Source: Candidatus Izemoplasma sp. | Lineage (GTDB): Bacteria > Bacillota_I > Bacilli_A > Izemoplasmatales > Izemoplasmataceae | Length of the DNA: 64,000 nt | Assembly: GCA_007132465.1 (NCBI GenBank) | Contig: SLOP01000018.1 | Span: 2,017 to 66,016 of the forward strand | Direction: 5' to 3' | In this document: positions 1-64,000 of the stretch, in pieces | Layout of the letters: every line of letters starts with the position of its first letter | How positions within the stretch are numbered: the first letter of the stretch is position 1 | Made by a program: the position numbers and the translations under genes | Notes under the pieces: generated by a model | The model's database searches: none | What the model was told of the DNA's origin: nothing | What the model saw: the letters and a program-made list of their open reading frames with translations, nothing else

Positions 1-7
1 TGTTGCG

Positions 8-442
8 ATGAACCGTATCAACGTCATTACCTTAGGCGTCACTGACATAAAGCGCAGTTTAGTGTTTTTTAAAACCCTCGGTTTCGCGACCAGCAAGAGT
101 GAAAAGGATCAACTCGACATCGTCTGGTTTAAAAACCAAGGGTCAATTTTGGCGCTCTACCCGCTTGATGCGCTCGCCGTGGACATCAGTTTGGAAAATC
201 CACCGAAGCGTGAAAAGGGCTTTTCAGGGATGACCTTGGCAATCAATGTCAAGCACAAGGACGAAGTCGATGCGTTGTTGCATCGGGCGAAGGAAGCCGG
301 CGGTGAAATCCTTAAGCCTGCCGAACAGGTGTTTTGGGGTGGATACAGCGGCTATTTTTCCGACCCTGATGGCTATGTGTTTGAGGTGGCGTATTCCGAG
401 CACTTCACGTTTGACAAACAGGGCATGATTATCCAAGATTAA
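8..442 (+). CDS. VOC (glyoxalase/bleomycin-resistance/dioxygenase) family protein
   Basis: 144-aa ORF. The N-terminal INVITLGVTD..FFKTLGF and C-terminal FSDPDGYVFEV segments are typical of the VOC fold. Confidence 0.7.
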   Translation: MNRINVITLGVTDIKRSLVFFKTLGFATSKSEKDQLDIVWFKNQGSILALYPLDALAVDISLENPPKREKGFSGMTLAINVKHKDEVDALLHRAKEAGGEILKPAEQVFWGGYSGYFSDPDGYVFEVAYSEHFTFDKQGMIIQD

Positions 443-455
443 AAAAAACACCGGA

Positions 456-1541
456 TTACTCCGATGCGATAACGACGTTGTTTTTGCCTTTTTCCTTAGC
501 CTGGTAAAGCGCGATGTCGGCGAGTTTATAACTTTCAGCGAACCGTGTTTTGTCGCTTTTGAGCGTGGCGATGCCAATGCTCAAGGTGAGACGCACGGTT
601 TTTTGATGCACATGAAACGGTGTTGTCTCCACGAGGTTTCTGAGACGATCGGCGAGGATTTTTGCGCCTGTGATGTCGGTGTGTGACAACAGAAACATAA
701 ACTCATCGCCACCCCAGCGGCACACGGTGTCGGATTCGCGCACGTGTTGGCGAAAAATTCGCGCGAGGTCTTGAAGGATTTTATCGCCGGCGTCGTGGCC
801 GTCGGTATCGTTGATGGGTTTAAAATCATCGATGTCAATTAACAACAGCGTGGCGGTATGGCCATAGCGCCTATTAATCGCTGCCTCGTGAACAACCTGG
901 CGTTCAAAGTAGCGTCGGTTGGGAAGTTTGGTCAACGCATCGTGCGCTGCGAGGCGATCGAGTTGTTTATTTTGTTTGATGAGTATGCGCATGCGGTGGA
1001 TGTCATTGCGTTTGCTGCTGTAAAAAACATGCGAGGCGTAAAGCACACCCGCAAGCACCACAAAACCATGCAACAACTGCGTCTGCAGCATCTCGTTGTC
1101 CGCTTGAAACATGGCGACTCCCGTGGCATAGAGCGCCGTCGGAGCCCCAAAGATTAAAAGGCCCCATGGTGGGCGCACATAAAGCAGCAAACCAAACGCT
1201 AAAAGATGCACCGGAAACAGTGTCACGTACCCCGATGTCACTTGGTCAAAGAGCGCAATGGTGGCTGAAACCATTAACGTGAGGCCGACGCCGGCGGCGG
1301 GGATGCGTGCCAACCATGGTTTGATTTTTTCAGGGTGATACACCACGAAAAAAATCACCATCGCCGCAGCGTGAAACGCCAGCAGCGCATGCAGGGCATA
1401 AGAGACGCCAACGAGGTCGTGCGTGCTTTCAACCAATCGCACCCGTTCAATCCATACCAAGAACAGCGTCTCAATCACAAGCACACCGGCAAACGCCCCG
1501 ATAAGCCGCGTGCGATTACGCTCGAAAAATCGGCTTCTCAT
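456..1541 (-). CDS. Membrane-bound diguanylate cyclase (GGDEF domain with I-site)
   Basis: The N-terminal ~170 aa are polytopic and hydrophobic. The C-terminus carries LLLIDIDDFKPINDTDGHDAGD and RESD-x4-GGDEF (RWGGDEFMFLL). Its start overlaps the upstream M48 gene stop by 4 nt. Confidence 0.85.
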   Translation of the reverse strand: MRSRFFERNRTRLIGAFAGVLVIETLFLVWIERVRLVESTHDLVGVSYALHALLAFHAAAMVIFFVVYHPEKIKPWLARIPAAGVGLTLMVSATIALFDQVTSGYVTLFPVHLLAFGLLLYVRPPWGLLIFGAPTALYATGVAMFQADNEMLQTQLLHGFVVLAGVLYASHVFYSSKRNDIHRMRILIKQNKQLDRLAAHDALTKLPNRRYFERQVVHEAAINRRYGHTATLLLIDIDDFKPINDTDGHDAGDKILQDLARIFRQHVRESDTVCRWGGDEFMFLLSHTDITGAKILADRLRNLVETTPFHVHQKTVRLTLSIGIATLKSDKTRFAESYKLADIALYQAKEKGKNNVVIASE

Positions 1542-2776
1542 AGCGTGTCAATGGCGCTGACGCGTTCGCTGATGGGGGGATGCGAATAGTGTAAAAACAC
1601 ATAAAGCGGATGCGGGGTCAACTGCGCGAAGTTTTCGCGGCTCAGCACTTTAAGGGCCGATTGCATGGCGGTTTTCTCGGTATGTTTGGCGGCGAAACGG
1701 TCAGCCTTGAACTCGGCTTTGCGGCTTAAGGCGTTGCTGGTGATGCCAATCAGCGTGGTGATTGGGCCAATGATGAACATGAACATCAGCAACATAAACC
1801 CGATGTGTGTGTTGCCTTCAAGTCCGAGGGACGATTGAAACACGTCAATCGCGATAAACGCGTAAAAGAGTCCGAGCAACACAGCGAAGTTCACCATCGA
1901 CATCACAATGTTTCGGGCGACGTCTTTATGTTTGGCATGGGCGATTTCGTGCGCTAAGACAGCGAGGATTTGATCGTTGGACATTTTCTCAAGCAAGGTG
2001 TCAAACAGCACAACGTTTTTGAACCGCCCAAAGCCGGAGAAAAAGGCGTTGAGTTTGCTTGAACGACGTGAAGCGTCCATGATTTGGATTTTCCGAATTT
2101 CATAGTTTTGTGCCTTTGCAAACGATTCAATGCGCGTTTTGAGTTCACCGTCTTCAAGCGGCGTGAGTTTGTTGAAAAGCGGAAGCCACAAGGTGGTGAG
2201 GGTCATGTTGATGAACAAGAACACCACCAGCAATACCCCGAACACGATGGGCAGCGCAAAGCCACTGTCGATGCGTGTGAAGATGTCGGTGATCAGCGCG
2301 AGGATGCCGCCGCCAAAGAGCACTGTCAACACAATTGCTTTGAGACGGTCGGTCACAAACGTTTTGGTTGTCGCGCGGTTGAACCCATAGCGGTTTTCGA
2401 TTGAAAACGTGTCGTAGTAGGCAATCGGCAGATGAAAGACGGTGTTCAGGGCATAAAGCAGCCCGAGAAACACGAGCGTTTCCATGATCGAACCAGCGCT
2501 TATGTCGCGTGAATACTCGGCGAGCCAGGCATACCCACCAAAGACAAGCATCGCCACGACAAACGCAAACGCAACGGCCGAGCTAATGAGGTTGAGACGT
2601 GATTTTTCACGGGAGTAAGCGAGCCACTTGGTGTAGGCTTCGGTGTCGTAGACGTCCTTGACGTTGTCGGGCACAGGGCGTTCTCGCGCCTTGTCGTTGA
2701 GGTGTGAGGCGAAGAACTGAAACAGGTTGTACACAATAATCAGCAAAACAAAAGCAATGAACCACGTGTTTTCCAT
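1538..2776 (-). CDS. M48-family (Ste24/HtpX-like) integral-membrane zinc metalloprotease
   Basis: HEXXH motif HEIAHAKH lies between TM segments, and the C-terminus carries E(F)KADRFA, typical of M48. RBS GAGGAGG lies upstream of the ATG. Confidence 0.85.
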   Translation of the reverse strand: MENTWFIAFVLLIIVYNLFQFFASHLNDKARERPVPDNVKDVYDTEAYTKWLAYSREKSRLNLISSAVAFAFVVAMLVFGGYAWLAEYSRDISAGSIMETLVFLGLLYALNTVFHLPIAYYDTFSIENRYGFNRATTKTFVTDRLKAIVLTVLFGGGILALITDIFTRIDSGFALPIVFGVLLVVFLFINMTLTTLWLPLFNKLTPLEDGELKTRIESFAKAQNYEIRKIQIMDASRRSSKLNAFFSGFGRFKNVVLFDTLLEKMSNDQILAVLAHEIAHAKHKDVARNIVMSMVNFAVLLGLFYAFIAIDVFQSSLGLEGNTHIGFMLLMFMFIIGPITTLIGITSNALSRKAEFKADRFAAKHTEKTAMQSALKVLSRENFAQLTPHPLYVFLHYSHPPISERVSAIDTL

Positions 2777-2795
2777 GTGAACCTCCTCTGGTCAG

Positions 2796-3014
2796 TTATT
2801 GTTGGTTGTTGGTTTTAATAAAGACGCGGGCGATGATGTACATCCAACTTAACGCAAACACCATCCAAACCACAGTAATGATTGAGTTGAAAAAGTCGTA
2901 GAGGTACACGCCAAAGATGACGCCGACGGTAACTAAAAACAGCTTTAAGACAAGCACATCAACGGGGCTAAACTTTCGGATGGCACTCGCTAAATAAGCA
3001 ATCCACTCACGCAT
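2796..3014 (-). CDS. Small two-TM membrane protein, function unknown
   Basis: 72-aa ORF with two hydrophobic helices and RBS AAGGAGGA 5 nt upstream. It sits inside a co-directional operon. Confidence 0.5.
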   Translation of the reverse strand: MREWIAYLASAIRKFSPVDVLVLKLFLVTVGVIFGVYLYDFFNSIITVVWMVFALSWMYIIARVFIKTNNQQ

Positions 3015-3063
3015 TTGACATCCTCCTTAACTAAGACATTGTTAAGACACATCGTGCAATGCC

Positions 3064-3822
3064 TCACCAGACACGACGGTCGTCATCGTCATCGTCATCG
3101 TCGACGATTTCGATGTAATCATACGGGTCGTCAGACTCGTAATCTTGCTCATGTTGATAAGGGTCATACGGATCGGAAAAGCCTTTGCGCCGCCCCGGAT
3201 GAGCGCGCTTTAAGCCTAAGACTGCCGCAATCGCAAAACCGCTTACCAGCCCACCCAAATGGGCGGTTGTAGAGATTTGCGGGCTTAAAAAGGTAAAAAT
3301 GACGTTGATGAGAATGATCGAGCGAATGCTTGAAATGTCTTGAGGACTGAACCACTCGCTTTTGTATAAGGTAAGGAAGAAAAGCACCCCGAGGACACCG
3401 AAGATGGCACCGCTAGCACCGACGCCCACCGGCCATGGTGGCGACACAAAATTGAGTTCATAGACGTAGGTGATGAAACTTGCGCCGATGCCGCTGATGA
3501 AATAGATGATGGCGAACTTACGGGAGCCGATCAGACGTTCTAAGGCACTGGATAGTATGTAGAGTCCAAAAAGCGTATTAAAGAGAAAGTGGATTAATCC
3601 ACTATGTAAAAACATCACGGTCACAAACCGCCAATATTCGCCCTCAAAGTGGACGTAGTACGTGTGAAGACCACCGATTTCAAGCAGTTCGCTTGGTGTG
3701 GGACTCAACCCATAAAGCACGGTGGTGATCAGGAACATCACCGTGACGGCCACGACTAAGCCAAACGTCACCGGCGCACTGCGGGCAAACCGTTTCAGGG
3801 CGTTTTCGTTGGTATCGAACAT
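3064..3822 (-). CDS. Rhomboid-family intramembrane serine protease with poly-Asp C-terminal tail
   Basis: Six TM segments. Catalytic GASGAIFG and the downstream HLGGL His motif are present. The tail reads IEIVDDDDDDDDRRVW. Confidence 0.85.
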   Translation of the reverse strand: MFDTNENALKRFARSAPVTFGLVVAVTVMFLITTVLYGLSPTPSELLEIGGLHTYYVHFEGEYWRFVTVMFLHSGLIHFLFNTLFGLYILSSALERLIGSRKFAIIYFISGIGASFITYVYELNFVSPPWPVGVGASGAIFGVLGVLFFLTLYKSEWFSPQDISSIRSIILINVIFTFLSPQISTTAHLGGLVSGFAIAAVLGLKRAHPGRRKGFSDPYDPYQHEQDYESDDPYDYIEIVDDDDDDDDRRVW

Positions 3823-3823
3823 C

Positions 3824-4930
3824 TTACATCAATCCTTTCGGCGCATACACGATAAAGGGCACGCGCATTTCATCGGGTGTCGTGGCGGCGTGATGGGCTT
3901 TAAAGGCGGTGCCGCTCACCAGTTCAAAATACTTGTTTGATTTCGCTACGGCCATGAAATCACCAATCGTGTCATCGACCAGTGGGTGTTTTTCACCGTA
4001 ACCAAGCATGCCGCTTTCAAGCACGTACGCGGCGGTATACAGGGTGAAATCATCGCCGTAGCAGGCGTTAAATCGTGTCGTGAATGCTTCGTGACGACCG
4101 GGTTTAACGAAAAACGCCGTGGCCCGTGGCTCCACCGCGGGAGGGCGGAGGAAGGTGTTGCATAGGGCGTGATCTTGCATCAGGTTGATCGGCGTAACGT
4201 CGGTTAGGCCATGGTCAGCGGTCGCCACCAACAGGCACTCCCGATCCATCGTTTCTGCGAAGTGTCGCATCGCGGCGTCGAGGTGCTTGATGACCGTACG
4301 CGTTTCGGCGCTGTGGACACCGTGGGCGTGTTCGGTCAAGTCCGGTTCGGTCGAATACAGATAAACCACCGTACGCGCATGGGCGGTTTGAAAAGCCTTA
4401 ACGCGCTCAAAACCTTGGTCGAGTGTCACGTGGCCACCGCCTTCGATGGGGTCGGGGAACAGATGTGCCGTGGCGATGTTGTCATGTTCATCATCGATTC
4501 GGTCGAGCACCCGTTCATGGGTGAATTTCGCATGAACAGAGGGGGGGATATATTTGGCGGGATCATAGTAATCTTTCTTTAAAAACACGGTGTAATGCGT
4601 GGCTTCAGGTTGCACGTATTGAAACCACCCGATGTGGCCACTTTCAAGCGGCGTCATTCCCGTCAAAAGCGAGGTTGTTGCGGCGACGGTGGTGGAGGGG
4701 AAGGTTGATTGTAGCGTGTCGACGGTGTGCTGTTTTAACCAGAAACCATCGTCCATGGCCTCAATCAGGTTCATGCCTAAGCCATCGAGCACGACAAAGA
4801 CGACATGCGTGTAATCGTGGGCTAACGTTCTAGCAAACACAGGGTTGACCGGATGCAACGTCGGTAAGCCAAAGTGCTTGAGCAGCGTCGCCGGTAAGGT
4901 CACAATCGAGCGAGTGTAATCCATCAACAT
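3824..4930 (-). CDS. Alkaline-phosphatase-superfamily phosphodiesterase/nucleotide pyrophosphatase-like protein
   Basis: Motifs VVLDGLG, TFPSTTVAATTSLLTG and ATADHG match metal-ligand blocks of the type-I phosphodiesterase/NPP family. Start trimmed to the ATG at 4930, which has GGAGG 8 nt upstream; the ORF track extends to 5014. Confidence 0.7.
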   Translation of the reverse strand: MLMDYTRSIVTLPATLLKHFGLPTLHPVNPVFARTLAHDYTHVVFVVLDGLGMNLIEAMDDGFWLKQHTVDTLQSTFPSTTVAATTSLLTGMTPLESGHIGWFQYVQPEATHYTVFLKKDYYDPAKYIPPSVHAKFTHERVLDRIDDEHDNIATAHLFPDPIEGGGHVTLDQGFERVKAFQTAHARTVVYLYSTEPDLTEHAHGVHSAETRTVIKHLDAAMRHFAETMDRECLLVATADHGLTDVTPINLMQDHALCNTFLRPPAVEPRATAFFVKPGRHEAFTTRFNACYGDDFTLYTAAYVLESGMLGYGEKHPLVDDTIGDFMAVAKSNKYFELVSGTAFKAHHAATTPDEMRVPFIVYAPKGLM

Positions 4931-5047
4931 AATGAAAACCTCCGCACCTCTAGTGTATAGTTTGCGAGGCCGTTTTTCAAGAAAAACAGCTCCTGCTGGT
5001 TGTGCCTCACACAAACGGTGTTATAATCGGATTGAAGGAGTGATACG

Positions 5048-6211
5048 ATGATTAACTTTACCTACCAAAACCCCACGCGCATCGTCTTTGGCAACGATCA
5101 AATTGCGGCGCTAGAAGATCTCATGCGCGAGCATCAAGGCAAACGTGTGCTGTTCGTCTACGGTCAGCAGTCGATTAAAGATTTAGGGATATACGACCGT
5201 GTGCTCGACACACTCTCAGCCTTAGATATCACCGTTATTGAAGAAGCCGGTGTCCGTCCTAACCCAAGCATGGAAAGCGTCAGTTCCGGACGTAAAAAGT
5301 GCCTTGAACACAACGTTGATTTCGTGCTGGCCGCCGGTGGTGGGTCGGTGCTTGATGCGGCGAAGGCTATCGCCTTTGCGGCAACGATGGACGCAGCCGA
5401 TGTCTGGCGTGTTTTTTTGCGGGAAACCGACGCCAAAGGCGCGTTGCCGATTGGCACGATTTTAACGCTTGCTGCCACGGGCAGTGAAGCCAACGGCAAC
5501 ACCGTCATCACCAACGACGCCACGGAGGAAAAGCGCAGCGTCGCTTACCCGTTTTTATACCCACAGTTTTCCATCATCGACCCCGCCTACACCATGAGCG
5601 TTAACGAACACTACACCATCGCCGGGTCGGTCGACGTCATCATGCACGTCTTTGAACAATACTTTAGCCCTACCAAGCGAACTGAAACAAGCGATCACAT
5701 GTCCCTTGGTGTGATTAAAAGTGTCATCGAAAACACCGAGCGCATCCTTCGTGGTGAGGACGATTACCAAACCCGCGCCAACATCTCCTGGGCGGCGACG
5801 CTCGGGCTGAATTGGTTGCTGCAAGCAGGTAAGGTTGGCGATTGGGCAACCCATCGCTTGTCATACCCGATTACCCAACGCTTCGGCATCACCCATGGGT
5901 TCGCCTTGTCGGCGATTTTCCCAGCGTGGCTCGAAACGGCGCTCAAGCACAACCCTGCAGTGATGGAACCTCGGTTGGCGTTTTTAGGCCGCGAGCTCTT
6001 TCACGATGAGAACCCCGCCCGCACCATCGGGCACATTCGCGATGTATTCAAACGCTTTAATGCGCCCGTCACCTTAAAAGATGCCGGCTGCACGCTTGAG
6101 GCAAGCACAATCGACTATTTCGTGGACAACGCCCTGGCGCTTGGACCGGTGGGCACCGTGGTTGAAATTAATGAGGATGTTGCCCGCGAACTCTTTGAGC
6201 GTGCGCGCTAA
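5048..6211 (+). CDS. Iron-containing (group III) alcohol dehydrogenase, butanol-dehydrogenase/YqhD-like
   Basis: GGGSVLDAAKAIA nucleotide-binding motif and conserved His-rich metal site (HVFEQY, THRLSYP). RBS GAAGGAG. Confidence 0.9.
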   Translation: MINFTYQNPTRIVFGNDQIAALEDLMREHQGKRVLFVYGQQSIKDLGIYDRVLDTLSALDITVIEEAGVRPNPSMESVSSGRKKCLEHNVDFVLAAGGGSVLDAAKAIAFAATMDAADVWRVFLRETDAKGALPIGTILTLAATGSEANGNTVITNDATEEKRSVAYPFLYPQFSIIDPAYTMSVNEHYTIAGSVDVIMHVFEQYFSPTKRTETSDHMSLGVIKSVIENTERILRGEDDYQTRANISWAATLGLNWLLQAGKVGDWATHRLSYPITQRFGITHGFALSAIFPAWLETALKHNPAVMEPRLAFLGRELFHDENPARTIGHIRDVFKRFNAPVTLKDAGCTLEASTIDYFVDNALALGPVGTVVEINEDVARELFERAR

Positions 6212-6221
6212 GCGAACGCCA

Positions 6222-6250
6222 TTGTCAAGGGGCGCGTCCTGTGTTAAACT
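6222..6250 (+). promoter_or_regulatory. Sigma-A-type promoter of the encapsulin operon
   Basis: TTGTCA (6222-6227), 17-nt spacer, TGt-TAAACT extended -10 (6242-6250). It lies 30 nt upstream of the EncFtn start. Confidence 0.55.
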
Positions 6251-6280
6251 GAAAGGGAGTACGATAAGGAGGAATGTTTC

Positions 6281-6622
6281 ATGGATCAATACCACGAACC
6301 CTATGACCTGCTCGATGACGATACCCGCGACATCACGCGAGCGATCAAAAGCTTAATGGAAGAACTCGAAGCCGTCGACTGGTACAACCAGCGCATGGCG
6401 GTTACCCAAGACGAGGAACTCAAAGCCATCTTAAAACACAACCGCGACGAAGAAGTCGAACACGCCGCCATGGCCCTTGAATGGTTGCGCCGCAAGTTGC
6501 CTGTGTTTGATGATGAACTGCGTGAAAATCTATTTAAAGAGGGACCGATCAGCGGCCACCACGGCGATGAAGCCGGCGATGAAACACCCGCCAAAAGCTT
6601 GAAAATCGGTTCGCTCAAATAA
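6281..6622 (+). CDS. Encapsulated ferritin (EncFtn/Flp) cargo protein with C-terminal encapsulin targeting peptide
   Basis: Short ferritin-like two-helix core (EELEAVDWYNQR ... DEEVEHAAMALEWL with an ExxH metal motif). A Gly/Pro/acidic linker follows, then a C-terminal SLKIGSLK resembling the LxIGSLK-type cargo-loading peptide. The gene lies immediately upstream of the shell gene. Confidence 0.85.
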   Translation: MDQYHEPYDLLDDDTRDITRAIKSLMEELEAVDWYNQRMAVTQDEELKAILKHNRDEEVEHAAMALEWLRRKLPVFDDELRENLFKEGPISGHHGDEAGDETPAKSLKIGSLK

Positions 6623-6636
6623 GAGGAGGGACGCAC

Positions 6637-7437
6637 GTGGATCTGTTTAAACAACATTTAGCCCCCATCGCCGAAGAGGCATGGGACGAGATTAACGAGA
6701 CCGCTGAAAAAGTACTTAAAACCACACTTTCAGCTCGAAAAGTGCTGCGCGTACAAGGCCCCGTAGGGTTAAAAACCCCAGCGCTGCCCACCGGCACGCT
6801 TGAGTTGATTGACGAAAACCAAGGCGGCGTCTCCGCCGGCCTATACAACGTTAATCGCATTCTCGAAAGTCGGGTTACCACGTCACTCAACCGTTGGGAA
6901 CTCGACAACGTTGTCCGCGGCAAAAAAGACGTCGACCTTGACGCGCTTGAAGACGACGCTGAAGCGCTTGCGCTTTATGAGGAAAACGCGATTTACAACG
7001 GGAACAAAAAAGCCGGCATCAAAGGTCTCGTCGATTACGCGCCCCACAAATTGTCGATGAACGACGACGCTAACACCATCTTACAAGCGATTGCCGAGGG
7101 CTTGTTGAAGTTAGAAAGCGCGTACACCGAGAAACCTTATGTGCTCGTCGTCGGCGACGATGTCTTTAAGGTCATCAACCAAGTGTACGACGGCAAACTG
7201 CTCGTCGACGCCATTGAAACTTTGATTGAAGGCGCCGTCGTCCACTCGAAAGTGTTAAAAGGCGCATTGCTTTTGCCTTTTGATCACGAAGACCTCGAAC
7301 TGACGATTGGCCAAGACTACACCATTGGCTATGAAGGCCACACCGACAAGGAAGTTACGCTCTTCATCATGAATAGCTTTACCTTCCGTGTCTATGACGA
7401 AAACTTGATTGTCTACTACAAGTACTACAAGAAATAA
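6637..7437 (+). CDS. Family-1 encapsulin shell protein (linocin M18-like, HK97 fold)
   Basis: 266 aa. The N-terminus MDLFKQHLAPIAEEAWDEINETA parallels the Thermotoga encapsulin N-terminus ([20 protein letters not shown]). Conserved blocks WELDNVVRGKKDVDLDALE and IGYEGHTDKEVTLFIMNSFTFRV are present. GTG start with RBS GAGGAGGG. Confidence 0.9.
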   Translation: MDLFKQHLAPIAEEAWDEINETAEKVLKTTLSARKVLRVQGPVGLKTPALPTGTLELIDENQGGVSAGLYNVNRILESRVTTSLNRWELDNVVRGKKDVDLDALEDDAEALALYEENAIYNGNKKAGIKGLVDYAPHKLSMNDDANTILQAIAEGLLKLESAYTEKPYVLVVGDDVFKVINQVYDGKLLVDAIETLIEGAVVHSKVLKGALLLPFDHEDLELTIGQDYTIGYEGHTDKEVTLFIMNSFTFRVYDENLIVYYKYYKK

Positions 7438-7444
7438 CACCGGG

Positions 7445-7471
7445 AAGGTGCATTTTTGCACCTTTTCTTTT
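7445..7471 (+). terminator. Rho-independent terminator after the encapsulin gene
   Basis: GGTGCA-TTTT-TGCACC stem-loop followed by TTTTCTTTT. Confidence 0.8.
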
Positions 7472-7488
7472 CGGGAAAGAGGGATAAT

Positions 7489-9453
7489 TTGGATTACGAA
7501 CGCAAATACCTTGAATTGCTGTCACGGGAATTTCCCACTGTGCAAGCAGCTTCGACGGAGTTCATCAACTTAAACGCCATCATTAACTTGCCCAAAGGGA
7601 CCGAACACTTCATCACGGACATTCACGGAGAATACGACGCCTTTAATCACATTTTGAAAAACGCTTCGGGCATCATTAAAGAAAAAATCACCGGCCAATT
7701 TCCTTCGATGAAAGACGCCGACAAAAACCGGCTCGCGTTTTTTATCTACTACCCGACAGACATGCTCGATAAATACCAACAACAGCTGTCAAAACCAGCC
7801 TTCAAAACGCTGCTTCGAGAAATGCTTGAGAAGATGGTCGTCATGGCTAAACATCTGGCGACGAAGTACACTAAGAGTCACGTGCGAAAAATGCTTCCTG
7901 AAGAGTTTTCCTACATCATTCAAGAGTTGCTGTACGAATCGGCCGATCACGAAGATAAAGAACGTTACTACCATGCCATCATCGACGCGATTTTTGACAC
8001 CGAACGGGAAAATAAGTTCATTTTGCAGCTGAGCCGTTTCATCCGTAAATTGGCGATTGACCGGTTGCACGTGGTGGGTGACATCTTCGACCGCGGGCCG
8101 AGCCCGCATTTGGTGATGGAAAAACTTACCACCATGAAACACGTCGACGTCCAGTGGGGCAACCACGACATCATTTGGATGGGCGCCGCAAGCGGCTCTG
8201 AGGTATGCATCGCCAACGTCGTGCGCATCGCCGCCCGCTACAACAACCTTGACTGCCTTGAGGATGGGTATGGGATAAATTTACTGCCCTTGGCGCGTTT
8301 TGCGTCGAAAACCTACGATGACGATCCGTGCACGCTGTTTTTGCCTAAAAGTTCCACCGATTACACACACGACGATGACGAACGCTCGTTTGTCGCCAAA
8401 ATGCACAAAGCCATCGCCATCATTCAATTTAAACTTGAACGAGACGTGGCACTACGCAACCCTGCTTTCAACCTTCACAATCGCATGGTGCTTGAACACA
8501 TCGACCCCACCTTAGGCACCATCACCCTGGATAGCGAAACTTACCCGCTTAAAGACACGCGGTTTCCGACCGTTAATTTCGCCAACGATCCCTACGCGTT
8601 AACCCAGGAAGAACGCGATGTCATCAGCCATCTTAGGCACCTTTTCTTGCACAACGAGATGCTGCAAAAGCACGTCAAGTTCCTGTTCCAACGCGGCAGC
8701 ATGATTCACAAATACAACGATAACTTGCTTTTCCACGCCGCCGTGCCGCTCAATGATGACGGCAGCTTCATGACACAAAAAATCGACGGCACCGCTTTCG
8801 GCGGCAAAGCTCTCTTTAACGAATACGAAAAGAAGATTCGCCACGCTTACTTGCATCGCTATCGCAAACACAACCCGGAAAAAGACTATTTCATGATGCT
8901 TTGGCAAGGCGCCACCAGCCCGCTCTTTGCCAAACACACGATGAAAACCTTTGAACGCTATTTTCTTGACGACCCCAAACCGCGTGAAGAAATCAAGAAC
9001 CCTTACTTCTACCTGCGCATGGAAGATGAACACCTCGATACGATTTTCGAGGCGTTTGGTTTAAACAAGGACCGCTCCAAAATTGTCAACGGTCACGTGC
9101 CAATGGACATCACCAAAGGCGAGGCCCCCATTATCAACAACCGGCGTATCTACTCAATCGATGGTGGCATGTCCAAACAATACGCCGCGCAAACATCCAT
9201 CGGCGGCTACACCTTAATCAGCGACTCATACGCCTACTACCTCGTCAGCCACGAACGGTTTCCTTCACACTCGCAACTCATCCACGATGAGCGCGACATC
9301 GTCTCGGTTACCCGTGATGAAGCGATCAACCATCGCCGGACCTATATCTACGACACCGACAAAGGCAAGCAACTGAAAAACCGCATCGACGACCTTGCTA
9401 AACTCATCGACGCATACCGACGTGGCATCATCAAAGAAAAATCCGACGAATAG
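7489..9453 (+). CDS. fbp: Fructose-1,6-bisphosphatase class 3
   Basis: Strong resemblance along its length to B. subtilis Fbp (LPKGTEHFITDIHGEYDAF, HVVGDIFDRGP, VQWGNHDIIWMGAASGS, INGHVP). TTG start at 7489 chosen because it follows the terminator and RBS GAGGG. The ORF-track start at 7456 lies inside the terminator hairpin. Confidence 0.9.
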   Translation: MDYERKYLELLSREFPTVQAASTEFINLNAIINLPKGTEHFITDIHGEYDAFNHILKNASGIIKEKITGQFPSMKDADKNRLAFFIYYPTDMLDKYQQQLSKPAFKTLLREMLEKMVVMAKHLATKYTKSHVRKMLPEEFSYIIQELLYESADHEDKERYYHAIIDAIFDTERENKFILQLSRFIRKLAIDRLHVVGDIFDRGPSPHLVMEKLTTMKHVDVQWGNHDIIWMGAASGSEVCIANVVRIAARYNNLDCLEDGYGINLLPLARFASKTYDDDPCTLFLPKSSTDYTHDDDERSFVAKMHKAIAIIQFKLERDVALRNPAFNLHNRMVLEHIDPTLGTITLDSETYPLKDTRFPTVNFANDPYALTQEERDVISHLRHLFLHNEMLQKHVKFLFQRGSMIHKYNDNLLFHAAVPLNDDGSFMTQKIDGTAFGGKALFNEYEKKIRHAYLHRYRKHNPEKDYFMMLWQGATSPLFAKHTMKTFERYFLDDPKPREEIKNPYFYLRMEDEHLDTIFEAFGLNKDRSKIVNGHVPMDITKGEAPIINNRRIYSIDGGMSKQYAAQTSIGGYTLISDSYAYYLVSHERFPSHSQLIHDERDIVSVTRDEAINHRRTYIYDTDKGKQLKNRIDDLAKLIDAYRRGIIKEKSDE

Positions 9454-9476
9454 ACGCGACCACAGTCGCGTTTTTC
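9454..9476 (+). terminator. Rho-independent terminator after fbp
   Basis: ACGCGAC-CACA-GTCGCGT followed by TTTTT. Confidence 0.8.
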
Positions 9477-9544
9477 TTAGATAAACGTCCTTATTAAGCG
9501 CTAGAGAAGAGATGAAGAAACCCTTGTTTGCAAGATTTATAAAA

Positions 9545-9582
9545 AAGTGCGTTAACCATGCAAAAAAGGGCGAAGTGCGTTA
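9545..9582 (+). repeat. Two copies of AAGTGCGTTA spaced 28 nt apart in the pdhA upstream region
   Basis: Exact 10-nt direct repeat at 9545-9554 and 9573-9582. Each copy runs into a -10-like hexamer (TTAACC, TAGACT). Confidence 0.6.
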
Positions 9583-9659
9583 GACTGAAACTGTCCGAAG
9601 AGGATAGGTTTTTTTTCGAGAAAACCATTCAGAATAATCTCATATTAGGAGGAATCACC

Positions 9660-10748
9660 ATGATTCTAACCTCGTTCGACCCGCTTAAAAAAGAACGGTT
9701 CCAAGTGCTTGATAAAGACGGCAAAGTCGTCAACAAAGACTTTGAACCCTCAATCGACGACGGCACGTTAATCCATATGTACAAAACGATGTCGCTCGCC
9801 CGCGTTGCTGACATCAAAGCCTTGCAATACCAACGCCAAGGCCGGATGCTGACCTTCGCCCCGGTCATGGGTCAAGAAGCCGCACAAATCGGCCCGATGG
9901 CTGCGCTCACCGATAAAGACTGGCTCGTGCCAGCCTTCCGCGAAGCTGCCGCCATGTTATATAAAGGCGTTAAGCTCGAACAAGCCTACCTGTATTGGTA
10001 CGGCAACGAAGAGGGCTCGCGCTTTGACGACGGTGTGCGTGTGCTGCCAGTTAATGTGCCCATCGGCAGCCAAGTGAACCACGCCGCCGGCATTGCCTAT
10101 GCGGCAAAAATTCGCAAGCAAAAAGAAATCGCCCTCACCTACATCGGCGATGGCGGCACCAGCCACGGCGAGTTCCACGAAGGCATGAACTTTGCGGCTG
10201 TCTACGACGCACCGCTGATTACGATTGTTCAAAATAACCAATACGCCATCTCCACGCCGCGTCACAAACAAACGCGCAGTGAGACGATTGCCCAAAAGGC
10301 CATCGCTTACGGCATCCCCGGCATTCAAGTCGATGGCAACGACGTGCTCGCGATGTACGCCGTGGTAAAAGAAGCGCGTGAACGCGCATTAAACGGCGAA
10401 GGACCAACATTGATTGAAGCCTACACCTATCGACTTGGACCCCACACAACCAGCGACGACCCATCAATCTACCGCTCGGATGAAGAAGTCGAAGAATGGA
10501 AAACCAAAGACCCGCTTATCCGTTTTCGGAAGTATTTAACCAACCGCAAATTGTGGAACAAAGACAAAGAAGAAGCCCTTGAAAAAGAACACAAAGATTT
10601 CGTCACCAAAACGTTCAAAGACGTAGAAGCGTCCGGTCTTGTTAGCCTTGATGACGTGTTTGATTATACCTACGCCGAACTGACACCGGACCTCAAAAAA
10701 CAAAAAGCAGCGCACCAAGCCTACCTCAATGAAAGCGAGGGGAAATAA
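9660..10748 (+). CDS. pdhA: Pyruvate dehydrogenase E1 component alpha subunit
   Basis: TPP-binding block YIGDGGTSHGEFHEGMNFA and YRLGPHTTSDDPSIYR. Start trimmed to ATG 9660 (GGAGGAA RBS). Confidence 0.9.
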   Translation: MILTSFDPLKKERFQVLDKDGKVVNKDFEPSIDDGTLIHMYKTMSLARVADIKALQYQRQGRMLTFAPVMGQEAAQIGPMAALTDKDWLVPAFREAAAMLYKGVKLEQAYLYWYGNEEGSRFDDGVRVLPVNVPIGSQVNHAAGIAYAAKIRKQKEIALTYIGDGGTSHGEFHEGMNFAAVYDAPLITIVQNNQYAISTPRHKQTRSETIAQKAIAYGIPGIQVDGNDVLAMYAVVKEARERALNGEGPTLIEAYTYRLGPHTTSDDPSIYRSDEEVEEWKTKDPLIRFRKYLTNRKLWNKDKEEALEKEHKDFVTKTFKDVEASGLVSLDDVFDYTYAELTPDLKKQKAAHQAYLNESEGK

Positions 10749-10749
10749 C

Positions 10750-11733
10750 ATGGCAGAAATGACCTTATTGAAAGCCATCAACAACGCCATTGACCAACAA
10801 ATGGAAAACGACGACACCGTCGTCGTGTTCGGTGAAGATGCCGGCTTCGAAGGCGGCGTGTTCCGCGTGACCGCGGGACTGCAAAAAAAGTACGGCGAAG
10901 ATCGCGTCTTCGACACACCGATTGCTGAAGCTGCAATCATCGGCAGCGCCATCGGCATGGCCATCAACGGCCTCAAGCCCGTGGCGGAAATTCAGTTCTC
11001 CGGCTTTATGTTCCCGGGCTACAACCAAATCGTCACGCACATGGCACGGATGCGCAACCGCTCCCGCGGCAAATACGGCGTGCCGGCCGTTATCCGCATG
11101 CCTTACGGTGGTGGCGTGCGAGCGCTCGAACATCACTCCGAATCGCTTGAAACCTTGTTTGCGCACATTCCCGGGCTCAAGCTCGTCATCCCCTCAACGC
11201 CTTACGACGCCAAGGGCCTTATGATCGCAGCCATCAACGATCCTGACCCGGTCATTTTCATGGAGCCCAAACGCATCTATCGCGCCTTTAAACAAGACGT
11301 GCCCGAAGAAGCATACGAAGTGAAAATCGGCAAAGCTCGCGTCGTTAAAAAAGGCGAAGGGATGACGATTGTCAGCTGGGGCGCGATGATGCGCGAAACG
11401 CAAAAAGCGCTGAAATCCTTAGAAAACGAAAACCTTGATGTCGAGTTAATCGATCTAAGAACGATCGCGCCACTCGATTTTGAGACGGTCATCAACTCAG
11501 TCAAAAAAACCGGACGCTTGCTTGTGATCAGCGAACAAGTGAAAACTTTATCCATCGCCAGCGAACTGATCACCCGCGCCAACGAGGAAGCTTTCTTACA
11601 CCTTGAAGCGCCGCCGATGCGCGTCAACGGTCACGACATCACTGTGCCGTTGCCAAAAGGCGAACACCACCACATGGTCGATGAAAAACGCATCGCGCAT
11701 GCGATTAAAAAACTGGCAAACTACGAAGTGTGA
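10750..11733 (+). CDS. pdhB: Pyruvate dehydrogenase E1 component beta subunit
   Basis: N-terminus MAEMTLLKAINNAI..DDTVVVFGEDAG and FDTPIAEAAIIG are typical of E1 beta. Start trimmed to ATG 10750 (GAGGGG RBS). Confidence 0.9.
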   Translation: MAEMTLLKAINNAIDQQMENDDTVVVFGEDAGFEGGVFRVTAGLQKKYGEDRVFDTPIAEAAIIGSAIGMAINGLKPVAEIQFSGFMFPGYNQIVTHMARMRNRSRGKYGVPAVIRMPYGGGVRALEHHSESLETLFAHIPGLKLVIPSTPYDAKGLMIAAINDPDPVIFMEPKRIYRAFKQDVPEEAYEVKIGKARVVKKGEGMTIVSWGAMMRETQKALKSLENENLDVELIDLRTIAPLDFETVINSVKKTGRLLVISEQVKTLSIASELITRANEEAFLHLEAPPMRVNGHDITVPLPKGEHHHMVDEKRIAHAIKKLANYEV

Positions 11734-11744
11734 GGTGAAACCTA

Positions 11745-13082
11745 ATGGTAGATTTTAAATTTGCAGACATCGGTGAAGGCATTCACGAAGGCGTCATTTT
11801 AAAATGGCTCTTCGACGTCGGCGACAAGGTCGAAGAAGGCGACACCATCGTCGTCATTGAAACCGACAAAGTCAACGCCGAAATTCCCGCCCCCGAATCG
11901 GGCGTCCTCAAGAAAAAAGGCGCTGAGGTTGGGGAAACCATCCACGTTGGTGAAACCCTCGCCGTGATTGACGACGGCTCAGAAGAAACAAAGACTGAGT
12001 CGCCGGGCGAAGGCAAGAGAGAAGCCGACGAGACAACCGATGATGAAGACAAAGAAACTGAAAGCAAAAAAGACGAGAAAAAAAACGATGACGACGAAGG
12101 CGCAAGCGTGGTCGGCGCCATCGAAAGTTCCGATGAGGTCATGGAAGCGAGCAATGAACACGAAGAGGATGACGAGGAAAGCGAGAAAGCCGAGCGCGTC
12201 CTCGCCACCCCCGCCGCCCGCAAGATGGCCAAGGACCAGGGCGTCGACATCCGGGCGCTTTCAGGTTCCGGAGCAAGCGGACGCATCATGAAAGCAGACA
12301 TTCAGAAAGCTGCCGAAGGCGGAGGGGAGACCGGCGGGAAAACCGCCGCGGCGCAAACCTACGGCATGCCCAAGTTACGCGAAGAAAACACCCGCCGCGA
12401 GAAAATCAGCAAGCTGCGAAAAACCGTAGTCGAAGCAATGAACCGCTCCAACACCTTGATACCCGCCACAACCGTCATGGACGAGTTCGACGTCACCGAA
12501 CTCGTGCGCTTCCGCAAGGATGCCAAAGCGACCGCCGAGGCAAAGGACATCAAGTTGACCTACCTGCCCTTAATCATCAAAGCGGTGATTCAAACGCTGA
12601 AAGACTACCCTGTCTTTAACGCCAGTTTCGACCACGAAAACGAAGAAATCGTCTACAAAGATTATTACAACATCGGCATCGCCGTGGACACCGAAAAAGG
12701 GCTCATCGTGCCTAACATTAAAAACGCTGATCAACAGTCCATTTTCGATTTGGCCGAAGCCATTCAAACGTTGGCTGATAACGCCCGAAACGGCAAAACC
12801 AAAATCGACGATCTGCGCGACACCACGTTCTCCATCACCAACTACGGCGCGTTTGGTTCGAAACTGGGAACCCCGGTCATCAACCATCCTGAGGTGGCCA
12901 TCTTAGGTGCCGGTGCAATCACGAAAAAACCCGTGGTAATCAACGATGAAATCGTCATTCGCGACATGTTCCCTGTGTCCTTAACCATCGATCACCGCAT
13001 CATTGATGGCGGCGACGCCGGGCGCTTCATGGTCAGGTTAAAAGAGCGCCTTAGCAATCCAATCGCGCTGTTATTGAGTTAG
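11745..13082 (+). CDS. pdhC: Dihydrolipoamide acetyltransferase (E2) with a single lipoyl domain and a long charged linker
   Basis: Lipoyl-lysine motif ETDKVNAEIPAP, peripheral-subunit-binding domain (ATPAARKMAKDQGVDI) and catalytic DHRIIDG near the C-terminus. Confidence 0.9.
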   Translation: MVDFKFADIGEGIHEGVILKWLFDVGDKVEEGDTIVVIETDKVNAEIPAPESGVLKKKGAEVGETIHVGETLAVIDDGSEETKTESPGEGKREADETTDDEDKETESKKDEKKNDDDEGASVVGAIESSDEVMEASNEHEEDDEESEKAERVLATPAARKMAKDQGVDIRALSGSGASGRIMKADIQKAAEGGGETGGKTAAAQTYGMPKLREENTRREKISKLRKTVVEAMNRSNTLIPATTVMDEFDVTELVRFRKDAKATAEAKDIKLTYLPLIIKAVIQTLKDYPVFNASFDHENEEIVYKDYYNIGIAVDTEKGLIVPNIKNADQQSIFDLAEAIQTLADNARNGKTKIDDLRDTTFSITNYGAFGSKLGTPVINHPEVAILGAGAITKKPVVINDEIVIRDMFPVSLTIDHRIIDGGDAGRFMVRLKERLSNPIALLLS

Positions 13083-13092
13083 GAGGATCCCC

Positions 13093-14460
13093 ATGAAAAA
13101 ACACGATCTTGTGATTATTGGGAGTGGCCCGGGTGGGTACGTTGCCGCCATCAAAGCCGCTCAGCAAGGCCTCGACACCGCGTTAATCGAAAAAGAGGCC
13201 GTCGGTGGGGTCTGCCTTAACTGGGGGTGCATCCCGACCAAAGCGCTGCTGAAAAGCGCGAAAGCGTACCAAATCGTCCAACACGCCAAAGACTACGGTG
13301 TGAACGCCGGTGACGTCAGCCTCGATTTTGAGGCCGTGATGAAACGTAAAAACCAGGGCGTTAAAAAACTCACCGGCGGCGTCAAACACCTGCTGAAGAA
13401 GAACGGGGTGACGCTCTACACCGGCGAAGCCACCGTCAACGACGCCACCACCATTACCGTGGGCGATGACACCTTGAAAGCCAAATATCTTATCCTTGCC
13501 ACTGGCGCACGTCCTGCTGTGCCGCCAATTGACGGGCTAAAAGAAGGCCTTGAAAAGGGCTTTGTCAAAACCAGCAAAGAACTGCTCGCCATCGACAAAT
13601 TGCCGAAGAAACTCGCCGTCATTGGCGGCGGCATCATCGGCATGGAGTTTGCGACGATGTTTAACGCCTTTGGCGTCGAGGTGAACGTCATTGAACGTGA
13701 GAAAAACATGTTGCTCGGCGTTGACGATGAAATTCGCCAAGCGTTTCTGAAAAAACTCAAAAAAGATGGCGTGACGATGCAAACCGAAGCCAACGTGACG
13801 GCCGTCTCCAAAGAGGGGCTCACCTACACCAAGGATGATAAAGACCACACCGTCGAAGCCGACATGATTTTGCTGAGCGTTGGCATGCGCCCGAACGTCG
13901 AAAGTTTTGAGTCGTTGAAACTCGACATAGGCCAACATGGCGTAAAGACTGATGAATACATGCGCACCAGCGTGAAAAACGTGTATGCCATCGGCGACTT
14001 AAACGGTAAATATCAACTTGCCCACGTCGCCAGCAAAGAAGGCTTGGTGGCGGTGGATACCATTCTTGGCCATGAACACGCGATGAGTTATCGCGCTGTG
14101 CCATCAGGCATCTACACGTTCCCAGAAATCGCCCAAGTCGGCCTAACTGAAGCAGAAGCCAAGGATCAGAACATCGATTACAAAACCTCAACTTTTCCGC
14201 TGGCCGCCAACGGCAAAGCCATCGCCGAAGGCGAAACTGACGGTCTGGTGAAGATGATTGCCGAACGTAAATACGGCGAAGTCATCGGCGTGCATATCCT
14301 TGCGCCCACCGCCACCGACATGATTAGCGAAGCGGTGCTCGGCATGAACTTAGAAGCCACCGCCGAAGAATACGCCCGCGCCATTCATCCGCATCCGACC
14401 TTAAGTGAAACCCTTCACGAAACGGCGCTTGGCATCCTAGACAAACCCATCCACATCTAA
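13093..14460 (+). CDS. lpdA: Dihydrolipoyl dehydrogenase (E3)
   Basis: FAD motif GSGPGGY, redox disulfide GGVCLNWGCIPTK and C-terminal HPHPTLSE interface motif. Confidence 0.9.
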   Translation: MKKHDLVIIGSGPGGYVAAIKAAQQGLDTALIEKEAVGGVCLNWGCIPTKALLKSAKAYQIVQHAKDYGVNAGDVSLDFEAVMKRKNQGVKKLTGGVKHLLKKNGVTLYTGEATVNDATTITVGDDTLKAKYLILATGARPAVPPIDGLKEGLEKGFVKTSKELLAIDKLPKKLAVIGGGIIGMEFATMFNAFGVEVNVIEREKNMLLGVDDEIRQAFLKKLKKDGVTMQTEANVTAVSKEGLTYTKDDKDHTVEADMILLSVGMRPNVESFESLKLDIGQHGVKTDEYMRTSVKNVYAIGDLNGKYQLAHVASKEGLVAVDTILGHEHAMSYRAVPSGIYTFPEIAQVGLTEAEAKDQNIDYKTSTFPLAANGKAIAEGETDGLVKMIAERKYGEVIGVHILAPTATDMISEAVLGMNLEATAEEYARAIHPHPTLSETLHETALGILDKPIHI

Positions 14461-14464
14461 GCAC

Positions 14465-14492
14465 AACCCCGCCATGGCGGGGTTGATTTTTG
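14465..14492 (+). terminator. Rho-independent terminator of the pdh operon
   Basis: AACCCCGC-CATG-GCGGGGTT followed by GATTTTTG. Confidence 0.85.
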
Positions 14493-14534
14493 TTGGGCGT
14501 CTTTGTATAATGAAGGATGAAAGGTGGCGGTACG

Positions 14535-15188
14535 ATGATGAAATCACTGCGCATGGTACTGATGATAAGCCTTGTCTACACCCTCTCGGCATGCGCTTGG
14601 CTCATTCCCGATCCCCCACAGACGCTTGAGGAAATGACGGGCGTCATTCAGGGAGCGGACAGCTTCACCGTCATCGCCGATTTCGACCATGATGGGGAAA
14701 CCACGCACTATCGTTTAGAAGTTGAGCAAGACAACGTCTTTGTGCGACTGCTTCAGCAGACACAAGAGAACGTCATCACCGATTTCGAAATGGCCATGCG
14801 TTACGACGACGACAAAGCCGTGGTCTATGACCGGGTGCACGACATCGAGCGACATGAAACCGTTACCGCCGGGAGCGACCGGTACAACAACCTCCGCACC
14901 ACGCTTGAACGCTTTATGTTGACTGACATGCGCGAGTTGGACCACGCATGGTTTACACATGAGGGAGAAGCCTACGTGTTGCGTGATGTTCATCGCGCCG
15001 ACCTCGCGCGTGTGCTTGAAGGCCTGCTTGAACCGCAGGAAGCCGACGTGATGGGGGCGACCGCGACACTAGGCGAGGACATTTCGCTTCATCTAAACGT
15101 AACGCTTCAAATCGACGATGCCGTTGTCGACCTCCTGATTGAGGTGTCGGCAATCAACATGACCACCGTCATCGTGCCCGAAGAGTAA
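14535..15188 (+). CDS. Acidic lipoprotein, function unknown
   Basis: Signal peptide ending in the lipobox LSAC. RBS AAGGTGG precedes ATG 14535, and TGTATAAT lies upstream. Confidence 0.6.
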   Translation: MMKSLRMVLMISLVYTLSACAWLIPDPPQTLEEMTGVIQGADSFTVIADFDHDGETTHYRLEVEQDNVFVRLLQQTQENVITDFEMAMRYDDDKAVVYDRVHDIERHETVTAGSDRYNNLRTTLERFMLTDMRELDHAWFTHEGEAYVLRDVHRADLARVLEGLLEPQEADVMGATATLGEDISLHLNVTLQIDDAVVDLLIEVSAINMTTVIVPEE

Positions 15189-15210
15189 TGATGAATCGAA
15201 AAAATAATAA

Positions 15211-15245
15211 AAGAAGAATCCGATGCCTTGGCATCGGATTTTTCA
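15211..15245. terminator. Bidirectional terminator between the lipoprotein gene and lplJ
   Basis: AATCCGATGCC / GGCATCGGATT hairpin flanked by an A-run and a T-run, between convergent genes. Confidence 0.8.
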
Positions 15246-16238
15246 GTTGAAGAGGCAGTGGAGGATGTCGTCTAAGGAAATGTTGAAGAAGTACTCATCA
15301 AGCGGCTCGTTTTCGAGCGCTTTTTTAATGGCGTTTTCTTCGTAAGGAGTCCCGATGAGTTTAGCTTCGAACGGACTGATGTCTTTGGATCCGAGGAAGT
15401 CACCATACACCTTGAGTTTGTGGATGACGCCTTCGTGGACGTCGAACTTGAACTCAATTTTACCGCCAGGGTAACGTCCTGCTTTTTCGATTGAGAAATC
15501 GGGGCTTTCGCCGTAGTTCCAATTCCATGTATCATAGCGCATCGCGCGCAGTTCCCGAATCTGTTTGAGGTCTTCGTCAGTCAGCGTATAGACGTGCTTG
15601 GCAATGTCGTCCGTGCCCAGCAAATACTTAAGCAGACGCTCTTTAAACTCAATCATGGTGATTGGTTCTTTCAAGTAGGGTTTGATGTTGGTCACACGGG
15701 CACGGGTTGATTTGATGCCTTTGGACTTGATTTTATCCTGCTTGACGTTGAGCACGTCGGCGATGATTGAAAGATCGGCGTCAAACAAAATCGTCCCGTG
15801 ATGCAACATCCGGTTCTTGTGGAAGCTTTGGGCGTTGCCGCTGATTTTTTTGCTTTCGACGACGATGTCGTTGCGCCCGGCGAACTCAGCCGGCACGCCA
15901 AGGCTGTTAAGCGCTTTGATCACAGGATCGGTGAATTTGCGGTAGTTGTTTAAGTTGTCTTTCATGCCCGTCACAAACGAAAAGTTCAAGTTGCCAAGGT
16001 CGTGATAGACCGCACCACCACCAGTGATGCGGCGAACGACGTTGACGTCGTGGTCCTTAACGTAGGTTGCGTCGATCTCTTCAATGGTGTTTTGATTGCG
16101 CCCGATGATGACGCTGTTTTCGTTTTGCCAAAGCAGCACAAAATCCTCATCGGCCCCCAGATGCTTAAGGACATACTCCTCTAGGGCCAAGTTGAACCGT
16201 GGATCTTTTGAGTCGTTTAAAATGGTTTTCATGAACAC
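15243..16238 (-). CDS. lplJ: Lipoate-protein ligase
   Basis: Near-colinear resemblance to B. subtilis LplJ (NLALEEYVLKH, GRNQNTIEEID, RRITGGGAVYHDLGNLNFSF, GRNDIVV..KKISGNAQ, KGIKSTRARVTNI). Confidence 0.9.
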   Translation of the reverse strand: MFMKTILNDSKDPRFNLALEEYVLKHLGADEDFVLLWQNENSVIIGRNQNTIEEIDATYVKDHDVNVVRRITGGGAVYHDLGNLNFSFVTGMKDNLNNYRKFTDPVIKALNSLGVPAEFAGRNDIVVESKKISGNAQSFHKNRMLHHGTILFDADLSIIADVLNVKQDKIKSKGIKSTRARVTNIKPYLKEPITMIEFKERLLKYLLGTDDIAKHVYTLTDEDLKQIRELRAMRYDTWNWNYGESPDFSIEKAGRYPGGKIEFKFDVHEGVIHKLKVYGDFLGSKDISPFEAKLIGTPYEENAIKKALENEPLDEYFFNISLDDILHCLFN

Positions 16239-16375
16239 ACCTCATTTTTTGCGTTTTCTCAAGTCAAGTGTACCCGATAACACACATGGTGTCAATGAAA
16301 CTGCAAGGCTTATTTCAGGGATTTTCATGACTTTGTGGTACAATGAAAGTGTACGAAGACATGGGAGGAATACGC

Positions 16376-16906
16376 ATGAAAACCTGCCTCATTGTGGTGG
16401 ATTACCAAAACGATTTCGTCGACGGCGCCCTTGGCTTCGACGGCGCGGCACACATTGAAGCCCGCATCGCCGACACCATCGACCACGTTCGTCAGATGGG
16501 CGGAGACATCGTGTTCACGATGGACACCCACGACGACGACTACCTCACGACCGAAGAGGGGAAGAACTTGCCCGTCCCGCATTGCGTCAAAGGCACCATC
16601 GGTCATCAGCTTCGACCAAAAATCGCCGCCAAAAAGCACGATGAAGACGCGGTATTTGAAAAACCGACCTTTCCGTCTTTTGATGTGGCCGCTTACTTGA
16701 AAAAAGGCCAATATGACCTCGTCAAACTGGTCGGCTTGGTGTCCAACATTTGCGTCATCAGCAACGCCATCATGGCTAAAGCCGCCTTGCCGAATGCTAA
16801 GATTGTGGTTGACACCGCCGCGATTGCCAGCTTTGATGCCAACCTACATGAGAAGGCCCTTGACGTCATGGAAGGCCTACACATCCATCTAGAGAATCGA
16901 GGATAG
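16376..16906 (+). CDS. pncA: Nicotinamidase / isochorismatase-family cysteine hydrolase
   Basis: CLIVVDYQNDF, TMDTH and the catalytic-Cys block GLVSNICV. The gene lies immediately upstream of pncB. Start trimmed to ATG 16376 (GGAGGAA RBS). Confidence 0.8.
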   Translation: MKTCLIVVDYQNDFVDGALGFDGAAHIEARIADTIDHVRQMGGDIVFTMDTHDDDYLTTEEGKNLPVPHCVKGTIGHQLRPKIAAKKHDEDAVFEKPTFPSFDVAAYLKKGQYDLVKLVGLVSNICVISNAIMAKAALPNAKIVVDTAAIASFDANLHEKALDVMEGLHIHLENRG

Positions 16907-16908
16907 CC

Positions 16909-18369
16909 ATGGTTAAAATTAACGAGAGCATGCTCATTGACTTCTATGAGTTTACGATGGCGAACGGGTACTTTGAACATGGGTTCAAAGACCGCATTGT
17001 CTATTTTGACTTGTTTTTCCGCACCATTCCAAGCCGCGGCGGTTATGCCGTCATGGCCGGGTTGAAATCGGTGATTGACTACATTGAAAACCTGTCGTTT
17101 GACGATGAAGACGTGGCGTACTTGCGCAAACGAAAGCTTTTTGACGATGACTTTTTAACCTTCCTCAGCACCTTCCGCTTCACAGGGGACATCTATGCCC
17201 TCGAGGAAGGCACCGTCATCTTCCCAGGGGAACCCATTCTCACCGTGCGTGCCACCGCCATTGAAGCGCAACTCATTGAAACCTTTTTATTGGTGGCCAT
17301 CAACCACCAATCCTTGATTGCAACCAAAGCCAGCCGCCTTAAACACGCCGCCGGAAACCGGGTGTTAATCGAGATGGGTGCGCGCCGTGCCCACGGAGTT
17401 TCAAGCGCCAATTTGGGTGCTAGAGCTGCCTATATCGGCGGGGCAGACTTCACCTCGAACACGTATGCCGATCGGCACTTGAGCATCCCTGCCGCGGGCA
17501 CCATGGCCCATTCGTGGATTCAACTTTTTGACAGTGAACTCGACGCGTTCCGGGCGTATGCGAAAACCTACCCGTCAAGCACAACGTTTCTCGTCGACAC
17601 CTACGACACATTGAAAAGCGGCGTGCCCAACGCCATTAAGGTTATCAAAGAAGACCTAAAACCTAAAGGCATCAACAACGTCGCCATCCGCATCGATTCA
17701 GGGGACTTGACTTACCTTGCCAAATGCGCGCGTAAGATGCTGGATGAAGCGGGGCTTCCCGAGTGCAAAATCGTTGCCTCAAACGCCCTAGATGAGCACT
17801 TGATTAAGGCACTGATCGACCAGGGCGCCCCAATCGATGTGTTCGGTGTCGGTGAACGCTTGATCACCGCCAAAAGCGATCCCGTTTTCGGCGGTGTGTA
17901 TAAGTTGGTGGCGACCGAAGATGATGGCCGCGTGGTGCCGAAAATCAAAATCAGCGATAACCCTGCAAAAATCACCACGCCACACTTCAAAAAACTCTAC
18001 CGCATCTACGACAAGGACACCGGCAAAGCCCAGGCAGATTTGTTGACGGTGCACGATGAAACCATCGACACCACCAAACCGCTCACCATCTTCAACCCCG
18101 AACACACCTGGCAAACCACTACTTATGAGAACTACACGGTCAAAAACTTGCTGACACCCATCTTCAACCATGGCAAACGGGTTTACCCAGACAAAACTGT
18201 CGAGGAAGTTCGCGCACACTGCAAGGCACAACTCGACGCCTTGTGGCCGGAAATGAAACGCTTTGAACACCCGCACAAATACTACGTCGACCTCTCACAG
18301 AAACTATGGGACATCAAAATGGATTTAATCAACACGCATCGCAACCGAATTGCCACTCAAAACCAATGA
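16909..18369 (+). CDS. pncB: Nicotinate phosphoribosyltransferase
   Basis: 486 aa with LIDFYEFTMANGYF, EMGARRAH, AGTMAHSWIQ and IRIDSGDL blocks typical of NaPRTase. Confidence 0.9.
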   Translation: MVKINESMLIDFYEFTMANGYFEHGFKDRIVYFDLFFRTIPSRGGYAVMAGLKSVIDYIENLSFDDEDVAYLRKRKLFDDDFLTFLSTFRFTGDIYALEEGTVIFPGEPILTVRATAIEAQLIETFLLVAINHQSLIATKASRLKHAAGNRVLIEMGARRAHGVSSANLGARAAYIGGADFTSNTYADRHLSIPAAGTMAHSWIQLFDSELDAFRAYAKTYPSSTTFLVDTYDTLKSGVPNAIKVIKEDLKPKGINNVAIRIDSGDLTYLAKCARKMLDEAGLPECKIVASNALDEHLIKALIDQGAPIDVFGVGERLITAKSDPVFGGVYKLVATEDDGRVVPKIKISDNPAKITTPHFKKLYRIYDKDTGKAQADLLTVHDETIDTTKPLTIFNPEHTWQTTTYENYTVKNLLTPIFNHGKRVYPDKTVEEVRAHCKAQLDALWPEMKRFEHPHKYYVDLSQKLWDIKMDLINTHRNRIATQNQ

Positions 18370-18413
18370 ATGGTATACTGTAAACGAAGCGATTATGAAA
18401 GGGAGTGGGTTTT

Positions 18414-18911
18414 ATGCGCGTCACCTTTGGAAACAAAGACGTTGAATTGAAAGGGAAGCAGCTCAACCTCGGCGACCAAGCCGAAGATTTCCTCGCCATC
18501 ACCAACGACTTAAAGGAGAAACGACTTTCTGACTTTAATGCCGACATCATCGTCATATCGGTCGTGCCGAGTTTGGATACCGGCACCTGCGACCAGCAGA
18601 CCCGAACCTTCAACGAGCGCTTGAACGACATGAAAAAGGTCACCCTCATCACCATCTCTAACGACCTTCCCTTTGCCCAAAAACGGTGGTGTGGTAATGC
18701 AGGTCTCCAACAAGCCATCACACTATCTGACCATCAGTACCTCGATTTTGCCACCAAGTATGGCACCTTGATCGAAGAACATCGTCTGCAAACGCGGGCT
18801 GTGTTTGTGCTCGATAAGACGCGAACTGTCGTCTACAAAGAAATGGTTGACAACGTCAGCGAGTTACCGGATTTTGACGAAGTTGTCCATGCCGTTAACG
18901 AACTGAGCTAA
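18414..18911 (+). CDS. tpx: Thiol peroxidase
   Basis: Aligns with B. subtilis Tpx: VTF..K.VEL.G, peroxidatic Cys in SLDTGTCDQQTR and resolving Cys in PFAQKRWCG. The alternative GTG start at 18405 is possible. Confidence 0.9.
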   Translation: MRVTFGNKDVELKGKQLNLGDQAEDFLAITNDLKEKRLSDFNADIIVISVVPSLDTGTCDQQTRTFNERLNDMKKVTLITISNDLPFAQKRWCGNAGLQQAITLSDHQYLDFATKYGTLIEEHRLQTRAVFVLDKTRTVVYKEMVDNVSELPDFDEVVHAVNELS

Positions 18912-18916
18912 ACCTA

Positions 18917-18945
18917 AAGCGCCGAAAAAATCGGCGCTTTTTTTC
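18917..18945 (+). terminator. Rho-independent terminator after tpx
   Basis: AAGCGCCGA-AAAAA-TCGGCGCTT followed by TTTTTT. Confidence 0.85.
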
Positions 18946-18988
18946 TGGGGTCATGCTATAATATGGAAAACAAGAAGGAGGGGTTGCC

Positions 18989-20770
18989 GTGAGCTTCGAT
19001 CAAATCGCCATCATCGTGCTGTTGCTTACCATGTTGGGCCTGTTTGTGCACGGCAAATTCCGTTATGACTTGGTGGCGCTTGCGACCCTTTTAATCGCAA
19101 CCTTCATCGGGTTAGTTCCTTATGAAGAGGCTTTCATGGGCTTTGCCCACCCCGCTGTCATTACCGTGATTGCCGTGTTGATTTTAAGCCGTGCTTTGCT
19201 GAACGCCGGCATTGTTGATGTGGTGGCCGGTGTGTTTGCGAAAGTCGGCGATAACGTGACGGTGCAGTTGCTGGTGTTGCTCTTGATGGTAACGTTGGCG
19301 AGCGCCTTCATCAACAACGTCGGCGCCTTGGCCTTGTTGATGCCTGTGGCCGTCAAAATGGCACGGGAACACGATCGCCCACCCTCGTTATACTTGATGC
19401 CCTTGGCCTTCGGTTCTTTGCTTGGCGGCATGACCACATTGATTGGCACGCCACCCAATATCATCATTGCAACGTATCGCTCAGAAGCTCTTGGACAAGA
19501 GCCCTTCGGCATGTTCGCTTTCTTCCCGGTCGGCGCCATGCTGGCCGTGGTTGGCATGATCATCATGCTCTTGATTTCACGCTTTGTCTTGCCTGAGCGC
19601 AAAGGTAAACTCAGCCGTGAAGAGATGTTTGAGATCCACGATTACCTGACGCAGGTTCGCGTGACCGATAAGAGTAAAATCGAAGGCAAACGCGTGGCTG
19701 AAATTGAGCGCGCCACGCCTGGTGACATCGTCGTTGTGGGCCACATGCGTGATGGCCAACGGTTTACTAACGTTACCGGACTGCGCGCCCTCAAAGTCGA
19801 TGACCGCCTCATCGTCCGCGGCAGCGCTGGCGACGTGCAACAACTGCTTAAAAAAACCGGCCTTGAATTGTCAGAAAGCGATAAACTTCCGGACGAAACG
19901 TCGTCTGGCGAACCGGTTGACATCGTGGAAGTGGCTGTGACCGCCACCAGCGATCTGGTAAACCGAACAGCGAAAAACCTCAACCTGCGTTCTCGTTTCG
20001 GCGTGAACTTGCTGGGTGTCGCCCGAAGCGGCGGACGGATTCGCGCAACCCCGGGCGCCATTCGTTTCAAGCCTGGCGATGTGCTGTTAATGCAGGGGGA
20101 TGAAAACGCGCTTCAACATGTGATTCGTCAGTTCACGCTCTTGCCCTTACAGTCGCGCGCACTCCAACTCGGCAAACTGAGCAGTTTGGTGTTTCCCTTG
20201 TTTATCTTTTTCCTCGCCATCGTGCTCACCGTGTTGATTATTTTGCCCCCACAGATTGCCTTCATGGGCGCCGTGGTTGCCTTGGTCTTCAGCAAGCGCC
20301 TGTCACTAAAAGAAGCTTACGACGCCATAGATTGGCCGATTGTCGTGCTGCTTGGGGCGATGATCCCGGTGGCCTTTGCGCTGGAAACCACCGGCACAGC
20401 GGCGGTGTTTGCCGAGGGCATTGTCACCATCGCCATGGGCGACAGTGCCGCGTGGTTGGTGATTGGGCTGTTGCTTTTGATTACGATGTTGCTATCCAAC
20501 ATCGTGAACAATGCCACCGCAGCCTTATTAATGGCGCCGATTGCCGTGGGCATCGCCCAATCGCTGAGCCATACCATCGACCCCTATCTGATGGCTGTTG
20601 CCATCGGAGCATCCGCGGCCTTCCTCACCCCCATCGGACACCAGTCGAACACCCTTGTGATGACACCGGCAGGGTACCGTTTCTCTGATTACGCCAAGCT
20701 TGGGTTGCCGCTCTCCATCGTCGTGGTGATTGTGGCGGTGCCGATGATCCTTTGGGTATTCCCATTATAA
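18989..20770 (+). CDS. SLC13/DASS-type (ArsB/NhaD superfamily) permease with two central TrkA-C (RCK_C) domains
   Basis: Two polytopic halves flank a soluble insert with two TrkA-C-like repeats (VRVTDKSKIEGKRVAEI...RLIVRGSAGDV and VAVTATSDLVNRTAKNLNL...GDVLLMQGDENAL). GTG start with RBS AAGGAGGGG and TATAAT upstream. Confidence 0.8.
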   Translation: MSFDQIAIIVLLLTMLGLFVHGKFRYDLVALATLLIATFIGLVPYEEAFMGFAHPAVITVIAVLILSRALLNAGIVDVVAGVFAKVGDNVTVQLLVLLLMVTLASAFINNVGALALLMPVAVKMAREHDRPPSLYLMPLAFGSLLGGMTTLIGTPPNIIIATYRSEALGQEPFGMFAFFPVGAMLAVVGMIIMLLISRFVLPERKGKLSREEMFEIHDYLTQVRVTDKSKIEGKRVAEIERATPGDIVVVGHMRDGQRFTNVTGLRALKVDDRLIVRGSAGDVQQLLKKTGLELSESDKLPDETSSGEPVDIVEVAVTATSDLVNRTAKNLNLRSRFGVNLLGVARSGGRIRATPGAIRFKPGDVLLMQGDENALQHVIRQFTLLPLQSRALQLGKLSSLVFPLFIFFLAIVLTVLIILPPQIAFMGAVVALVFSKRLSLKEAYDAIDWPIVVLLGAMIPVAFALETTGTAAVFAEGIVTIAMGDSAAWLVIGLLLLITMLLSNIVNNATAALLMAPIAVGIAQSLSHTIDPYLMAVAIGASAAFLTPIGHQSNTLVMTPAGYRFSDYAKLGLPLSIVVVIVAVPMILWVFPL

Positions 20771-20774
20771 GTAA

Positions 20775-20798
20775 AGAGGTTCGCAAGCGCGAACCTCT
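20775..20798. terminator. Hairpin between convergent genes (terminator-like, weak U-tract)
   Basis: AGAGGTTCGC-AAGC-GCGAACCTCT, a perfect 10-bp stem with no strong T-run on either side. Confidence 0.5.
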
Positions 20799-20800
20799 GG

Positions 20801-22411
20801 TTATGTTGATTTCATCTGATAGATTAACGCGTCGCTGCGTCGGTTGATGTAGACGATGAGGGGCACCGACAACACCCCATTGGCAAGCGACAGAAGTGCC
20901 AGCGCCAAGGGTGCGCTCACGACCGTGGTCAGACCGACAAATCCCAGCGCATTCATAACCATTAACGCAAAACCACCAAAGACACCTAAAAAGGCACCCA
21001 CGCTTTGTTTGACAACCTCAACGTCGTTTTGAAAATTGAATTTTGGCATATAAAGGTTGATGATCGCATCAAGCGATGTTTTTAAGACGGCAAACGCCAT
21101 CACCAGCAACGTCATGAAAACCACATTTATCAAGGGAATACCAAATGACCAAGCGAACAGCCAGACACTGAGGATACTGATGGGGACCCCCAACAACAAG
21201 TTGAACACCATTTTCGCCTGCATGAGGGTCGCACCGCGAATGGGTAAACTGCGAACCACCCAAAAATACTTTCCTTCAAGCGATAAGCTGATGGCGGCGG
21301 AATACACCATCGAGAGGGTAAAACCGACCACCAACAACACCGTCGCTTCGAGCGCGCCGTCCATGCCAATGAGCCCTTCAAGCATCGAAACGACGCCCTC
21401 GCGGTAAAAGACCGCGGCAATGGCCATCACGGCCATCAAAATCGGACCGACACCAACATTGAGTGCGTAGATGGGGGTGCTGATGAACTTGCGATATTCT
21501 TTATGCACCAGCGCAACAAACGGTGAAGACACACGGCCGTGATAGCCGGATTTACGGCTTTTTTTAACGCCTGATCGCGCCAGACGATTAACGGCGGAAA
21601 CCAGCGGCGATGCACACCAAAGAAATAACCCGATGGGGACCACCGCGCCCATCACCACACCGAGCATCGGTACCACCGCGCCCTCGGCAACGGCCCGTGA
21701 AAACCACACAAAGAACGGATACACACGCTCCAGTGTCTCCATGAAGGCTTGTTGTGCCAGCAAGGGATTTTCCCCCATGTCACCAAACGAAAACGACGCC
21801 AAGAAGAAACCGATGAGCACGCCAAACATCACGAGGATGTTAAGCACGTGAGCGCTGCGATAGCGCACCAAAAGACGTGCTAAACCAAGCGCTATAAAGG
21901 CGCCGACAAGCGCCGGTAACACCGGCAAAGCAAGCACGCCAACGAGAACAAAAAGCAACCCAACCATCGACACCCCGGCATGGTAAAAATAGGCGAACGC
22001 CACCGGCAGTGCCAAGAGCACGCTCATCACCATCACCAGCATCATGAAGATGGTTAATTTCGCCGCCACAATCGTCCGTGTAGTCACCGGCAAGGCAGCT
22101 AAAAAGTCGTAATCCTTATAATGAAACACCATGCCATTTGCACGAAGCAACGCCATCACCAAGGCAATGACGACAATATAGACACCAAGAAACACCATGA
22201 CCAATGAACCTTGGCCCATCGCCTCAAGCGCACGCGACAGATCAAAAAACATCCATCCAATCGTGCCAAAGAGCGCCACGATAGCGTAGATAAGCGCCAG
22301 GCCAATCACCATCGCCTTCACTTTCGCGTGTTTGGCATCAAAACCCAGCAATCGCTTCAACGAAAACGTGTCTCGAACAAAAACCCTGACTAAATTACGA
22401 TAGGCGTTCAT
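20801..22411 (-). CDS. Polytopic ABC-exporter permease (putative)
   Basis: About 12 predicted TM segments. Its start codon overlaps the 3' end of the upstream ABC ATPase gene by 17 nt. Start trimmed to MNAYRNLVRVF (22411). Confidence 0.6.
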   Translation of the reverse strand: MNAYRNLVRVFVRDTFSLKRLLGFDAKHAKVKAMVIGLALIYAIVALFGTIGWMFFDLSRALEAMGQGSLVMVFLGVYIVVIALVMALLRANGMVFHYKDYDFLAALPVTTRTIVAAKLTIFMMLVMVMSVLLALPVAFAYFYHAGVSMVGLLFVLVGVLALPVLPALVGAFIALGLARLLVRYRSAHVLNILVMFGVLIGFFLASFSFGDMGENPLLAQQAFMETLERVYPFFVWFSRAVAEGAVVPMLGVVMGAVVPIGLFLWCASPLVSAVNRLARSGVKKSRKSGYHGRVSSPFVALVHKEYRKFISTPIYALNVGVGPILMAVMAIAAVFYREGVVSMLEGLIGMDGALEATVLLVVGFTLSMVYSAAISLSLEGKYFWVVRSLPIRGATLMQAKMVFNLLLGVPISILSVWLFAWSFGIPLINVVFMTLLVMAFAVLKTSLDAIINLYMPKFNFQNDVEVVKQSVGAFLGVFGGFALMVMNALGFVGLTTVVSAPLALALLSLANGVLSVPLIVYINRRSDALIYQMKST

Positions 22412-23123
22412 GATTATCCAACAACTCCATAAAGACGCCTTCAAGTGACGTGTCTTTGATGACTTCCTTGGTCGTGCCGGCGGCCACGATTTGACCGTGT
22501 TTAATGATGGCAATACGGTTGCAAAGCTTCTCGGCCACATCGAGCACATGCGTCGAGAAGAAAATGGCCGTGCCACGGGCTCTAAGTTTATCGAACACCT
22601 GTTTTAACAAAAAACTCGCTTTCGGATCAAGGCCGACAAACGGTTCATCGAGCATCAGTAACTTCGGTTCACGGATGAGCGCGCCAGTGATGACAAGCTT
22701 TTGCTTCATGCCGCGTGAGTACGACGCAATGGTATCGTGGAGCACGTCGGAAATCTCAAACATTGTCGCGTACTCACCAATGCGCTGACGGCGCGCGTCG
22801 GGATCGATGCCATATATGTTGGCAATGAAGTCCACATACTGGTTTCCCGTCATCGATTCATAGACGTTGGGGTTATCGGGAATGTAGGCAATGTCATGTT
22901 TCACCCGCAAGGGTTCATCAACCACAGAGCGTCCGTCGACGAGAATTTCTCCTTTGTCAAACGCCAGCACCCCGGCAATCGACTTAAGCAACGTCGTCTT
23001 GCCGGCGCCGTTGTGCCCAATAAAGCCGTAGAGATCACCGGCCTTGACCGATAATGAGACATCAATCAAGGCCTTTTTTACGTTATCATAGGTCTTATAG
23101 ACACGAGTTATTTCCAGCATCAT
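22395..23123 (-). CDS. ABC transporter ATP-binding protein
   Basis: Walker A GHNGAGKTT, signature YSRGMKQK, Walker B LLMLDEPF. RBS GGAGGA before ATG 23123. Confidence 0.9.
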   Translation of the reverse strand: MMLEITRVYKTYDNVKKALIDVSLSVKAGDLYGFIGHNGAGKTTLLKSIAGVLAFDKGEILVDGRSVVDEPLRVKHDIAYIPDNPNVYESMTGNQYVDFIANIYGIDPDARRQRIGEYATMFEISDVLHDTIASYSRGMKQKLVITGALIREPKLLMLDEPFVGLDPKASFLLKQVFDKLRARGTAIFFSTHVLDVAEKLCNRIAIIKHGQIVAAGTTKEVIKDTSLEGVFMELLDNHERLS

Positions 23124-23148
23124 GTCCTCCAATACACGGCATACCATT

Positions 23149-23177
23149 ATAATAGGTAATCGACGCGCCTAAGTCAA
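23149..23177 (-). promoter_or_regulatory. Sigma-A-type promoter for the ABC exporter operon
   Basis: Minus-strand TTGACT (23177-23172), 17-nt spacer, TATTAT (23154-23149). Confidence 0.6.
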
Positions 23178-23180
23178 TCA

Positions 23181-23214
23181 AAACAAAAAGAAAACCGACT
23201 CAGATGAGCCGGTC
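23181..23214 (-). terminator. Rho-independent terminator after the lipoprotein gene
   Basis: Minus-strand RNA ACCGGCUCA..UGAGUCGGU (one G-U pair) followed by UUUCUUUUUGUUU. Confidence 0.7.
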
Positions 23215-23228
23215 TTCAGGGGGAGGGA

Positions 23229-24032
23229 TTATGCGGTGGTGTCGTTGGTGCTTTCAGGCTCTTCGGTTGCATCAGGGTCTTCGGTGACTTCAGGCTCTTC
23301 GGTGACTTCAGGCTCTTCGGTGTCATCAGGGTCATCGGTATCACCGGGGTCCGTATCATCAGTGCGCCCGCGTTCATCCATGCGACGGCGGACGTGATCA
23401 GGAATCCGTTCACCGCGGTGTTGACGATGGTTCGGCATATCGTGTGCTTCATGGATGATGCCCATCAATTCAGGAATGCTCATCTCAAGCGCTTCCTCGA
23501 GCGTGATTTCGCCATCGGCAGCGGCCACATAAGCAATGCGTAGATGGCCAGGGCTGACGCCGAGGTCTTCGGCTTCAGCGATGAATGCTTCCATGGACAT
23601 GTCAAGGTCTTGGACGATACCGCCGATGCTGCGGCCAATCATCTTGTGTTCGACACGATCGCGAACGCGATCGCGAAGGCCTTCTTCGACGTCGGCGTTT
23701 TCGTTGACGACGGTCACGTAAACCACATTATCTTCACGTGTCGCGTCAAGGTAGCCTTCATCGATGGCAGCGTCGATCCATGCCTCAACGGCATCTTCAA
23801 TGTCCATGTCGATGAAATCGATGTCAAGCGTGGCATAAAGCACTTCAGCATCCTCGTTCAAAAGCGAGTAACTGACAACCTTATCCACAGGGTTAAGGAT
23901 AAACTCAATGCTTGGATTGATTTCCATCAACACATAACTGTCAGCCTCTTCAGCCGTGTCTTGATCAAAAGAACATGCTGCGAGTCCGACAAGCACAAAT
24001 GATGCTAGAAAGAGTAAGAATAGTTTTTTCAT
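23229..24032 (-). CDS. Acidic lipoprotein with a repetitive Glu/Pro/Thr-rich C-terminal tail
   Basis: MKKLFLLFLASFVLVGLAAC signal peptide and lipobox. The tail reads DDTEEPEVTEEPEVTEDPDATEEPEST. Start trimmed to 24032. Confidence 0.6.
   Translation of the reverse strand: MKKLFLLFLASFVLVGLAACSFDQDTAEEADSYVLMEINPSIEFILNPVDKVVSYSLLNEDAEVLYATLDIDFIDMDIEDAVEAWIDAAIDEGYLDATREDNVVYVTVVNENADVEEGLRDRVRDRVEHKMIGRSIGGIVQDLDMSMEAFIAEAEDLGVSPGHLRIAYVAAADGEITLEEALEMSIPELMGIIHEAHDMPNHRQHRGERIPDHVRRRMDERGRTDDTDPGDTDDPDDTEEPEVTEEPEVTEDPDATEEPESTNDTTA
23263..23352 (-). repeat. Five degenerate copies of an 18-nt in-frame tandem repeat
   Basis: The unit TTCAGGCTCTTCGGTGAC (plus-strand reading) recurs at 23263, 23281, 23299, 23317 and 23335. 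It encodes the (E/D)EPE(V/A)T tail of the lipoprotein. Confidence 0.8.
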
Positions 24033-24157
24033 TTTTGGTGCCTCCTTTTTGTTTTCACCTAGTAAACACACCGCAGCCTGTTTTTGTTGGAATCATTGCA
24101 AAAAAAATCAAAAAACATTTATTCATCCGCGTGCTATAATGGGGAAGAGGTGATTTT

Positions 24158-25093
24158 ATGCCACGCAGTAGAGGACAACGACTGAAACGATTGCGCGAAA
24201 GCAACGGATGGACGCTCGCCCACGTGGCGTCTAAAATCCACGTTGACAAAACCGCCCTCAGCAAGTACGAAAACGACAAACGCACGGTTCCCGAGCCCAC
24301 CTTAAAAGCGCTTGCCTCACTCTACGATATCGAGCTATCAACTTTGCTTGACCTCGGTACCACTCAAAAAACCGCCGTCGAGTACCGCCTCAAGACACCG
24401 CTCGTTTTAGGTCACACCCGTCAAACGGCCGTCTTGATTGCCGTCGCCCTTGGATCGGCCGCTTTTTTCATGTGGACCACCGTTGACTTTGCGTTGCTGG
24501 TTAGCGTGTTTTTTATCACCGCCATCATCATCCGTGCCTTGTGGACGACCGCGTTTGGCCGCGTGCGTCCTGAGCACGTCATCAAAGTTCACGAAGGTGA
24601 GACGCTTTACCTTGAACATCCCTCAAGCGTCGACACCATCCGTCGCAGGCGAAGCCAAGAACTACTGCTGCTGCCGTGGTTGCTTTTTGCGCTTGCCTTG
24701 CTTTTTATCATGATTACCCCGGCCCTTGAAAACGCGCTCGATCAGACATTGTGGGGCCTTGCGTTTTTTGCGCACCTCCTGTGGCTCGGCGTGCAAACGG
24801 TGCGCGTCATTACCAAACGCACCGAACGACAATCACTTATTTACGACCGCACGGACCGTTTCCTGGGCACCCTTCCCATCCGCCTTTACCATCTCCTTGC
24901 CACCCCGACAGCGCTTGCGATCATGGCGGGTTACCCGCTCATATCCGAGATGCTAAACACCACGGCCCGTGTTGCGTTCAACGTGCTCATTATTGCGTAT
25001 GCTTTGGTTTCACAAGCATACGTCTTCGATAAAATTCACTTTGCGAAAGGCTATCGACTCGCCAAAGGCGTTGACAAAACGTCCACAAGTTGA
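24158..25093 (+). CDS. Membrane-anchored XRE-family helix-turn-helix regulator
   Basis: N-terminal HTH (GQRLKRLRESNGWTLAHVASKIHVDKTALSKYENDKR) followed by about six hydrophobic segments. TGCTATAAT lies upstream. Confidence 0.7.
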   Translation: MPRSRGQRLKRLRESNGWTLAHVASKIHVDKTALSKYENDKRTVPEPTLKALASLYDIELSTLLDLGTTQKTAVEYRLKTPLVLGHTRQTAVLIAVALGSAAFFMWTTVDFALLVSVFFITAIIIRALWTTAFGRVRPEHVIKVHEGETLYLEHPSSVDTIRRRRSQELLLLPWLLFALALLFIMITPALENALDQTLWGLAFFAHLLWLGVQTVRVITKRTERQSLIYDRTDRFLGTLPIRLYHLLATPTALAIMAGYPLISEMLNTTARVAFNVLIIAYALVSQAYVFDKIHFAKGYRLAKGVDKTSTS

Positions 25094-25159
25094 CAAAGGC
25101 GTCCGGCGCCTTTTTTTTAGGCGTCCATGACGGTATAAGGGAGGCGAGGATGTGATTAC

Positions 25160-25789
25160 ATGGATCGTTCGTCTTTCGCTTCCGTGGGGTTGGCGTTGCT
25201 TTATGCCACGCTGTGTGTCGCTTATGCGCTGATCGAATCGTGGTTGCCATGGCGCGTGTTGGCTGGTGTGCTTGCCACGTTGTGCGCCTTAGCGGCGTTG
25301 GTTCTCGGCGTTCGTGTCGCCGTTAGGACGCGTCGTTATCGCCGCACGCAGTTTTATGCCATGTTCAAGCTTCCCTTCGGTGTCGTGGTTCGCGATGAGC
25401 CATTGCGCACAGTGTTTGACGCGTACTCGACCATTTTATCGCTACGCCCTTCAATGGAACCCTACGTTGCCTTTGTGCTTGAGGGCGAACGAGCCCCCAT
25501 CGATTGCGTTGTTGTGAGCGCCTCTGGCATCCATGCTTTCCGTTTGACTGACACGGTTGATGTGTCGGTGTTCACACGCCTGTGTGACACCTTGTCGGTA
25601 CGTTTGCTGCGCCCCGTGAAAGCAGTCAATCTCTGTGGTGTCGTACCGATTCAGCCAACCTTAAAGCGGCATCTGACCGCGCGAACCCCAAAAAGCGCTC
25701 ACGATGAGATCACGACGCTGATCAAGCATCTGGATCGGCTCGGTGATGAACGGATTGAAACGCTTGACAGCAGGCGGCGAATTGCATAA
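25160..25789 (+). CDS. Two-TM membrane protein with a possible NERD-like C-terminal domain
   Basis: Two N-terminal TM helices, then a soluble region with IDCVVVSASGIHAF, reminiscent of NERD nuclease-related domains. Resemblance is weak. Confidence 0.35.
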   Translation: MDRSSFASVGLALLYATLCVAYALIESWLPWRVLAGVLATLCALAALVLGVRVAVRTRRYRRTQFYAMFKLPFGVVVRDEPLRTVFDAYSTILSLRPSMEPYVAFVLEGERAPIDCVVVSASGIHAFRLTDTVDVSVFTRLCDTLSVRLLRPVKAVNLCGVVPIQPTLKRHLTARTPKSAHDEITTLIKHLDRLGDERIETLDSRRRIA

Positions 25790-25815
25790 AATCATACATG
25801 GAACGGAGGAATACC

Positions 25816-27696
25816 ATGGCGAAACGCAAATATTTTAAAACCGAATCGAAAAAACTGCTCGATTTAATGGTCAACTCAATTTACACGCACAAAGACATCT
25901 TCTTACGCGAACTCATCTCCAACGCTAGCGATGCCATCGATCGCCGGCATTATCGCTCGCTCACCGAGGATGAGGTCGACGCGGCGGAGGCATACGAAAT
26001 CGTCATTCATCGCGACGAAGACAACCGACGTTTAACCATCGCCGACAATGGCATCGGTCTCACCGAAGAAGAACTGATCAACAACCTCGGCACCATCGCT
26101 GAAAGCGGCTCCAAAGCGTTTTTGGAAAAACTCGAACAGCAAAAAGATGTCGAGCTCATCGGTCAATTTGGCGTCGGCTTCTACAGCGCGTTTATGGTGG
26201 CAGAGAAGGTCGATATCCTGACCCGCTCACCGTTTGCCGACACCGGCTACCGCTGGTCGTCAACCGGCGAAGCGACCTACACTATCGAACCCGTTGAAAA
26301 AGCGGATATCGGCACCCATGTCGTCTTGCATCTACGGCCCGACGACGAGGAAAACGACGAAACCTACAGCGACTACGTGAAAGAACACACAATCCGTCGA
26401 CTGGTGAAAAAATACAGTGACTACGTACGCTATCCAATCAAGACCGACGTCACGAAAAAAGAAGATGACGAGGAAACCACCGTCACTGAAACCTTAAACA
26501 CCATGATTCCCATTTGGAAAAAGGCTAAAACCGACGTCAAGGATGAGGACTTCAACGATTTTTACAAGCGACAGTACCACGATTTTGACGATCCTTTGCA
26601 CACCATTCACACGACCGTTGAAGGCATGTTAACGTACACAGCCCTCGTGTTTATTCCGAAAAACCCTCCGCAAGACTTCTACACCGATCAGTTTGAAAAG
26701 GGCCTTCAACTTTACTCTAAAGGTGTCTTCATCATGGACAAAAACAAGGACCTTCTGCCCGAGCACTTCCGATTTGTCAAAGGCCTTGTTGATTCGGCGG
26801 ACCTCTCGCTCAACCTCTCACGGGAGATGCTGCAACACGATCGCCAACTTAAGAAAATCGCCACGCACTTGGAGAAGAAAATCAAAAACGAGCTTGAAAA
26901 AATGCTCGAAAACGATCGCGATAAATACCTCGAGTTTTACCGAGCCTTCGGCAAAAACATCAAATACGGCATCTACGATAACTTTGGCGCCAAAAAAGAT
27001 TTACTCCAAGACCTCGTGATGTTCACAACCGACCAAAGCGATGCCTACATTACCTTGGGCGAGTACCTCGAACGCAAAAAAGACGACCAAAAAGCCATCT
27101 ACTACGCCACCGGCTCAAGCCGAGCGCACATACTAAGCCAACCGCAACTTGACGCCGTAAAAGAAAAAGGGTACGAAGTGCTGATGTTCACCGATGACAT
27201 CGATGAGTTTATGGTACACATCTTGCAGTCATACCAAGACGTCCCGTTTAAATCGCTTAAACAAAGCGAATCGGACTTTTTGGATGAGGAGAAAAAAGAT
27301 GCGCTCAAAACCAAGGAAAACGATTATAAAAAACTTCTGAAAGCGATTAAAAAAGCCCTCAAAAACCACGTTAAAGACGTTAAACTGTCCGGGCGACTTA
27401 AGGACGCGCCCGTTTGCTTAGTCAGCGGTGAAGGCATGAGTTTAGAAATGGAAAAAGTGCTAAAAACCTTGCCCAACCAGCACGGACTTAAAGCCGAACG
27501 TATTCTTGAGATCAACCCCGATCACGACCTTTTTGCGGCGCTCAGTCGCATGCATGAAACACGACCTGAGAAAGTTGACGACTACGCCAATCTCTTATAC
27601 CAACAGGCGTTGTTGATCGAAGGTTACGAGATTGACGACCCCGTCGACTTTTCCAACCGGATGGTAAAATTGATGGTTGAGGCCAGCGACAAATAA
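25816..27696 (+). CDS. htpG: Molecular chaperone HtpG (Hsp90)
   Basis: N-terminus MAKRKYFKTESKKLLDLMVNSIYTHKDIFLRELISNASDAIDR matches the B. subtilis HtpG N-terminus. GHKL ATPase motifs are present (IGQFGVGFYSAF). Confidence 0.95.
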   Translation: MAKRKYFKTESKKLLDLMVNSIYTHKDIFLRELISNASDAIDRRHYRSLTEDEVDAAEAYEIVIHRDEDNRRLTIADNGIGLTEEELINNLGTIAESGSKAFLEKLEQQKDVELIGQFGVGFYSAFMVAEKVDILTRSPFADTGYRWSSTGEATYTIEPVEKADIGTHVVLHLRPDDEENDETYSDYVKEHTIRRLVKKYSDYVRYPIKTDVTKKEDDEETTVTETLNTMIPIWKKAKTDVKDEDFNDFYKRQYHDFDDPLHTIHTTVEGMLTYTALVFIPKNPPQDFYTDQFEKGLQLYSKGVFIMDKNKDLLPEHFRFVKGLVDSADLSLNLSREMLQHDRQLKKIATHLEKKIKNELEKMLENDRDKYLEFYRAFGKNIKYGIYDNFGAKKDLLQDLVMFTTDQSDAYITLGEYLERKKDDQKAIYYATGSSRAHILSQPQLDAVKEKGYEVLMFTDDIDEFMVHILQSYQDVPFKSLKQSESDFLDEEKKDALKTKENDYKKLLKAIKKALKNHVKDVKLSGRLKDAPVCLVSGEGMSLEMEKVLKTLPNQHGLKAERILEINPDHDLFAALSRMHETRPEKVDDYANLLYQQALLIEGYEIDDPVDFSNRMVKLMVEASDK

Positions 27697-27705
27697 ACTA
27701 AACGG

Positions 27706-27736
27706 CAAGCGCCATGCGTTTTAGGCGCTTGTTTTC
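27706..27736 (+). terminator. Rho-independent terminator after htpG
   Basis: CAAGCGCC-(10-nt loop)-GGCGCTTG followed by TTTTC. Confidence 0.7.
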
Positions 27737-27763
27737 ATGCTATACTAACCGTGAGGTGAAACC

Positions 27764-29293
27764 ATGAAAACCGCATACATCAACGCACGCATTCCGTTCA
27801 CAAAACACAACGCCTTCATCGTTGAAGACGGGCGTTTTACGTACGTCGGCCGCAAAGCGGTGGCCTTGAAACGCTCCATTGACAGCATCATCGATTTAGC
27901 CGATTACACCGTGTTACCGGGATTTAACGACTCGCATTTGCATGTGCTTGGCATCGGCAAATCCATGGCGATGCTCGACCTTTCTAAGGCGGAATCGATT
28001 GACGCCTTAAAAACCCACTTACGCGAAGCCAACAGCGACCCCATCGTCGGTCGAGGTTATCACGAAAGCCAGTTCGCTGAGAAACGAAGCCCGGAAAAAG
28101 CCGATTTAAACGACGTCACCACCGATGTGCCGATTGCGCTTTATCGTGTGTGTGGACACATGGCCATTGCCAATGACGCCGCCATCAAGCGAGCGCAACA
28201 CTTATCCACGCCACCCCGAGAAGGTGTCGATGTTGAGCGGGGCATCTTCAAAGAAGACGGTGTGCATTGGTTAATGCGTGGCGTGTTGCGTGCCGATGAA
28301 AGCACCATTGAAACACAAATCCTCGCCGCTCAAGATTATTTGTTGTCACAGGGTGTCACCGCTGTGGGTAGCGATGATTTTGCGATGTACCCCATACCCT
28401 TTGAAACCATTCTCAACGTCTTCGTGCGTCTCGCTTCCACCGATAAATTGAAACTTCGCGTGCTCGAACAAGCGAACCTACCCGCCGTTGACACGCTGAA
28501 GCGTTTCATCGACAAAGGCCACGTTAACCGCCAGCATAAACGCTATCGTTTGGGACCGCTTAAGCTGCTTGCGGACGGTTCCCTCGGTGCCCGAAGCGCC
28601 TTTATGCGCGAACCCTACGCCGACAAAGCCACCCGCGGCATTCGCGTGTTTGACCAGGCAACCTTAAACACCTTAATCGAGATGGCCAACCACGCCGGCA
28701 TGGACGTCGCGATTCACGCCATCGGCGACGCGTGCGTCGACGCCGTGCTTGACGCCATCGAACGGATTCCTGAAAGCGAGCGTCAATCGCGACGCCATTC
28801 AATCATCCATGCGCAGCTCGCCAACGAAGAGCACATTGATCGCATGGCGCGTTTACACGTTGGTGCGCAAACCCAACCGATTTTCATCAACTCCGACATT
28901 GTCGTCATCGACCAAGCCCTAGGCGATCGTGCGCCGCACACGTATTTGTTTAAATCCATGGCCGACGCCGGGGTGCGAACCAGCATCTCCACCGACGCCC
29001 CCGTTGAAGGGGCCAACCCGTTCAAAAACCTCTATGTCGCCACCACCCGTCGTTCCATCAAACATCCTACCGCACCCCCGTTTAACCCAACCGAGGCGTT
29101 TCATCTCAAAGACGCCATTGAGGCCTACACCAGCGTGCCGGCCGCCTTCAGCTATCAAGAAAGCGAACTCGGACAAATCAAAAAAGGCTATATGGCCGAT
29201 TTCGTTGTCGTCGAGGGCTTTGAGGATTTATTGCACGCCAAGGTGCTAAGCACCTACATCGAAGGAGAACGCGTATACCACGAGCCACGCTAA
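27764..29293 (+). CDS. Amidohydrolase-family (YtcJ-like) metal-dependent hydrolase
   Basis: HxH metal motif (NDSHLHVLG), later AIHAIGD and SIIHAQL His ligands, and STDAPVE near the C-terminus. Confidence 0.8.
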   Translation: MKTAYINARIPFTKHNAFIVEDGRFTYVGRKAVALKRSIDSIIDLADYTVLPGFNDSHLHVLGIGKSMAMLDLSKAESIDALKTHLREANSDPIVGRGYHESQFAEKRSPEKADLNDVTTDVPIALYRVCGHMAIANDAAIKRAQHLSTPPREGVDVERGIFKEDGVHWLMRGVLRADESTIETQILAAQDYLLSQGVTAVGSDDFAMYPIPFETILNVFVRLASTDKLKLRVLEQANLPAVDTLKRFIDKGHVNRQHKRYRLGPLKLLADGSLGARSAFMREPYADKATRGIRVFDQATLNTLIEMANHAGMDVAIHAIGDACVDAVLDAIERIPESERQSRRHSIIHAQLANEEHIDRMARLHVGAQTQPIFINSDIVVIDQALGDRAPHTYLFKSMADAGVRTSISTDAPVEGANPFKNLYVATTRRSIKHPTAPPFNPTEAFHLKDAIEAYTSVPAAFSYQESELGQIKKGYMADFVVVEGFEDLLHAKVLSTYIEGERVYHEPR

Positions 29294-29308
29294 TGCCAAT
29301 CGAACAAA

Positions 29309-29334
29309 GAAAAACGCGCCGGCGGCGCGTTTTT
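29309..29334. terminator. Bidirectional terminator between convergent genes
   Basis: AAAAACGCGCC-GGC-GGCGCGTTTTTT. Confidence 0.85.
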
Positions 29335-29342
29335 TAACGTGG

Positions 29343-31379
29343 TTAATAACTTCGTCCGTAATGGCTTTCAAGCCACCCCTCCTGCAAAAGCGCTAGCGCC
29401 GCCTTGGCGATGGTGGGACAAAATTGCGTGCCTTGCATGCGTTCGATTTCCTCGATGATGGCGCTTTTGCTGAGGCGTCGGCGATAGGAACGGTTGGTTG
29501 CCATGGTCGTGATGGCATCGGCAACGGCGATAATCCGAGCCCCGAGGGGAATGTCCTCACCTTTAAGCCCGTCGGGATAGCCTTTCCCGTTGTGCCATTC
29601 ATGATGGTGGCGGACCAGCAGGGCAATGCGACGCAAATCCTGCTGTGAACCGATGGTGTCAAACCCATAGTGTACATGCGCTTTGATAGACGCATACTCC
29701 TCGGGTGTTAAGGAACTTTTTTTATTTAAGATTGCTGCCGAGACGCCAACCTTGCCGATGTCATGCAACAACCCTGCCCAATATAACTCATCGCGTTCGG
29801 ATTCAGGTACCTCAAGTGCCTCGGCAATGCGCACAGACAGCGCGGCTACATCTTCACTGTGTCCCTTGGTGTAGGCGTCAAATAAATCAAGTGTACGCAC
29901 AAACGACACTGCGATCTCTTCTTTGATACGGCTGCTTTGAGTGGCTAAGTGGTTGCGTACGAACAAACTTTGGAAAAGTTCAAAAAAACGTTGAATGTTG
30001 TCTCTTTCCAGCGAAGAAAACCCGATGTTTTCGGTTTTGTCGACGACGACATAGTACGCCAGATTATTGGACAACTTGAACTGGATAATCGCGCGGCTTT
30101 GCAGCGGTGTCGGTTCTTGTAACGCCATAAACGCTTCGCCATAGATGGTCGCAAAAGTTGCGTTCACATTCTGTAAGATGGTGATGGCGTCGCTGGATTG
30201 TTCAGCCAAATGGTGGCATTCATACATAAAAGGAATGCGCGTCGTCGCGTACACATCAGCTCGCAAGACATCGATATGGCCGTCTTCTTCAACGTAGCAG
30301 TACCCGGCCTTTGCCTCTTCCACCAAGCGCTTAGCAATATCAAGCGCCCGTGAGAACTCCCGGGTTAGCGAGGTGCCGCTATGATCACGAATCATGTCTT
30401 TGGAAAACTTCAGCAACGCATAGACATCGTCTAGGAGTTGATCCACTGCCAAATTTTTCTCAGTAATTTCCTGTTGCTGCCCTTCTCGCATGTGTTTATG
30501 GCGAATGATGCCTAGCGTTAGTCCATGGGAAATCGTCACGAACAAGAGCAGATTGACATAGAAAATAAGCACGTCCACAGTAGACCACTGCGCATTGACA
30601 TAAAAACTTGCACCCAGCAGCAACGAAAAGGAGAACACGCCAATGGTACGGATGCTGAAAAGCACACCAATCAACACATAGAAAAGCAACATCATGTAAT
30701 AATCATTACCGAAAGAGAACGGTTCCCACCAGGCGGTTAATAACACCACCATCACGAGCGCGTAACTGAGGATAAACGCCAATGTGAAAAGCAGTTCCTG
30801 TCGTGATTGGATACGCACGGTTTTAGCATCATATCGGTGCGACAAAAACCCAAGCGGCATCAGCAACAACACGCTGAAAAAGACACCGGCGAGCAACGTG
30901 CCGCCATCAACCCAAGGGCCGTGCGTCGCCAACCCAAACAGGACATAGATGGCATAATGCATTAACGCTCCCACAATCGAAACCGCTAAAATCACGCCAA
31001 GGCCTTGCAATAACAACCATCGGAAGAAACGATCATACAGCGCAAGGTAATCACGCTCCCCAATCATACGCACAAACAACTCCACCACCACAAGCAACGT
31101 CACACTTAACAAAAACGAAACCGCCACAGCCACTGGAAATGATTGACCCAACAAAAACATCCGCGCAAAAAACTGACCTAAAAACGCGCCCCAAAGCAAC
31201 GGGGCATAGCGATTTCGACCATAAAACATTACCCACAAAACCGCCATGCCTATGACGGGCATGAACGCTTGGGGCCCGTTTGGGTAAAGGGTGAAACGGA
31301 ACCCAACCAACACAAGCAAAAAGGTGACGCTGCCGATGTAGATCGTCGTTGATTGGAAACGTTGCCGCCACAAAATCAT
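29343..31379 (-). CDS. Polytopic membrane HD-GYP domain protein (probable c-di-GMP phosphodiesterase)
   Basis: About ten N-terminal TM segments, a central GAF-like region, and a C-terminal HD (AGLLHDIGKVG) plus HHEWHNGKGYPDGL. Start trimmed to MILWRQRF (31379). Confidence 0.8.
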   Translation of the reverse strand: MILWRQRFQSTTIYIGSVTFLLVLVGFRFTLYPNGPQAFMPVIGMAVLWVMFYGRNRYAPLLWGAFLGQFFARMFLLGQSFPVAVAVSFLLSVTLLVVVELFVRMIGERDYLALYDRFFRWLLLQGLGVILAVSIVGALMHYAIYVLFGLATHGPWVDGGTLLAGVFFSVLLLMPLGFLSHRYDAKTVRIQSRQELLFTLAFILSYALVMVVLLTAWWEPFSFGNDYYMMLLFYVLIGVLFSIRTIGVFSFSLLLGASFYVNAQWSTVDVLIFYVNLLLFVTISHGLTLGIIRHKHMREGQQQEITEKNLAVDQLLDDVYALLKFSKDMIRDHSGTSLTREFSRALDIAKRLVEEAKAGYCYVEEDGHIDVLRADVYATTRIPFMYECHHLAEQSSDAITILQNVNATFATIYGEAFMALQEPTPLQSRAIIQFKLSNNLAYYVVVDKTENIGFSSLERDNIQRFFELFQSLFVRNHLATQSSRIKEEIAVSFVRTLDLFDAYTKGHSEDVAALSVRIAEALEVPESERDELYWAGLLHDIGKVGVSAAILNKKSSLTPEEYASIKAHVHYGFDTIGSQQDLRRIALLVRHHHEWHNGKGYPDGLKGEDIPLGARIIAVADAITTMATNRSYRRRLSKSAIIEEIERMQGTQFCPTIAKAALALLQEGWLESHYGRSY

Positions 31380-31507
31380 GCGCTCACCACCCTTCGTATC
31401 TAGCCACATTATACCACATATGTCACCGTCAAACTTTTCGACGTTCTCGTTTATTTCCCCGCCGAGGTGTGATATAATGTTACTCACCCGAAAGAGGAGG
31501 GATTGTT

Positions 31508-32395
31508 ATGAGCTTAACTTTATACCGCGTAAGCGCCTTCCCACGCGGCAATTTCGGTGGCAACGAAGCCGGTGTCGTGCTTGACGCACAAGGCCTTTCA
31601 GACACGCAAATGCTGGAAATCGCCCGTCGTGTCAACTTCTCGGAGACCGCATTCGTGCTTCCAAGCGACACCGCTGACTACCGTCTGCGGTATTTCAGTC
31701 CAACCCTGGAAGTGCCGCTGTGCGGACACGCCACCATCGCGACCTTTAACTTGATGCGAAACCTCGACATGCTCAACAAAGACCACTACACCATCGAAAC
31801 CCGCAAAGGCATTTTGGACGTGCATGTGCGTGAAGGCAACGTCACGATGCAAATGAAAAAACCCACGTACGACGAGCCGCTTGATAAAGCTGACGTCGCT
31901 GCGCATCTCGGCATCGATCCTTCCATCATCAACGACCTTCCCATCCAAGTGGTGTCCACGGGGATCCGGGAAATATTCATGGGCGTTCATTCCCGTATCG
32001 CCTTAGAAAACCTCAATGTATCAACCGAAAAAATCGTTTCCTTATGCGAACGCGTCAATGCCGAAGGGCTTTATATTTACACCTTCGAATCGGTTGAAGG
32101 CGGTGACGCGCACGGCCGTAATTTTATCCCGATGGTCGGCATCGTCGAAGAAAGCGCCACCGGCACGGCATCCGGCGCGCTGGCTTGTTACCTCAACGCA
32201 CACCATGACGCCGACATGACATCCTATGTCTTCGAACAAGGATACACGATGTATAAACCCTCACGCATCACCGTGCAACTACACAAAGAAGCAGGCCGCA
32301 TCACCGGCGTCTATGTCGGTGGCACGATGCGGTTAATCGATAAAATCGTCGGCTTCATGCCAAGCGACCAAGATGACACCCAACCCACTGCCTAA
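31508..32395 (+). CDS. PhzF-family isomerase-like protein
   Basis: FGGNEAGVV, FSETAFV, PLCGHATIA and EESATGTASGALACYL blocks are typical of PhzF/YddE. RBS AGAGGAGGG. Confidence 0.85.
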   Translation: MSLTLYRVSAFPRGNFGGNEAGVVLDAQGLSDTQMLEIARRVNFSETAFVLPSDTADYRLRYFSPTLEVPLCGHATIATFNLMRNLDMLNKDHYTIETRKGILDVHVREGNVTMQMKKPTYDEPLDKADVAAHLGIDPSIINDLPIQVVSTGIREIFMGVHSRIALENLNVSTEKIVSLCERVNAEGLYIYTFESVEGGDAHGRNFIPMVGIVEESATGTASGALACYLNAHHDADMTSYVFEQGYTMYKPSRITVQLHKEAGRITGVYVGGTMRLIDKIVGFMPSDQDDTQPTA

Positions 32396-32400
32396 ACATG

Positions 32401-32427
32401 CGCCGCACTTAAGAGTGCGGCGTTTTT
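32401..32427 (+). terminator. Rho-independent terminator after the phzF-like gene
   Basis: CGCCGCACT-TAAG-AGTGCGGCG followed by TTTTT. Confidence 0.85.
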
Positions 32428-32567
32428 AATGCTTGAATGTCTTATCACTCAGCGGCGTCGATCCGATCATCATTGGTATAGCACCACCGGCGTTGATAAT
32501 CACAGAAAAAAACACTACACCCACCGATAAAAATGGTACAATATGACTAAGAGGGGGTATGTATCTT

Positions 32568-35273
32568 ATGTCACACAACGCATCGCGCAAAAACAACCTC
32601 GAGCGCCGCTTTGGTGCGCTCGTGCAAAAGCACGTCGACACCGATCAACGCGTGTCGGCGCTCGACGCCTTATACGAACACAACGCATCCACTGTCGATG
32701 GCGTCCTTACGACAGATCTTGCTCGCTTCGACGAAGCACTCAAGACATTAGAAAAAGACCACACAAACACCATCAAAAACCTTGATCGGGAGCACGAAAA
32801 AAGGTCCAAGTCGCTCATGCGTGCCCGCGATTCGGCAGACAGCGAACTCGACCAAACAACCCATGAGCTGGTTGAAGCGCTGGAAAAAAAGCAAACGCTC
32901 AACGACCTAAAGGCACAAAAAATTGATGACGAGTATCGCATCGCCCTAAGCCACATTGATCGCCGTGAGCGCGAACGCCAACAAACCCTTGATAAACGGG
33001 TCGAAAACGAAACAAAAACCTTCTACGATCGCACCGTCGAACTCGAAAAAACGACGGCGATTGCCGTGGACAACCTCGACCAACGCATCAAGGAAAAAAC
33101 GCTGGCGATTACCGAACGACTCGACAAACACAACGATGAAACCGAGCACGCGCTCGCCGAGATTGATCAACGCGTGCAAACGGTGCTGCGAAACACCCGC
33201 CGTGACGTCAAAGATCTTAAAGCAGCCTACGTCGAGGCAAAAAAACCGAAAGACGCCGACATAGAGTCACAAAAAGAAGCGCAGTCAAACGCACGCACCG
33301 AGGCCGAAAAAGAACACGATGAAGCCATCAATAAAAACATTCGCTACCGCAATGAAAAGGAAAAACTGGACGATAAAGATGGCGTCGCGCGCTACAACAA
33401 AACCATCAAGCAACTTCGTAAGACCAAGGAAGACGCCCTTGATCAACTCGATAAAACCCACCAAGAAGCGCAAAAACCGCTAGAAAAAGACCGTGACGAC
33501 CTTGTCAAAGCCTACGAAGAGCGCTTTTTCAACCTGAAAAAACAAGCCGTGGAGACGCTAAGGAATCTGTTAATTGAACGCGCGCAAACCCACGCTGAAG
33601 CGTTAATGACGGCTAACGCCATCAACATCGAACGCCTCAAAGTTGAAGCCGAACACGAACACCGCAAAGAAACCACGCACATCGATCACGACATCCAACT
33701 GATCAACTTCAATCAAACCCTTGAAGAAGCTCGGCTTAATTATGAGAAAGAAACGGCACGGCTCAAACCCGAATCAGGCATTGAATCGACCGAAGCAAAA
33801 CGTCGCTTTAACCGTGAAAAAAATGCCTTATCGGTGAAACGTGACATCGAAAAAGCCCAACATGAAGCCACCAAAGAAAAAGCTCGGCTCGAACACCAAC
33901 GCGTGCTTAAAGAACTGGAACGCCAACGCGCTGAAGCGGATGTGACGCTTGCCCATGAAAAAACCATGGCTCGTCACCGCCGCCGGTTGGCGCTTTATGC
34001 AAAAGACCTTGACAAAGAAAAACACCATATCAACCGTTACTACCGACACGCTAAAAACTACACAGCGCTTAAAAATGACCATGTCCGGGCCCACGGTCCA
34101 TCCACTCACCTCGCCGTCACCGCGCACCTCGAGACCCAACGAGAAACCTACCGAGCGATGCTCGACAAAGCGGAACACGACCACAAACGCATCATCACCC
34201 GCATCGAAGAAACCTATCGCAACGAGATTGCGATTTACGACGCCGCACTCAAAAAACTTGACCATGACCACGAAGAAGAACTGCGCACGTTGGTCAGCGC
34301 TCAAGCCAAAGAACGAAACAAAGACCTCGAAGCCATCGAAGCCCTTGACGGCAAAAAAGACCGCATCCGCATTCGCAAACTCAAACGCGACCTCGCGCAA
34401 AAGCAAACCAACCACGACGAAGCCGTCGCGATTAAGAAACGCGAACTCGAACAACGCCGCTCGCTTTACACCTCGATGCGGGAAGCAATTAACGCATTTA
34501 AGCTGCAATCCATCGAAGAGGCAGAGACGTTGTTGATGCATGTGCGTGACCAAATACACGGCGCCATGCGTGACCTTGAAAAGGCCGCTGAAAAAGAAAA
34601 AGCGCTTTTCGAACACGTGCATTATGAAATTAAGCACAGCGCCGACCTCTTTAACACTTTCCAGCTTCAACGCCGCGAAGACACGCTCGACAAAGCGACG
34701 CGTTACCACGACCGCCGCGTGGCTGTTGAGAATGAGAAGATTGACGCCTTAATGCGTGAGACGGAAACACGTCGCGCGCGCATCGAAAGCGAAACCGAGG
34801 CAGCGATTCAAAAAATTGATCGCGCCATTGAACGGGTGCTTTCGGACACCGAAGCTCAGGTCAGCAGCCTGCGCGGGCGTGAAAAAGATAACGCCTCGCA
34901 GATCGATCGCAGCGCCGGAGAGGACACGCGCAAACTTAAAGCAAAACTTGACCGCATCGATGAGAAACACGATAAGCGACAAAACGAACTATCGGATACC
35001 AAGAAAAAAGAAAAAGATGCGTGCTTCAAACGGAAAACAAAAGCCGAAGAAGACCTAGAAGCAATGCTCGCGTTGCGCGAAGACGAAAACGAGCAATACG
35101 AGAAAGAGCGTCGGAAGATGCTGGATGAAGACGTAGAGCGCATCACCAACCACGCCGAAAGCATCATCGAGAAACTTCAAAAAGACCCGATTCGCTTACC
35201 GAGAGAAAAGGATTTAGGGAAGTTACTCGACGCTTTACAAGGCGAGGCGACCATTGACACGCTGTTTGCATAA
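32568..35273 (+). CDS. 901-aa cytoplasmic hyper-charged coiled-coil protein, function unknown
   Basis: Long uninterrupted ORF with TGGTACAAT (32534-32542) and RBS GAGGGGG upstream. Composition is dominated by E/K/R/D/H/L/A with heptad-like periodicity. No signal peptide, TM segment or recognisable enzymatic motif. Confidence 0.6.
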   Translation: MSHNASRKNNLERRFGALVQKHVDTDQRVSALDALYEHNASTVDGVLTTDLARFDEALKTLEKDHTNTIKNLDREHEKRSKSLMRARDSADSELDQTTHELVEALEKKQTLNDLKAQKIDDEYRIALSHIDRRERERQQTLDKRVENETKTFYDRTVELEKTTAIAVDNLDQRIKEKTLAITERLDKHNDETEHALAEIDQRVQTVLRNTRRDVKDLKAAYVEAKKPKDADIESQKEAQSNARTEAEKEHDEAINKNIRYRNEKEKLDDKDGVARYNKTIKQLRKTKEDALDQLDKTHQEAQKPLEKDRDDLVKAYEERFFNLKKQAVETLRNLLIERAQTHAEALMTANAINIERLKVEAEHEHRKETTHIDHDIQLINFNQTLEEARLNYEKETARLKPESGIESTEAKRRFNREKNALSVKRDIEKAQHEATKEKARLEHQRVLKELERQRAEADVTLAHEKTMARHRRRLALYAKDLDKEKHHINRYYRHAKNYTALKNDHVRAHGPSTHLAVTAHLETQRETYRAMLDKAEHDHKRIITRIEETYRNEIAIYDAALKKLDHDHEEELRTLVSAQAKERNKDLEAIEALDGKKDRIRIRKLKRDLAQKQTNHDEAVAIKKRELEQRRSLYTSMREAINAFKLQSIEEAETLLMHVRDQIHGAMRDLEKAAEKEKALFEHVHYEIKHSADLFNTFQLQRREDTLDKATRYHDRRVAVENEKIDALMRETETRRARIESETEAAIQKIDRAIERVLSDTEAQVSSLRGREKDNASQIDRSAGEDTRKLKAKLDRIDEKHDKRQNELSDTKKKEKDACFKRKTKAEEDLEAMLALREDENEQYEKERRKMLDEDVERITNHAESIIEKLQKDPIRLPREKDLGKLLDALQGEATIDTLFA

Positions 35274-35295
35274 ACCACAACGTAGAGGGTGACGC

Positions 35296-36840
35296 ATGGA
35301 AAGAAACATTCGAAAAATCCTCACCATTTTCCTGATTATCGCCATCGCCATCGCCGTTCGTTTTGGATTGGAGTTGGCCTATAACGCCGTGATCGCACTC
35401 ATCGACGCGGCGCCTTTTGTCGGATACGCCACGCGAACAGCGTTTGTGTTACTGCTGGTCATCGTTTGGCTGACGGTCGCGTTACGCAGTGACAGCCCCA
35501 CACAGAAAATGCCGTGGTTGTTGCTGCTTTTGTTCGAACCGGTCATCGGCATCGCCCTATTTTTGACCTTCGGACGAAACTTTAAATACAGCCTAAGGTA
35601 TCGCCGGCGCCCGCGTATCCACGATGATTCTTACATCACCAAAGAAGTTCGCGCCGAGGCGGGGGATGTGCAACTGCCCGATGTCGATCCTGACGTGGCG
35701 GCTTTGTTTCACGCCTCACACCGAATCTCTTACCACCAACCTTTTGTCGATGACACGTCGGTGGACGTGTTCCGAAACGGCGAGACTTTCTATCCGGACT
35801 TGCTCGACGAACTCACCCGCGCAAAGCGGTTTATTTTAATGGAGTTTTTCATCGTCCGCAGCGATACGCGTGGCCGCCAAATCATCGATTTATTGATGGA
35901 CAAGGCGGCGGCTGGTCTCGAGGTGAAGCTCATCATGGATGCGCTTGGTAGTTCACGCATCAACCGGTTATATTTACGGAAGATCGAACGCTCAAAAATC
36001 GACCTCATCATTAACGATAAAATTTATTTTCCACTTTTCAACACGCGCATCAACTTCCGAAACCATCGTAAAATTGTCGTCATCGACGGCCAGGTTGGTT
36101 ACACCGGTGGGATGAACCTCGCCGATGAATACGACAACTCAATCGACTATGCATACTACTTTCGTGACACCCAGGTGAAACTGCGTGGAGCGGCGGTAAA
36201 ATCGCTAACGAGCGTGTTCTTTAAAGACTACTACTACAACACCGGCACATTCATTGACAGCGATGATTATTATCCGAAAACGCAAGTGAAAAGCCAAGGC
36301 ATCGTGCAGATTTTGCAATCCGGACCGGACTCACATGAGGCCCATATTCGCAGCGTCTATCTCAAGGCGATCATGACGGCGAAACACTCAATACGCATCA
36401 TGACTCCCTACATGTCCCTCGATCAAGAAACCTTGACGGCGCTGATTATTGCCAAGCGCAGTGGCGTTGATGTTGAAGTCATCATTCCCGGCACGCCAGA
36501 TAAGTATTTGGTGTACAAAGTGACGCAGTACTTCGCCACCATGTTGCTTACGCACACCATCGACGTCTACCGATACGTCAAAGGATTCAGCCATGCGAAA
36601 GTGCTGATTATCGACGATAAAATCGCTTCGGTCGGCAGTTATAACATGAACCACCGAAGCGCGCTAATCGATTTTGAAATCACCGCGCTATTCACCGGCG
36701 ACGCCGTGCAAACGGTGCTTGACCAATACGCCCAAGACAAGATAGATAGCGAGAAAATCGATCCTGTCGCGTGGAAAAAACGGCCGATTTACCACCGTTT
36801 GTTTGAAGTCGCCATGAGCATATTTACGCCAATCATCTAA
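35296..36840 (+). CDS. cls: Cardiolipin synthase (PLD superfamily)
   Basis: Two N-terminal TM helices and two HKD motifs (HRKIVVIDGQVGYTGGMNL and HAKVLIIDDKIASVGSYNM). Confidence 0.9.
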   Translation: MERNIRKILTIFLIIAIAIAVRFGLELAYNAVIALIDAAPFVGYATRTAFVLLLVIVWLTVALRSDSPTQKMPWLLLLLFEPVIGIALFLTFGRNFKYSLRYRRRPRIHDDSYITKEVRAEAGDVQLPDVDPDVAALFHASHRISYHQPFVDDTSVDVFRNGETFYPDLLDELTRAKRFILMEFFIVRSDTRGRQIIDLLMDKAAAGLEVKLIMDALGSSRINRLYLRKIERSKIDLIINDKIYFPLFNTRINFRNHRKIVVIDGQVGYTGGMNLADEYDNSIDYAYYFRDTQVKLRGAAVKSLTSVFFKDYYYNTGTFIDSDDYYPKTQVKSQGIVQILQSGPDSHEAHIRSVYLKAIMTAKHSIRIMTPYMSLDQETLTALIIAKRSGVDVEVIIPGTPDKYLVYKVTQYFATMLLTHTIDVYRYVKGFSHAKVLIIDDKIASVGSYNMNHRSALIDFEITALFTGDAVQTVLDQYAQDKIDSEKIDPVAWKKRPIYHRLFEVAMSIFTPII

Positions 36841-36849
36841 GGAGGCACC

Positions 36850-37764
36850 ATGAAGAGCATTGAAGTGAACAACCTCGTCAAATCCTACGGCGACGTCCGC
36901 GCCGTGAGGGGCATTTCATTCGCCGTCGAAGAAGGTGCGTTCTTCGCCTTGCTCGGGCCTAACGGCGCCGGCAAAAGCACCACTGTGGAAATCCTTGCGA
37001 CGTTGCTCGCGAAGGATGAGGGCACGGTTTCCATCATGGGTGAGACCCTCGATCGTGACGACGCGAAGATTCGTCGCCACCTCGGGGTGGTTTTTCAATA
37101 CGGCACGTTGGATAACGATCTCACCGTTCGCGAAAACCTCGCCGCTCGTGGCGCATTTTACGGTTTGTCTGGTCAAGCGCTTCAAACGCGCATCGCCGAA
37201 CTCGATAAACTGATTGACTTTACATCGTATCTCGACCGACGCATCCGCACGCTTTCGGGCGGGCAACGCCGGAAGGCGGAAATTGCCCGAGCGCTCTTGC
37301 ATCAACCCCGCGTGTTGATGCTCGATGAACCGACCACCGGACTCGACCCTAAAAGCCGTAAAGACATTTGGGCGTTGGTGCTGTCGATCAAAAAAGACAC
37401 GGCGATGACGATTTTACTGACGACGCATTACATGGAAGAAGTGCTCGATGCCGATCACGTCGTGATTTTACACGAAGGCGTGATTCGTGCGGAAGACTCA
37501 GCGGAAAACCTCCGCCTCGCTTACGCGCGAGACACGTTAAAAATCATGCCGAAGCAAGGGTTGTTGAAAAAACTAGATCAAGACGGCGTTGCCTACGAAC
37601 GCATCAACGCCACAGTGCATGTGCCGCTTAAGAACCCGTTTGAAGGGGTGGATTTGGTCGGTCGGCATCGCGAGGCCATCGAAAGCTTTGAAATTGTCAA
37701 AGCCAGCATGGACGATGTGTTTTTAAACATCACTGGCGCATCGCTTGAGGAGGGAACGTCATGA
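36850..37764 (+). CDS. ABC transporter ATP-binding protein (DrrA/ABC-2 type)
   Basis: Walker A GPNGAGKST, signature LSGGQRRK, Walker B LMLDEPTTGLD. Confidence 0.9.
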   Translation: MKSIEVNNLVKSYGDVRAVRGISFAVEEGAFFALLGPNGAGKSTTVEILATLLAKDEGTVSIMGETLDRDDAKIRRHLGVVFQYGTLDNDLTVRENLAARGAFYGLSGQALQTRIAELDKLIDFTSYLDRRIRTLSGGQRRKAEIARALLHQPRVLMLDEPTTGLDPKSRKDIWALVLSIKKDTAMTILLTTHYMEEVLDADHVVILHEGVIRAEDSAENLRLAYARDTLKIMPKQGLLKKLDQDGVAYERINATVHVPLKNPFEGVDLVGRHREAIESFEIVKASMDDVFLNITGASLEEGTS

Positions 37765-38621
37765 TTTTGTCGCTGATTAGACGGCATCTCACCGTATACT
37801 TAAGAGATCGTTGGGCTGTGTTTTTTTCGTTTTTGAGTGTGTTTATTATTCTCGCGTTGTTCATGGTCTTTTTGCGCAGCATGGTGATGAACTGGTACAG
37901 CGATGCGCTAGACCAAAGCCTTGCTGAAATCATGATTAACCACTGGGTGCTTTCAGGCGTGTTGATGGTGGCGACTGTGACTGTCCCCCTTGGATTTCTC
38001 GGCATCATGGTCCAAGACCGTGAAACCAAAGCGATCAACGATTTTTACGTCGCCCCCGTCAACCGCGGTCATATCGTGATCAGCTACTTATTGTCGGCTT
38101 TAATCATCGGCGTTGTGCTCGGCATCTTGAACCTGGCCGTCGGCCAAGTTTACATGCTGCTGGTGTATGGCGATCTTTTGCCGGTTTGGGATTGGTTGCG
38201 TTTGCTCGGGTTGATTGTGATTTCAACGGCGCTTTTTTCAAGTGTGTTCTTCTATGTGGTGACGCTGCTTAAGACGTCAAACAGCCATGGCACCTTAAGC
38301 ACCTTGATCGGAACCCTGATTGGATTTTTAGCGGGCATTTACGTCGTCATCGGAGGGTTGCCTTCGTTTACTCAGACGTTGTTAAGTCTGTTGCCGACGA
38401 TGCACATGGCCAGCGCATTTCGTTTGATCTACATGGACAATGCGTTAATACAGATGGCCGAACACGGCATGAACGTGGAGGCGTTTTCCTTGAACATGGG
38501 CGTTCGTCTTGAGTTTTTTGGGCTGTCACCCGGGCTTTGGGCACTGATCGCCATGGCGTTGGTCTGGACAGCGGTCTTTGTGGCCTTATCGCTGATGCGC
38601 GTTCGCAAGATGAAACGCTAA
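37761..38621 (+). CDS. ABC-2-type transporter permease
   Basis: Six TM segments, with a 4-nt overlap with the upstream ATPase gene. Confidence 0.75.
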   Translation: MILSLIRRHLTVYLRDRWAVFFSFLSVFIILALFMVFLRSMVMNWYSDALDQSLAEIMINHWVLSGVLMVATVTVPLGFLGIMVQDRETKAINDFYVAPVNRGHIVISYLLSALIIGVVLGILNLAVGQVYMLLVYGDLLPVWDWLRLLGLIVISTALFSSVFFYVVTLLKTSNSHGTLSTLIGTLIGFLAGIYVVIGGLPSFTQTLLSLLPTMHMASAFRLIYMDNALIQMAEHGMNVEAFSLNMGVRLEFFGLSPGLWALIAMALVWTAVFVALSLMRVRKMKR

Positions 38622-38676
38622 GTGGCTTCATCTCAGCCGTGAGACATGGTATAATAACCCTGATAAGGAGGACACC

Positions 38677-39213
38677 ATGAGCATACGAAAATTTAGCCAA
38701 GTGACCACCAAGCAAGGCGACCAGGGCACGTCAAAAAACTACTCTAATGAAACGTTTCGAAAAGACGATTTGCTTTTTGAAGCGCTCGGGACCAACGATG
38801 AACTCAGTTCTGTGTTGGGGCTTTGTTTCCACGCAACGGATTACGACCCCATACGAACCATCCAACGGAAGCTGCAAGACATGAACGCCATGATAGCGAC
38901 CAACCCTAAAACGGATCACGCCCGTTACGAGAAACTTGCCAACGTGACCGATGAAGACGTTGAAGATCTCGAAGCGCAAGAAGCGGAGTTGCTTGAGAAA
39001 AAACCAATCGAACCGCGGTTCTTCTTGCCCGGTAGCGACACCAGTTCATCAGGCGCATGGTTTGACTTGGCGCGCGCGGTCGCGCGGCGGGCCGAACGCA
39101 CGCTGGTTCGTTTCATCAACCATCACGCTCGTGAGGATCTCGCCTTAGCCCGTCAGTACCTCAACCGGTTGAGCGACTTACTGTTTATTCTTGCCAGAAA
39201 CGCCGATGTTTAA
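38677..39213 (+). CDS. ATP:cob(I)alamin adenosyltransferase, PduO type
   Basis: N-terminal T.QGDQGTS motif (family pattern TKTGDKGxT) and the C-terminal LNRLSDLLFILAR helix typical of PduO-type ATR. TGGTATAAT and AAGGAGGA lie upstream. Confidence 0.8.
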   Translation: MSIRKFSQVTTKQGDQGTSKNYSNETFRKDDLLFEALGTNDELSSVLGLCFHATDYDPIRTIQRKLQDMNAMIATNPKTDHARYEKLANVTDEDVEDLEAQEAELLEKKPIEPRFFLPGSDTSSSGAWFDLARAVARRAERTLVRFINHHAREDLALARQYLNRLSDLLFILARNADV

Positions 39214-39224
39214 GGAGGGGAACC

Positions 39225-39908
39225 ATGCATAAGGTTTTGCGCCGCGAGGCGCGGATACACGATGAACAACCACTGATTACCATCGTGCGCTACATGCTGA
39301 AGAAGCCTTTTGAAGGCGTGCGCTATTTTAGTGTTGAAACCATCGCTCCCGGTGGCGGTTACGACACGCATAAACACCGAGACATCGACATCTTGACCTA
39401 TGTCTATGAAGGCACCCTAACCCATCGTGATTCACTTTCTAACGACGTCGCTTTGGCCGCCGGCGCGATGCAGCACACCACCGCCGGGTCGGGAATATCG
39501 CACAGCGAAACCAATGAACGCGACGAGCCGCTGAAGCTTGTGCACGTGTGGTTGGAACCGACAAGCCTCACACGCCAGCCGACCTATGCTCGCACCACGT
39601 TCACCAAACGCGATCGGTTAAATAAGCCGTTACGCGCCGTGGTGAACCACCCGATGCCTGGTAGAATCCAAGTTCATCAAAGCCTAAACGTTCATATTCT
39701 CGACATCGAAGAAGGCGTCGAAACAAAGCGCATCGCCGACGCCACCAGCACGTTTTTTTTGGTGCTGCTTGAAGGAAACATCACCGTCAACGGAGAACCG
39801 CTACAGGCGCTTGATGCGATAATAACTGACGACACCCTCACCATTAAGGCACAGGCTGAGAGCCGTGTCTTTATCCTCGAACACTTCACCCGTAGAAAGG
39901 ACGATTGA
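39225..39908 (+). CDS. Pirin-family (cupin) protein
   Basis: Cupin metal motif HKHRDIDILTYVYEGTLTHRDS and MQHTTAGSGISHSE. Confidence 0.8.
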   Translation: MHKVLRREARIHDEQPLITIVRYMLKKPFEGVRYFSVETIAPGGGYDTHKHRDIDILTYVYEGTLTHRDSLSNDVALAAGAMQHTTAGSGISHSETNERDEPLKLVHVWLEPTSLTRQPTYARTTFTKRDRLNKPLRAVVNHPMPGRIQVHQSLNVHILDIEEGVETKRIADATSTFFLVLLEGNITVNGEPLQALDAIITDDTLTIKAQAESRVFILEHFTRRKDD

Positions 39909-39911
39909 ACC

Positions 39912-40772
39912 ATGGAACGAAAAATCGGTGTCGTGACCGACACCAACGCCTGCCTCGATTACTTTGACCACGACTTTGACATCCCCATCATGCGGTCGAT
40001 GATTCATCTTGGCGAAGAAGAGTACCTCGATCATGTGGGGTTAACCGCTGAGGCGTTTTATGAACGCATTCAAAGCGATACATCCATCTTTCCTAAAACG
40101 AGCCAACCGGCGACGGCATCGATGGTTGAAACATACCAAACGATGGCCGACAAAGGCTATACTGATCTCATTGTCGTCACGATTTCAAGCCACATGAGCG
40201 GAATCTACGGTGCGGCCCAAGTCGCCGCCGAACACATACCATCCATAAACATTGTGGTCTTTGATTCAAAATCCGTGGCCTTTCCGCAAGCGAAGATGGC
40301 CTTAACCGCCGCCGACATGGCCAAGCAAGGAAAATCGGTTGACGCCATTGTTGCTGAACTTGAACACATCCGTGCGCACAATCACATTTACTTCGCCGTC
40401 GATACCTTGGCATACCTCGTAAAAAATGGGCGTCTCTCGAACGCCCAGGGGTTTATGGGAAGCATGTTGAAAATCAAACCGCTTTTGCACATTAACAGCG
40501 AAGGGGTTGTTGAGAACGTCGAGAAAATCCGAACGTTCAAGAAAGCCGTGAATCGCGTTATCGAAATGTATCTACAGGAAACCGAAGGCAAACGCGTCGA
40601 GCCGTTTATTTGTCACGCGAACAACCCGGAGGTCCGTGATTTCATCGAAGCGGCATTAACCGCCGCCGACCCGACCCTAACGTCTGTCTTCAGCATGCCG
40701 CTGACGCCGGCTGTGGGCGCCCATGCGGGGCCTGGGGCTATCGGGCTCGGCTACTACGAAGTCAAGACGTAA
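39912..40772 (+). CDS. DegV-family fatty-acid-binding protein
   Basis: IGVVTDTNACLD N-terminus, TSQP, SSHMSG and the C-terminal GAHAGPGAIG motif. Confidence 0.9.
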   Translation: MERKIGVVTDTNACLDYFDHDFDIPIMRSMIHLGEEEYLDHVGLTAEAFYERIQSDTSIFPKTSQPATASMVETYQTMADKGYTDLIVVTISSHMSGIYGAAQVAAEHIPSINIVVFDSKSVAFPQAKMALTAADMAKQGKSVDAIVAELEHIRAHNHIYFAVDTLAYLVKNGRLSNAQGFMGSMLKIKPLLHINSEGVVENVEKIRTFKKAVNRVIEMYLQETEGKRVEPFICHANNPEVRDFIEAALTAADPTLTSVFSMPLTPAVGAHAGPGAIGLGYYEVKT

Positions 40773-40798
40773 CCCACATCAACAGGAGGTGATGACGC

Positions 40799-41128
40799 AT
40801 GCAAGCGAAAACCTTGTGGCACGCCCTGGTGAAACTTAACGTCATCGGCATCGTGCATTTGGCGGTGTCGGTGTGGATTTACACGCTCGTTGGCTTACTT
40901 TGCGGGCTCTTTTTCCTCACGGCATTGGTTCAAATGTGGGTTTTCATCCACTATTTCACCCGGACGCTGCAATATGTCCTCGCCCGTCGGTTGGCCAGAC
41001 GGCGCAAGCCAGACAAACTGCTTGTGCCCAACGCATTAGTCGGGCTCGTGTTATTGCCGCTGTTGACCTACGCTTTTTTTGTGATGGCCTTTGGGCACTT
41101 GTCCCGTGTCATCGAAACCCTTACGTAG
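40799..41128 (+). CDS. Small three-TM membrane protein, function unknown
   Basis: 109-aa hydrophobic ORF with RBS AGGAGGTGA upstream and a terminator directly downstream. Confidence 0.45.
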   Translation: MQAKTLWHALVKLNVIGIVHLAVSVWIYTLVGLLCGLFFLTALVQMWVFIHYFTRTLQYVLARRLARRRKPDKLLVPNALVGLVLLPLLTYAFFVMAFGHLSRVIETLT

Positions 41129-41151
41129 CGCACCCGTGTGCGCTTTTTTTA
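41127..41151. terminator. Terminator between convergent genes
   Basis: AGCGCAC-CCGT-GTGCGCT followed by TTTTTTT. Confidence 0.8.
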
Positions 41152-41754
41152 TTGATAGAAAAACGTCTTAAAAAACTTAGTGTAGTGAACCAACTCATTT
41201 TCCAGAATTTTCATTGCTTCGATGGTATCTTTTGAGCCGTGTGCACGGTCCCAGTCGTTGTGGATTTTGGTGAACGTCCAGGTCACAATCTTATAAATTT
41301 CATCGAGATACTCGCGGTTGCGAAACGCCGAGGTGTCGATGTCTTCAAACACCCGCTTGTAGTTTCGTTGCTGAAACTGCTGGTAGATGTTTCCGCGGGC
41401 TTTGACAATGTCTGTGTTGGTTGTGTGCATGTGCACGCGCTTGATGAAGGCGGTCAACGTCTTGTGTTTATGCATCGCTTCACTCTTCCGCATGACAAGG
41501 GCCTTTAACCGTTCGAACACATCCCGGTCTGAGAACGGGAAATTATCGAACGTGTCACGGTGAATGATGTTCCAAGCGGTTTCATAAAGCGAGAGGTAAA
41601 GCTGTGGCTTGCTGCGGAAGTAATGAAACAATAGCCCTTTTGATACGCGCGCATCTTCAACGATCTGGTTCGTTGAAACGTGTTGGTAATCTGCTTTTGC
41701 AAACGCCTTGAAGCCAGCACGGATGATGTCTCCTTTTAGATCGTTGCGTTTCAT
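41149..41754 (-). CDS. TetR/AcrR-family transcriptional regulator
   Basis: N-terminal HTH (GFKAFAKADYQHVSTNQIVEDARVSKGLLFHYFRSK). Start trimmed to MKRNDLKG (41754). Confidence 0.85.
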   Translation of the reverse strand: MKRNDLKGDIIRAGFKAFAKADYQHVSTNQIVEDARVSKGLLFHYFRSKPQLYLSLYETAWNIIHRDTFDNFPFSDRDVFERLKALVMRKSEAMHKHKTLTAFIKRVHMHTTNTDIVKARGNIYQQFQQRNYKRVFEDIDTSAFRNREYLDEIYKIVTWTFTKIHNDWDRAHGSKDTIEAMKILENELVHYTKFFKTFFYQ

Positions 41755-41855
41755 GGTGACACCCCTTTCGACTCGTTTTGGTTCGCACATAACCCTCGTC
41801 GTGCTATAATGGGAATAACCCGTGTTGCCTCACACACCAACGGAGGGAGTAATTC

Positions 41856-42122
41856 ATGGATACCTTAATCACACGCGCTAAACACCTCGTGCTTGCCGGT
41901 CGCTTTCAAAACAACGTGGCCAAACAATCGACGCGGTTTGAACCAATTCCATCGAACGAATCGGTGAAAATCGGCAAAACCCGCTATGTTCCCTACTACG
42001 ACACGAAGACAAAACAAGTGGTCTTCGGGTACGAAGCAAACGACAAAATCTACTTTTTAACGTTTTCCAATCACGATTGGCATTTTGGAAGCCAAGACGA
42101 TTTCGAATGGTTTGACGCCTAG
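41856..42122 (+). CDS. Hypothetical 88-aa protein
   Basis: ORF with TGCTATAAT and RBS GGAGGGAG upstream, divergent from the TetR gene. No recognisable motifs. Confidence 0.4.
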   Translation: MDTLITRAKHLVLAGRFQNNVAKQSTRFEPIPSNESVKIGKTRYVPYYDTKTKQVVFGYEANDKIYFLTFSNHDWHFGSQDDFEWFDA

Positions 42123-42138
42123 GCGTCAAACTTTTTTT
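42111..42138. terminator. Palindromic terminator containing the stop codons of both convergent genes
   Basis: TTTGACGCC-TA-GGCGTCAAA followed by CTTTTTTT. The TAG of the plus gene and the TGA of the minus gene both lie in the stem. Confidence 0.75.
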
Positions 42139-44495
42139 AAGAGTTCGCTAAGCGGCCGGCGGAAGAACGCGTGGTGGACCAAGATGGTCACACCGACAAA
42201 CAGTAACGTTAGACCAACATACGATAGTGATAAGATTAACCAAGGCGTCGTGAACACATGGACAATGCCAAGGATGTTTTCAAAGGCCCTCAGGGTCAGC
42301 GTCATCAGCGCCCGAGCCACCAGATGGGCCAACCAAAACGCACCCAACAACACGATGAACGCTGTGCCTAAAAACCGCCGATATGATTCTGATGCGCGAT
42401 AGCCTAGGGCTTTGAGCGTCACAAACACATCCATTTGTCGAACCAATCCATCGCGAACAACGTAGACAAACATGAATGCCGCAGTCAGCGAGGCGAGCAC
42501 CATGGTCACATCGATGACGCGCATCGTGGAACGAAACAAGCCATCCATCTCCGCGGCGATGACACGAGGGTCAACCACGCGCCACGCACGGGCTTCTCCG
42601 ACGGATTCGTCGCCGACCAACAACAGGCCGTTATGCACCGTGGTGGTCTCTGTGAACCCGAGCGCTTCGCGCAAGTCATCACGGTAAAAGTACACGGCGC
42701 TTTCGACCGCTTCATCGGCTATGCCAGCTACGGTTAGGGTGATGCGTTTTCCTTGTTGACCACGGCCTTCAAACACCACTTCATCGCCCGTGCTCACAGC
42801 GTGAATCCGGGCAAACTGTCGCGAGACGAAAACGCCGTCTTGCAACGCAACATGTTGATCATCGGTGATTTTCCATCGTGTCACGCTTTCATCGAGGCCA
42901 TAAGCTTGAGCGTAAATCGCGTCCCGGTGAAAGCCGTCATTGGTGGACACCAGTCGCACGCTGCCATAAAGAAACGGTTCACCTTCTTCAGGTGGCGCGG
43001 TTTCGTGCTGATAAAGGTAAGCCATGCGATCATAGTGTTTTCCTCTCAAGGTGTCATCGATTAACGCATCGACGACGCCTTGGCCGTAACGACCGAAAAG
43101 AAAGAGCGTCGCGATGCCGAGGTACAGGGTTCCTTGAAAGGCGAGGTGGCCGAGGCGTTTCACGCGCAGCCATCCTGGTGTCAGACGATCATGGCCACGC
43201 CGCTTGAGGGCGGATATAGCGATGCAAAACGCGTACACATGCAGCACCAGCATCGGCACAATGCCCGCCCAAAGGATGGTCGTCCAAGGCATCGTAAATG
43301 GCGCGTGCGGTATCACATATCGTGCCACGTACCATCCGTGAACCCACATCGACAAGGCTAGGCCAATGGTGACTGATAATGCGATCGTTAGGCTGAGTGA
43401 GGTGGCGATGGGTAACAGCGACACGGCGAGTTCGCGTTTAGCGTAGCCAAGACGGTTGAGCGTCACCAGCAGCTCGCGTTCTTGTTCAATGCGGTGTTTG
43501 ACTAACCAAAGCGTCACCGTCGCACTTAACACCACAAACACCCCAAGCGTGGCTTCGATGGCGCTTGCCGTCAAACGACTTTCTTGCACGATGGCCCACA
43601 CGCGCACGTTGTATTGTTGCGGCACCACGGTTTCGACAAGGCGCATGTTTCGACCGAGCCGTTGCAGGTCCGTCTGCATCACGGCGTAGACGTCAAATCC
43701 CTCTTCATCCACGGGAAATTCGCCTTTGGCTTGGTAGTAAACTTTAAAAGGTTCTCGCAGCGTCAACAAACTCGACAATGTCGTCACGCCGACGGTTTGC
43801 GTGTTTGGATTGTAACTGAGTGAGTCGAACTTGAGCGCAGGCATGGTAAACTGCGGGCTGTAGATAAAACCAGAAATTGTTAGCTCGACCTCATCAAACG
43901 CGAGGGTGTCGCCAATGGCGAGGCCATTCGCGTTGGCGTAGGCTTCAAACACGGCAACTTCGCCATCCTCAGGCAATGCGCCACCGTTGTCAATCAGATA
44001 CGGTTTATTGATGGTGTCGTTCAGGGTGATGAGACGGACGGTTTTATCTTCGTCGTTCCAATCCACGTGATAACTTGTTTCATATGCGAAGTCATAACGG
44101 GTAGCCACGCGCTGAATCATCGCATTATAAAGCCGTTCAATCAAATCCGGATAATCGTATATCACATCAAGCATGAACCCGTTAAACGCATTCATTTGTA
44201 GCGGATCGTTTTCGTTGGGTGGCACAAAACCGTGCAAGTATGCTTGGGTCGTAAGATAGACGTCCCACCGTTGTGCGCCACTAAGGTGATTGAAGTCAAG
44301 CATGCCGAGGCTGATGTGAAAATCTTCAACGTTCTGTTGATCGTAATAGGCTTCAATCGGGTCTTGAAGGCGATCACCGGCCGTGCGAATGGCAAAAAAA
44401 GCCGTGAAAACGACAAAAACGATCAAACATAACCCGAGTATTTCAAAGGGGCGTGCCCACAGTTTTCGCCACTGATCGGCATAAAGCAATCGCAT
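42126..44495 (-). CDS. ABC-type permease with two FtsX/MacB-like modules, with no ATPase gene adjacent
   Basis: The unit TM1, large extracytoplasmic domain, three TMs occurs twice. RBS AGGAGGTGA precedes ATG 44495. Neither flanking gene is an ABC ATPase. Confidence 0.75.
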   Translation of the reverse strand: MRLLYADQWRKLWARPFEILGLCLIVFVVFTAFFAIRTAGDRLQDPIEAYYDQQNVEDFHISLGMLDFNHLSGAQRWDVYLTTQAYLHGFVPPNENDPLQMNAFNGFMLDVIYDYPDLIERLYNAMIQRVATRYDFAYETSYHVDWNDEDKTVRLITLNDTINKPYLIDNGGALPEDGEVAVFEAYANANGLAIGDTLAFDEVELTISGFIYSPQFTMPALKFDSLSYNPNTQTVGVTTLSSLLTLREPFKVYYQAKGEFPVDEEGFDVYAVMQTDLQRLGRNMRLVETVVPQQYNVRVWAIVQESRLTASAIEATLGVFVVLSATVTLWLVKHRIEQERELLVTLNRLGYAKRELAVSLLPIATSLSLTIALSVTIGLALSMWVHGWYVARYVIPHAPFTMPWTTILWAGIVPMLVLHVYAFCIAISALKRRGHDRLTPGWLRVKRLGHLAFQGTLYLGIATLFLFGRYGQGVVDALIDDTLRGKHYDRMAYLYQHETAPPEEGEPFLYGSVRLVSTNDGFHRDAIYAQAYGLDESVTRWKITDDQHVALQDGVFVSRQFARIHAVSTGDEVVFEGRGQQGKRITLTVAGIADEAVESAVYFYRDDLREALGFTETTTVHNGLLLVGDESVGEARAWRVVDPRVIAAEMDGLFRSTMRVIDVTMVLASLTAAFMFVYVVRDGLVRQMDVFVTLKALGYRASESYRRFLGTAFIVLLGAFWLAHLVARALMTLTLRAFENILGIVHVFTTPWLILSLSYVGLTLLFVGVTILVHHAFFRRPLSELLKKV

Positions 44496-44606
44496 TCGGT
44501 CACCTCCTACATCTTTATTATACTGCAAGTGATAGCGGTTGACCATCAAGACTGTATGGTTAATCGTCGGTTACTGCATCATTTTTGAAAGATGCGATAA
44601 AAACGG

Positions 44607-44635
44607 TTGAAAGCAAAGGGCCCAACGTATACAAT
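44607..44635 (+). promoter_or_regulatory. Sigma-A-type promoter of the 824-aa lipoprotein gene
   Basis: TTGAAA (44607-44612), 17-nt spacer, TACAAT (44630-44635). RBS TAGGAGG lies downstream. Confidence 0.65.
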
Positions 44636-44664
44636 GAAAGCATGCATCTTTAGGAGGTCCACGC

Positions 44665-47139
44665 ATGAAAAAAACAATGCTATTTATGATGACGGCAATC
44701 CTTGCCATCACGCTCGGCGCATGCCGTCGAGACGAAGCCGACATCGAACGCGTACGCATCGATGATGCCGACGCGGTTTTTTTAGACGATGGGGAAACAC
44801 GCATCACCCGTGGCGACGTATTCAACCGCTTAATCGCCATTGACACACAACGCCTAAACAGCGAAGGCGTCAACTTCTTGCTTGACATGATCGATGAAAC
44901 GTTGCTTGCCGACCGCATGGCAGCCATCGAGCCCGACCGCATTGAAGAAGAGCGTTTGTTGCTGCGTTATGGCACGACCGACAGCGATGAAATCGACACC
45001 ATTGAAAGCAACCCTGTGCAGGCGAAGCATGCTTTAGAAAACTTTACCATGACGTTGCTCCGCTACGGCGTCGATCCGACTGACGAAACGTCTGTTGAGA
45101 CGTTCATCCGCCTTAACCTTGCGCGCCGCGACGTGGCCTATGACTACATGGTGGATCACACCGATGCCAATGATTTCAGCGCCGCGTTACGTCAGCATTA
45201 CCAGAAGGCCAACCGAGGAGATATCACCGCGATTTCTCTCGTGTATCCAACCGCCAAGGCAGCGCTTGAGGCATTCCATGCCCATGACCTCGTGTTTTTG
45301 TATGATGGCGGCATCGGCTGGTATTTCGGCGAGGAGCCTATCGAAACCTTACGGCTTGGTGACTTCAATGACTCCAACACCGAACGGTTAACGGAGGACG
45401 AGGTGTTCGAATACTTTGTGACCCTGTATAATGACCGCTATCCTTACCGCGAGGCTCTCGATTCGTCAATGACCCTTGACACAGCAGCACTCGACGCCCC
45501 GCATTTCCACTTTGATTATCGGGTGTTTGCTAAGGAGGCTAATAACGCGCTTTTAGCAAACATTTTGTTCGATGAACTGTCAGTTGATGGACCGCGTTAC
45601 ACCATCGAACCTCGACGCGTTCACAGGAGCGATGAACGGTTGAGTCGATACCGTGTGCTTTACTTTATCGTCGACCAAGCCCCGCTGACGCCGTTTGAAG
45701 CTTTAGATGACGAGGCCTATGATGCGTTGGTTAATGAATATATCGAAAGCCAATACAGCGCGGCGTTGGAGATCGAAGCGATGATGCATAAGCGCCATGA
45801 TCACGGTTTGGTGATGCATGATGCGTTTTTGCATCGCGCCTACCGCGATATCGACGATGTTGTGACCCAAGGACAAGCTGACGTGGTTGCTTCTTTCGAG
45901 GCAAGGGATGGCTTTGACGTCGCCACGGTGGATGCCCAAACGCTTGACACTGACGCGTATTTCGCGTTCTTGCTTGAACGACTAGGTGGTCAAGTCGTGG
46001 TTGAAATGGCCAAGGAAGCATGGCTGCATCAAAGCGACTATTTCACGTTACTATATGGTGAACCACGCGATATCCGCGACAACGATCATGCGCATATTCT
46101 CGGGTTGTTTGAGGAAATTGAGAGTCTGCGCGAGGAACAGGGCGATGACTTCGATTACTTTATCGTCTCGGAGTTCGGCCGAACCGACGACATCGACTTG
46201 CTGTTATACGTGTTGCTTTGGGATGTTGCTAATCACACCATCCCCGATAACCTTGACCTTGAAAAAGCGCTTGATTACGCTGCCACTCGACGCGATGACT
46301 ATTTCCGTCTGGATGTGGAGCATCTGCTAATTTACGTCGATTTCGACGAGAACTTCGCCCCCGATGATTACACGGCGTTTCTCGATGGGCTGAGCCCAGA
46401 AGCTAAGGCGGCACACGACGCATTAATTGACGCATTTGTCTTAGATATTCGAGCGTTGCACGAGGATGGAGCGCCCTTCGCAGCCATTGCCAAAACGTAC
46501 CTCGAGGCTTCTCACGACGATGAAACCTGGGGTCAATACAAGCAAGCTGGGTTGATTTTACGACATGAAAACCTTAGCCCCACCAACCCCATGCGGGCAG
46601 AAAATCTCCGTCAATACGTCGCTCCGTTCCGCAATCGGTTATACGATATTTATGAAGCTTATACCACCGAGCATGAAGACGACGAACGCGTGCTTGATCC
46701 GTTCCTCGAAACAGATGGACCGGTAGTGACACAATTTGGACAACACATCATTTTAACCGAACGCCCAGAAAACGATTTCTTTCCACCGAGTGCGCGATAC
46801 GAAGGCGAAACAGGCGATAATGAGGATTGGCTCAACGACGAGGACTTACCCACCGCAGCCCAACTGAGCCTTTGGTTGGAACACAAGTTTATCTCCATCT
46901 TCCTGAATGACGACCCTGACTTCGATGTGCCTGAGGATTTGGACGATGCCTTGACGTTCTACTTCGACAGTTATCTCGGACGGTTCTTCCCCTCGATTCA
47001 AAACGACATGGATCCGTTTAACCGCCGATTGACGATTGAACGTTTTTGGTCAGAAGATGTTGTGTTCTCCGATCAAAACGACGTTTTACAAACGAGACTC
47101 GATGTGCTTTACGATCAATACGTTTCGATGCTTGAATAA
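44665..47139 (+). CDS. Very large acidic lipoprotein with a degenerate PrsA/SurA-like parvulin (PpiC) region
   Basis: Lipobox ITLGAC. N-terminal ITRGDVFNRLI resembles PrsA N-domains. Near the C-terminus, VEHLLIYVD ... FAAIAKTYLEASHDD ... VTQFGQHIILTE follows the parvulin pattern (HILV ... FAxLAKxYSxD ... TxFGYHII). Confidence 0.55.
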   Translation: MKKTMLFMMTAILAITLGACRRDEADIERVRIDDADAVFLDDGETRITRGDVFNRLIAIDTQRLNSEGVNFLLDMIDETLLADRMAAIEPDRIEEERLLLRYGTTDSDEIDTIESNPVQAKHALENFTMTLLRYGVDPTDETSVETFIRLNLARRDVAYDYMVDHTDANDFSAALRQHYQKANRGDITAISLVYPTAKAALEAFHAHDLVFLYDGGIGWYFGEEPIETLRLGDFNDSNTERLTEDEVFEYFVTLYNDRYPYREALDSSMTLDTAALDAPHFHFDYRVFAKEANNALLANILFDELSVDGPRYTIEPRRVHRSDERLSRYRVLYFIVDQAPLTPFEALDDEAYDALVNEYIESQYSAALEIEAMMHKRHDHGLVMHDAFLHRAYRDIDDVVTQGQADVVASFEARDGFDVATVDAQTLDTDAYFAFLLERLGGQVVVEMAKEAWLHQSDYFTLLYGEPRDIRDNDHAHILGLFEEIESLREEQGDDFDYFIVSEFGRTDDIDLLLYVLLWDVANHTIPDNLDLEKALDYAATRRDDYFRLDVEHLLIYVDFDENFAPDDYTAFLDGLSPEAKAAHDALIDAFVLDIRALHEDGAPFAAIAKTYLEASHDDETWGQYKQAGLILRHENLSPTNPMRAENLRQYVAPFRNRLYDIYEAYTTEHEDDERVLDPFLETDGPVVTQFGQHIILTERPENDFFPPSARYEGETGDNEDWLNDEDLPTAAQLSLWLEHKFISIFLNDDPDFDVPEDLDDALTFYFDSYLGRFFPSIQNDMDPFNRRLTIERFWSEDVVFSDQNDVLQTRLDVLYDQYVSMLE

Positions 47140-47146
47140 CACGGAG

Positions 47147-47172
47147 AACGCACGCTTCGGCGTGCGTTTTTT
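47147..47172 (+). terminator. Rho-independent terminator (UUCG tetraloop)
   Basis: AACGCACGC-TTCG-GCGTGCGTT followed by TTTT. Confidence 0.9.
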
Positions 47173-47378
47173 CGTGGATAAAGTGACCATTATATAATAT
47201 TAGTCAATACGACACACGAAATCATGCATCGCCCAGTGGCGCAAAAAAATGGTGGCACGCCAAAATGGCATAATCTGTTAAGTAACGCCAAGGCACCACC
47301 AATATACACATCATGTTAATAATGACCGACGAAAGTTGTATAATAAAGGTGTATACCATTATAAGGAGGAGCTATGAG

Positions 47379-49457
47379 ATGAAACGAACACTGTTGTTTA
47401 GCGTCACCTTCCTCGTGCTTTTCGTGGTCGCCGCGTGTCAGCAGGCTGAGGATTTACTCCCTGACCCCACGACCCCAGTTGAAACCACGCCAGACCTGAC
47501 ACCAGACCCGACACCAGACCCGACACCAGACCCGACACCAGACCCGACACCAGACCCGACACCAGATCCGACACCAGACCCGACACCAGATCCGACACCA
47601 ACGCCCACACCTGATCCTGGTGAAGAGGCTGCTCAGGCAGTGATTGCTAGTTGGGACGGCTCGTTTGCTGTCGTGAGCAACGTCATGGATGGCATGGACA
47701 TGGACGACGCACACACGCTTATTTTCACCGTTGACATAAAAGTTGAAGATGAGTGGGGTGTGAACGATGTCTATGTTCAAACCACGGCTCAGTACTTTTA
47801 TGATGCCGGCGTATCCCACGTTCTCTTAACACATCAAACGGACGTAGAAGGCTTAGACATCACCTTGCAACAACTCTTTGTTGTGCACGAAGAATACGTT
47901 GACATTTATTTGCATTTCGGCGCGCTGATGCAGATGGCGATGGCTGAGTTTGACAGTGAAGACGATTTTGGCTTTGACCTGTTTGAGGTGCTCGACATCC
48001 AAGATGGTTGGCTGAAGTTTACGTTTGAGGATTCCATGCAAAACATTGTAGAACTCGCCTTACTTGAACAACTGCTGACAGAGCTTAACTACCTAGAAAT
48101 GGCTGAAGCAATGCTTGCAGACATGCTTGCCGAAATCGATGAGTTTGATTTCGATTTCGAGGACATTGAAGCGATGCTTACACACATCGAAACAAACTTT
48201 GCTCGTTTCATCGATCCTGCCTACTATCATGAACATGATGACATGGACATGTCTATTGGCATGACCGAGGAATTTTACGTCAACCTCATGATGCAACTGA
48301 ACTCAGATATGATTGCGGCGCTTATGGTCGACTTGACTGATGAAGTTTTTGACATGTTAGCGTATTTTGAAATCATGGACGTCGATGAAGAGTTGGACAT
48401 CGAACGCCTTGATGAAGCCTATGTCAAAAACATGATTGACAGTTTGGACTTGACCATGCCGATGATCGAGTGGATTTACAATCCGCTCAATCCGACTCAG
48501 ATGATGCTTCGCCTCGATCTGACCGCCACGTTCAACGACATATTTGCCGCAGAAAGCGGAGAAGACCCCATGACCATGCACCACTTTATCATCACCCTTG
48601 AAATGCAGGAAGGGGCTAACGTTGTGGTGCCGGTTGAATACACAGACATAAACCGCGTGGTCGAAGAAATGGCACAGTTTATGACATTACTGGAAACCGT
48701 CCGCATCGCCATCGTCGCCCACGACATGGGCGAAGGCATTTACACGCTTCAAGACCTTTATGACGCCGGTGCGATGGACGACCAGTGGATGCCGCTTGAT
48801 TTCTTGTATGACGCTGACTTGTCGACGTACACCGTGACCGTAGATGATGTCCTCCTCGACATATTCTACCTCGATGGTCTGCCGGTCTTCGAGGACACCG
48901 TGTCCTTCATGGACACCGTTGAGTTGCTCGGTTACGTGGAAGGCGACTTTGACGATTTCGATCCGATGTTCGATCGTGCTGTGATGGTGACATTGCTCGC
49001 TCATTATGACGAGGCAAACTTCCACCTTACACGCTGGTTCGTCATCTTGATTGCCCAAGGCATTGAAGAAGCGATGCGTGAGATGGAACGCGAAGCGTTT
49101 ATCAATAACATCTACACCCTTGAAGCCGCATTGGATCTCTTTTGTTTTGATGCGGATCCCGAGACATATGAGCTTTATTGCGAAGTCGACATGCAACAAT
49201 GGATGGGTGCCGCTGAAATCATCACACCCGCTATCCTTGATGCATACTTTTTGATGCCGGACGATGGCTTTGACTTCCTCGCGTGGCGCAACGAATACAG
49301 TGAGTGGGAAGTGGCCGTTATGAACGATGAGTTCATCTTCTATGGCGTCACAGATTATGCTGCTTACAATATATGGGATCGCGTGCCTGAGGATCATCTC
49401 GCCGGCATGGTTGCCATGATGGAGTGGGAAATGCGCCAACGCGAACTGGACGATTAA
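47379..49457 (+). CDS. Met/Asp/Glu-rich surface lipoprotein with a (TPDP)n linker, function unknown
   Basis: MKRTLLFSVTFLVLFVVAAC signal peptide and lipobox, with RBS AGGAGG and TGTATAAT upstream. The signal peptide is followed by TPDP repeats and then about 600 aa that are extremely acidic, Met-rich and Lys-poor. Confidence 0.6.
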   Translation: MKRTLLFSVTFLVLFVVAACQQAEDLLPDPTTPVETTPDLTPDPTPDPTPDPTPDPTPDPTPDPTPDPTPDPTPTPTPDPGEEAAQAVIASWDGSFAVVSNVMDGMDMDDAHTLIFTVDIKVEDEWGVNDVYVQTTAQYFYDAGVSHVLLTHQTDVEGLDITLQQLFVVHEEYVDIYLHFGALMQMAMAEFDSEDDFGFDLFEVLDIQDGWLKFTFEDSMQNIVELALLEQLLTELNYLEMAEAMLADMLAEIDEFDFDFEDIEAMLTHIETNFARFIDPAYYHEHDDMDMSIGMTEEFYVNLMMQLNSDMIAALMVDLTDEVFDMLAYFEIMDVDEELDIERLDEAYVKNMIDSLDLTMPMIEWIYNPLNPTQMMLRLDLTATFNDIFAAESGEDPMTMHHFIITLEMQEGANVVVPVEYTDINRVVEEMAQFMTLLETVRIAIVAHDMGEGIYTLQDLYDAGAMDDQWMPLDFLYDADLSTYTVTVDDVLLDIFYLDGLPVFEDTVSFMDTVELLGYVEGDFDDFDPMFDRAVMVTLLAHYDEANFHLTRWFVILIAQGIEEAMREMEREAFINNIYTLEAALDLFCFDADPETYELYCEVDMQQWMGAAEIITPAILDAYFLMPDDGFDFLAWRNEYSEWEVAVMNDEFIFYGVTDYAAYNIWDRVPEDHLAGMVAMMEWEMRQRELDD
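47487..47618 (+). repeat. About eleven copies of a 12-nt in-frame tandem repeat (ACACCAGACCCG)
   Basis: Near-perfect repeats encode TPDL-(TPDP)8-TPTP-TPDP directly after the lipoprotein signal peptide. Confidence 0.9.
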
Positions 49458-49508
49458 CCACCCTTAAGGGACGCATCGATGCGTCCCTTTTTCTTTTCTC
49501 GAAAACCA

Positions 49509-49538
49509 TTGACAACGCTTACATTGTCACAGTATAAT
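49509..49538 (+). promoter_or_regulatory. Sigma-A-type promoter of the lysine-degradation operon
   Basis: TTGACA (49509-49514), 18-nt spacer, TATAAT (49533-49538). Confidence 0.75.
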
Positions 49539-49546
49539 GACGGTGG

Positions 49547-49748
49547 AAAGCTGTACAGAGGTGCGGTGCGTTGGTATTTTTCCCCAGGTTTATGGGCGGG
49601 CACCCGAGGGTGAAAAAGAAGGAGCGCATCGCCGAAGATCGCATCAAGCCCGAGGCGGCGATCTGGGGGTTGTGGGCACGCCACAACCACTGCCATTTTA
49701 TAAAAATGGAGAGCTGTTTTTCATTTGAAAAACAGCTCTTTATCTATT
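49547..49748 (+). promoter_or_regulatory. L-box (lysine) riboswitch with an overlapping intrinsic terminator
   Basis: Conserved LYS-element blocks are present: AGAGGTGCG (49557-49565), CCGAGGG (49604-49610), GGAGCGCATCGCCGAAG (49621-49637), ACTGCCA (49689-49695), hairpin CCATTTT-ATA-AAAATGG and TGGAGAGCTG (49707-49716). These compare with B. subtilis lysC and T. maritima aptamer sequences as I recall them. Confidence 0.85.
49710..49748 (+). terminator. Expression-platform terminator of the L-box leader
   Basis: Perfect 13-bp stem AGAGCTGTTTTTC / GAAAAACAGCTCT with loop ATTT, followed by TTTATCTATT. The 5' arm overlaps the aptamer P1 3' strand. Confidence 0.75.
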
Positions 49749-49764
49749 GAATGAGGTGAAGAAC

Positions 49765-50184
49765 ATGATCCATTCGATGAAGATCGGCGATCGGCGTACC
49801 TTTCGCCGCGCCATCACACAAGCTGACGTTCAACAGTTTGCCGAGGTCACAGGCGACACCAACCCGACGCATCTCGATGCGGCGTACGCCGCCACGACAC
49901 GCTTTAAAAAACCAATCGTTCACGGCATGCTTGTGGGCTCGCTTTTCTCAAAGGTGTTCGGGATGGACTATCCGGGTGAGGGCACGATTTATTGCTCGCA
50001 GACGCTCACCTTTTTAAAACCTGTTTACCCCGACAGCCCACTGACTGTTGAAGTCATTGTCAGACGACTCGATGTTGAGAAAAACCGCGCCTACTTCGAC
50101 ACGCTGATTCACGATCGTGCTGGCGACGTCGTGATCAAGGGCGAAGCCATGGTCATGCCACCCAAGGAGAAACGCAATGCATAA
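49765..50184 (+). CDS. MaoC-like (R)-specific enoyl-CoA hydratase/dehydratase
   Basis: Hot-dog hydratase motif FAEVTGDTNPTHLD ... FKKPIVHGML. Start trimmed to ATG 49765 (GAGGTGA RBS). Confidence 0.8.
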   Translation: MIHSMKIGDRRTFRRAITQADVQQFAEVTGDTNPTHLDAAYAATTRFKKPIVHGMLVGSLFSKVFGMDYPGEGTIYCSQTLTFLKPVYPDSPLTVEVIVRRLDVEKNRAYFDTLIHDRAGDVVIKGEAMVMPPKEKRNA

Positions 50185-50824
50185 AACCATCGACAAACAA
50201 GCCTTCATGGCATTGCTTGACGACAATCAACGCATCGCCGTCGGCGGTTTCATGGCGTGTGGTACGCCGGAGACGCTAATTGATTGGGTGGTTGAATCAG
50301 GCGTGAAAGACCTCACCATCATCTGCAACGACGCCGGGTTTACCGACCGCGGTGTCGGCAAGTTGATTGCCGGTGATCAGGTGAAAAAACTCATCGCTTC
50401 GCACATCGGTCTTAACCCCGAAGCCGGAGCGCGCATGAGTGCCGGAACACTGTCGGTGGAGTTAGTGCCCCAAGGCACGCTCGCCGAACGCATCCGCGCC
50501 CATGGCGCCGGGCTTGGTGGTATTTTGACGCCGACCGGTGTGGGCACGATTGTGGAATCAGGCAAACGCCTCATTGAAACCAATGACAAACGGTATATTT
50601 TGGAACTGCCCTTAGGGGCGGATCTTGCGTTGATTGAAGCTGAGACAACCGACCACAAAGGCAACCTCGTTTACGACAAGACCGCCCGCAACTTTAACCC
50701 TGTCATGGCCACAGCGGCGACGAAGGTGGTTGCCTATGTGCATCAGACGGTCGACATGCTCGACCCTGAAATCATCGTCACGCCACACGTGTTTGTCGAC
50801 CACATCGTCGAGGAGGTGGCTTAG
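50177..50824 (+). CDS. atoD: 3-oxoacid/acetoacetate CoA-transferase subunit A
   Basis: GGF..CGTPE, SHIG.NPE, ELVPQGTLAERIRAGGAG-type block (here RAHGAGLGG) and GNLVYDKTARNFNP. Confidence 0.9.
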   Translation: MHKTIDKQAFMALLDDNQRIAVGGFMACGTPETLIDWVVESGVKDLTIICNDAGFTDRGVGKLIAGDQVKKLIASHIGLNPEAGARMSAGTLSVELVPQGTLAERIRAHGAGLGGILTPTGVGTIVESGKRLIETNDKRYILELPLGADLALIEAETTDHKGNLVYDKTARNFNPVMATAATKVVAYVHQTVDMLDPEIIVTPHVFVDHIVEEVA

Positions 50825-51472
50825 GTGGACGCTAAAAACATCATTGCAAAGCGCGTCGCAAAAGAACTTTACGACGGCGATCTGGTGAACCTTGGCATCG
50901 GCTTGCCAACCTTGGTGGCCAACCATATCCCCGACGCCATCGATGTCTACTTGCAAAGCGAAAACGGCCTCATCGGTCTCGGGCCCAAGCCCGGATCTGA
51001 GGCCATCGATAAAAATTTGACCAACGCCGGCGCCGATTACGTCACACTTAAAAAGGGTGGCATGTATTTCGACTCGGTGATGTCTTTTGGCATCATCCGC
51101 GGGGGCCATGTTGACGTCACAGTGCTTGGGGCGCTTGAAGTTGACCAGCATGGCTCGCTCGCCAGTTGGATCATTCCGGGCAAGCTCGTCCCCGGCATGG
51201 GCGGTGCGATGGATCTTGTGGTCGGCGCGAAAAAAGTCATTGTCGCGACGACCCACACCAACAAAGGCCGCCCGAAAATCAAAGCTGAATGCAGCCTGCC
51301 GCTTACAGCCAAACAAGAAGTCGACATGATTGTGACGGAGATGGGAGTTTTTCATGTCCGTGAAGACGGCTTGCACCTTATTGAACGCCATCCCGAGGTA
51401 ACCATTGAAACCATCGTTGAACAAACCGACGCGCCATTGATCATTGGCGACGTAAAACTTATGGAGGTGTGA
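50825..51472 (+). CDS. atoA: 3-oxoacid/acetoacetate CoA-transferase subunit B
   Basis: [10 protein letters not shown], the QSENGL catalytic-Glu block, [15 protein letters not shown] and LPLT. GTG start with RBS GAGGAGGTGG. Confidence 0.9.
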
Positions 51473-51473
51473 C

Positions 51474-51866
51474 ATGAACACGGTCATTCATAAACTCAGG
51501 CTTTCTCAAACCGACGCCCATTACGGAGGCAACCTTGTCGACGGCGCTCGCATTGTGGCGCTCTTTGGCGATGTTGCCACAGAACTTCTCATTCGCCATG
51601 ACGGCGACGAAGGGCTCTTTCGCGCCTACGATTCGATTGACTTTTTAGCGCCGCTTTATGCCGGTGACATCATTGAAGTCGAGGGTGAAATCATCCGTGT
51701 CGGCACCACCAGCCGCACCATGCGTTTTGAAGCGCGAAAAATCATCACCGCTCGCCCCGATATCGCTGAAAGCGCCGCCGACATGTTAGCCGAGCCAATC
51801 GTGGTGGCCACAGCCACGGGAACCTGCATCGTACCCAACGATAAGCAACGTGATGCCGATGGATAA
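51474..51866 (+). CDS. kal: 3-aminobutyryl-CoA ammonia-lyase (hot-dog fold)
   Basis: 130-aa hot-dog protein ([25 protein letters not shown]) in the position Kal occupies in lysine-fermentation clusters. Assignment rests on size, fold pattern and context. Confidence 0.7.
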
Positions 51867-52701
51867 ACTGATTATTACCGCCGCCTTAACCGGCGCCGAA
51901 GTCACCAAAGAACATACCCCTTACATTCCCTACACCATCGCTGAGATGGTCCGCGAAGCCCGTGAGGCGTCGGAAGCCGGTGCGAGCATTTTGCATGTGC
52001 ATGCCCGCTTTGACGATGGCACCCCGACACAAGACAAAACTCGTTATGAAGAGACGATCAGGGCGATTCGTCAAGCATGCCCCGATGTCATTATTCAACC
52101 TTCGACAGGCGGCGCGGTCGGCATGAATCGTGAGGAGCGCATGCGCGTCACTGAGTTGCCCTTAGAAATGGCGACGCTTGATTGTGGCACCGTCAACTTC
52201 GGTGGCGATGATATCTTTATCAACACCGTCAACGACATCATCTATTTTGCTAAGACCATGCATCAACGCGGCATCTACCCGGAACTTGAATGCTTCGAAA
52301 AAGGCCACATCGACACCGTGCTTACTTTGCATAAAAAAGGCATTATTCACCCACCGATGCACTTCAGTTTCGTGCTTGGTGTGGTTGGAGCGATGAAAGG
52401 TGAGGCACGTGATTTCCACTTTATGCGTGAAAGCATCCCCGATGGAGCGACATACTCCGTCGCTGGCATTGGGCGCTATGAGTTTCCGCTCGCTAAGTTG
52501 GCCATTGAACACGGCGGCCACGTCCGCGTTGGCCTCGAAGACAACATCTACCGAGAAAAAGGCGTGCTCGCCAAAGGCAACGCCGATTTGGTTGCCCACG
52601 TCGTCACCATGGCCGAGGCATTTGGCCGTGAGATTGCCACCCCCAACGACGCACGACGGATTTTGCGTATGAAGGAGTTCGACCATGAACGCATCTTGTG
52701 A
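51859..52701 (+). CDS. kce: 3-keto-5-aminohexanoate cleavage enzyme (BKACE/DUF849 family)
   Basis: [13 protein letters not shown]-terminus, ILHVHAR and further TIM-barrel zinc-ligand blocks typical of Kce. The start could also be 51850 or 51853. Confidence 0.85.
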
Positions 52702-53719
52702 ATACGGAACCCATCGGGTCATCAAACCCAAGGGCGTGCTCCCCCAAGCCGCCGAGATCATCGACAACACGATGGCCATGCAAGCTAACGAAATGGTAAT
52801 CGATGTGAAGACATTAAACATTGATTCGGCCTCATTTCATCAAATTAAAACCGCCTGTGAAAGCGACGGTTCCAAGATGGAAGCGATGATTCAAGCCATC
52901 GTCGCACGCCGCGGCAAAATGCAAAACCCCGTCACCGGCAGTGGAGGCATGCTGATTGGCACCGTGAAAGCCATCGGCGAACACTTCTCAAACCGCGACG
53001 TCAAGGTGGGTGACACGGTGGCAACGCTGGTGTCGCTATCGCTCACCCCGTTGCGTATCGATGCCATCCGGCACATCAACCTTACCAACGATCAAGTTGA
53101 CATTGACGGGGAAGCGATTGTGTTTGATTCTGGCATTGTTGCCGTGTTGCCTAAAGACATGGAAGCCAAACTGGCGTTGGCCGCCTTGGATGTGGCGGGG
53201 GCGCCCGCACAAGTTAAAAGGCTTGCGAAGCCAGGTGACACGGTGTTAATCATCGGCGCCGCCGGTAAAAGCGGCTTGCTGTGTGCCCATCAGGCAAAAG
53301 CAAACATCGGCAGCCAAGGTCGTGTCATCGGCCTAGTCAACGAACCGTGGCAAGTATCGTTGCTCGATGAACTAAACCTCGTTGATGAGGTCTTGCTTAT
53401 CGATGCGACCGATGCCATTGCTGTGCATCGCGAGGTCGCTAAAGCGACCGAAAACAACCTGGCGGATTTAACCATCAACGTCGTCAACGTCGATAACACC
53501 GAGATGGCCTCGGTGCTTGCCACCAAAAACGGCGGAACCGTCTATTTCTTTAGCATGGCGACCTCGTTTACCAAAGCGGCGCTTGGCGCCGAAGGCGTAG
53601 GCAAAGACGTCACCATGATCATCGGCAACGGATATACGAAAAACCACGCCGACATCACGCTGGATATTCTACGATCAAACCGTGCACTGCGAACGCTGTT
53701 TGAGAAAAAATACACCTAA
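52685..53719 (+). CDS. kdd: L-erythro-3,5-diaminohexanoate dehydrogenase
   Basis: N-terminal C.YGTHRVIKPKGVLPQAA and NIDSASF blocks, and a Rossmann motif IIGAAGKSGLL. RBS GAAGGAG. Positioned between kce and kamA. Confidence 0.8.
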   Translation: MNASCEYGTHRVIKPKGVLPQAAEIIDNTMAMQANEMVIDVKTLNIDSASFHQIKTACESDGSKMEAMIQAIVARRGKMQNPVTGSGGMLIGTVKAIGEHFSNRDVKVGDTVATLVSLSLTPLRIDAIRHINLTNDQVDIDGEAIVFDSGIVAVLPKDMEAKLALAALDVAGAPAQVKRLAKPGDTVLIIGAAGKSGLLCAHQAKANIGSQGRVIGLVNEPWQVSLLDELNLVDEVLLIDATDAIAVHREVAKATENNLADLTINVVNVDNTEMASVLATKNGGTVYFFSMATSFTKAALGAEGVGKDVTMIIGNGYTKNHADITLDILRSNRALRTLFEKKYT

Positions 53720-53734
53720 CGAGGAGGGGCGCGT

Positions 53735-55009
53735 ATGAAACTCGCACTCAACGACCGCTACCAACAACGGAAAGACGCCTATTTCGGCGACATACCCGAT
53801 GCCAAGTGGAACGACTGGAAATGGCAAGTTAAGCATCGCATACGCAGCGTCGAAGCGCTGACACGTTACGTCAAACTCACCGAACGAGAAGAACACATCA
53901 TTACCGACGTGCTCGGCCGTTTTCGCATGGCGATTACCCCGTATTACCTCACCTTGATCGACCCCGATGATGCCGAGTGCCCGATGCGCTTACAAGCGAT
54001 TCCACTGGGCAACGAACTGGACATTGGTAAACACGACTTGCTTGATCCGCTTGCGGAAGATTACGATTCGCCCGTGCCAGGGCTGACACACCGTTACCCC
54101 GATCGCGTGCTTTTCCTGATTACGGACATGTGCAGCATGTATTGCCGGCATTGCACCCGACGGCGTTTTGCCGGCATGCGCGACGCTGAAACGTCGATTG
54201 ATCACATCGATGAAGCGATTGCCTACATCGCCGACAACCCACAAATACGTGACGTGCTTCTAAGCGGTGGCGATGCGCTGTTGGTGAGTGACGAACGAAT
54301 CGAATACATCCTAGAGAAACTGCGCGCCATCGACCATGTCGAGGTCATACGCATCGGCACGCGCGCCCCGGTCGTCATGCCACAACGAATCACCGGCAAG
54401 TTGGTCGACATCCTTAAACGCCATCACCCTATCTGGGTTAACACCCACTTCAATCACCCCGACGAAATCACAGCCGACAGCAAAGCGGCGCTCGATAAAC
54501 TCGCCGATGCCGGCATTCCAATCGGCAACCAGAGTGTGCTCCTGCGCGGTGTTAACGACTGCGTCCACATCATGCGCAAACTCGTGACCAAACTCGTCGC
54601 CGTGCGCGTGCGCCCTTACTACATTTATCAATGCGACTTGTCGATGGGCATCGAACATTTCCGCACGCCCATCAGCAAAGGCATCGAAATCATCGAAGGC
54701 TTGCGTGGCCACGTTAGCGGTTTTGCCGTGCCGACCTTTGTCGTCGACGCCCCCGGCGGTGGCGGAAAAATTCCGGTCATGCCCAACTACGTGATATCCC
54801 AAGCACCAGGCAAAACCGTGTTGCGCAACTACGAAGGCGTCATCACAACCTATAGCGAACCGACGCATTACGTTGATCACTGCACCTGCGAAGGGTGCGA
54901 AACCGCCCATACCGATGGTGTCAGCGGCCTTTTGCACGGTGAACGTGTTGCGCTTGAACCCAACCACCTCGCCCGCCGTGATAGGGTTAAACGTGAAAAC
55001 AACCGTTGA
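53735..55009 (+). CDS. kamA: L-lysine 2,3-aminomutase (radical SAM, PLP)
   Basis: Radical-SAM cluster CSMYCRHCTRR, LSGGDALL, the PLP-lysine region and the C-terminal Cys cluster CTCEGC. Confidence 0.95.
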   Translation: MKLALNDRYQQRKDAYFGDIPDAKWNDWKWQVKHRIRSVEALTRYVKLTEREEHIITDVLGRFRMAITPYYLTLIDPDDAECPMRLQAIPLGNELDIGKHDLLDPLAEDYDSPVPGLTHRYPDRVLFLITDMCSMYCRHCTRRRFAGMRDAETSIDHIDEAIAYIADNPQIRDVLLSGGDALLVSDERIEYILEKLRAIDHVEVIRIGTRAPVVMPQRITGKLVDILKRHHPIWVNTHFNHPDEITADSKAALDKLADAGIPIGNQSVLLRGVNDCVHIMRKLVTKLVAVRVRPYYIYQCDLSMGIEHFRTPISKGIEIIEGLRGHVSGFAVPTFVVDAPGGGGKIPVMPNYVISQAPGKTVLRNYEGVITTYSEPTHYVDHCTCEGCETAHTDGVSGLLHGERVALEPNHLARRDRVKRENNR

Positions 55010-55973
55010 CCTACCGTGCGTCATCGGCGTCGTCGGGCTCGCGAAAAACACCGGAAAAACAACCACCCTTAATGCCCTGATTGCCCATCAAACCGCGGAA
55101 GATGTCGCCATCACCAGCATCGGCCTCGACGGTGAAGCCATCGACCAAATCACCCGCCTCCCCAAACCCCGAATTCAACTGCGACAAGGAACCGTTTTCG
55201 CGACCGCCGCCGACACCTTGGCATCGGCCACCTGTGAGCCGGACATCCTTGAAACCACCCCATTTGCCACAGCCCTTGGGCCGGTGATTATCGCGCGCTC
55301 ACGCCAAACGGGACACGCGCTGATTGCCGGACCGACATCAAACCGGGATCTCGCCGCCCTCATCACCCGTTTAAAAAAGCATGCGCGGCGTGTGTACGTG
55401 GACGGTGCGTTCAACCGTGTCACCTTCGCTAATGTGGCTTCGCTAGAAGGCGTGGTGCTCGCCACCGGGGCCGCGCTCAACGATGACATGGAAACGACGC
55501 TTGCTAAAACCGCGCACGTGCTCAGGCTTTTCGCCTTGCCGCATACGCCCGAGTCGCCAGCCGATGTGCTTACCATCGACACCGACGAGGCACGTCACAC
55601 CGTGCCGCAGCGACACCTGAGTGCTGTGCTTAACGCGGGGTCTTCATTACGCAGGGTGCATTGGCCCGGTGCGTTCACCGAACGGACTGCCCGTTTGCTT
55701 GTGAACCATCGTTTGGCAAACTTCACCCTCGTGCTCGACGACGCGACCAAAGCCATCATCGGCGAACGCACGATGCACCATCTTGACACGTTAAACATCA
55801 CCCTGAACGTGCGTCGACCCATTCGTGTTGTGCTCATCACCCTCAATCCCTACAGCCCCAAAGGCAAACATTACGATAAGGACGCATTTTTGCGCGCCGC
55901 CAAAGCGCACTTTGACGTTCCCGTCATCAACGTCATGGACAAGGAGGACCCCGACCATGAAACTCACCCTTGA
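54993..55973 (+). CDS. Uncharacterised P-loop-like protein (candidate accessory or chaperone factor for the aminomutases)
   Basis: 326-aa ORF starting at GTG 54993. The N-terminus VIGVVGLAKNTGKTTTLNALI resembles MobB-style P-loop proteins, though the spacing deviates from the canonical GxxxxGK[ST]. There is a later hhhhDD-like LVLDDA. The ORF overlaps kamA by 17 nt and kamD by 17 nt. Confidence 0.5.
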   Translation: MKTTVDLPCVIGVVGLAKNTGKTTTLNALIAHQTAEDVAITSIGLDGEAIDQITRLPKPRIQLRQGTVFATAADTLASATCEPDILETTPFATALGPVIIARSRQTGHALIAGPTSNRDLAALITRLKKHARRVYVDGAFNRVTFANVASLEGVVLATGAALNDDMETTLAKTAHVLRLFALPHTPESPADVLTIDTDEARHTVPQRHLSAVLNAGSSLRRVHWPGAFTERTARLLVNHRLANFTLVLDDATKAIIGERTMHHLDTLNITLNVRRPIRVVLITLNPYSPKGKHYDKDAFLRAAKAHFDVPVINVMDKEDPDHETHP

Positions 55974-57513
55974 CACCCACACCATCGACGCCTGTCGCCG
56001 CGACGCTCGGCACATCGCCGACGCCATCAAAACCGAACTTGATCCTTACAGCACGGTGTCCGTTGAACGGACCGTGCTTCGCATGCTCGGCATTGACGGC
56101 GTTGACGCCTTTGACGTGCCCTATGTCAACGTGCTCGTCGACCATGTTAAGACGCATGGAGACTTGCGCTTCGGCATCGCTCATCACATGGCCTGGGCCA
56201 TCGCCAGAACCACCAAGACGCCGCAAACGATTGCCAAGCGCGTCGCCGAGGGAGCGATGTCGCTTGGCGACTACTTTGAACCTACAACACCCGATTACAC
56301 GGTCCTTACTCCGTTTATCAACCAGTCGTTCGCACGCATTCGCACGCAACGACAACACCGCGAAACCGTGCTTGAAAACCATCCGGCACCAAGCCCCGAA
56401 AAGTACGTCATCGTGGCCACCGGCAACATCCACGAAGACATCGATCAGGCGCTCTCGGCCGCCGCACGCGGCGCCGACATCATCGCCGTCATTCGGACGA
56501 CCGGCCAATCGCTCTTGGACTATGTGCCCTATGGCGCCACCACCGAAGGGTTTGGCGGCACATACGCCACGCAGGAAAATTTTCGGTTGATGCGTGAGGC
56601 GCTCGATGGCTATCAGCGACACCATGGACGATACGTGAAACTCGTTAACTACGCCAGCGGACTATGCATGCCCGAAATCGCGGCACTTGGCGCCCTTGAA
56701 CGTCTGGATATGATGCTCAACGACTCGCTTTACGGCATCATTTTCCGCGACATCAACATGAAACGAACCCTCATTGATCAAGCTTTTTCCCGGGTCATTT
56801 CCGGCTACGCCGGCATCACCATCAACACCGGCGAAGACAACTACTTGACGACCACCGATGCGTTCGAACACGCCCACACGGTCATCGCCAGTCAGTTCAT
56901 CAACGAACGTTTTGCTGAGCACGCACGCATGCCCGCGACGTTGATGGGACTTGGCCACGCCTATGAGATTGACCCGTCGGTGGACAACAGCTTCCTGTAT
57001 GAAATTGCCCAGGCTCAGCTTTCGCGCCAGCTTTTTCCCGACGCACCGTTGAAATACATGCCACCGACCAAACACATGACCGGCGACATCTTCAAAGGCA
57101 CTGTGCAAAATGCTCTTTTCAACATCGCCTGCGTCACCACCAAACAACAGATTCACCTTCTTGGCATGCCGACCGAGGCAATTCACACCCCGTTCATGAG
57201 CGACCGGGCGCTGGCACTTGCTAACGCGGATTACATCTATAAAGCCTTCAAAGCCTTTGCCGACAGCGTCGATATTAAGCCTGGCAGCCTCATCGAAAAG
57301 CGTGCCCACGCGGTGCTTGACAACGCGCGAACGCTGCTCGATGACATCCGGGAAGAGGGCCTCTTTGTCACGCTAAAAAAAGGCACGTTTGCCGGTGTGT
57401 CTCGCGGTGAAAACGACGGGAAAGGCTTGGGTGGTGTGTTTAAAAAACATCCACTATACACCAATCCTATCATGGAGCGAATGCTTGCCGCGTGCGAGGA
57501 GGATGCCTCATGA
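55957..57513 (+). CDS. kamD: Lysine 5,6-aminomutase alpha subunit
   Basis: 518 aa, TIM-barrel subunit, immediately upstream of and overlapping the B12-binding beta subunit. Start trimmed to ATG 55957 (AAGGAGGA RBS). Confidence 0.85.
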   Translation: MKLTLDTHTIDACRRDARHIADAIKTELDPYSTVSVERTVLRMLGIDGVDAFDVPYVNVLVDHVKTHGDLRFGIAHHMAWAIARTTKTPQTIAKRVAEGAMSLGDYFEPTTPDYTVLTPFINQSFARIRTQRQHRETVLENHPAPSPEKYVIVATGNIHEDIDQALSAAARGADIIAVIRTTGQSLLDYVPYGATTEGFGGTYATQENFRLMREALDGYQRHHGRYVKLVNYASGLCMPEIAALGALERLDMMLNDSLYGIIFRDINMKRTLIDQAFSRVISGYAGITINTGEDNYLTTTDAFEHAHTVIASQFINERFAEHARMPATLMGLGHAYEIDPSVDNSFLYEIAQAQLSRQLFPDAPLKYMPPTKHMTGDIFKGTVQNALFNIACVTTKQQIHLLGMPTEAIHTPFMSDRALALANADYIYKAFKAFADSVDIKPGSLIEKRAHAVLDNARTLLDDIREEGLFVTLKKGTFAGVSRGENDGKGLGGVFKKHPLYTNPIMERMLAACEEDAS

Positions 57514-58256
57514 AACCGTTAATGCGCCCTTATGGAGACACCTTAAACGACGGCAAAATGCAACTTTCCTTCACGCTTCCCATGGAAGTCGGTCCCAAGG
57601 GAGAAGCGGTTGCCAAAGCGCTATGTGAAACGATGGGCGTGGCCGACGCCACCGTCGTTCATAGCGAAGCGTTGAGCGAACACTTCAGCTTTTATATCCT
57701 TTATGGCACCTTGACGCACGCCGTGGATTCCGATGCCGTAGAGGTGCGTGACATCGACACCGAGTCGATGAGCAAAGACGACATTGAAGCGTACATCGAC
57801 GCGCATTTTGATCACCCAATCACGTTCATCGGCGCGTCAACCGGCACCGATGCCCACACCGTCGGCATCGACGCCATTATGAACATGAAAGGCTTCGCCG
57901 GTCATTATGGCCTCGAACGTTACCGCCACGTGAAGGCCATCAACCTCGGCAGCCAAGTGGATAACGAGACGCTCCTCGAAGAAGCCATCAAACACCATGC
58001 CGACGTTATTTTGATCAGCCAAACGGTGACGCAAAAAGACGTGCACATCCACAACTTGACGGCATTCATTGAGTTGTTGGAGGCGGAAAACCGTCGCGAC
58101 GATTTTCTCCTCATCATCGGCGGCCCGAGAATCACCCACGCCCTAGCCAAAGAACTTGGATACGATGCGGGTTTCGGACCCAAAAAATACGCCCACGACG
58201 TGGCGAGTTTCGCCGCGCAGGCGCTTGTTAATAAACGCAGTCAATCAAAACGCTGA
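57510..58256 (+). CDS. kamE: Lysine 5,6-aminomutase beta subunit (AdoCbl- and PLP-binding)
   Basis: Base-off/His-on cobalamin motif DAHTVG within GASTGTDAHTVGIDAI, and a Rossmann-like B12 domain. ATGA start/stop overlap with kamD. Confidence 0.9.
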   Translation: MKPLMRPYGDTLNDGKMQLSFTLPMEVGPKGEAVAKALCETMGVADATVVHSEALSEHFSFYILYGTLTHAVDSDAVEVRDIDTESMSKDDIEAYIDAHFDHPITFIGASTGTDAHTVGIDAIMNMKGFAGHYGLERYRHVKAINLGSQVDNETLLEEAIKHHADVILISQTVTQKDVHIHNLTAFIELLEAENRRDDFLLIIGGPRITHALAKELGYDAGFGPKKYAHDVASFAAQALVNKRSQSKR

Positions 58257-58275
58257 CCTCAATCAGCGTTTTTCT
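58247..58275. terminator. Bidirectional terminator shared by kamE and the convergent HD-GYP gene
   Basis: AAAACGCTGA-CCTCAA-TCAGCGTTTT. Both stop codons (58254-58256 and 58263-58265) lie in the stem arms. Confidence 0.8.
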
Positions 58276-60275
58276 TCTATCCAGGGCATCTGGTTTGTTT
58301 CAAGCAAGGTGATGGCAATGTCAATTAACGGGGTGTCGAAATGTTTATCGCGTATTCGATTCAGCTCATCGACAATCGATTCACGAGGTAACGCCACGGC
58401 GTAGGGTTGGCGTTGCGCCATTGAGACAATAACTTCGGCGAGGCCGACAATTTGACCACCAAGTGATATTTCTGTGTTTTTTAGGCCGTCGGGGTATCCC
58501 GACCCGTCGACGCGTTCATGATGATCGCGGACGTATTGGGCAATCGCTTGCAGTTCCGAGGATTTAATGAGCACATCGTACCCATGCAAGGGATGGTGTT
58601 TCATCGCCTCGAAATCAGCGACGCTGTAAACCTCGGTTTTTTTAACCACCTGTTCATCAATGCCGAGTTTGCCGATGTCGTGCACCAAACCGGCCCAATA
58701 AATTTCTTCCACGACATTGGTTTCCACTCCCGCGTTAATGGCAATCATTTCAGCGGTGCTAGCGACCGCGAGATGATGATCGCGCATCCCCTTGTCGTAG
58801 GTTTCAAGCGTCCGCAAAAGCGCCCGCAAAATAGGCGTTCGTAAGGCATCGCTAGTAGCACTCAACGATTCAGCCACATAGAAACTGTTAAAAAGAATTT
58901 GCAACGACGTAAAAAACGCGATGTCGTGTTCGTTGAAAGAAACCGGGTTGTTTTCATCAAGGTCAAAGGACATCGAGCAAATCACGTTCTCCGTCATCTG
59001 CACGGCCACGTAAATGCTTTCTTTGATGCGCGGATGCTTATCCATCACCGCTTGTCCCGCAAACGCGCTAAGTGCTCGGTTCATCGGACGGGTTTCACGG
59101 TAAGGTTTTGTTAAATCAAGCGCCCATTTGTCACGCGAAAACTTCATCGCGTTTAATACGTCGGTGTCATAGCCTTTGCAAGCCACAAACTTGATTCGCT
59201 TGCCAACCAACGCGACGCTTCCATAATCCGCTTTGGGAAAGAGCGCGACGACGGTGTCAAACATTTCTTTCGCTAGGTGATGGGTTTTTCGTTCATCCAC
59301 GCTGCGGAAAGCTGCGGAAAAACTCAGCAATCGTTGCATCGCCGCAATCAGGTTATCCAAACGCCGGCTTTTATGAATATTGGTTTCACGCGCCCGCTCA
59401 ATGCCACGAGAATACTCTTTCAAAATCAACACGATGATGGTCATCAGCGCAAAAAAGACGTTGATGTCGACAACGGTTGTGGTCATGTCAGTCAGCAGGA
59501 AAAGGGGGCGCACAAAAAGTAAGAGCGCAAGCAGAATCAACGAAAACATGTAGGTTGTTCGATACGGATAACGCAACCCCACAACAATCGCGAAAATGCT
59601 GTAAATGTAACGGTGCTGGTTGTAGGTGAACAGCGGTAAAATATCCAAAATCAACACGACTGAGAAGAGGATGAAAGCGCCGTAGATGAATCCCTCAGAA
59701 CGCGTGAATGACGTCGGTAACGGGTGCTTGTCGTAATGAAACGCAAAATACAAAGGCACCCCAATAATCAATAAACTAAAAAAGTCGCTGAAAAACCAAA
59801 TGATGAAACTATGCATGAGTCCATCGACCGGAATCATGCCAAAGGATACATACACCACGTGACCGAGCAATGCCGCCATGAAGGCGATGGACAGAGCGAA
59901 GACGAAAAAACGCCCGACGTTGTTGAGCTGCATCGATGGTTTAAAACGAAGCACCTTGGCAAGATGTCGCCCCACGCATACCGGTGCCAACCCGGCAAAA
60001 CCCATCAACACCGGCAGCAAGGTATAGGTCAAGACGCCACCCATGCCAGCGATGGCATAGCTGGCGGCATAGCCAAGGGCGTAGGCAATCCATAAACCAA
60101 TGACCACGCGGCGGCCATAGAAAAACACCAAACCCATCGCCACACCAATGGCCGGCCAAACGGTGCTGGCCTCCTGCGCAGGAAGCGTAAAAAGACGTCC
60201 AAGAATGACCGCAATGAACAAGAATATCGGGCCGACGATTTGCTCAGAATGCAACGACGCAAACGCACGTTTCAT
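58263..60275 (-). CDS. Polytopic membrane HD-GYP domain protein (second paralog)
   Basis: About ten TM segments, a central GAF-like region, HD (AGLVHDIGKLG) and HHERVDGSGYPDGL. RBS GAGGAGG and TGCTATAAT lie upstream. Confidence 0.8.
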   Translation of the reverse strand: MKRAFASLHSEQIVGPIFLFIAVILGRLFTLPAQEASTVWPAIGVAMGLVFFYGRRVVIGLWIAYALGYAASYAIAGMGGVLTYTLLPVLMGFAGLAPVCVGRHLAKVLRFKPSMQLNNVGRFFVFALSIAFMAALLGHVVYVSFGMIPVDGLMHSFIIWFFSDFFSLLIIGVPLYFAFHYDKHPLPTSFTRSEGFIYGAFILFSVVLILDILPLFTYNQHRYIYSIFAIVVGLRYPYRTTYMFSLILLALLLFVRPLFLLTDMTTTVVDINVFFALMTIIVLILKEYSRGIERARETNIHKSRRLDNLIAAMQRLLSFSAAFRSVDERKTHHLAKEMFDTVVALFPKADYGSVALVGKRIKFVACKGYDTDVLNAMKFSRDKWALDLTKPYRETRPMNRALSAFAGQAVMDKHPRIKESIYVAVQMTENVICSMSFDLDENNPVSFNEHDIAFFTSLQILFNSFYVAESLSATSDALRTPILRALLRTLETYDKGMRDHHLAVASTAEMIAINAGVETNVVEEIYWAGLVHDIGKLGIDEQVVKKTEVYSVADFEAMKHHPLHGYDVLIKSSELQAIAQYVRDHHERVDGSGYPDGLKNTEISLGGQIVGLAEVIVSMAQRQPYAVALPRESIVDELNRIRDKHFDTPLIDIAITLLETNQMPWIEEKR

Positions 60276-60402
60276 GTGGGTGCCTCCTCACGCGATGATG
60301 GTTTTATTATAGCACAACACGCGGTCGAACGACGGCCATTTTGAGGTTCATTTTTCACTGAAATATGGTATAATACCATTTCGGTAAGAAAGGAGCATAA
60401 TC

Positions 60403-61041
60403 ATGACCCTGTTTAACGTGCCCATCGTCGAATGGGTGGGCTACTTTGCCAGTTTCATCATTCTCGTGTCGTTGTTGATGCGTTCGATTAAACGGTTGCG
60501 CGTGATTAATTTGGCCGGAGCCATCTTGTTTGCGGTCTACGGGTTTGTCATCGATGCCTATCCGGTCATGGTGATGAACGCCGGCATCGTCGCCATCAAC
60601 GTGTACTACCTCATTCAGATGGTGAAAACCGAGGATTATTTTGACGTCGTGCCGGTGGATAAAACCGATGAATACCTGCGCGCGTTTTTGGTGTTCTATC
60701 AAAAAGCAATCAAACGAGCCATGGGATTCACTCCGCGTGATCTCGACGCCAGCGATTACCGCTTTTTTGTGCTACGCAACATGGTGCCCGCCGGGCTTTT
60801 CATCGTCAACACCTACGATGAAGAAACCTTAGAGATTACCCTCGATTACGCCACCCCCGCGTATCAGGATTTCAAGACAGGCGTTCATGTCTATAGTCGC
60901 ATCACCGACGTCTTCAAAGAACAAGGGTATACCCGTTTCGTCGTGTTCAACGCCGATGCGGCGCACGCCACATACCTGCGACGCATGCGTTTCACAGAAA
61001 CCACCGTCGACAATCAAAAAGCCTTCGTCAAAATGCTCTAG
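60403..61041 (+). CDS. Membrane protein (YgjV-like three-TM N-terminus) fused to a small GNAT-like C-terminal domain
   Basis: Three N-terminal TM helices. The C-terminal region (ITLDYATPAYQDFKTGVHVY...KEQGYTRFVV...ATYLRRMRFTE) loosely follows the GNAT core pattern. TGGTATAAT and AAAGGAG lie upstream. Confidence 0.45.
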   Translation: MTLFNVPIVEWVGYFASFIILVSLLMRSIKRLRVINLAGAILFAVYGFVIDAYPVMVMNAGIVAINVYYLIQMVKTEDYFDVVPVDKTDEYLRAFLVFYQKAIKRAMGFTPRDLDASDYRFFVLRNMVPAGLFIVNTYDEETLEITLDYATPAYQDFKTGVHVYSRITDVFKEQGYTRFVVFNADAAHATYLRRMRFTETTVDNQKAFVKML

Positions 61042-61129
61042 GACGCCACAGGAAAATCGGCGTCCTTTTTCATCAGTCAATACCCTTATGCATGCTATAA
61101 TGAAGCTAACCATCAGTGGAGGTGGCTTG

Positions 61130-63319
61130 ATGCTTAAACTGATTAATGTTTCGAAATACTACCGCACCGACACCAGCGTCACCCAAGCGTTGAGGCGAAT
61201 CAATCTTGAACTCTCAATGGGCGAATTTGTTGTCGTCACCGGTGAATCGGGAAGCGGTAAAAGCACCTTGCTCAATGTGCTGAGTGGTCTCGATACGTAC
61301 GAAGAAGGTGAAATGCTCGTCGCGGGTGAAGAAACCGCGCATTTTTCCACAGAAGAATGGGAACACCACCGCAGTCAATACATCGGTTTTGTGTTTCAAC
61401 ATTTCAACATCATCGATTCGTACACCGTTTATCAAAACGTGCTCACTGCCCTCATCATCCAAGGCTACGATGAAACGGCACGGCGAGAACGTGCCCTCGA
61501 GCTTATTCGTCGCGTCGGGCTAGAACCACAGCGCAATCAAAAGGCCAGCACGTTGTCGGGTGGCCAAAAGCAACGTGTCTCCATCGCCCGTGCGCTCGCC
61601 AAAGAAAGCCCCATCATCGTCGCCGATGAGCCAACAGGGAACCTCGATAAAAAAACCAGCGAATCAATCGTCAATCTGTTGCATGACGTGTCCAAAGACA
61701 AACTCGTCATCGTTGTGAGTCACAGCGCTGAGGCGTTTGCGCATTGTGCGACCAGACGCATTCGATTGTTTGATGGCGAAATCGTTGAAAACACCGTGAT
61801 CAAAAAACCGACCCATGACATCAAAGCCACCGCGGAACCAACGTATCGAATGGGCTTTAAGGAACTGACGCTGATGGCTGCGAGAAATTTGTGGTCGATG
61901 CCAAAACGGCTCTTGTTGATGTTGCTTGTCTCGACGCTCATCGTGCTTGGCATGGCGGTTGTCTACGGCACCAGTTTGACCGCAGACGCCATTGGTTTTG
62001 GCGGCACGAACCCACAGTTTTCAAACCCCAACGCCCACCGCCTTATTCTGGCAAGGTGGGATGATGAGGCTTTCACCTCCGATGACATGGACCGTTTTGC
62101 CACCAGGCGTCGCGTGCAAAACGTGCTCGCGTTCGATCCGGTCCTTGACATCACCTTGCATCAGCAAGACACGCAAACCTATCCGGTCACTTTCCATCCG
62201 GCCGATGCAGCCGGGTTGCGTCAAAGCGATCTTGAGTCAGGGAATTTGCCGCAATCGCCCGATGAGGTGGTCATCGCTTCTCAAGGCCGTTTTAGCGGGC
62301 ATCGCCTCGGCGACACCATCACCATCAACCTAGGGACCCCCGAACAGCGCTGGTTGAATGAACCTCGCACCGACAACGCACCGTTTATGCCGGAAATCAC
62401 GGTGACGGTGGTGGGTTTCGTTGAAAGTTTTTCCTACCCAGCCTTGATGTATGTCACCGACGAGTTTTTGGCCACAGCGTATCATCAATACCCCGCTATC
62501 GCCCCCAACGTTGAGACGGCCTTCACCGTAAACGAATCAACCTACCAAGGCCAAGCGCTACAGTACCGTCTCGATGACACACTAACGGACACTGAAGTTC
62601 GTTTGCCCACTGACGTGGCAACCACCATGGCCCAGATGCTTGACATGGACGAAGCTGATTTGGTCGGCCACACGCTGGTGCTCGGCATGCAAGATGCTTT
62701 TGTGGAAACCACCGCGCTGTCGCTGACAATCGTTGGTGTGAATGAGGAAAACAACGTGGTGGCGTTGACAGACGCCACATTCAACACCTTGTTTGTGCCG
62801 CGTTCCAAGCAGATTACGTTAACGGTGTATGATGCCCTCGATGCCGAACGGTTGATGTCGTCCTTTGGTGAGGACATCCACGTCATGTACCCGGCCGATT
62901 ACGTTCCACCGTGGGCAGCCGCCGCCACGTTGATTGAGCGTATCCTTAACGTCGTGTTGCTCGGAGGGTTCATGGTGGTGCTTTACTTCATCACGTACCT
63001 GACGCTTAAAAACATCATGCAAGCACGCACAAAAGACTACGTCATCTTCCGCTCCATCGGCGCGTCAAAGCGCTCGCTTTACCGCATCACCGTGCTTGAA
63101 CTCGCCATGGTCTTTTTCCTCGCCTCCGTCGTGGTGTTTGCGTTTTTCATCCTGAACCGCTACAGTTTGCGGTGGATGAATGACTTCTTGCGGTTTTACC
63201 GGCTCGCTAACTACATTACCCTCATCATCATGCTGGTGGCCTTGGCCACTTTAAGCGGCATCCGCTTTAATCGGCGACTATTTAAAGACAGCGTCATCAC
63301 GGCGCTGAGGGCGGAGTGA
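61130..63319 (+). CDS. MacB-like fused ABC ATPase and FtsX-type permease
   Basis: N-terminal NBD (Walker A GESGSGKST, signature LSGGQKQR, Walker B IVADEPTGNLD), then a TM segment, a large extracytoplasmic domain and three C-terminal TMs. Start trimmed to ATG 61130 (GGAGGTGG RBS, TGCTATAAT upstream). Confidence 0.8.
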   Translation: MLKLINVSKYYRTDTSVTQALRRINLELSMGEFVVVTGESGSGKSTLLNVLSGLDTYEEGEMLVAGEETAHFSTEEWEHHRSQYIGFVFQHFNIIDSYTVYQNVLTALIIQGYDETARRERALELIRRVGLEPQRNQKASTLSGGQKQRVSIARALAKESPIIVADEPTGNLDKKTSESIVNLLHDVSKDKLVIVVSHSAEAFAHCATRRIRLFDGEIVENTVIKKPTHDIKATAEPTYRMGFKELTLMAARNLWSMPKRLLLMLLVSTLIVLGMAVVYGTSLTADAIGFGGTNPQFSNPNAHRLILARWDDEAFTSDDMDRFATRRRVQNVLAFDPVLDITLHQQDTQTYPVTFHPADAAGLRQSDLESGNLPQSPDEVVIASQGRFSGHRLGDTITINLGTPEQRWLNEPRTDNAPFMPEITVTVVGFVESFSYPALMYVTDEFLATAYHQYPAIAPNVETAFTVNESTYQGQALQYRLDDTLTDTEVRLPTDVATTMAQMLDMDEADLVGHTLVLGMQDAFVETTALSLTIVGVNEENNVVALTDATFNTLFVPRSKQITLTVYDALDAERLMSSFGEDIHVMYPADYVPPWAAAATLIERILNVVLLGGFMVVLYFITYLTLKNIMQARTKDYVIFRSIGASKRSLYRITVLELAMVFFLASVVVFAFFILNRYSLRWMNDFLRFYRLANYITLIIMLVALATLSGIRFNRRLFKDSVITALRAE

Positions 63320-63323
63320 GACG

Positions 63324-64000
63324 ATGATTAAACTAACGAAGGTAAACAAGACCTATAACCAAAACCGCCGGAACGCTTTACGCGTGCTCAACGCCGTTGA
63401 TCTCACCTTTCCCGACAAGGGTTTTGTGGTATTGCTTGGCGAGTCCGGCAGCGGGAAGACGACGTTGCTTAACGTCATTGGTGGCATGGATTCATTCGAC
63501 AGCGGCACCATCACGATCGGCGAAATGCAGGTGACACGTTACCGCTCAAACCTGCTTGATGATATTCGCGCTCGTACCGTAGGCATGGTCTTTCAAAACT
63601 ACTATTTGCTGCCGCAAGAAAGCGTGCTTGATAACCTGGCTATCTCGCTTCGCCTAGCAGGGTTAACCGATGAGTCCGCCATTGCCTCGCGCAGCGATTA
63701 TTTGCTTGAAGCCGTCGGCATGGCCAAGTACGCCAAGCGCCGTGCCGGTCAACTCTCGGGTGGTGAACAGCAACGCATTGCCATCGCCCGCGCGCTGGCG
63801 AAAAACCCGGCCGTGGTGTTGGCCGATGAACCAACCGGAAACCTCGACAGCAAAAACACGCTCGCCATCATGCGCGTGCTCGAACACATCGCCAAAGAGA
63901 AACTTGTGATCATGGTAACGCATGAACGGAAACTGGCCGAGCATTTCGCCGATCGCATTGTTGAACTTGAAGATGGTCGCATCGTGAGTGACACGCAAAA
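63324..64000 (+). CDS. ABC transporter ATP-binding protein (3' end beyond the window)
   Basis: My own translation from ATG 63324 gives MIKLTKVNKTYNQ..., Walker A GESGSGKTT, signature LSGGEQQRIAIARAL and Walker B VLADEPTGNLD. The frame is open to the window end. Confidence 0.85.
   Translation, partial: MIKLTKVNKTYNQNRRNALRVLNAVDLTFPDKGFVVLLGESGSGKTTLLNVIGGMDSFDSGTITIGEMQVTRYRSNLLDDIRARTVGMVFQNYYLLPQESVLDNLAISLRLAGLTDESAIASRSDYLLEAVGMAKYAKRRAGQLSGGEQQRIAIARALAKNPAVVLADEPTGNLDSKNTLAIMRVLEHIAKEKLVIMVTHERKLAEHFADRIVELEDGRIVSDTQ

Follow-up and report, generated by a model that had tools for sequence, protein, structure and literature searches.

The lysine riboswitch (L-box) of Bacillus subtilis lysC acts through a separate downstream terminator. 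The 3' strand of its helix P1 and the 5' arm of the terminator form an antiterminator, hence lysine causes termination. The best-studied transcriptional ON-switch is the pbuE (ydhL) adenine riboswitch. For lysine, an ON-riboswitch for metabolic control was reportedly engineered from an OFF-switch by Zhou and Zeng in 2015. Natural lysine-activated riboswitches are predictions two decades old. In their statement on this point, Barrick and Breaker (2007; PMC2258182) cite Rodionov 2003 for certain lysine riboswitches that follow ON logic and bury pieces of terminator stems, and the LYS element of Thermoanaerobacter tengcongensis is referred to there as a predicted lysine ON-riboswitch (Rodionov et al., 2003, NAR 31:6748, via PMC2258182). 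In section 13 of a 2017 survey (PMC5584792), the kal and kce genes of C. sticklandii, F. nucleatum, T. tengcongensis and T. wiegelii are listed as preceded by lysine riboswitches, which are taken to exert positive regulation with reference to Serganov and Patel (2009). These passages bear out the mention of early proposals for activating LYS elements in an earlier interpretation made from the letters alone (the sequence-only reading). Lysine ON-switches on lysine-catabolic operons are already published as predictions, and no experimental test of a natural one was found in the full-text literature searched.

The leader described here lies in a 64-kb window (the whole stretch of DNA that was analysed) in front of a ten-gene operon, and we read it, with a probability of roughly 85%, as a lysine riboswitch that serves this operon as a transcriptional ON-switch by lysine-induced antitermination. 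With the L-box of B. subtilis lysC it shares the five-helix aptamer, the conserved core, the L2-L3 kissing loop and the transcription-termination platform. In contrast to lysC, the leader lacks a separate antiterminator, the direct competitor of the terminator is P1, and the genes are catabolic, not biosynthetic. P1 comprises 4 bp here and 6 in the Rfam model. The features of a classical OFF-type leader are absent, as there is no separate terminator that coexists with the aptamer and the operon serves neither lysine biosynthesis nor uptake. In B. subtilis pbuE, the P1 3' strand is likewise shared with the terminator 5' arm and the terminator is likewise far more stable than the aptamer, which implies a kinetic co-transcriptional decision; aptamer class and ligand differ, and the present aptamer, a five-way junction, is far larger. 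By their published description, the predicted ON leaders of T. tengcongensis, C. sticklandii, F. nucleatum and T. wiegelii show the same aptamer family, pathway and logic, in which the ligand buries part of the terminator stem. The host lineage here differs from theirs (the nearest relative in the genome collection is Izemoplasmatales-like and comes from a soda lake), and the first genes of the operon encode a MaoC dehydratase and a CoA-transferase instead of Kal or a pspF-type regulator.

A Lysine Riboswitch in Front of a Lysine Fermentation Operon

The Rfam lysine riboswitch model RF00168 matches positions 49548-49724 on the + strand with 72.5 bits (E = 5.2e-17; gathering score 30). The match extends over the full model (positions 1-182 of 182) and is the sole Rfam family match within the window. 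The L-box identity claimed by the sequence-only reading, which had named a covariance-model scan as a check, is thus confirmed; moreover, all motifs and coordinates that it gave are correct when read in the sequence. Promoter, leader and aptamer are composed as follows (LYS-element blocks as read in the sequence, helices from the covariance-model alignment):

49509-49538, + strand: sigma-70-type promoter with -35 element TTGACA (49509-49514), 18-nt spacer and -10 element TATAAT (49533-49538)
49510-49523, + strand: cre-like operator TGACAACGCTTACA, overlapping the -35 element and matching the consensus TGWNANCGNTNWCA
49545-49554, + strand: short 5' leader GGAAAGCUGU
49547-49554 and 49732-49741, + strand: leader segment AAAGCTGT and terminator-side segment ACAGCTCTTT, read in the sequence
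49548-49724, + strand: lysine riboswitch aptamer (L-box, RF00168), extent according to the Rfam model
49555-49558, + strand: P1 5' strand ACAG, facing CTGT at 49714-49717
49557-49565, + strand: LYS-element block AGAGGTGCG
49563-49632, + strand: P2 arm with helices 49563-49571/49624-49632 and 49577-49584/49610-49617 and loop L2 GGGC (49598-49601)
49604-49610, + strand: LYS-element block CCGAGGG
49621-49637, + strand: LYS-element block GGAGCGCATCGCCGAAG
49636-49664, + strand: P3 hairpin with loop L3 GCCC (49648-49651), kissing pair with L2
49665-49691, + strand: P4 hairpin (Rfam alignment and covariation)
49689-49695, + strand: LYS-element block ACTGCCA
49693-49709, + strand: P5 hairpin CCAUUUU/AAAAUGG, in DNA CCATTTT (49693-49699) and AAAATGG (49703-49709); 92% paired
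49707-49716, + strand: LYS-element block TGGAGAGCTG

The parsed alignment puts P2 to P5 on 49563-49709 and P1 exactly where it had been placed before, with the pairs G49558-C49714, A49557-U49715, C49556-G49716 and A49555-U49717, after which come a U-U mismatch and a G.U pair. The core blocks AGAGG-GC, GCCGAA, CUG-CA and UGGAG-GCU of the Rfam consensus are all present, and the majority of their positions show little or no variation in 60 leaders (alignment A2). An extension of P1 by GGAAA/UUUUC over a 5-nt bulge is energetically allowed (-61.1 versus a minimum of -64.1 at transcript end 49722) and was rejected, the corresponding columns (pairs 12-200 and 13-199) being mostly unpaired in the orthologues. 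An 80-aa ORF at 49454-49696 was discarded as well because it sits inside the riboswitch.

The promoter matches the consensus at 12/12 positions in a simple scan and is as good as the sequence-only reading had claimed. Transcription would start near G49545, about 10 nt 5' of the aptamer, as predicted from the promoter. The same promoter is kept in the orthologues, and the distance from the -10 element to ACAG is 14-15 nt in 39 of 60 leaders. According to the same scan, the preceding gene has its terminator at 49466-49489. An inverted repeat TGACAA-N8-TTGTCA at 49510-49529 spans the promoter spacer and was called a terminator-like site on the minus strand; it is not conserved in the nearest relative (L001) or in other orthologues. 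Further upstream, two large ORFs at 44665-47139 (824 aa) and 47313-49457 (714 aa) have no meaningful Pfam match.

Downstream of the leader follow:

49753-49767, + strand: ribosome-binding site GAGGUGA (49753-49759) and ATG (49765-49767) of the first gene, frame checked
49765-58256, + strand: ten-gene lysine-fermentation operon (ORFs and NCBIfam models)

The genes encode, in this order, a MaoC-type dehydratase, CoA-transferase subunits A and B, 3-aminobutyryl-CoA ammonia lyase (kal), 3-keto-5-aminohexanoate cleavage enzyme (kce), 3,5-diaminohexanoate dehydrogenase (kdd), lysine 2,3-aminomutase (kamA), a reactivase subunit (kamB) and the alpha and beta subunits of lysine 5,6-aminomutase (kamD and kamE). 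The products from kal to kamE pass the NCBIfam equivalog cut-offs for KAL, KCE, KDD, lysine 2,3-aminomutase, KamB and both lysine 5,6-aminomutase subunits. Judged by these predicted functions, the operon is a complete lysine-to-acetate/butyrate fermentation pathway, and the lysine-catabolic operon of the sequence-only reading stands. Since a complete lysine-consuming pathway lies downstream, lysine induction makes physiological sense. A convergent gene begins at 58263, after the operon, and no further regulatory link was found in the neighbouring genes. The mechanical ORFs of kamB (54873-55973) and kamD (55825-57513) overlap their upstream neighbours by about 140 nt. The true starts are probably near 55020 and 55960, because the family models first match at residues 51 and 46, respectively.

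Overlap of the Aptamer With an Intrinsic Terminator

The 3' end of the leader is formed by two elements:

49710-49739, + strand: intrinsic terminator hairpin of 13 perfect bp with a 4-nt loop; arms AGAGCTGTTTTTC (49710-49722) and GAAAAACAGCTCT (49727-49739) with loop ATTT, as RNA AGAGCUGUUUUUC and GAAAAACAGCUCU with loop AUUU
49740-49748, + strand: U-rich tail UUAUCUAUU (6 U of 9), weaker than in orthologues

The 5' arm of this hairpin contains the junction core bases AGAG and the whole P1 3' strand CUGU (49714-49717). As aptamer and hairpin share 49710-49717, the lysine-bound aptamer and the terminator cannot coexist. The absence of spare sequence between P1 and the terminator, asserted beforehand, is evident from these positions. 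Between 49739 and the ribosome-binding site, neither a second hairpin nor a separate antiterminator was found.

The U tract after the stem (TTATCTATT) is interrupted and poorer than the tracts of the orthologues. A simple terminator scan listed the 49710-49739 hairpin on the minus strand only. With an interrupted tract and a hairpin absent from the + strand list, termination may be inefficient in this copy. A terminator on the minus strand was rejected because the hairpin is palindromic and no minus-strand gene ends there. A local fold at 49744-49782, in which UAUUGAAUG pairs with CAUUCGAUG, encloses the ribosome-binding site and the start codon; this pairing is probably due to chance, and no equivalent hairpin is seen in the fold of the nearest relative.

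The terminator hairpin alone folds with -22.4 kcal/mol (z = -7.6 versus shuffles). For the whole leader, the ligand-free minimum-energy fold has -84.2 kcal/mol (z = -5.0) and retains P2 to P5, while the terminator hairpin replaces P1. Stepwise folding from G49545 gives a P1-type closing helix as long as the transcript ends at 49722-49726, and the terminator takes over at 49739. Before the 3' arm exists, the canonical P1 fold is within 2.4-2.7 kcal/mol of the minimum. Constrained folding of both alternative structures of the full leader, another of the checks named earlier, yields -79.0 kcal/mol for the terminator fold and -69.0 kcal/mol for the best fold that contains P1. The affinity of lysine riboswitches is roughly micromolar, which corresponds to a binding energy of about 4 kcal/mol at physiological lysine. 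This cannot close a gap of 10 kcal/mol, and we therefore infer that the decision is kinetic and co-transcriptional.

With P1 imposed as a constraint, AGCUGU (49549-49554) is paired with ACAGCU (49732-49737) in the minimum-energy fold, and a 5-bp UUUUC/GAAAA stub is left. The pairing of the leader AAAGCUGU with the terminator 3' arm, a further proposal of the sequence-only reading, is thus real in this copy but not conserved in the group. Among 53 distinct leaders, the mean duplex energy is -2.6 kcal/mol for cognate pairs versus -2.3 kcal/mol for both shuffled leaders and non-cognate pairs, and the pairing was rejected as a group feature. It is strong only in the window (-9.2 kcal/mol, equalled by 5.7% of shuffled leaders) and in its nearest relative (-9.9 kcal/mol). 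Capture of the 3' arm by the leader is possibly a lineage-specific reinforcement outside the core mechanism. The sequence CTGTACAG (49551-49558) covers the leader end together with the 5' strand of P1 and forms a perfect palindrome of 8 bp, and for this reason the leader can pair with both terminator arms (CUGU with ACAG and ACAG with CUGU).

Conservation of the Arrangement

The Kce protein of the window is identical to a protein on a soda-lake sediment metagenome contig (JGI 3300000563, SL_3KL_010_SED), and the nearest genome in a species-representative collection is a Candidatus Izimaplasma from soda-lake sediment with 87% Kce identity. We compared 80 kce loci from Izemoplasmatales, Acholeplasmataceae, Christensenellales, Clostridia and other Bacillota, and 64 of them carry a lysine riboswitch on the operon strand. 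A motif search accounts for 58 of the 80, located 0.4-2.3 kb upstream of kce. Regex matches in two loci (L054 and L060) were dropped as false positives inside coding sequence. Rfam added six riboswitches among the seven motif-negative loci with full upstream sequence; the scan was applied to these seven. By their match positions, most of the other motif-negative loci are truncated upstream of kce or lie on short contigs. In the remaining locus (L077, Bacillales bacterium UBA2253), no lysine riboswitch reaches the Rfam gathering threshold in the 10 kb upstream of kce. Thus, control of the pathway seems to differ in at least one lineage.

Of the orthologous leaders, 63 have a readable 3' end, a count that omits one leader running into masked bases (L039), and in 62 of these the P1 3' strand forms part of the terminator 5' arm. 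The mutual exclusion of P1 and terminator, on which the sequence-only reading was built, therefore holds in the window and in nearly all readable relatives. In the orthologues, the hairpins mostly begin 4-6 nt before the P1 C, within GGAGAG, and the upper stems have unrelated sequences with the pairing retained. Most tails contain 7-8 U of 9.

Covariation in the orthologous leaders, likewise suggested as a check, was assessed with the 60-sequence alignment A2 and the Rfam-derived aptamer structure against shuffles and slid controls. The aptamer helices and the L2-L3 kissing loop covary: 81% of the aptamer cells are paired (67% in shuffles and 38-49% in slid controls), 42 of 53 aptamer pairs show changes on both sides, and the covariation score of 0.40 (0.17 in shuffles) is reached in 0 of 500 shuffles. 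P2, P4 and P5 are 86-95% paired. In the kissing loop (GGGC at 49598-49601 with GCCC at 49648-49651), 92.9% of the cells are paired and all four pairs change on both sides (GGAC/GUCC, GAAC/GUUC and GGGC/GCCC). By column, covariation of the terminator is weak, because the aptamer dictates the sequence of the 5' arm and variable upper stems of differing length are misaligned by MAFFT; terminator support in the orthologues was hence taken from per-sequence folds.

The four inner P1 pairs (ACAG/CUGU) are almost invariant and kept in 54-60 of the 60 sequences, and in the two leaders that diverge both strands have changed in concert. Of the further P1 pairs in the model, the fifth is unpaired in 50 and the sixth in 30 of the 60 sequences, thus a 4-bp P1 is the norm in this group. 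The caveat that the Watson-Crick part of P1 looks short was correct as to its length; it does not point to a defect of this copy but describes the conserved state of the group.

Proposed Mechanism and Alternative Explanations

Without lysine, the 3' arm GAAAAACAGCUCU would pair with AGAGCUGUUUUUC as soon as it is made. The aptamer would thereby lose its P1 3' strand and the AGAG of its core, and RNA polymerase would be halted before the first gene by the 13-bp hairpin and the U-rich tail behind it. If lysine is bound by about position 49725, the closed five-way junction would keep CUGU in P1 and AGAG in the binding core. In the lysine-bound state only the 5-bp UUUUC/GAAAA stub would be possible, 8 nt from the U tract, and read-through would result. 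Any fold that retains P1 is less stable than the terminator fold by about 10 kcal/mol; the choice would therefore be a kinetic one, taken while the RNA is being transcribed, as for the adenine ON-switch of pbuE. Both here and in the nearest relative, the 5' leader may additionally capture the freed 3' arm (AGCUGU with ACAGCU) and might lock the read-through state, and the cre-like operator that overlaps the -35 element probably contributes catabolite repression.

Lysine-induced antitermination, as the sequence-only reading had predicted, is supported by the combination of mutual exclusion, the lack of an alternative terminator and an arrangement that is conserved across orders in front of lysine-consuming genes. 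Binding of lysine, and both the direction and the size of the response, are predicted on these grounds. A P1 of four Watson-Crick pairs is short for holding off a 13-bp competitor, and this counts against the ON reading.

A real aptamer might also be combined with a poor terminator, in which case control of the operon would lie mainly with the cre-like operator or a different protein regulator, and a minor role would be left to the riboswitch, or it would act via RNA stability or translation. The weak, interrupted U tract of the window (6 U of 9), the missing + strand entry in the terminator scan and the conserved operator overlapping the -35 element all speak for this possibility. However, the orthologues keep strong U tracts right behind the same hairpin, and the long stem (13-17 bp, -22.4 kcal/mol) can offset a weak tail. 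The conservation of the aptamer-terminator overlap across orders argues for selection, and a translational variant lacks an obvious basis because the ribosome-binding site is located outside both alternative structures. We therefore regard a poor terminator as unlikely.

The ligand could be a related compound rather than L-lysine. Intermediates of the pathway are lysine isomers, and the invariant 4-bp P1 of this catabolic subgroup is unusual, hence beta-lysine or D-lysine might be sensed. Yet the Rfam core blocks are complete and at most positions hardly vary across the 60 leaders, and there is no sign of a remodelled binding pocket, which makes a different ligand very improbable. Less probable still is a classical OFF-switch in which lysine promotes termination as in B. 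subtilis lysC, even if the majority of described lysine riboswitches are of this type. It would require terminator and bound aptamer to exist together, but 49710-49717 is shared between them and no second hairpin is available before the ribosome-binding site. Moreover, the regulated genes consume lysine.

A Candidate Operator and Implications of the Design

The consensus TGWNANCGNTNWCA has two matches in the window versus 0.34 expected by chance. In the orthologous promoters, TGACA[AG]CGCTT[AT]CA is present in 53 of 60, with spacer positions conserved to 92-98%. The site at 49510-49523 is thus a probable binding site candidate for CcpA or another LacI-family repressor, and its sequence suggests that CcpA-type catabolite repression might be added on top of the riboswitch. 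If true, the operon would respond to lysine in combination with the lack of a preferred carbon source. Apart from this site, the window has a single exact match, TGAAATCGATGTCA at 23813-23826.

From the comparison, lysine may induce its own fermentation at the RNA level in Izemoplasmatales, Acholeplasmataceae and related Bacillota, and catabolite repression probably acts on the promoter in addition. New here are the wide occurrence of this design among lysine fermenters of the Izemoplasmatales, Acholeplasmataceae and other Bacillota, the invariance of the 4-bp P1, the reach of the terminator into the binding core and the conserved cre-like operator over the promoter. One aptamer family would reverse its logic simply by loss of the antiterminator. 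The leader and its 60-plus relatives represent a compact natural design with a 4-bp P1 and a directly overlapping terminator that could serve as a lysine sensor. More tentatively, these leaders might constitute a distinct and widespread natural lysine ON subgroup, defined by the invariant 4-bp P1 (ACAG/CUGU) and a terminator that invades the binding core (GAGAG). The soda-lake lineage would add leader capture (three-helix read-through state), and the switch would lie under the cre-type operator. Should this be confirmed, no natural lysine-ON part would have been characterised earlier. No earlier report of a distinct lysine ON-switch subgroup with a minimal P1 was found in the literature searched.

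Several related loci deviate from this pattern. A second leader type is located directly before kal-kce in L058 (9389-9590), L080 (4651-4841) and L065 (9408-9620). In these kal-first leaders P1 differs (GGUAG/CUACC or GUGG/CCAC) and the overlap of P1 with the terminator is shorter, with just 1-2 nt in L065; ON versus OFF logic is less clear-cut for them. In L058 and L080, the operator core ACGCTTACA is found 3' of the -10 element instead. The Acholeplasmataceae locus L039 carries a cobalamin riboswitch (4827-4996, 83 bits) about 3 kb upstream of its lysine riboswitch, which is of interest because lysine 5,6-aminomutase needs adenosylcobalamin.
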